A stretch of DNA of 12,328 nt, taken from NCBI GenBank assembly GCA_043812975.1, contig JBDRLP010000064.1, positions 1 through 12,328 of the forward strand, given 5' to 3'. Source of the stretch: Candidatus Iainarchaeum sp. GTDB taxonomy: Archaea > Iainarchaeota > Iainarchaeia > Iainarchaeales > Iainarchaeaceae. The translations under genes were made by a program, and so were the position numbers. This document shows, one piece after another, positions 1 through 12,328 of the stretch. Numbering within the stretch: the first letter of the stretch is position 1; each line of letters starts with the position of its first letter. The notes beneath the pieces were generated by a model. That model did not search any database. It was not told the DNA's origin and saw nothing but the letters and a program-made list of their open reading frames with translations.

Positions 1-1230
1 CCAGATCTTTTCGGAATACCTAATGTTGAAGTAGAGGAAAACTCAGGAGTAAACTCAAACCTAATAGACCTTTGGGATTACGCTGATGATTTTGAAGATT
101 TTGATTACCAATTAGATTTCAGAATAGTAACAGAAACAAACTCGGCTTTGGTTGATTGTTTCATAGAACTTGACAGATACTTAAGCTGTGATGTTGAACA
201 AGCAAACTCAGTAGGTTCAAGCTCAGTAACTGTAGAAGTAGAAGATACAGACGGAGCAACTGATTTGGATAGTTTTACTGTTAGTGTAATCTCAAGCAAT
301 GACAGACCAAATTTAAGCGGAATACCAGATGTTAAAGTTGATGAAAACGATGGTTTCCAGAACAATATTATAGATCTTTTTGATTACTCATATGATAATC
401 AGGATTCAGATTCAGAATTAGATTTTGTAATTACAAACCAGACTAACTCTGGTTTAATAGATTGTTTTATTGATTCAGACAGGTATGTTGACTGTGATGC
501 TCCTAATAATGACCAAACAGGAACAAACACAATAACTGTAAGAGTAAGAGATACGGATGGATCAACAGATACAGATACTTTCAGAGTAATAGTAATAGAA
601 CTCGATACTAACGAAGATCCAATATTATCAGGAATACCAGATGTGGAAGTTAATGAAAACGACGGGGTTCAGAACAACATTATAGATTTGTTCCCTTATG
701 CTTCAGACAACGAAGACACTGATTCAGAATTAAATTTCGAAATTGTTAACCAGACAGACCCTGATCTTATATTTTGTGAAATAGATCAGGACAGATATAT
801 TGACTGTGACCCTCCAAGAACAAATGACACAGGAACTAACACAATTACTGTAGAAGTAACTGATAGAGATGGGGCAACTGATCAGGATACTTTCAGAGTT
901 ATAGTAAAAGATAATGGTAATGGCGGAAGCAATGATGCTCCAAGAATTAGTGGTTTGCCGGATCTTGAAATAGAGGAAAACTCAGGGCAAAGAAACAACT
1001 TGGTGGATTTACATTCATACGCTTTTGATAGCGAAGATTCTGACTCAGAATTAGATTTCAGGATTTCTAACCAGAGCAACACAAGCCTCATTTACTGTAC
1101 AATTGATCAGGATAGGTACTTTGAGTGTGAAGCTCCAAGAAATGATTATACAGGCACAAGCACAATTACGATTGAAGTAGAAGATACAGACGGAGCAACA
1201 GATTCAGATACTTTTACAATAGAAGTTACA
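1..1230 (+). repeat. Four tandem cadherin-like (Ca-binding Ig-fold) domain repeats, ~300-320 bp each
   Basis: Units start near 1, 298 (NDRP), 610 (NEDP) and 931 (NDAP). Consensus PxxxGxPxxxxxENxGxxxNxxDLxxY..D..D.D..L.F.I....C.I..DRY..C.....G...ITV.V.D.DG.TD.D.F. An exact 26-bp match links 235-260 and 1174-1199. Confidence 0.9.
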
Positions 1231-3081
1231 GCACAAAACTCAGGAGTATGCTCAGATATTGATATTGTTACAAGAACCATTTTCATTGATGAAGATGACA
1301 CAGAAACAATAAGGTTTGACATCATAAACAGAGGAGACGATGATTTCAGAGTATTTGATGCAGATGTTGATGTAACAAACAACAGCACTTATTTAGACGC
1401 AAGAGACCTTGATTTTGATACCTTAATCAGAGAAAATGATGAAGGGGAAATAGAAATAAGATTAGACAGCTCTAGTGTTTCAAGCGACAAAGAAGCAACA
1501 GTTAAAGTAAGAATCAGAGGAGAATTTGACAACGGAAGAAGTTGTAGTTTCTCAGATATTGAAGAATCGTTCAGAGTATGGATTGACAACGAAGGGTCAG
1601 GCGGAAGCACAAGCAATTCCTGTTCAGATATTGATTTTAAACAGAGAACAGTTTCAATGGATGAATCTGACACTGAAACATTCAAGTTTGATGTTGAAAA
1701 CAATGGAAATGACGATTTTAGAATTACAGATGTAGATGTTTACGAAAGCAGCTCATATTTGAGCGTAGTTGATTTTGATGACAGAGGCACAATAAGAGAT
1801 AATGATGACCTTGAACTTGAAATAGAACTAAGAAGCAACAGTGTTTCAAGCGACAAAACAGCAACTGTTTACGTTGACATAAGAGGAGAATTTGATGATG
1901 GAAAAACCTGTAGCTTTTCACAAATCGGCAGGGAATCATTCAAAGTTGAAATCGAAAACTCAGGAAGTTCAGGAAGCAGCACTAGTTGCAACGATATAGA
2001 AATTGATGCTTCAGACGTAACAATACAGGAAGACAGTTCAAGAACAAAAATAATCAAAATAAAAAATGACAACAGCAGAAACTTTGAAGTTGATAATATT
2101 ACTGTTTCAGAAAGCAATTCTTACTTTAATATCAGCACAATAAATGAACCTGAAAGAATCTCAGCTAACGATGACGGAGAACTTGAAATTAAAATATACA
2201 CAAACAGCGTTTCAAGTGACAAAAGCGGAGATGTAGAGGTAAGGGTTTCAGGAGAATTCAGCAACGGAGTAAACTGTTCAGGCTCAAAAATAACAGAAAA
2301 GTTTAAGGTTACAGTAGATAACACGGAATCAGGAAGCTCAAACAACGATGATTTTAGTGGTTCTGTAAAAGTAGACTTTTCAAACAACTTTGCAATCTTA
2401 GAAAAAGGGCAAACCAAAAACATTAATGTTACAATCAAAAATGGTTTGAATGACAGGCAATGTTTTGATTTAAGTGCTAATGATACTACAGTATTCACAA
2501 CCTCCCTATCAAGCACAGAAGTATGTATTGCTGAGAACGGCACAGAAACAATCAGCATGAGTATAACCGGAAGGAACTCAGGAACAGATAATGTAAAATT
2601 CAAGGCCGAGTATGATGGTATTTCAAAGATTAAATTTGTAAGCGTGGAAGTTCTGGACGATGGAAGCACCACAGGAGACAGACCACAAATAAGTATTCCT
2701 GATGATCCAGCAGATCTTTTCAGGGATAATGAAATAATCCTTACAAACTCAGGAACAGAATTAAGAAACGTTACAATAAGGGCTTTGAACGCACCAGAAG
2801 GAGTTAATATTGAAGAAGTTTACCTAAGCAGATGGGAAACAGGAGAAACCCTCGGAATAGAAGTTGATGTAGAACCTGGTTTTGACGGAGTTGTTGATAT
2901 TACCTTAAGCATTAGCTCAGATTCAGGCTCAATAGGAGTACCAGTAGAATTCAGAGCAAGCGAAGGTCAAGGTTTTACAGGACTAGTTGGATTGGCAACC
3001 ACTGCAGGAATGGCCATTGGATTGATTATAATCGTGGTTTTAGTCATATTAGGCATTTTAAGCATATTTTCAAAGAAATAA
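1..3081 (+). CDS. Large cell-surface protein, 5'-truncated: at least 4 cadherin-like repeats, 3 Cys-bracketed Ig-like repeats, further Ig-like domains and a C-terminal TM anchor
   Basis: Frame 1 is open from base 1 (PDLFGIPNVEVEENSG...), so the TTG at 148 is internal. ~100-aa repeats carry N(D/E)xP, DxED/DNQD and D(T/R)DG acidic motifs and C-x9-C. The C-terminus is GFTGL...MAIGLIIIVVLVILGILSIFSKK*. The protein is very Asp/Glu-rich. Confidence 0.9.
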   Translation, partial: PDLFGIPNVEVEENSGVNSNLIDLWDYADDFEDFDYQLDFRIVTETNSALVDCFIELDRYLSCDVEQANSVGSSSVTVEVEDTDGATDLDSFTVSVISSNDRPNLSGIPDVKVDENDGFQNNIIDLFDYSYDNQDSDSELDFVITNQTNSGLIDCFIDSDRYVDCDAPNNDQTGTNTITVRVRDTDGSTDTDTFRVIVIELDTNEDPILSGIPDVEVNENDGVQNNIIDLFPYASDNEDTDSELNFEIVNQTDPDLIFCEIDQDRYIDCDPPRTNDTGTNTITVEVTDRDGATDQDTFRVIVKDNGNGGSNDAPRISGLPDLEIEENSGQRNNLVDLHSYAFDSEDSDSELDFRISNQSNTSLIYCTIDQDRYFECEAPRNDYTGTSTITIEVEDTDGATDSDTFTIEVTAQNSGVCSDIDIVTRTIFIDEDDTETIRFDIINRGDDDFRVFDADVDVTNNSTYLDARDLDFDTLIRENDEGEIEIRLDSSSVSSDKEATVKVRIRGEFDNGRSCSFSDIEESFRVWIDNEGSGGSTSNSCSDIDFKQRTVSMDESDTETFKFDVENNGNDDFRITDVDVYESSSYLSVVDFDDRGTIRDNDDLELEIELRSNSVSSDKTATVYVDIRGEFDDGKTCSFSQIGRESFKVEIENSGSSGSSTSCNDIEIDASDVTIQEDSSRTKIIKIKNDNSRNFEVDNITVSESNSYFNISTINEPERISANDDGELEIKIYTNSVSSDKSGDVEVRVSGEFSNGVNCSGSKITEKFKVTVDNTESGSSNNDDFSGSVKVDFSNNFAILEKGQTKNINVTIKNGLNDRQCFDLSANDTTVFTTSLSSTEVCIAENGTETISMSITGRNSGTDNVKFKAEYDGISKIKFVSVEVLDDGSTTGDRPQISIPDDPADLFRDNEIILTNSGTELRNVTIRALNAPEGVNIEEVYLSRWETGETLGIEVDVEPGFDGVVDITLSISSDSGSIGVPVEFRASEGQGFTGLVGLATTAGMAIGLIIIVVLVILGILSIFSKK
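1249..2325 (+). repeat. Three tandem ~123-aa beta-rich repeats (C[SN]DI...SVSSDK...GEFxxGxxCS) joined by Ser/Gly linkers
   Basis: Units start at 1249, 1621 and 1987 (spacing 372 and 366 bp). The exact 18-mer agtgtttcaagcgacaaa occurs at 1474-1491 and 1840-1857. Confidence 0.9.
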
Positions 3082-3083
3082 AC

Positions 3084-3089
3084 TTTTTT
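3084..3089 (+). terminator. Oligo-T archaeal terminator candidate after the first gene
   Basis: TTTTTT lies 2 nt after the TAA stop at 3079-3081. Confidence 0.45.
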
Positions 3090-3097
3090 CAAACAAA

Positions 3098-3111
3098 GAA
3101 ACATTTATATA
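3098..3111 (+). promoter_or_regulatory. Archaeal BRE+TATA promoter for the 3164-9413 gene run
   Basis: gaaaca followed by TTTATATA (3104-3111). Predicted start near 3134 gives a ~30-nt leader. Confidence 0.6.
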
Positions 3112-3163
3112 TGAGCTAAGCAGCAATAGATATAACAAAGTCGAGTGAACAAGTGAACTTATT

Positions 3164-3982
3164 ATGAAATTGTGGGGATTATTAATTTTGGTTTTAGCAT
3201 TGCTCTTATCAACAGGAGCATCAGCTTTTGTGAATAGCCTAGAAAACACAATCAGTGTTGGCGAGACAGCTTACGAATTATCTTACACAGTTGAAAACAC
3301 TTCAAACATTAAACAACCACTTACAGTCGATTATGATTTGCCAACTGATTTTGAAATTGTTAAGCAACCAAATTATGTTAACGCAAACTCAACACAGGAA
3401 ATTGTTGTAAAAATTTTACCACAGCAAGGGTTTGAAGGAACAACTTATACTGGAATGATTACAATTAACCTCGGCGGAAACAAAGCTGAAAAAAGAATTA
3501 ATGTTTCATACTTAAAAGAAAACACCTGTACTGTTGAAAGAGAAGTTTCAGTAGAGGAAGATAAGGTTACAATTTTACTTAAAAATAATTCTTACAATGG
3601 CAAAACAATGAAATTATCTGAGGTTAAGAATCTGCCAAATGATTGGGTTCTTAATACGGGTGCAAGTTTTGTTCTGAACAGTTTTGAAAAGAAAACTTAT
3701 GAACTTGAATTGCAAAAAGAAAGTTCATTTGATGGAGAACTTGAATTCGTTTTTGAATGTCAAGGAGAAACTTTTACAAACAAAGTAAAAGTAAAACATG
3801 AAGGAAATGATTTCACTGGTTTTGCAATCGCAGGAAGTGCGCTTTATAGTGTTGATTCTGAATTAATCATTGATATTTTCTTGGTTATCATAGCGGCAAT
3901 ATTACTGATAGCTTTTATCGCAAGACTAGTAAAAGTTTTGAATTCAGACGGAAAGCAGACAAAAATCGAGGTGGACCAATGA
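3164..3982 (+). CDS. Small secreted, membrane-anchored surface protein with two probable Ig-like domains
   Basis: Signal peptide MKLWGLLILVLALLLSTGASA, beta-rich body, FTGFAI motif, then TM helix LIIDIFLVIIAAILLIAFIA followed by RLVK. Confidence 0.85.
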   Translation: MKLWGLLILVLALLLSTGASAFVNSLENTISVGETAYELSYTVENTSNIKQPLTVDYDLPTDFEIVKQPNYVNANSTQEIVVKILPQQGFEGTTYTGMITINLGGNKAEKRINVSYLKENTCTVEREVSVEEDKVTILLKNNSYNGKTMKLSEVKNLPNDWVLNTGASFVLNSFEKKTYELELQKESSFDGELEFVFECQGETFTNKVKVKHEGNDFTGFAIAGSALYSVDSELIIDIFLVIIAAILLIAFIARLVKVLNSDGKQTKIEVDQ

Positions 3983-4071
3983 TTAGTTCAAACAAGTCTA
4001 GAAAAGTCCTACCGAGCACAAGCGAGGTGGACGCGTACCCCACCGACGCAACGGTGGAGGTGGACCAATGA
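3979..4071 (+). CDS. Putative 30-aa translational-coupling mini-ORF (MISSNKSRKVLPSTSEVDAYPTDATVEVDQ*)
   Basis: The ATG at 3979 is preceded by SD GAGGTG and overlaps the upstream stop (ATGA). There is no internal stop. Its TGA (4069-4071) overlaps the ATG at 4068. It is not in the ORF track. Confidence 0.45.
   Translation: MISSNKSRKVLPSTSEVDAYPTDATVEVDQ
4006..4057. repeat. Double-hairpin micro-element, copy 1 (REP-like or structured RNA motif)
   Basis: gtcc(t)acc-GAGCACAAGCGA-ggtggac, linker GCGTACC, then ccaccg-ACGCAA-cggtgg. Homologous to 9414-9467. Confidence 0.8.
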
Positions 4072-6239
4072 ACTTTTTAAAACATGCAATACTAGCAATA
4101 ACATTAATTTTAATTTCAATGACAGCAATAGCTGCATCAACTCCGGAAATCGAAGGAGTTCCAGATATTACTATTCAAATGAACGCTGATCCAATGGAAA
4201 AGTTTGTTGACCTAAGGGATTATGCAAAAGATGATTTTTCAAGCGCAGGAAATTTGTTTTACAAAATAAAAAACGAATCCAATGTACACTTAATTGATTG
4301 TTTTATTGAAGATGATTATTATGTTAGTTGTGAAGCTCCAATGAACGGAGTTTTGGGAACAAACACAATCACTGTTCAGGTTATTAACTCAAAAGGAACA
4401 GCTGATGATGATTCGTTTAATGTAAAAGTTTTTTCAGACGCAGTTCCTGAGCAGGTTATTTTCTCAGTTGACAGAGACGAAGTAATAATTGAACCAAGCG
4501 ACTCAATCAACGTTGTTCTTACAATAGAAAACCAATACCCTGAAAGAAAATGCTTTGAATTAGATGCTGAACTCGATCATGATGAAAGAGACGATATAAG
4601 GGCTGTTCCTGCAAAGGACAGTTTTTGTTTGAATGCAAACGAAAAAACAAGCCTTTCAATGACTATTACAAGCTTTGATGATGCTAGAGCAGATTTTTAC
4701 GATGTTGATGTAATCCTCGATTATGGCAACGGAAGCAGAGAATTAAGAGTAGATGTGGAAGTTGTTGATTTAGAAAACCCACTGGAACTTGTCAGAACAA
4801 GTGACTATTATGTTTGCAGAACTCCTTACACTCAGGAAATTGAAGTAAGGCTTGAAAACAATTCAAACAGATACCAGGAAATTCAATTAAACGCAGAACA
4901 CGAATTATTGATGCCTGAGTTTGAATACCCGGTAACAAGATTAGCTGCAAATGATTCTGATGAAATGGTTATGAGAATTCATGTTAACCAGACTACAGCA
5001 TTAACTGATTACACAATACCGGTTTTCATCAGAAGTGAAAATCATTTTGTTGAAAGAGACATTAAAATCAGGTTAATTGCTTGTGAAGATAATGTTTTTG
5101 ATCTTGATGTTACTCCAAACGAACAAAGAATTGAAAGAGGAGACAGGGAATTCTACACAGTAATCCTTACAAGTGCTGATGATGAAGCACAGAATGTAAG
5201 ATTAAGTGTTGATAGTGATTTACCAGCAGAACTTGAAAGTTATAATGTTTACTTGCAGGCTTATGGTGAAGTAAAACTTGACCTAGAGGTTAGAGCAAGA
5301 GAAAGCGATGATGACGGAAACCATAAGATTAAAGTTACAGCATGGAATAGCAAAGAAACAGAACAAGAAACTGTAAAAGCAATAGTTGAATCTGAACACA
5401 AACTTGAAATGATTATAGAAAATAATGACTTTGAAGCAAGAATCTGTTCAGCAACTGATGGACAGGTATTCGAAGCAAGAATCCTGAACACAGGAGACTA
5501 TGATGAAACAGTAGAACTTACACTTGCACACGTACACGAGTCTATACAGGCGATTCTCTCCGAGGATGAAATTGATATAGAGGCAGGGGGAGAGAAAACA
5601 GTGTACGTGTTCATAAATCCTTCATACGGAACACCGCTTGGAAACTACACATTAACTTTAATAGCTGAATCAGATCACGATGAACTGAGGGAACAGCTAA
5701 GATACAAAGTAGTTGAAGCAGAACAAAACGCAATCGAGGGAATAATTGAAATAACTTCATACCCAAGAGAAGTTGTTCTTGTTCCGGGTGAAGAAAAATT
5801 ACTTAGCTTTACAATAAAAAACCCGCTTTACGGAAGAATGGATAATGTAAGATTAAGATTCTTTGGAGCAAATAACGGAATAACTGTTTTTCCAATGAGC
5901 TTAGGTTCATTAGAAGCAGGAGAAAGCATTACAGTTAAGAGAACAATAAAGGCTTCAGAATCAGTATCAGAAAAAACATACGATTCAGTGATTGAAGTCA
6001 GGGCAGATGGCTATGTAACCGCTGTTCCAATGAGGATTAAAATCACAGAAACTCCGGAAAAAGAAATTGACGAAGAAGCCGGTTTACTGGCAGGATTCGC
6101 TGTTTTAGGCGGAGGAGAGATAATTCTCGGAGGGGTTATAATTATAATACTTCTCTTAGCAATAATAGTAATGTTGTCACTACTTAACAGTAACGAATCA
6201 AAAGGGACAGAATACTTAACAGAAAACAATGGGACGTGA
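4068..6239 (+). CDS. Secreted membrane-anchored surface protein: one N-terminal cadherin-like domain plus several CARDB/NEW3-like (COG1470-type) Ig domains
   Basis: SD GGAGGTG, signal peptide MNFLKHAILAITLILISMTAIA. Approximately 4143-4430 aligns with the repeats of the first gene (LIDCFIEDDYYVSCEAP...GTNTITV). Recurrent NxG...L...GExK...G.Y...v.a patterns. LAGFAV motif, then TM helix. Confidence 0.85.
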   Translation: MNFLKHAILAITLILISMTAIAASTPEIEGVPDITIQMNADPMEKFVDLRDYAKDDFSSAGNLFYKIKNESNVHLIDCFIEDDYYVSCEAPMNGVLGTNTITVQVINSKGTADDDSFNVKVFSDAVPEQVIFSVDRDEVIIEPSDSINVVLTIENQYPERKCFELDAELDHDERDDIRAVPAKDSFCLNANEKTSLSMTITSFDDARADFYDVDVILDYGNGSRELRVDVEVVDLENPLELVRTSDYYVCRTPYTQEIEVRLENNSNRYQEIQLNAEHELLMPEFEYPVTRLAANDSDEMVMRIHVNQTTALTDYTIPVFIRSENHFVERDIKIRLIACEDNVFDLDVTPNEQRIERGDREFYTVILTSADDEAQNVRLSVDSDLPAELESYNVYLQAYGEVKLDLEVRARESDDDGNHKIKVTAWNSKETEQETVKAIVESEHKLEMIIENNDFEARICSATDGQVFEARILNTGDYDETVELTLAHVHESIQAILSEDEIDIEAGGEKTVYVFINPSYGTPLGNYTLTLIAESDHDELREQLRYKVVEAEQNAIEGIIEITSYPREVVLVPGEEKLLSFTIKNPLYGRMDNVRLRFFGANNGITVFPMSLGSLEAGESITVKRTIKASESVSEKTYDSVIEVRADGYVTAVPMRIKITETPEKEIDEEAGLLAGFAVLGGGEIILGGVIIIILLLAIIVMLSLLNSNESKGTEYLTENNGT

Positions 6240-6245
6240 AACAAG

Positions 6246-9200
6246 ATGGATTACAAAATATTACTAGCAGGACTATTACTGATTACTTTTGGAGTTTATG
6301 CACAAAGTGCTGATGTTTCAGGAACTTGCGGAAACGACTCTCTTCAATGTGATATTTCACTTAACAACATGGAACTTTGTAACAATTCAACAGTTACAGA
6401 AACTTATGACGCTTATTTTAACGGAGAATACTCTCAGTGGTTTAACGTAATCCCAAGCCAAGTTACATTAGCACCTGGTGAATGTACAGACTTGAAAGTT
6501 TATACAGTTGCAAACTGTTATGCAGACCCTGGTTTTTACACAGCAAATTTAATTATTCAGGATGGAGAAACTCTATCAGTTACATGTGAACTTGATTTAA
6601 GACAAGGACACTTTATTGAGATTGAAGTTGAACCTCAAAGTCAGAACGCAACTCAGTGTGAAGAAAAAGTTTACGATTTAATTGTTACAAACAACACAAT
6701 TGTTCCAAACCAACAGATAGAAAGAGTAGACCTAAGCATTAGCGGTATACCAGAATCATGGTATGTTTTGGAAGAAGAAAGAATCCTTGTAGATAAAGGA
6801 GAATCAGAAATAGTACAACTAAGAGTTCAGGCACCTTGTGATACAGATTTCGGAGCTTACGATTTTACTGCAAGAGCAACTTTACCAAACCCTAACTTTT
6901 ATGACGAGGATAACGGAGAATACGTTCTTAATCAGGGTCAATCAATTCAGATTTTGTTAGAAACTGGTTTTGATGACAATTTACATGATGCTTGTTTAGA
7001 AATTCCAACTGAAGGAAAAATAACTATAATTAACAACGGAAAACTTTCAGACAACCTGAATGTTACTCTTGTAGGATCAAACTTTGCAAGAATTGACAAA
7101 ACTCAGTTATCTTTAGGACCTGGTGAAGAAGAAACACTAACTGTTGACTTCAGAGAAACAACAGAAGAACCAGGCGAATATGATTTTACAGTAAGAGTTG
7201 AAAGCACAGTATTTGATTATTCAACAAGCAAAACTTTTTCCTCAAATCTACAGGATTGTTTCAATGTAGAAGTAATAAAGTTAAAGGGAGAAAGTGACGT
7301 TTGTGTGGAAGATAATCCACTATACAGATTCAAAGTTACAAACAACAAAGTAAGAACTGTTGACCTTGATATAAGCATTGAAGGAATTGAAGCAGACCTT
7401 GACAAAACAAGAATTGTTGTCGGACCAGGCGAATCAGAAGAATTTGAAGCTTTACTTGATGTTAGCGATCTTGCAAGAGAAGCAAGAGTAAGCAAAACAG
7501 ATCTTGCAGTTGAAATAATCATTGATACCTCAGGTTCAATGGTTGAAAGAATCAACGGACATAACAAAATGGAAGTTGCTAAAACATCAATAATTAACTT
7601 AGTAAACAACATCAGCGAAGTTGACCTTGGATTAAGAGTATTAGGACAGGGAGAACTTTGTGAAGACTCAGAATTACTTGTTGCAGTAGATAAACTTGAT
7701 ATAGCAAGAATTACTGATGAAATTTCAGAATTAACTCCAAAAGGAAAAACTCCTTTGACACAGGCTCTAAAAGCTAGTATAGGGGATTTCCCAAGCGATA
7801 AAGAAAAAGCAATAATCCTTGTAAGTGACGGAAAAGAAACCTGTGAAGGAAACATAAGCGAAACCGCAAGAGAATTAGCTTCACAAGGCGTAATGGTTTA
7901 CTCGGTAGGATTTGACATTGATGCAGAAGGACAAGAACAATTAAAGGAAATTTCAAACAGAACTAATGGAAAATATTTCGATGCAAGAAACCCTGAAGAA
8001 CTTGTTGATGTTTTGCAGAAAATCTCACAAGAACTTGACATTGTTCCAAGTAATGAAGGAAAAAGAACCTTTACTTTGAATCTTGATTCAGATAACTTTA
8101 GTTTCGAGAAAGATTATAGTTTAACAATCAGCGATTGTTTCAACGCAACAATGGTAGCTCCAGAACTTAATTTATGTAAAGGAGTAACCAAAAGCGATGT
8201 TATAACATTAGTGAACCTTGGTTCAGAAACACAAGAATTTGATATTGACATTGGACCTAACTGGATTAGAACACCAGGAACAGTTACAATTGAACCAAAC
8301 AGCGAAGAAGTAATTCCACTAACAGCATTAGTTCCAGAAAATCCAAGCGAAGATTCATACACAATAAACGCAGTATCAGGAACCATTAAGTTAGAACAGG
8401 AAAAGAATATCAATTACCTTTCAAGCGCAAGCTGTTTTGGAATAGACTTAATATTGTTAGAACCTCAATTGGACGCAGCAACATGTGAAGGAAAGAAACA
8501 AATACTTATCATAGAAAACAGAGGAGTTGTTGAACAAGAAATAACAATAACTGCTGACAAACCTTATGTTGAAATTGTTGATGAGGTTATTAGCGTTAAA
8601 CCAGGAGAAAGAAAAGAAGTTAACTTCTTTGTAAGCCCTCCGTTTGATTTGCCTGAAACAACATTCATAAACATAATTGCAGAAACAGAAAGAGGTTTCA
8701 AAACAACTGCTCAGATCAAATTAGTGGTTTTCGGAAACCAGGATTCATTTGGTTTGGGAGAAGTTGATGTAAGAGTCAGAGACCTTAACATTACTAAAGT
8801 TGAAGGACTTGAACACAACCTTGAGGTTATGTTTGACATATATAATGATTCAAACAGAACACTGGAAGTATTCAACGTAACTTCACTTGACTATAATGCA
8901 ATTGTACAGCTAGATAAAAGATTTATACAGGCAAAAAGAACAGTCATGGCAAGAATGCTGGTCGATCTTCCTGATGAATTCACATCAAGAACAATAACTG
9001 TTCCAATAAAACTTGAAACAGATGAGGGAACTTACACAAGAAACATTGTGTTTAGTTACACCGCATCTGAAGATGGTGAACCAGTTGAGGGAGAAGTTGA
9101 TGAACCAATCAGCATCGGAACCGGATTATTTAATTTAGCAACATTGTCAACAGCATTACTTGGAGCACTCATAGTAATTGTTATTGGCTTAGTTATTTAC

Positions 9201-9413
9201 TCAGCTTACAGAGCAGTTAAGAATGATGATGAAGTTGAAGAAAAGCCAGAAGAAGACGAAGGCACTAAAGCTGTAAAGGCAAAACTGGCTGAAGTTAAAG
9301 CTAAGAAAGGCTCAAAGAAAGCAAAAAAGCCGGCGACCAAAGGGAGTCCCGCAGCAGGTGCCCGTGAGGGTGCAGGGGCTAAAAAAGCTAAAAAAAAGAA
9401 TAAGAAAAAGTAA
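6246..9413 (+). CDS. Secreted membrane-anchored Cys-rich multi-Ig protein with a von Willebrand factor A (MIDAS) domain and an acidic then Lys-rich cytoplasmic tail
   Basis: Signal peptide MDYKILLAGLLLITFGVYA. MIDAS motif DTSGS (7524-7538), T of TPL (7749) and SDG (7824-7832). GTGLF motif, then TM LLGALIVIVIGLVIYSAY. Confidence 0.9.
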   Translation: MDYKILLAGLLLITFGVYAQSADVSGTCGNDSLQCDISLNNMELCNNSTVTETYDAYFNGEYSQWFNVIPSQVTLAPGECTDLKVYTVANCYADPGFYTANLIIQDGETLSVTCELDLRQGHFIEIEVEPQSQNATQCEEKVYDLIVTNNTIVPNQQIERVDLSISGIPESWYVLEEERILVDKGESEIVQLRVQAPCDTDFGAYDFTARATLPNPNFYDEDNGEYVLNQGQSIQILLETGFDDNLHDACLEIPTEGKITIINNGKLSDNLNVTLVGSNFARIDKTQLSLGPGEEETLTVDFRETTEEPGEYDFTVRVESTVFDYSTSKTFSSNLQDCFNVEVIKLKGESDVCVEDNPLYRFKVTNNKVRTVDLDISIEGIEADLDKTRIVVGPGESEEFEALLDVSDLAREARVSKTDLAVEIIIDTSGSMVERINGHNKMEVAKTSIINLVNNISEVDLGLRVLGQGELCEDSELLVAVDKLDIARITDEISELTPKGKTPLTQALKASIGDFPSDKEKAIILVSDGKETCEGNISETARELASQGVMVYSVGFDIDAEGQEQLKEISNRTNGKYFDARNPEELVDVLQKISQELDIVPSNEGKRTFTLNLDSDNFSFEKDYSLTISDCFNATMVAPELNLCKGVTKSDVITLVNLGSETQEFDIDIGPNWIRTPGTVTIEPNSEEVIPLTALVPENPSEDSYTINAVSGTIKLEQEKNINYLSSASCFGIDLILLEPQLDAATCEGKKQILIIENRGVVEQEITITADKPYVEIVDEVISVKPGERKEVNFFVSPPFDLPETTFINIIAETERGFKTTAQIKLVVFGNQDSFGLGEVDVRVRDLNITKVEGLEHNLEVMFDIYNDSNRTLEVFNVTSLDYNAIVQLDKRFIQAKRTVMARMLVDLPDEFTSRTITVPIKLETDEGTYTRNIVFSYTASEDGEPVEGEVDEPISIGTGLFNLATLSTALLGALIVIVIGLVIYSAYRAVKNDDEVEEKPEEDEGTKAVKAKLAEVKAKKGSKKAKKPATKGSPAAGAREGAGAKKAKKKNKKK
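9330..9377. repeat. GC-rich hairpin-forming 48-bp in-frame insert (PATKGSPAAGAREGAG) in the Lys-rich tail
   Basis: 35 of 48 bases are G+C in AT-rich DNA. Hairpins ggc-GA-cc-AAA-gg-GA-gtc (9332-9348) and gtgccc-GTGA-gggtgc (9358-9373). Flanked by aaaaaagc at 9323-9330 and 9381-9388. Confidence 0.6.
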
Positions 9414-9467
9414 GTACTATCGAGCCTAAGTGAAGATAGTACGCGTACCCAACAGCCGCAACTGTTG
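9414..9467. repeat. Double-hairpin micro-element, copy 2, filling the convergent intergenic gap
   Basis: gtactatc-GAGCCTAAGTGAA-gatagtac, linker GCGTACC, then caacag-CCGCAA-ctgttg. Confidence 0.8.
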
Positions 9468-9469
9468 AA

Positions 9470-10132
9470 TTACTTTTTTCCATTTGAATAAAAATAGTTG
9501 GCCACGAAAGGACTGTTAATTAAAAGCGCTTTTTCCTGGTCTTCTGATTCTTTTTCTTGATTCAAAAACAGCATTACACTGTTTTTATCAAACACTATAA
9601 ACCTTGAACTCAAACTTGATTTTGAAATTATCTTCACTCCTTTCTTGTTTAAAGAGGCTAGTTTTTTATCAAAATAGCCTTTTTTTCTCTTCAAACCCTG
9701 CTCTGAAGAGCATATTAACACGTTTTCTTTAGTGTTTTCTAGCTGTTCAGCTATTTTTGAGTAAATATTACGCCTTCCCTCTACCACCCAGGCAGAATCA
9801 CTGAAATCAGCCTCAATAAATGCTTTTTGCTCGAGAGTTCTGGCTATAACCTTGAATTCTTCCAAATTTTTATCAAGTTCTTTTTTCTTAGCTTCAGAAA
9901 CAGATTCTACTGCAATAAGCGGTTTTACAACACGGAACTCTATTGGCTTAGAAGCACTTCTTGTAACAAAACCTTTTTTTTCAAGGGAAAAAAGCACATC
10001 ATAAACCCTAGCTCTTGGAATATTTGATGCTTTACTTACCGAAACAGCACTAGCCTTAGCATTACCCAAAAGAGCATTATAAGCACGAGCTTCATACTCA
10101 TTTAAACCAAGTTTTTTTATGCTTTCAATCAT
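9470..10132 (-). CDS. trmB: TrmB-family transcriptional regulator
   Basis: N-terminal LGLNEYEARAYNALL...SNIPRARVYDVLFSLEKKGFV...P.EF...P is the TrmB winged-HTH signature, followed by a coiled coil and a shortened effector-type domain (WVVEGRRNI, RFIVFD). The symbol indicates the family only. Confidence 0.9.
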   Translation of the reverse strand: MIESIKKLGLNEYEARAYNALLGNAKASAVSVSKASNIPRARVYDVLFSLEKKGFVTRSASKPIEFRVVKPLIAVESVSEAKKKELDKNLEEFKVIARTLEQKAFIEADFSDSAWVVEGRRNIYSKIAEQLENTKENVLICSSEQGLKRKKGYFDKKLASLNKKGVKIISKSSLSSRFIVFDKNSVMLFLNQEKESEDQEKALLINSPFVANYFYSNGKK

Positions 10133-10136
10133 AGCA

Positions 10137-10168
10137 ACTACAAGGAAGTAGTAATATAAAAGATTTTT
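10137..10168 (-). promoter_or_regulatory. trmB promoter (BRE+TATA, leaderless) with an adjacent palindromic operator candidate
   Basis: The minus strand reads aaaaatct-TTTATATT (10160-10153), 28 nt before the ATG. ACTAC-N6-GTAGT at 10137-10152 lies between the TATA box and the start codon. Confidence 0.6.
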
Positions 10169-10175
10169 TATCGCG

Positions 10176-10193
10176 GAAAAACACGTTTAAATA
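10176..10193 (+). promoter_or_regulatory. BRE+TATA promoter of the 70-aa gene (leaderless), divergent from trmB
   Basis: gaaaaacacg then TTTAAATA (10186-10193), 30 nt before the ATG at 10216. Confidence 0.6.
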
Positions 10194-10215
10194 CAATATT
10201 CTACTATTCTTTATT

Positions 10216-10428
10216 ATGAGAGTCAGAAGAGATATCAGAGAAAGGGAAAGCAGATTAATTGCAGCAAGAGCTGCTGCCGCAAAAAGAAAGGAAAGGCGTA
10301 CTGCTGAAGAGCTCGCAAAGGCAGCCGAAATATATGAAAATTACCTGTCCGACAAGGGCGGAAAACAAAGAGCAAAGGTTGTTGAGAAAGCAATAGCCCT
10401 TTTGAAAAAACATGACCTACTGAAATAA
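10216..10428 (+). CDS. Small basic helical hypothetical protein (70 aa)
   Basis: ATG start at the leaderless distance from a TATA box. Purine-rich codon style like its neighbours. No family recognised. Confidence 0.7.
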   Translation: MRVRRDIRERESRLIAARAAAAKRKERRTAEELAKAAEIYENYLSDKGGKQRAKVVEKAIALLKKHDLLK

Positions 10429-10444
10429 AAACCAAAAATGTAGA

Positions 10445-10452
10445 TTTAAATA
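10445..10452 (+). promoter_or_regulatory. TATA box of the 94-aa gene (leaderless)
   Basis: TTTAAATA 29 nt before the ATG at 10474, with an A-rich element upstream. Confidence 0.55.
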
Positions 10453-10473
10453 AAACCTTGACCTTATTTTTTC

Positions 10474-10758
10474 ATGAAAATAAAAAAACGCAAATCCTTT
10501 CCAAGAAGGGCTGGGGAAAGGCAAGAATCAAGAACAAGAATAATTGCAGAAGCGTATAAAATACCGAAAGTTCCCCTTTGGGATTGGTCCCGCGGGGAAA
10601 TTATAGAAGCAGAGAAAGCAAAGGAAAGATTTGAGGGAGAACTCGAAAAAGCGAGAAAAATAATGAAGTACCCTCAGAATCACACCGATGCGGAAATTGA
10701 AGAAGCACGGAGAACACTAAAAATGTTAGAAACAGTAAGAAAAAAATTAAAACGATAA
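10474..10758 (+). CDS. Small basic helical hypothetical protein (94 aa)
   Basis: Has its own TATA box. K/R-rich N-terminus MKIKKRKSFPRR and a charged helical C-terminal half. No family recognised. Confidence 0.7.
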   Translation: MKIKKRKSFPRRAGERQESRTRIIAEAYKIPKVPLWDWSRGEIIEAEKAKERFEGELEKARKIMKYPQNHTDAEIEEARRTLKMLETVRKKLKR

Positions 10759-10774
10759 ACCGTAATAAATAGCA

Positions 10775-10782
10775 CTTAAAAA
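10775..10782 (+). promoter_or_regulatory. TATA box candidate for the aminotransferase (leaderless)
   Basis: CTTAAAAA 30 nt before the ATG at 10805, the same spacing as the neighbouring genes. Confidence 0.45.
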
Positions 10783-10804
10783 CCTTCGCTAATTTTATTT
10801 TTAC

Positions 10805-12004
10805 ATGAAAAAAATTATTCCAGCATCCAGAACAAAAAATGTGAGGCACGCCCTGAGGGATATTGTTCCTCTTGCCGAAGAAGTTGAAAAAACAGGGAAA
10901 AAAGTTCTTTACCTCAACATCGGCGACCCAATGAAATTTGATTACAGCACACCCAAACACATGTGGGAAGCAATAGAAAAAAACAAAGACGAGGCAGAAG
11001 GCTACACCAATGCAATTGGTAATGTGTCCACAAGGCAAGCCATTGCAAATTATGCAAAAAAAATGGGTGCAGGAAACATCACAAAGGAAGATGTAATAAC
11101 ATTTGTCGGCGGAAGCGAAGCAATAATTCTTTCAATGCAGGCACTATTGAACCCTGGAGAAAACCTTGTGCTTCCAAGGCCTGGTTATTCGATTTACAAA
11201 GGAGAACTGAACTTCCTTGAATGCGAGGCAAATGAATATGATTTGAACGAGGAAGATTCATGGCAAACTGATGCTGAATCAATAAGACATCAAATAAATG
11301 AAAAAACGCAAGCAATTGTGGTCATTAATCCAAACAATCCAACGGGTTCACTCACAAACAAAAAACACTTACAAAAAATAATTGATATTGCAGGAGAACA
11401 CGAGTTAATGATTATTTCCGATGAAACATACGATCAGATTATTTTTGATGATGAGGAATTCACATCAATGGCATCAATAGCAAAAGATGTTCCGATCTTA
11501 GGACTTGGAAGCATATCAAAAACATATTTAGCCCCGGGATTCAGAGGAGGATGGTTATACAAACATGATCCGAACGGAGCAATGGATGATTATTTTGAGG
11601 CAATAAAAAAATTATGCAGATTGAGACTCAGCAATGTCGGCCCTACAGAAATAGCAATCCGAGCCGCGCTAGAAGGCCCACAAGATGGAATAAAAGAAAT
11701 GGTTTCCAAACTGCAAAACCGAAGAGATCTCACTTACAAAAGATTAAATGAAATTGAAGGCTTAAGCTGTGTGAAGCCAAAAGGGGCATTTTACGCATTT
11801 CCAAAAATCGATTTACCAGTGAAATCTGATAAAGATTTTGTGCTCTCGCTTCTAAAAGAAAAAGGAGTCCTTGTGGTTTATGGTTCTGGTTTTGGTCAAA
11901 AAGAAGGCACCAATCATTTCAGAGTCGTGTTTTTACCTCCAGAAGAAATATTAAACACTGCTTTTGATAAAATTGAAGAATTTATCAAGGAAAATTATTC
12001 GTAA
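10805..12004 (+). CDS. alaA: PLP-dependent class I/II aminotransferase, most like archaeal alanine aminotransferase
   Basis: Motifs YLNIGDP, INPNNPTG, SDETY, SISK (PLP lysine) TYLAPGFRGG, PKGAFY and HFRVVFLPP. The N-terminal ALRDIV...LNIGDPMKFD resembles Thermococcales AlaAT as I recall it. Substrate specificity is inferred. Confidence 0.88.
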   Translation: MKKIIPASRTKNVRHALRDIVPLAEEVEKTGKKVLYLNIGDPMKFDYSTPKHMWEAIEKNKDEAEGYTNAIGNVSTRQAIANYAKKMGAGNITKEDVITFVGGSEAIILSMQALLNPGENLVLPRPGYSIYKGELNFLECEANEYDLNEEDSWQTDAESIRHQINEKTQAIVVINPNNPTGSLTNKKHLQKIIDIAGEHELMIISDETYDQIIFDDEEFTSMASIAKDVPILGLGSISKTYLAPGFRGGWLYKHDPNGAMDDYFEAIKKLCRLRLSNVGPTEIAIRAALEGPQDGIKEMVSKLQNRRDLTYKRLNEIEGLSCVKPKGAFYAFPKIDLPVKSDKDFVLSLLKEKGVLVVYGSGFGQKEGTNHFRVVFLPPEEILNTAFDKIEEFIKENYS

Positions 12005-12025
12005 ATATTTTTAGAAAACAAACTG

Positions 12026-12061
12026 AGAAAAAGTATTTAAACACTAAAGTAGTATAGTGTT
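12026..12061 (+). promoter_or_regulatory. BRE+TATA promoter with an overlapping palindrome, upstream of an ORF-free structured region
   Basis: gagaaaaagta-TTTAAACA (TATA 12036-12043). AACACTA-N8-TAGTGTT at 12040-12061. Confidence 0.55.
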
Positions 12062-12064
12062 ATT

Positions 12065-12178
12065 GCGTATTGGGAGTTAAGGGGGTAAGCTACACTACGC
12101 CTGGTTTGAACTAACTTCAGAAAACTATTTTTTGAAGTTGTAGATCCCTGGCTTGCCCTTCTTACATTTACTACTTTT
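12065..12178 (+). ncRNA. Candidate structured small ncRNA of unknown family
   Basis: Outer stem ggggtaagc/gcttgccct (12082-12090 with 12151-12159) extended by taag/ctta. Inner 12-bp stem 12113-12124 with 12128-12139. The mismatches are G-U on the + strand. It has an upstream TATA, a T-rich 3' end and no ORF. Confidence 0.5.
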
Positions 12179-12195
12179 AACACAACAGGCTTTGT

Positions 12196-12240
12196 AGAAA
12201 TCATTTATAAATAAGAGAAAAGCGTTCATGTTATTGGTGA
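12196..12240 (+). promoter_or_regulatory. Internal promoter and SD for the ORF at 12247
   Basis: agaaatca then TTTATAAA (12204-12211). GGTGA at 12236-12240, 6 nt before the ATG. Confidence 0.6.
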
Positions 12241-12246
12241 TAACAT

Positions 12247-12328
12247 ATGAACGCTTTGATACCAATAGAACATTCTAAGTTTTTTAATCTTTGCTTGCGT
12301 GCTTTTGAGTACGCGAGAATACCGTTTC
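12247..12328 (+). CDS. N-terminal fragment of a probable transposase (MNALIPIEHSKFFNLCLRAFEYARIPF...)
   Basis: The SD-preceded ATG opens a frame that runs to the window end, inside the putative IS terminus. Only 27 codons are visible, so the product call rests mainly on context. Confidence 0.5.
   Translation, partial: MNALIPIEHSKFFNLCLRAFEYARIPF

Follow-up and report, generated by a model that had tools for sequence, protein, structure and literature searches.

The junction and its genes

The window, by which we mean the whole 12,328-nt stretch of DNA analysed here, belongs to a 1.24-Mb genome (G000) of 35 per cent GC, a metagenome-type assembly in sixty-eight contigs that is 94 per cent complete. 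The genome carries an archaeal-type RNase P RNA, archaeal XerA best matches, and a TrmB regulator, all of which fit an archaeon. Two forward-strand genes of 272 and 723 aa meet at a junction where the 15-mer GAGGTGGACCAATGA is found twice, at 3968-3982 and 4057-4071, on the + strand both times, with 0 mismatches and 89 bp apart. Chance would give 0.01 matches, and two copies were seen in none of 200 shuffles. Across the whole genome, the 15-mer occurs only at these two positions, even with up to one mismatch allowed. GC content is 0.57-0.62 inside the insert that separates the two copies and 0.22-0.42 in the flanks. The features at this locus, with gene calls taken from simple ORF scans, are:

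3164..3982, + strand: upstream gene, 272 aa, with its TGA stop inside the first ATGA (ORF scan)
3968..3982, + strand: copy A of the target duplication (repeat search; single-copy in the same-genus genome G001)
3979..4071, + strand: putative 30-aa relay mini-ORF (stop-free frame; family pattern)
3983..4005, + strand: A-rich 5' leader of the inserted DNA, 23 nt (not in the empty site)
4006..4032, + strand: hairpin P1 (alignment, covariation, predicted fold)
4033..4039, + strand: conserved linker between P1 and P2 (near-invariant alignment columns)
4040..4057, + strand: hairpin P2, the 3' end of the element (alignment, covariation)
4057..4071, + strand: copy B of the target duplication (repeat search; alignment to relatives)
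4068..6239, + strand: downstream gene, 723 aa (ORF scan, domain search)
9414..9467, + strand: second family copy in the window (covariance model, 66 bits)

The 272-aa protein has a signal-peptide-like N-terminus and a C-terminal hydrophobic anchor, matches no Pfam family, and ends in ...EVDQ. Its 723-aa neighbor combines a signal peptide, Ig-like (FixG_C-type) domains, and a C-terminal anchor. An ATGA overlap is present at both copies of the 15-mer. Copy A contains the final four codons of the upstream gene together with its stop, a GAGGTG resembling a Shine-Dalgarno motif, and the ATG of the relay ORF. Copy B has the full GAGGTG motif 5 nt before its ATG, and its ATGA is at once the relay stop and the start of the 723-aa gene. 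The relay ORF reads MISSNKSRKVLPSTSEVDAYPTDATVEVDQ, with the same final residues, EVDQ, as the 272-aa protein; it starts with an ATG overlapping the upstream gene's stop and finishes with a TGA overlapping the downstream gene's ATG.

Most of the insert consists of two hairpins. The P1 stem pairs 4006-4013 with 4026-4032, leaving T 4010 bulged, and its apex is a 2-bp helix with the loop ACAA and tandem G-A positions on its flanks. P2 has a 6-bp stem and a conserved 6-nt loop, NCGNAA, and its final paired G (4057) doubles as the first base of copy B. The second family copy, at 9414..9467, lies directly 3' of the TAA stop of a 1055-aa VWA-domain gene and has no clear flanking duplication (p = 0.035).

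An empty site in related genomes

Forty relatives were searched with window positions 3400-4700. One alignment piece from G001 stops at window position 3982 and the next starts at 4057; in G001, exactly 15 nt are common to both pieces, and flank identity is 83-86 per cent. The G001 junction is a plain ATGA overlap with a single 15-mer and no insert, exactly what remains of the window's junction when one copy and the 74 nt between the copies are dropped. The junction in G003 also lacks the insert and is slightly different in sequence. Orthologues of the 723-aa protein in G001 and G003 have the stretch MNFLK... in common, preceded in G003 by three extra codons and without an ATGA overlap.

Because G001 lacks the insert and its alignment pieces overlap by exactly 15 nt, the 89 bp were gained in the G000 lineage. 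The gain is 74 nt of new DNA (3983-4056) and a second copy of the 15-bp target. The insertion went into the ATGA overlap of two co-transcribed surface-protein genes after the split from G001 and G003. Each gene retains complete stop, Shine-Dalgarno, and start signals, because the duplicated 15 bp holds both the end and stop of the upstream gene and the Shine-Dalgarno motif and start of the downstream one. Precise deletion between duplicate copies could in principle yield empty sites.

A sequence-only reading of this stretch had anticipated much of the above. It had the 15-mer occurring exactly twice, 89 bp apart, and the genome indeed holds no third copy. Deleting one copy and the intervening DNA, it argued, would restore an ATGA overlap of the 272-aa and 723-aa genes, and this is the junction of G001. 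The frame that it described as stop-free from ATG 3979 to TGA 4071, keeping both overlaps and ending in EVDQ, was recovered by the ORF scan. It also predicted that relatives would align with a direct ATGA overlap and no insert, which is what G001 has; G003 is likewise without the insert.

The A-rich leader, 3983-4005, is missing from the empty site and is therefore part of the inserted DNA. We rejected two origins for it. Treated as a decayed part of a longer target duplication, derived from the start of the downstream gene, it gave a score sum of 43, and two of eleven mispaired controls gave 43 and 44. Treated as a diverged 5' module of other copies, its match was weak: scores as high came from 50 of 1000 shuffled sequences and from 72 of the 1000 23-mers drawn at random from the genome.

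A dispersed family of structured elements

The core of the insert, 4006-4057, recurs across G000, where we curated thirty-eight copies in several subtypes. Elements measure 43-90 nt, and all subtypes have the 3' hairpin P2 with its NCGNAA loop in common. The 74 nt at 3983-4056 are one copy of a small GC-rich element that is non-coding, has two hairpins, and occurs dispersed in the genome.

The structure was tested on an alignment of twenty-two copies of the subtype found in the window. Paired bases filled 93.0 per cent of the alignment cells, against 80.5 per cent in shuffles and at most 49 per cent in slid controls. The covariation score was 0.310, a value matched by 0 of 500 shuffles, versus 0.113, and eight pairs had changed on both sides in a compensatory manner. 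By helix, the share of paired cells was 87 per cent (helix 1), 97 per cent (helix 2), and 98.5 per cent (helix 3, which is P2). The P2 pair 62-71 is CG in eleven sequences, AU in ten, and UA in one. Nine cells are G-U on the given strand and one A-C cell was noted by eye in the alignment, an imbalance which hints that it is this strand that folds, in single-stranded form. Pairing of the linker with the P2 loop as a pseudoknot was considered and dropped, as variants with an extra hairpin lack the complementary bases.

A covariance model built from this alignment gave forty-six matches at E <= 0.1 in G000. Across the order it matched in 38 of 151 genomes, with up to seventeen copies per genome, and the element was matched in 12 of the 15 genomes searched from the host's own family; the E-values of the model are rough, and genomes of kin are not independent. 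Rfam searches with the window copy returned no matches at E <= 10. With twenty other loci, Rfam matched only adjoining tRNAs and one leader, the latter at 23 bits against a gathering score of 70. Full-text literature searches found no description of such elements in archaea.

Target duplications and empty sites across the family

Flank duplications of 15-49 bp were detected at p <= 0.005 for 18 of the 38 copies in G000, while the other twenty have no significant one. In 17 of these 18 cases, 0-2 nt separate the 3' end of the element from the downstream duplicate, and the upstream duplicate ends 0-34 nt before P1. Six other genomes gave a similar picture, with duplications of 12-44 bp at 12 of 42 copies (G003 7/11, G007 2/6, G011 1/5, G045 1/7, G088 1/6, G015 0/7) and none significant at the remaining thirty; the downstream duplicate lies 0-4 nt from the 3' end in eleven of the twelve. 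By eye, no shared motif at duplication boundaries and no shared upstream TATA-like box was seen. Congeners have empty sites at nine loci, namely the junction described above and eight more, each with a single target copy:

C1:11432: 20-bp duplication
C1:15550: 20-bp duplication
C1:19213/19308: 19-20-bp duplication
C21:9187: 15-bp duplication
C21:14394: 46-bp duplication, covering the last fourteen codons and stop of a gene
C14:21895: 47-bp duplication, reaching from upstream of a TATA-like box to an ATG
C41:42353: 49-bp duplication
C27:49378: 25-bp duplication

The idea that the repeat resembles a target-site duplication, put forward from the sequence together with the suggestion to look for flanking duplications at other copies, is thus upheld by the single 15-mer in G001, by the duplicated flanks of family members, and by these eight further empty sites.

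We also scanned G000 without reference to the element, collecting exact direct repeats of at least 13 nt within 220 nt of one another. The scan yielded 136 repeat pairs and found the family's elements between repeats. Judged by eye, about twenty-five long pairs enclose a GC-rich hairpin insert and about three are nearly naked. Nearly naked duplications occur at gene ends, for example at C14:5224 and C25:40836.

Relay frames and their probable translation

Eleven of the seventeen sense-oriented copies have a through-reading frame from a start codon that overlaps or adjoins the upstream stop, and six lack this arrangement; copies for the relay and frame analyses were chosen after inspection, and these counts are post hoc as well as small. 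In seven of the eleven, the stop of the frame overlaps the start of the following gene or falls just ahead of it; three others continue in frame into the following gene, and the last ends 44 nt past the element. A sibling at C65:1224 likewise has a 15-bp duplication and a 74-nt insert, and its relay is closed. Other copies lie in frame inside long ORFs (C1:13702, 213 aa; C1:7806, 209 aa; C34:14906, 190 aa).

All three sense frames of the element are stop-free in the several copies examined, and for this reason an open relay frame by itself is weak evidence. The choice of frame is more informative. P2 is read in one frame, as ..T(D/A)(A/E)TV, in 14 of 16 translated copies where one in three would be expected (binomial p < 1e-4), and the other two sense frames are rich in CGN arginine codons. 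This one-frame bias of P2 is the best evidence for ribosomes reading these inserts, and we infer that the 30-aa relay ORF is probably translated. The relay frames across the family and their preferred frame likewise suggest that the duplication keeps translational coupling, which would make the insert harmless. Among public sequencing runs, none of those listed as RNA contains the stretch.

Ribosomes finishing the 272-aa gene would restart at the overlapping ATG 3979 and translate the element, in the stop-free frame usual for it, into a 30-aa peptide; on the way they would melt the hairpins that otherwise pair with the second Shine-Dalgarno/start region. Termination at the second TGA would be followed by a restart at ATG 4068, which overlaps that stop and begins the 723-aa gene, so that coupling would be relayed across the insert. 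Coupling by termination-reinitiation at ATGA overlaps has been reported for archaea (PMC6728339). As a whole, insertion with duplication, translational relay, and movement in trans is the best explanation of this junction, and we put its probability at about 0.85.

A different reading makes the relay irrelevant. The 723-aa gene would be initiated de novo at the duplicated Shine-Dalgarno motif and ATG, and the open 30-aa frame would be incidental, the insert being rich in GC and the genome rich in AT. The full GAGGTG of copy B at its 5-nt distance, the absence of stops from any of the three sense frames, and the 6 of 17 sense copies without a relay all speak for it. On the other side, P2 would then be expected in any one frame about a third of the time rather than in 14 of 16 copies, and 7 of 11 through-frames end exactly on or beside the downstream start. 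The predicted RNA fold (-35.9 kcal/mol, z -2.7), in which both hairpins are kept, moreover pairs and so buries the second Shine-Dalgarno/start region. De novo initiation is possible, with the odds against it.

Site use and mode of movement

By our by-eye reading, about thirty-two of the thirty-eight copies are oriented with the gene that they touch; exceptions include C14:21895, C41:42353, C65:2743, and C44:6466. Several sites involve tRNA genes. Two copies end 0-1 nt before tRNA position 1, the copy at C25:51390 lies a few nt 5' of a tRNA-like gene, and another is flanked by two copies of a tRNA 3' end.

Some sites have been used more than once. At C1:19194, two different elements are separated by three copies of one 19-20-bp target segment. 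A 49-bp duplication on C41 is common to G000 and G003, and the inserts that it encloses are unrelated, the one in G003 being an AT-rich hairpin that is itself a repeat family. At C27:49378, the duplication is 25 bp in G000 and G003 and 19 bp in G005; all three genomes have one 5' junction inside a stop codon, where the first G of the element restores TAG, and G001, G002, and G004 have no copy. The two duplication lengths at the same 5' junction therefore imply at least two independent events at one junction.

Searches for a responsible enzyme covered selected transposase families. Neither Y1 transposase (PF01797) nor Cas1 (PF01867) has a match in the 94-per-cent-complete G000. One TnpB-like gene, one rve IS, and two DDE_Tnp_1 genes were rejected as candidates since none tracks the element in the genus, and among the inverted repeats on the contig of the rve-type IS (C47) nothing element-like was seen. 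Three extra Xer-like recombinases were also set aside: none reaches any of the curated cut-offs, and their distribution in the order does not follow that of the element. Of the 151 genomes of the order, 72 contain relatives of them, some in families without the element, and none was found in the element-rich G003, G011, and G012.

A SINE-like retroposon, whose RNA is copied by target-primed reverse transcription, would give a fixed 3' junction and variable duplications. The 3' end does abut the duplication in 17 of 18 copies in G000 (and to within 0-4 nt in 11 of 12 elsewhere), the duplications vary from 12 to 49 bp, and the 5' leaders vary as well. The co-orientation of some 32 of 38 copies with genes (again by eye) and the nine G-U cells to one A-C, pointing to a folded single strand of the given polarity, would also suit it. 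However, reverse transcriptase (RVT_1) was found in 0 of 23 genomes of the host's family (63-95 per cent complete, with controls responding), though the element is present in 12 of the 15 family genomes searched. It lacks an A-rich or simple-repeat tail, and at C27:49378 the junction that recurs between independent events is the 5' one, not the 3'. We consider a retroposon improbable.

The site and enzyme data together argue against a fixed-ruler transposase and a genome-encoded retroelement, and a junction defined by the target with a second nick of variable position would fit them. Our best guess is that the element is moved in trans as a folded single strand, either by the replication or repair machinery of the host or by some enzyme that has escaped recognition. 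One junction would apparently be set by the target, and the variable second nick would produce the 12-49-bp duplications. We offer a broader suggestion only tentatively: the family may represent a kind of archaeal mobile DNA whose movement depends on no transposase or reverse transcriptase of a known type. Its folded strand would be joined into the chromosome by replication or repair, for instance through an unprocessed flap or target-primed copying, with a target-fixed junction and a variable nick; its sequence would be shaped for one harmless frame, opening to it the stop/start overlaps, gene ends, and tRNA genes of minimal genomes with hardly any spacer DNA.

The reuse of sites could also mean that the duplications came first, with tandem duplications arising at gene boundaries and hairpin elements later settling, or being swapped, at the joint. 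This would explain the three segment copies around two different elements at C1:19194, the same 49-bp duplication with unrelated inserts in G000 and G003, and the nearly naked duplications at C14:5224 and C25:40836. Yet repeat pairs with a GC-rich hairpin insert outnumber nearly naked ones by about twenty-five to three (by eye), relatives have either one target copy without an insert or two copies with one, and the 19 bp of G005 against the 25 bp of G000 and G003 at C27:49378 fits separate insertions. This order of events is quite improbable.

It is very improbable indeed that the element is immobile and arose in place between the two genes as a regulatory RNA structure, for instance an attenuator or a processing site. 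A structure conserved with covariation, and several copies just 3' of stop codons or just 5' of tRNA genes, would fit such a role, but the structure is missing at the orthologous junction in G001 and G003, occurs in dozens of copies in unrelated contexts (including inside ORFs), is bounded by a target duplication, and matches no Rfam family. An assembly artefact in the 89-bp repeat unit can practically be dismissed: the assembly is of the 68-contig metagenome type and contigs from four public DNA runs cover 3700-3914 and 4186-4400 with none spanning 3915-4185, but insert and repeats together measure only about 104 nt, many loci and independent assemblies show the same anatomy, and the two 15-mers sit in different unique flanks that each align to relatives.

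Implications

Very small archaeal genomes have almost no non-coding DNA, so insertions should be costly. Insertion with duplication offers a way round this cost: the long duplication of the target restores the ends of both genes, and a short relay frame allows the insert to be translated. Should the relay function, 3979-4071 would be a natural archaeal bridging ORF that keeps translational coupling. The combination of long, variable duplications, no terminal inverted repeats, no recognisable transposase or reverse transcriptase, and sites reused by different elements may point to an undescribed route of DNA mobility. There is also a practical side, as such inserts yield false small ORFs, altered gene ends, and apparent N-terminal extensions, and annotation pipelines for DPANN-type genomes should heed them.

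Comparison with known systems

On their defining features, the element fails as a MITE, a REP/RAYT repeat, a casposon-type element, an attC site, or a SINE. It shares with MITEs (Correia/NEMIS, ERIC, RUP, and the Sulfolobus SM elements) a multi-copy, non-coding, non-autonomous, and structured nature. Unlike them, it has no terminal inverted repeats, its ends P1 and P2 being separate hairpins of unrelated sequence. Its duplications are long and variable (15-49 bp in G000, 12-44 bp in six others) instead of short and fixed, and no parent IS with matching ends was found among the selected transposase families.

To our knowledge, REP and IS200-type insertion makes no target duplication. REP/REPIN repeats (RAYT, Y1) and IS200/IS605-derived PATEs resemble the element in being GC-rich hairpins that act as single strands; in G000, however, no Y1 transposase was found. 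Some copies here start with GTAG, as do the GTAG-tagged REPs described in part of PMC3733652. Casposons and other Cas1-integrated elements differ in that G000 has no PF01867 match and the duplication length is variable. Integron attC sites are hairpins in arrays beside an integron integrase, with a conserved GTTRRRY core, whereas copies here are dispersed outside cassette arrays and no GTTRRRY core is seen in the alignment. SINEs are similar in their fixed 3' junction, duplications of variable length, variable 5' side, and sense-orientation bias, but no reverse transcriptase was found in the twenty-three family genomes and the element has neither a tail repeat nor a known internal promoter. 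The mobility of C/D-box sRNAs in Pyrobaculum, as far as the parts of PMC6009581 that bear on it go, is not the same thing.

Long variable target duplications are known from restriction-modification insertions and from IS1630 (19-26 bp), according to portions of PMC2853133 (Furuta et al. 2010). The restriction-modification cases in those portions resemble ours in having a long variable duplication that often overlaps a gene 3' end and no linked mobility gene. They differ in carrying kilobase cargo in bacteria, where we see a 43-90-nt hairpin module in dozens of copies, and IS1630 encodes its own transposase.

Two bacterial systems come closest in their dealings with translation. We know of no long target duplication made by Rickettsia palindromic elements (RPEs). 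As presented in sections of PMC10969869, RPEs are palindromic selfish repeats inserted in frame in protein-coding genes and translated as a conserved peptide. The in-frame copies at C1:13702, C1:7806, and C34:14906, with P2 in one preferred frame, recall that description; RPEs are about 150 bp, whereas the 43-90-nt element sits mostly at gene boundaries. Mycobacterial interspersed repetitive units (MIRUs) are tandem-repeat units, and here there are no tandem arrays of variable unit number, copies being single except for the pair of two different elements at C1:19194. Extracts of PMC12548453 describe MIRUs as mobile-looking repeats at operon start codons, with an internal ORF coupled at -4 spacing and little effect on expression. 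The likeness to those extracts lies in a short repeat at a start codon whose internal ORF (here 3979-4071) overlaps the upstream stop and the downstream start; the difference is that MIRUs are bacterial and ours is an archaeal two-hairpin unit bounded by a 12-49-bp target duplication. A relation in sequence between the two would not be expected. By analogy, the relay layout would work like that of MIRUs, and the translated in-frame copies like RPEs.

Elements and duplications at shared sites

At one gene end, the GC-rich two-hairpin element (5' hairpin P1, 3' hairpin P2) is present in three genomes: the genome under study (G000, contig C27:49353-49454) and two relatives (G003:C83 and G005:C29:3560-3690). 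The flanking direct repeat of the target is 25 bp long in two of these genomes but only 19 bp long in the other one. The element splits the stop codon in each genome, and its first G restores it.

An identical 49-bp gene-start duplication is found in G000 (C41:42300-42470) and in G003 (C59, ~760-920). Where G000 has the GC-rich element, G003 has an AT-rich hairpin that belongs to a different repeat family. The equivalent site of the relative G001 has neither. At C1:19194-19380 of G000, a 19-20-bp segment of the junction is present three times and sets apart two different hairpin elements; a single 60-aa relay frame (an open frame from the upstream stop to the downstream start) crosses both elements. 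This locus also includes an exact 38-nt repeat made up of the P2 hairpin and the target. The same junction in the relative G002 (C8:5873-6102) is occupied by ~230 nt of different hairpin modules, the last of which has its own Shine-Dalgarno motif embedded in the hairpin, together with an ATGA.

G000 also has tandem duplications of 29-31 bp that are nearly naked, with spacers of only 3-25 nt (C14:5224-5285, C25:40836-40925, and C58:9300-9385). One is at the end of a gene, one at a stop codon, and one in the 3' half of a tRNA; they may be footprints of lost elements.

Second element copy in the window

The window carries a further copy of the family:

9414-9467, + strand, second copy of the two-hairpin element family, immediately downstream of the TAA stop of the 1055-aa VWA-domain gene

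This copy lies 2 nt from the end of a convergent TrmB-family gene, and no clear flanking duplication was found for it. Positions 1-9413 hold four co-directional genes, whose products are large proteins, secreted or anchored, that carry Ig-like and VWA domains. Internal tandem repeats of ~300 nt and 366 nt (families D1 and D2) occur in the first of these genes.

Other hairpin modules and structured RNAs

In both G000 (C20:34906-34962) and G001 (C5, ~27109-27170), an orthologous element copy is found a short way upstream of the same tRNA gene. Most of the difference between the two copies is in the apical part of P1, as if its tip were exchangeable. Further insertions specific to G000, relative to G001 and G003 (C1:13152-13263 and C21:11206-11272), are composed of other GC-rich multi-hairpin modules and give no match to the covariance model built from 22 aligned element copies. 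The archaeal RNase P RNA match of G000 (C12:5796-6107) is 312 nt long, compared with 253-265 nt in three congeners, and is adjoined by a copy of the AT-rich hairpin repeat (C12:6111-6163).

Xer-like recombinases

Besides a 282-aa XerA-type gene, G000 has three genes for Xer-like tyrosine recombinases (C26:14106-15296, C26:5517-6608, and C20:22066-22977), which are paralogues with products of 397-432 aa. Relatives of the three paralogues were identified in 72 of the 151 genomes searched in the order.

Follow-up and report, generated by a model that had tools for sequence, protein, structure and literature searches.

Small protein-less repeats with a predicted pseudoknot are probable mobile elements of Iainarchaeum-type DPANN archaea

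Introduction

Mycobacterial interspersed repetitive units (MIRUs) are short intergenic repeats of operons that contain a small reading frame overlapping the upstream stop and the downstream start, and they occur as tandem arrays of variable number. REP sequences consist of a single short palindrome, often arranged as inverted doublets, and are inserted without target duplication. Elements of the IS200/IS605 type also insert without target duplication, at positions 3' of a fixed tetra- or pentanucleotide. We know of no SINE-like target-primed system in prokaryotes.

Other described systems show different combinations of structure, readability and junction geometry. Rickettsia palindromic elements (RPEs) are small palindromic repeats that insert in frame and are tolerated in or at the ends of genes by staying readable (PMC10969869). 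REPINs are mobilised in trans (PMC3116915). Variable target duplications of 8-514 bp are given for IS1549 and IS1634 (PMC2266710), and the HUH transposon Replitron-1 has variable duplications together with one fuzzy end, whose fuzzy sequence derives from the flank of the parent (PMC10288648). The R2 protein is described as binding a pseudoknotted RNA (PMC12222951).

The window analysed here, a stretch of archaeal DNA of 12,328 nt, contains two related sites with likenesses to several of these systems. Their protein-less hairpins, with one folding strand and conserved unpaired bases, recall REP/REPIN repeats and PATEs, and the frame layout at one of them is exactly that of a MIRU. Long variable duplications are shared with IS1549, IS1634 and Replitron-1. 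By analogy, an exact 3' junction, a variable 5' end, variable duplications, a structured 3' handle and a tRNA-linked expression trait would be at home in SINEs and stringent-type non-LTR elements. Both sites are probably (about 0.8) copies of one family of non-autonomous mobile elements, small and without proteins of their own, in DPANN archaea of the Iainarchaeum type; this figure covers a mobile insertion element of the architecture described below and not its mechanism. Literature searches turned up no account of elements of this kind from DPANN archaea or Iainarchaeota.

Architecture and predicted fold

The two copies, both read directly from the + strand, occupy 4006-4057 (copy 1, 52 nt) and 9414-9467 (copy 2). 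Hairpin 1 of copy 1 (4006-4032, + strand) reads GTCCTACC / GA / GC-ACAA-GC / GA / GGTGGAC and has a 7-bp stem, with one T bulged out, that encloses a symmetric GA/GA internal loop and, beyond it, a 2-bp GC stem capped by the loop ACAA. It is followed by the linker GCGTACC (4033-4039) and by hairpin 2 (4040-4057), CCACCG-ACGCAA-CGGTGG, which has a 6-bp stem and a 6-nt loop. Hairpin 1 of copy 2 (9414-9442, + strand) has an 8-bp stem (GTACTATC/GATAGTAC), a GA...GA loop and a CTAA apical loop; the counterpart of the bulged T of copy 1 is paired, and the 2-bp inner stem is GT where copy 1 has GC. Its linker (9443-9449) leads into hairpin 2 (9450-9467), CAACAG-CCGCAA-CTGTTG. Both copies contain ACGCGTACCC, letter for letter, and they differ by four compensatory double changes, two per stem, from C-G to A-T or T-A. 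Folding of the + strand gives two hairpins in each copy, at -28.4 kcal/mol for copy 1 and -18.0 kcal/mol for copy 2, with z-scores of -4.0 and -3.25, respectively, and none of 200 shuffles is as stable.

Pairing in the hairpins extends across the family. In an alignment of 44 copies from the host and related genomes, fitted to the covariance model, 95.9% of cells pair and 12 of the 14 pairs change on both sides; none of 500 shuffles reaches the observed value, and slid controls pair in 24-47%. Furthermore, the three linker bases that precede YACC pair with the three loop-2 bases that follow the first loop base. Among the 43 full copies (the same alignment minus one incomplete row), the linker/loop combinations are GCG/CGC (31 copies), TCG/CGA (7), CCG/CGG (2), ACC/GGT (1) and GCG/CGT (1), the sole exception being GTG/CGA at C1:19306; in the ACC/GGT sequence all three pairs have changed. 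This pairing was also examined in a plain MAFFT alignment of 41 3' modules (39 distinct) that was not fitted to the structure. Here, 99.7% of cells pair, against 18-53% in slid controls and with none of 500 shuffles reaching the observed value, and the variable position pairs in 38 of 39 sequences (GC 27, UA 7, CG 2, AU 1, GU 1, other 1).

The covariation across these 39 distinct sequences predicts that linker and loop 2 form an H-type pseudoknot, which is new here. In copy 1 the module covers 4033-4057 (+ strand), with G4033-C4034-G4035 pairing with C4049-G4048-C4047 and a stem of 4040-4045 with 4052-4057. In copy 2 it covers 9443-9467 (+ strand), with G9443-C9444-G9445 pairing with C9459-G9458-C9457 and a stem of 9450-9455 with 9462-9467. 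A second type of 3' module, GCTCTAC-stem-GTGAGCAGA-stem, could adopt the same topology through GCTC/GAGC, and no variation was seen among the four copies of it that were examined. The compact core of the element is 52-54 nt long and is made up of a hairpin, whose internal GA/GA loop is symmetric and whose tip varies, followed by the H-type pseudoknot predicted above; versions with extra modules reach about 100 nt.

Non-Watson-Crick cells identify the strand that folds. After 21 cells reflecting a register shift were set aside, 12 G-T/T-G cells were counted against no A-C/C-A cells, and the + strand is therefore the folding strand; this asymmetry tells which strand folds, not whether it does so as RNA or DNA. 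Frequent covariation in stem 2 is confined to two pairs, which are also the sole ones with both partners on third codon positions, counted in the frame of the two copies inside long genes. Coding tolerance may thus also shape the sequence of stem 2, by analogy with RPEs.

The sequence-only reading that preceded this analysis had described two double-hairpin copies with four compensatory pairs, and both are present at these positions on the + strand, far beyond chance. Its proposal that selection acts on a folded single strand agrees with the covariation in the hairpins and in the pseudoknot. The linker that it called conserved is so in sequence, but it is not a plain spacer, since its GCG pairs with CGC of loop 2, and the pseudoknot itself had been missed. 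That the motif belongs to no named family also holds for Rfam: when the whole window was scanned with a limit of E=10, eight weak matches came back, none of them at 4006-4057 or 9414-9467. Box C/D and H/ACA RNAs, guanidine-II and preQ1 riboswitches, small self-cleaving ribozymes, integron attC sites, splicing-endonuclease introns and translational bypass were dropped on sequence grounds, and the K-turn was dropped because the internal loop is symmetric.

Distribution of the family

The genome from which the window derives (1.24 Mb, 68 contigs, 35% G+C, 94.5% complete) was searched with nhmmer, using 15 seed copies as the query, and with a covariance model (R1) built from 15 sequences. With nhmmer there were 60 matches at E<=10; we examined the 44 that reach E<=0.05. 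R1 gave 56 matches at E<=1 and 45 at E<0.01, counts in which the seed copies match by construction. The host genome thus carries about 50 copies of the element, both window copies included. It is approximately 91% coding on a crude gene map.

Beyond the host, R1 matches occur in 26 of 41 related genomes, the host being counted among them. Of the 22 genomes sampled from the host's family, 19 have a match; all five congeners have one too, and few genomes elsewhere in the order do. Across a phylum-wide sample, 27 of 151 genomes are positive at E<=1e-4, and multiple copies are present only in families f1 (13 of 19 genomes) and f29 (2 of 4, with 9-10 copies each). Within the host's own family, three genomes of genus g5, which are 85-95% complete, contain no copy that R1 detects. 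The genomes sampled from f3, f20, f22 and f24 are likewise negative. Viral contigs gave no match to a strict pattern of the element; a looser pattern gave 27 loci, close to chance expectation on a rough estimate, and none of these fits the covariance model.

Insertion of the window copies

Orthologous loci were compared in the congeners G001 and G003; contiguous orthologous loci were not recovered in three other congeners. The site of copy 1 is empty in both (G001:C16 and G003:C47). In G001:C16 it reads ...AAAAATCGAGGTGGACCAA/TGAACTTTTT..., with the target present once, and by comparison the window has 89 extra nt. Of these, 23 form a 5' piece and 52 the element, and the remainder is a second target copy of 14-15 nt. 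The left target copy, GAGGTGGACCAATGA (3968-3982, + strand), is identical to the 15-mer at 4057-4071 and is single in G001:C16; the length of the duplication is given as 14-15 nt because G4057 is common to the stem and to the right target copy. The A-rich 5' piece, TTAGTTCAAACAAGTCTAGAAAA (3983-4005, + strand, 23 nt), is missing from the empty site, has no second match in the host genome and is not a decayed copy of the target (p=0.40). A loosely similar A-rich 5' piece occurs at a copy in G003.

The insertion falls on a gene boundary, which it rebuilds. Where the site is empty, the upstream stop overlaps the downstream start (ATGA). In the window, the left target copy supplies gene 3164-3982 with its final codons and its TGA (3980-3982) and also includes a duplicate of the ribosome-binding site and ATG of the next gene, while the right target copy (4057-4071, + strand) provides gene 4068-6239 with the ATG (4068-4070) and ribosome-binding site that it uses. 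The stop is thus retained on the left, and the ribosome-binding site and the start on the right. A putative open frame of 30 codons (3979-4071, + strand; MISSNKSRKVLPSTSEVDAYPTDATVEVDQ followed by the stop) spans the insertion, and its ATG overlaps the upstream stop as its TGA overlaps the downstream ATG.

Copy 2 starts immediately after the native TAA (9411-9413) of gene 6246-9413, and its site is empty in G001:C16 and G003:C60. The run of T residues 3' of this copy is also found in the empty sites, and the target duplication is at most 3 nt. A reciprocal case is provided by a G003 copy that is missing from the host genome at C45:1804. Neither window copy lies inside a gene, and both are insertions that close relatives lack. 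Four DNA sequencing runs yielded contigs of only 88-224 nt, none of which spans the site, and they have no bearing either way.

These observations favour the earlier suggestion of a non-autonomous mobile element, to which empty orthologous sites, target duplications and roughly 50 copies all point. Two of the checks proposed with it gave positive results as well: empty sites were found in relatives for both window copies, and the covariance model found 45 matches at E<0.01 in the host and was positive in 26 of the 41 genomes.

Junctions and target duplications across the genome

Flank duplications of 15-49 nt accompany 18 of the 44 nhmmer copies, by a criterion that demands a score above all 30 shuffles and a right repeat starting between -4 and +2 of the 3' end of the match; the other 26 have no clear flank duplication. 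Five repeats are perfect (15, 20, 20, 20 and 42 nt) and the others have decayed, one of them to 41/49. The right repeat begins at or beside the last base of hairpin 2, and between the left repeat and hairpin 1 there are 0-26 nt, so that the 5' side is the variable one. What is duplicated is either a gene's last 8-14 codons with its stop, or the next gene's ribosome-binding site with its start, and both neighbouring genes therefore remain intact.

The sequences between the left repeat and hairpin 1 have no evident source. Short BLAST searches with nine such 5' pieces against the host genome gave, among the matches listed, only self-matches at meaningful E-values; pieces that match nowhere else in the genome were therefore not carried over from an extant source copy. 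Five 5' pieces tested as decayed copies of the target gave p values of 0.20-0.93. About ten copies have an extra conserved 5' module, GCGAACGAAGTGAGCC.

Copies lie after stops, before starts, inside genes and before tRNAs, and the neighbouring genes are unrelated. On the strand of the upstream gene are 34 of 45 copies, and 11 are in the opposite orientation. The canonical element is, by reading, free of stops in all three sense frames. Two copies are located within long frames (C1:13700 and C1:7804), both in the same frame of the element, where they read ...VLPKADA..PTDATV....

Resident copies vary between genomes. Three gene-boundary or tRNA sites common to relatives have conserved flanks but resident copies of different module type, and orthologous copies differ by an 8-nt GCACAAGC tip with GA on both sides. 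Within the host, two unlike copies occur together at C1:19211-19363, with three repeats of one 20-nt target between them. Because shared sites carry different variants and this locus holds two unlike copies, some sites have been hit repeatedly, or resident copies have been overwritten. Differing resident copies would need repeated insertion, gene conversion or selection in place, and are not predicted by simple insertion and decay. Extra GC hairpins are present in the linker or loop 2 of some copies.

Copies adjoining tRNA genes

In four cases a copy stops flush with, or 1 nt short of, position 1 of a tRNA, the tRNAs being those for Ile, Glu, Leu and Trp. Position 1 was checked by U8/A14 numbering, as ARAGORN starts two of these tRNAs one base early. 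With 22 detected tRNAs and copies falling at random in non-coding DNA, the chance expectation for such placements is about 0.01. A fifth copy lies 3' of tRNA-Arg and duplicates the last 27 nt of that tRNA. The host genome encodes an RNase P RNA (97.1 bits, against a gathering score of 84), and cleavage of an element-tRNA precursor by RNase P would leave the exact 3' end found at the junction.

The tRNA-Glu locus is empty in G004 and filled in G000, G001 and G003. Identities at this locus are 95% and 90% for the upstream flank and 99% and 96% for the tRNA, compared with 45-77% for the element modules. Hairpin 1 and a pseudoknot are nevertheless kept in all three copies.

Search for a mobilising enzyme

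Reverse transcriptase domains (RVT_1) were detected in none of 23 genomes of the family, the host included, and in 5 of 18 genomes of other families by the same search, which covered binned genomes. Their absence from the 23 genomes argues against an RNA-to-DNA route that uses a canonical, genome-encoded reverse transcriptase. At the reverse-transcriptase loci of four relatives, no copy of the element lies alongside, and a profile search found no Cas1 in the host genome.

The sequence-only reading had looked to a REP-like HUH/RAYT or GIY-YIG enzyme encoded elsewhere. Y1_Tnp (PF01797) has no match in the host genome and none above the cut-off in the six genomes of the genus, G005 having a weak match with three stops. 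Nine of the family's 22 genomes have such genes; of four Y1 loci examined in relatives, one has an element copy within 400 nt, not at the gene ends. The single GIY-YIG match in the host is a frame of 89 codons. This enzyme assignment is thus not sustained: the genus lacks a Y1 gene above the cut-off though all five congeners carry the element, the lone GIY-YIG frame has 89 codons, and duplications reach 49 nt. The companion expectation of a nuclease or transposase gene flanked by copies fares no better, with the one Y1 locus in four that has a copy within 400 nt.

Other candidate enzymes were sought in the host genome. It has two DDE_Tnp_1 genes, each single-copy and 67% identical over 330 nt; by coordinates, no element copy in the host genome is near either of them. 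Its four tyrosine recombinases gave no lead to mobilisation. There is one TnpB, and TnpB is present in just 4 of 22 relatives of the family; neither it nor the DDE genes nor the GIY-YIG frame points to the mobilising enzyme. Pfam searches of 37 frames on contigs C26, C20 and C9 revealed a plasmid- or virus-like contig and a provirus-like region, and no Rep, reverse transcriptase or primase-polymerase was found among these frames.

Proposed mechanism and alternative explanations

An exact 3' junction combined with a variable 5' end and variable duplications is suggestive of target-primed copying from a single-stranded template, a tentative reading that we prefer but place somewhat below even odds. 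The copies would be made from a folded single-stranded intermediate of the top strand, either RNA or ssDNA, which would be joined or primed at a target nick by its exact 3' end and copied towards its 5' end. A second break at a variable offset would then give rise to the target duplication. At copies adjoining tRNAs, RNase P would release element RNA with the junction 3' end and so provide a ready supply. The pseudoknot and the copies next to tRNAs tip the balance somewhat towards an RNA intermediate. A bolder version of this mechanism, which is unlikely, makes the family a prokaryotic counterpart of SINEs that does without a canonical reverse transcriptase: a pre-tRNA leader RNA, cut by RNase P and bearing the pseudoknot as a handle, would be copied into nicked DNA. 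A nicking and polymerising activity would grip the pseudoknot at gene boundaries and leave duplications of variable length. Were this so, it would amount to a new class of RNA-templated mobile element in archaea.

Two alternatives need no dedicated enzyme or make mobility secondary. The element could be a cis-acting RNA module, as the earlier reading had offered in the alternative, and be useful to the host, for example in protecting mRNA ends, marking processing sites or coupling translation, with its structure kept by selection at each locus and its spread a secondary matter. The tRNA-Glu copies suit this explanation, as hairpin 1 and the pseudoknot persist at 45-77% identity against 90-95% for the flank and 96-99% for the tRNA, and so do the co-orientation of 34 of 45 copies with the upstream gene, the 30-codon frame of copy 1 that overlaps the neighbouring stop and start, and the GGTGG of hairpin 2, which resembles a ribosome-binding site and is paired with CCACC. 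However, the window copies are dispensable, given the same loci without them in G001 and G003, the neighbouring genes are unrelated, both orientations (11 of 45 opposite) and varied positions are used, and three g5 genomes that are 85-95% complete manage without any copy; a host-useful module is accordingly unlikely. Template switching by a DNA polymerase at stalled forks, or the retention of flaps, could instead copy an abundant GC-rich hairpin element located elsewhere and, by resuming behind the point of departure, duplicate the target. Duplication lengths of 0-49 nt, fuzzy 5' junctions, the gain and loss of hairpin modules at all scales (the GCACAAGC tip, and extra GC hairpins in the linker or loop 2) and the failure to find a transposase would all follow, but the 3' boundary is identical to the base across copies, the 5' pieces are flanks of no extant copy, most junctions show no microhomology by reading, and four copies stop 0-1 nt from tRNA position 1. 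We regard this route as quite unlikely.

The other two alternatives assign the element to a known transposase. Movement as ssDNA by a Y1 HUH transposase (RAYT/TnpA) encoded elsewhere, as for REP/REPIN or IS200/IS605-type (PATE) elements, was the main idea of the earlier reading; it would account for hairpins with conserved unpaired bases and a folding top strand, Y1_Tnp genes exist in 9 of 22 family genomes, and Replitron-1 shows that a eukaryotic HUH transposon can have variable duplications and one fuzzy end (PMC10288648). It is nonetheless very unlikely, for the host has no Y1_Tnp, none of six genus genomes has one above the cut-off although all carry the element, and the single Y1 locus of four with a nearby copy does not have it at the gene ends. 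No conserved target tetranucleotide is evident at the junctions by reading, and target duplications, which canonical members do not make, are present here. A MITE cut down from a DDE insertion sequence with long variable direct repeats is the least probable of all these explanations and hardly to be expected. IS1634/IS1549-like elements do produce direct repeats of 8-514 bp (PMC2266710), and the host has two DDE_Tnp_1 genes. Against this, the ends GTCCTACC... and ...CGGTGG form no terminal inverted repeats, the variable 5' end is unlike one defined by a transposase, and both DDE genes are single-copy, share 67% identity over 330 nt and have no element nearby. The mobile, non-autonomous element described above, of whatever mechanism, remains the explanation we prefer.

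Comparison with described elements

The family fails the defining tests of REP/RAYT elements, IS200/IS605 PATEs and DDE MITEs. Unlike REP/REPIN-RAYT systems, it combines two dissimilar hairpins with a predicted pseudoknot, makes duplications in 18 of 44 copies and has no cognate Y1 gene in the host or, above the cut-off, in the genus. Its junction sequences vary between copies and duplications occur, in contrast to IS200/IS605 PATEs, and it differs from DDE MITEs in lacking terminal inverted repeats and in a duplication length that is not fixed, ranging from <=3 to 49 nt. IS1549, IS1634 and Replitron-1 are autonomous and have their own DDE or Rep gene, whereas no partner was found for the archaeal element; moreover, its 5' pieces are not matched to any parent flank, as distinct from those of Replitron-1. 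SINEs differ in that the archaeal element has no A-tail and that no reverse transcriptase was found in 23 genomes of the host's family.

In its effect on genes the element comes closer to RPEs and MIRUs. Its absence of stops in three sense frames, by reading, and the two copies inside long frames recall the readable RPEs; RPEs are, however, bacterial, approximately 150 bp long and unrelated in sequence, and the archaeal copies lie mostly between genes. To our knowledge, neither a pseudoknot nor a long variable target duplication has been described for RPEs. Nor do we know of hairpin/pseudoknot architecture, target duplications or tRNA-abutting copies as features of MIRUs, from which the archaeal element differs in having all three. 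By analogy, the family may be described as RPE- and MIRU-like in effect, as a readable junction repeat, and as SINE-like in junction geometry. It would join the non-autonomous prokaryotic repeat elements, and its mechanism may prove new.

Significance

What makes the family unusual is a combination of traits: its 3' end is exact and its 5' end variable, duplications reach 49 nt, a pseudoknot is predicted, copies lie flush with tRNAs, and no transposase or reverse transcriptase was found. No known transposition mechanism was matched, and discovery of the enzyme could reveal a new way of moving DNA. The elements mislead annotation, since they give rise to false small frames, lengthen proteins at the N or C terminus and duplicate the ends of genes; their insertion polymorphisms are usable for strain tracking. 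For the organism itself, a tiny genome that is about 91% coding tolerates about 50 copies of an element that lands on gene junctions, and these junctions are rebuilt by the copying of the target.

Window Genes Around the Element

Copies 1 and 2 of the element lie in the window among three very large genes (1-3081, 4068-6239 and 6246-9413) that run in the same direction and encode proteins with Ig-like, FixG_C and VWA domains, which are probably surface proteins. The first of these genes is itself repetitive, carrying four coding repeats of 293 nt at a spacing of 306-321 nt (1-1232) and three more at a spacing of 366 nt (1425-2291). The end of this large surface-protein operon faces a convergent gene for a TrmB-family regulator (9470-10132, minus strand), and the 56-nt gap separating the two stop codons holds copy 2.

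Copies at tRNA Genes and Other Putative Mobile DNA

Elsewhere in the genome holding the window (G000), four copies (C20:34904-34964, C42:1345-1409, C12:19231-19288 and C52:224-283) adjoin the 5' ends of tRNA genes. They stop 0-1 nt short of the first base of tRNA-Ile, -Glu, -Leu and -Trp; ARAGORN annotates the tRNA-Ile and tRNA-Trp genes as starting a base too early.

The genome also carries other putative mobile DNA. Contig C26 (18.5 kb) resembles a plasmid or an integrated element over its entire length, with genes for ArdC-N, two integrases, a PD-(D/E)XK nuclease and an SLT lysozyme; C20:12000-26000, which has genes for a large terminase, a cement protein, an integrase and a Shedu SduA-like protein, looks like a provirus. 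A single intact TnpB (OrfB_IS605 plus a Cas12f-like TNB domain) is encoded at C9:1157-2374, and no Y1 TnpA was found in the whole genome. A distance of 1.5 kb separates this TnpB gene from one copy of the element, which does not sit at the gene's ends.

Modular Variation of the Element

About 10 copies in G000, among them those at C4:2433, C18:3019, C57:13197, C27:75961 and C12:19216, bear an additional conserved 5' module, GCGAACGAAGTGAGCC(A), upstream of hairpin 1; this module could fold into a small stem with tandem G-A closing pairs. Other variation concerns the 3' module. Some copies (C25:51390-51445, C27:75961, C34:14318-14375 and C52:224-283) have a second type, GCTCTAC-stem-GTGAGCAGA-stem, where pairing is possible between GCTC and the GAGC of the loop; the two types share a pseudoknot layout but differ in sequence.

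At C1:19211-19363, two copies unlike each other stand in tandem, and the 20-nt target ATGGAGGCCAAATAATGATT occurs three times, between them and on either side. The first of this pair is the sole exception to the pseudoknot pairing. Finally, the orthologous copies at C34:14904-14959 and in a related genome (L027, G002:C115) differ by an 8-nt tip, GCACAAGC, bordered by GA at either side, and this small apical hairpin looks as if it had itself been acquired or lost as one unit.
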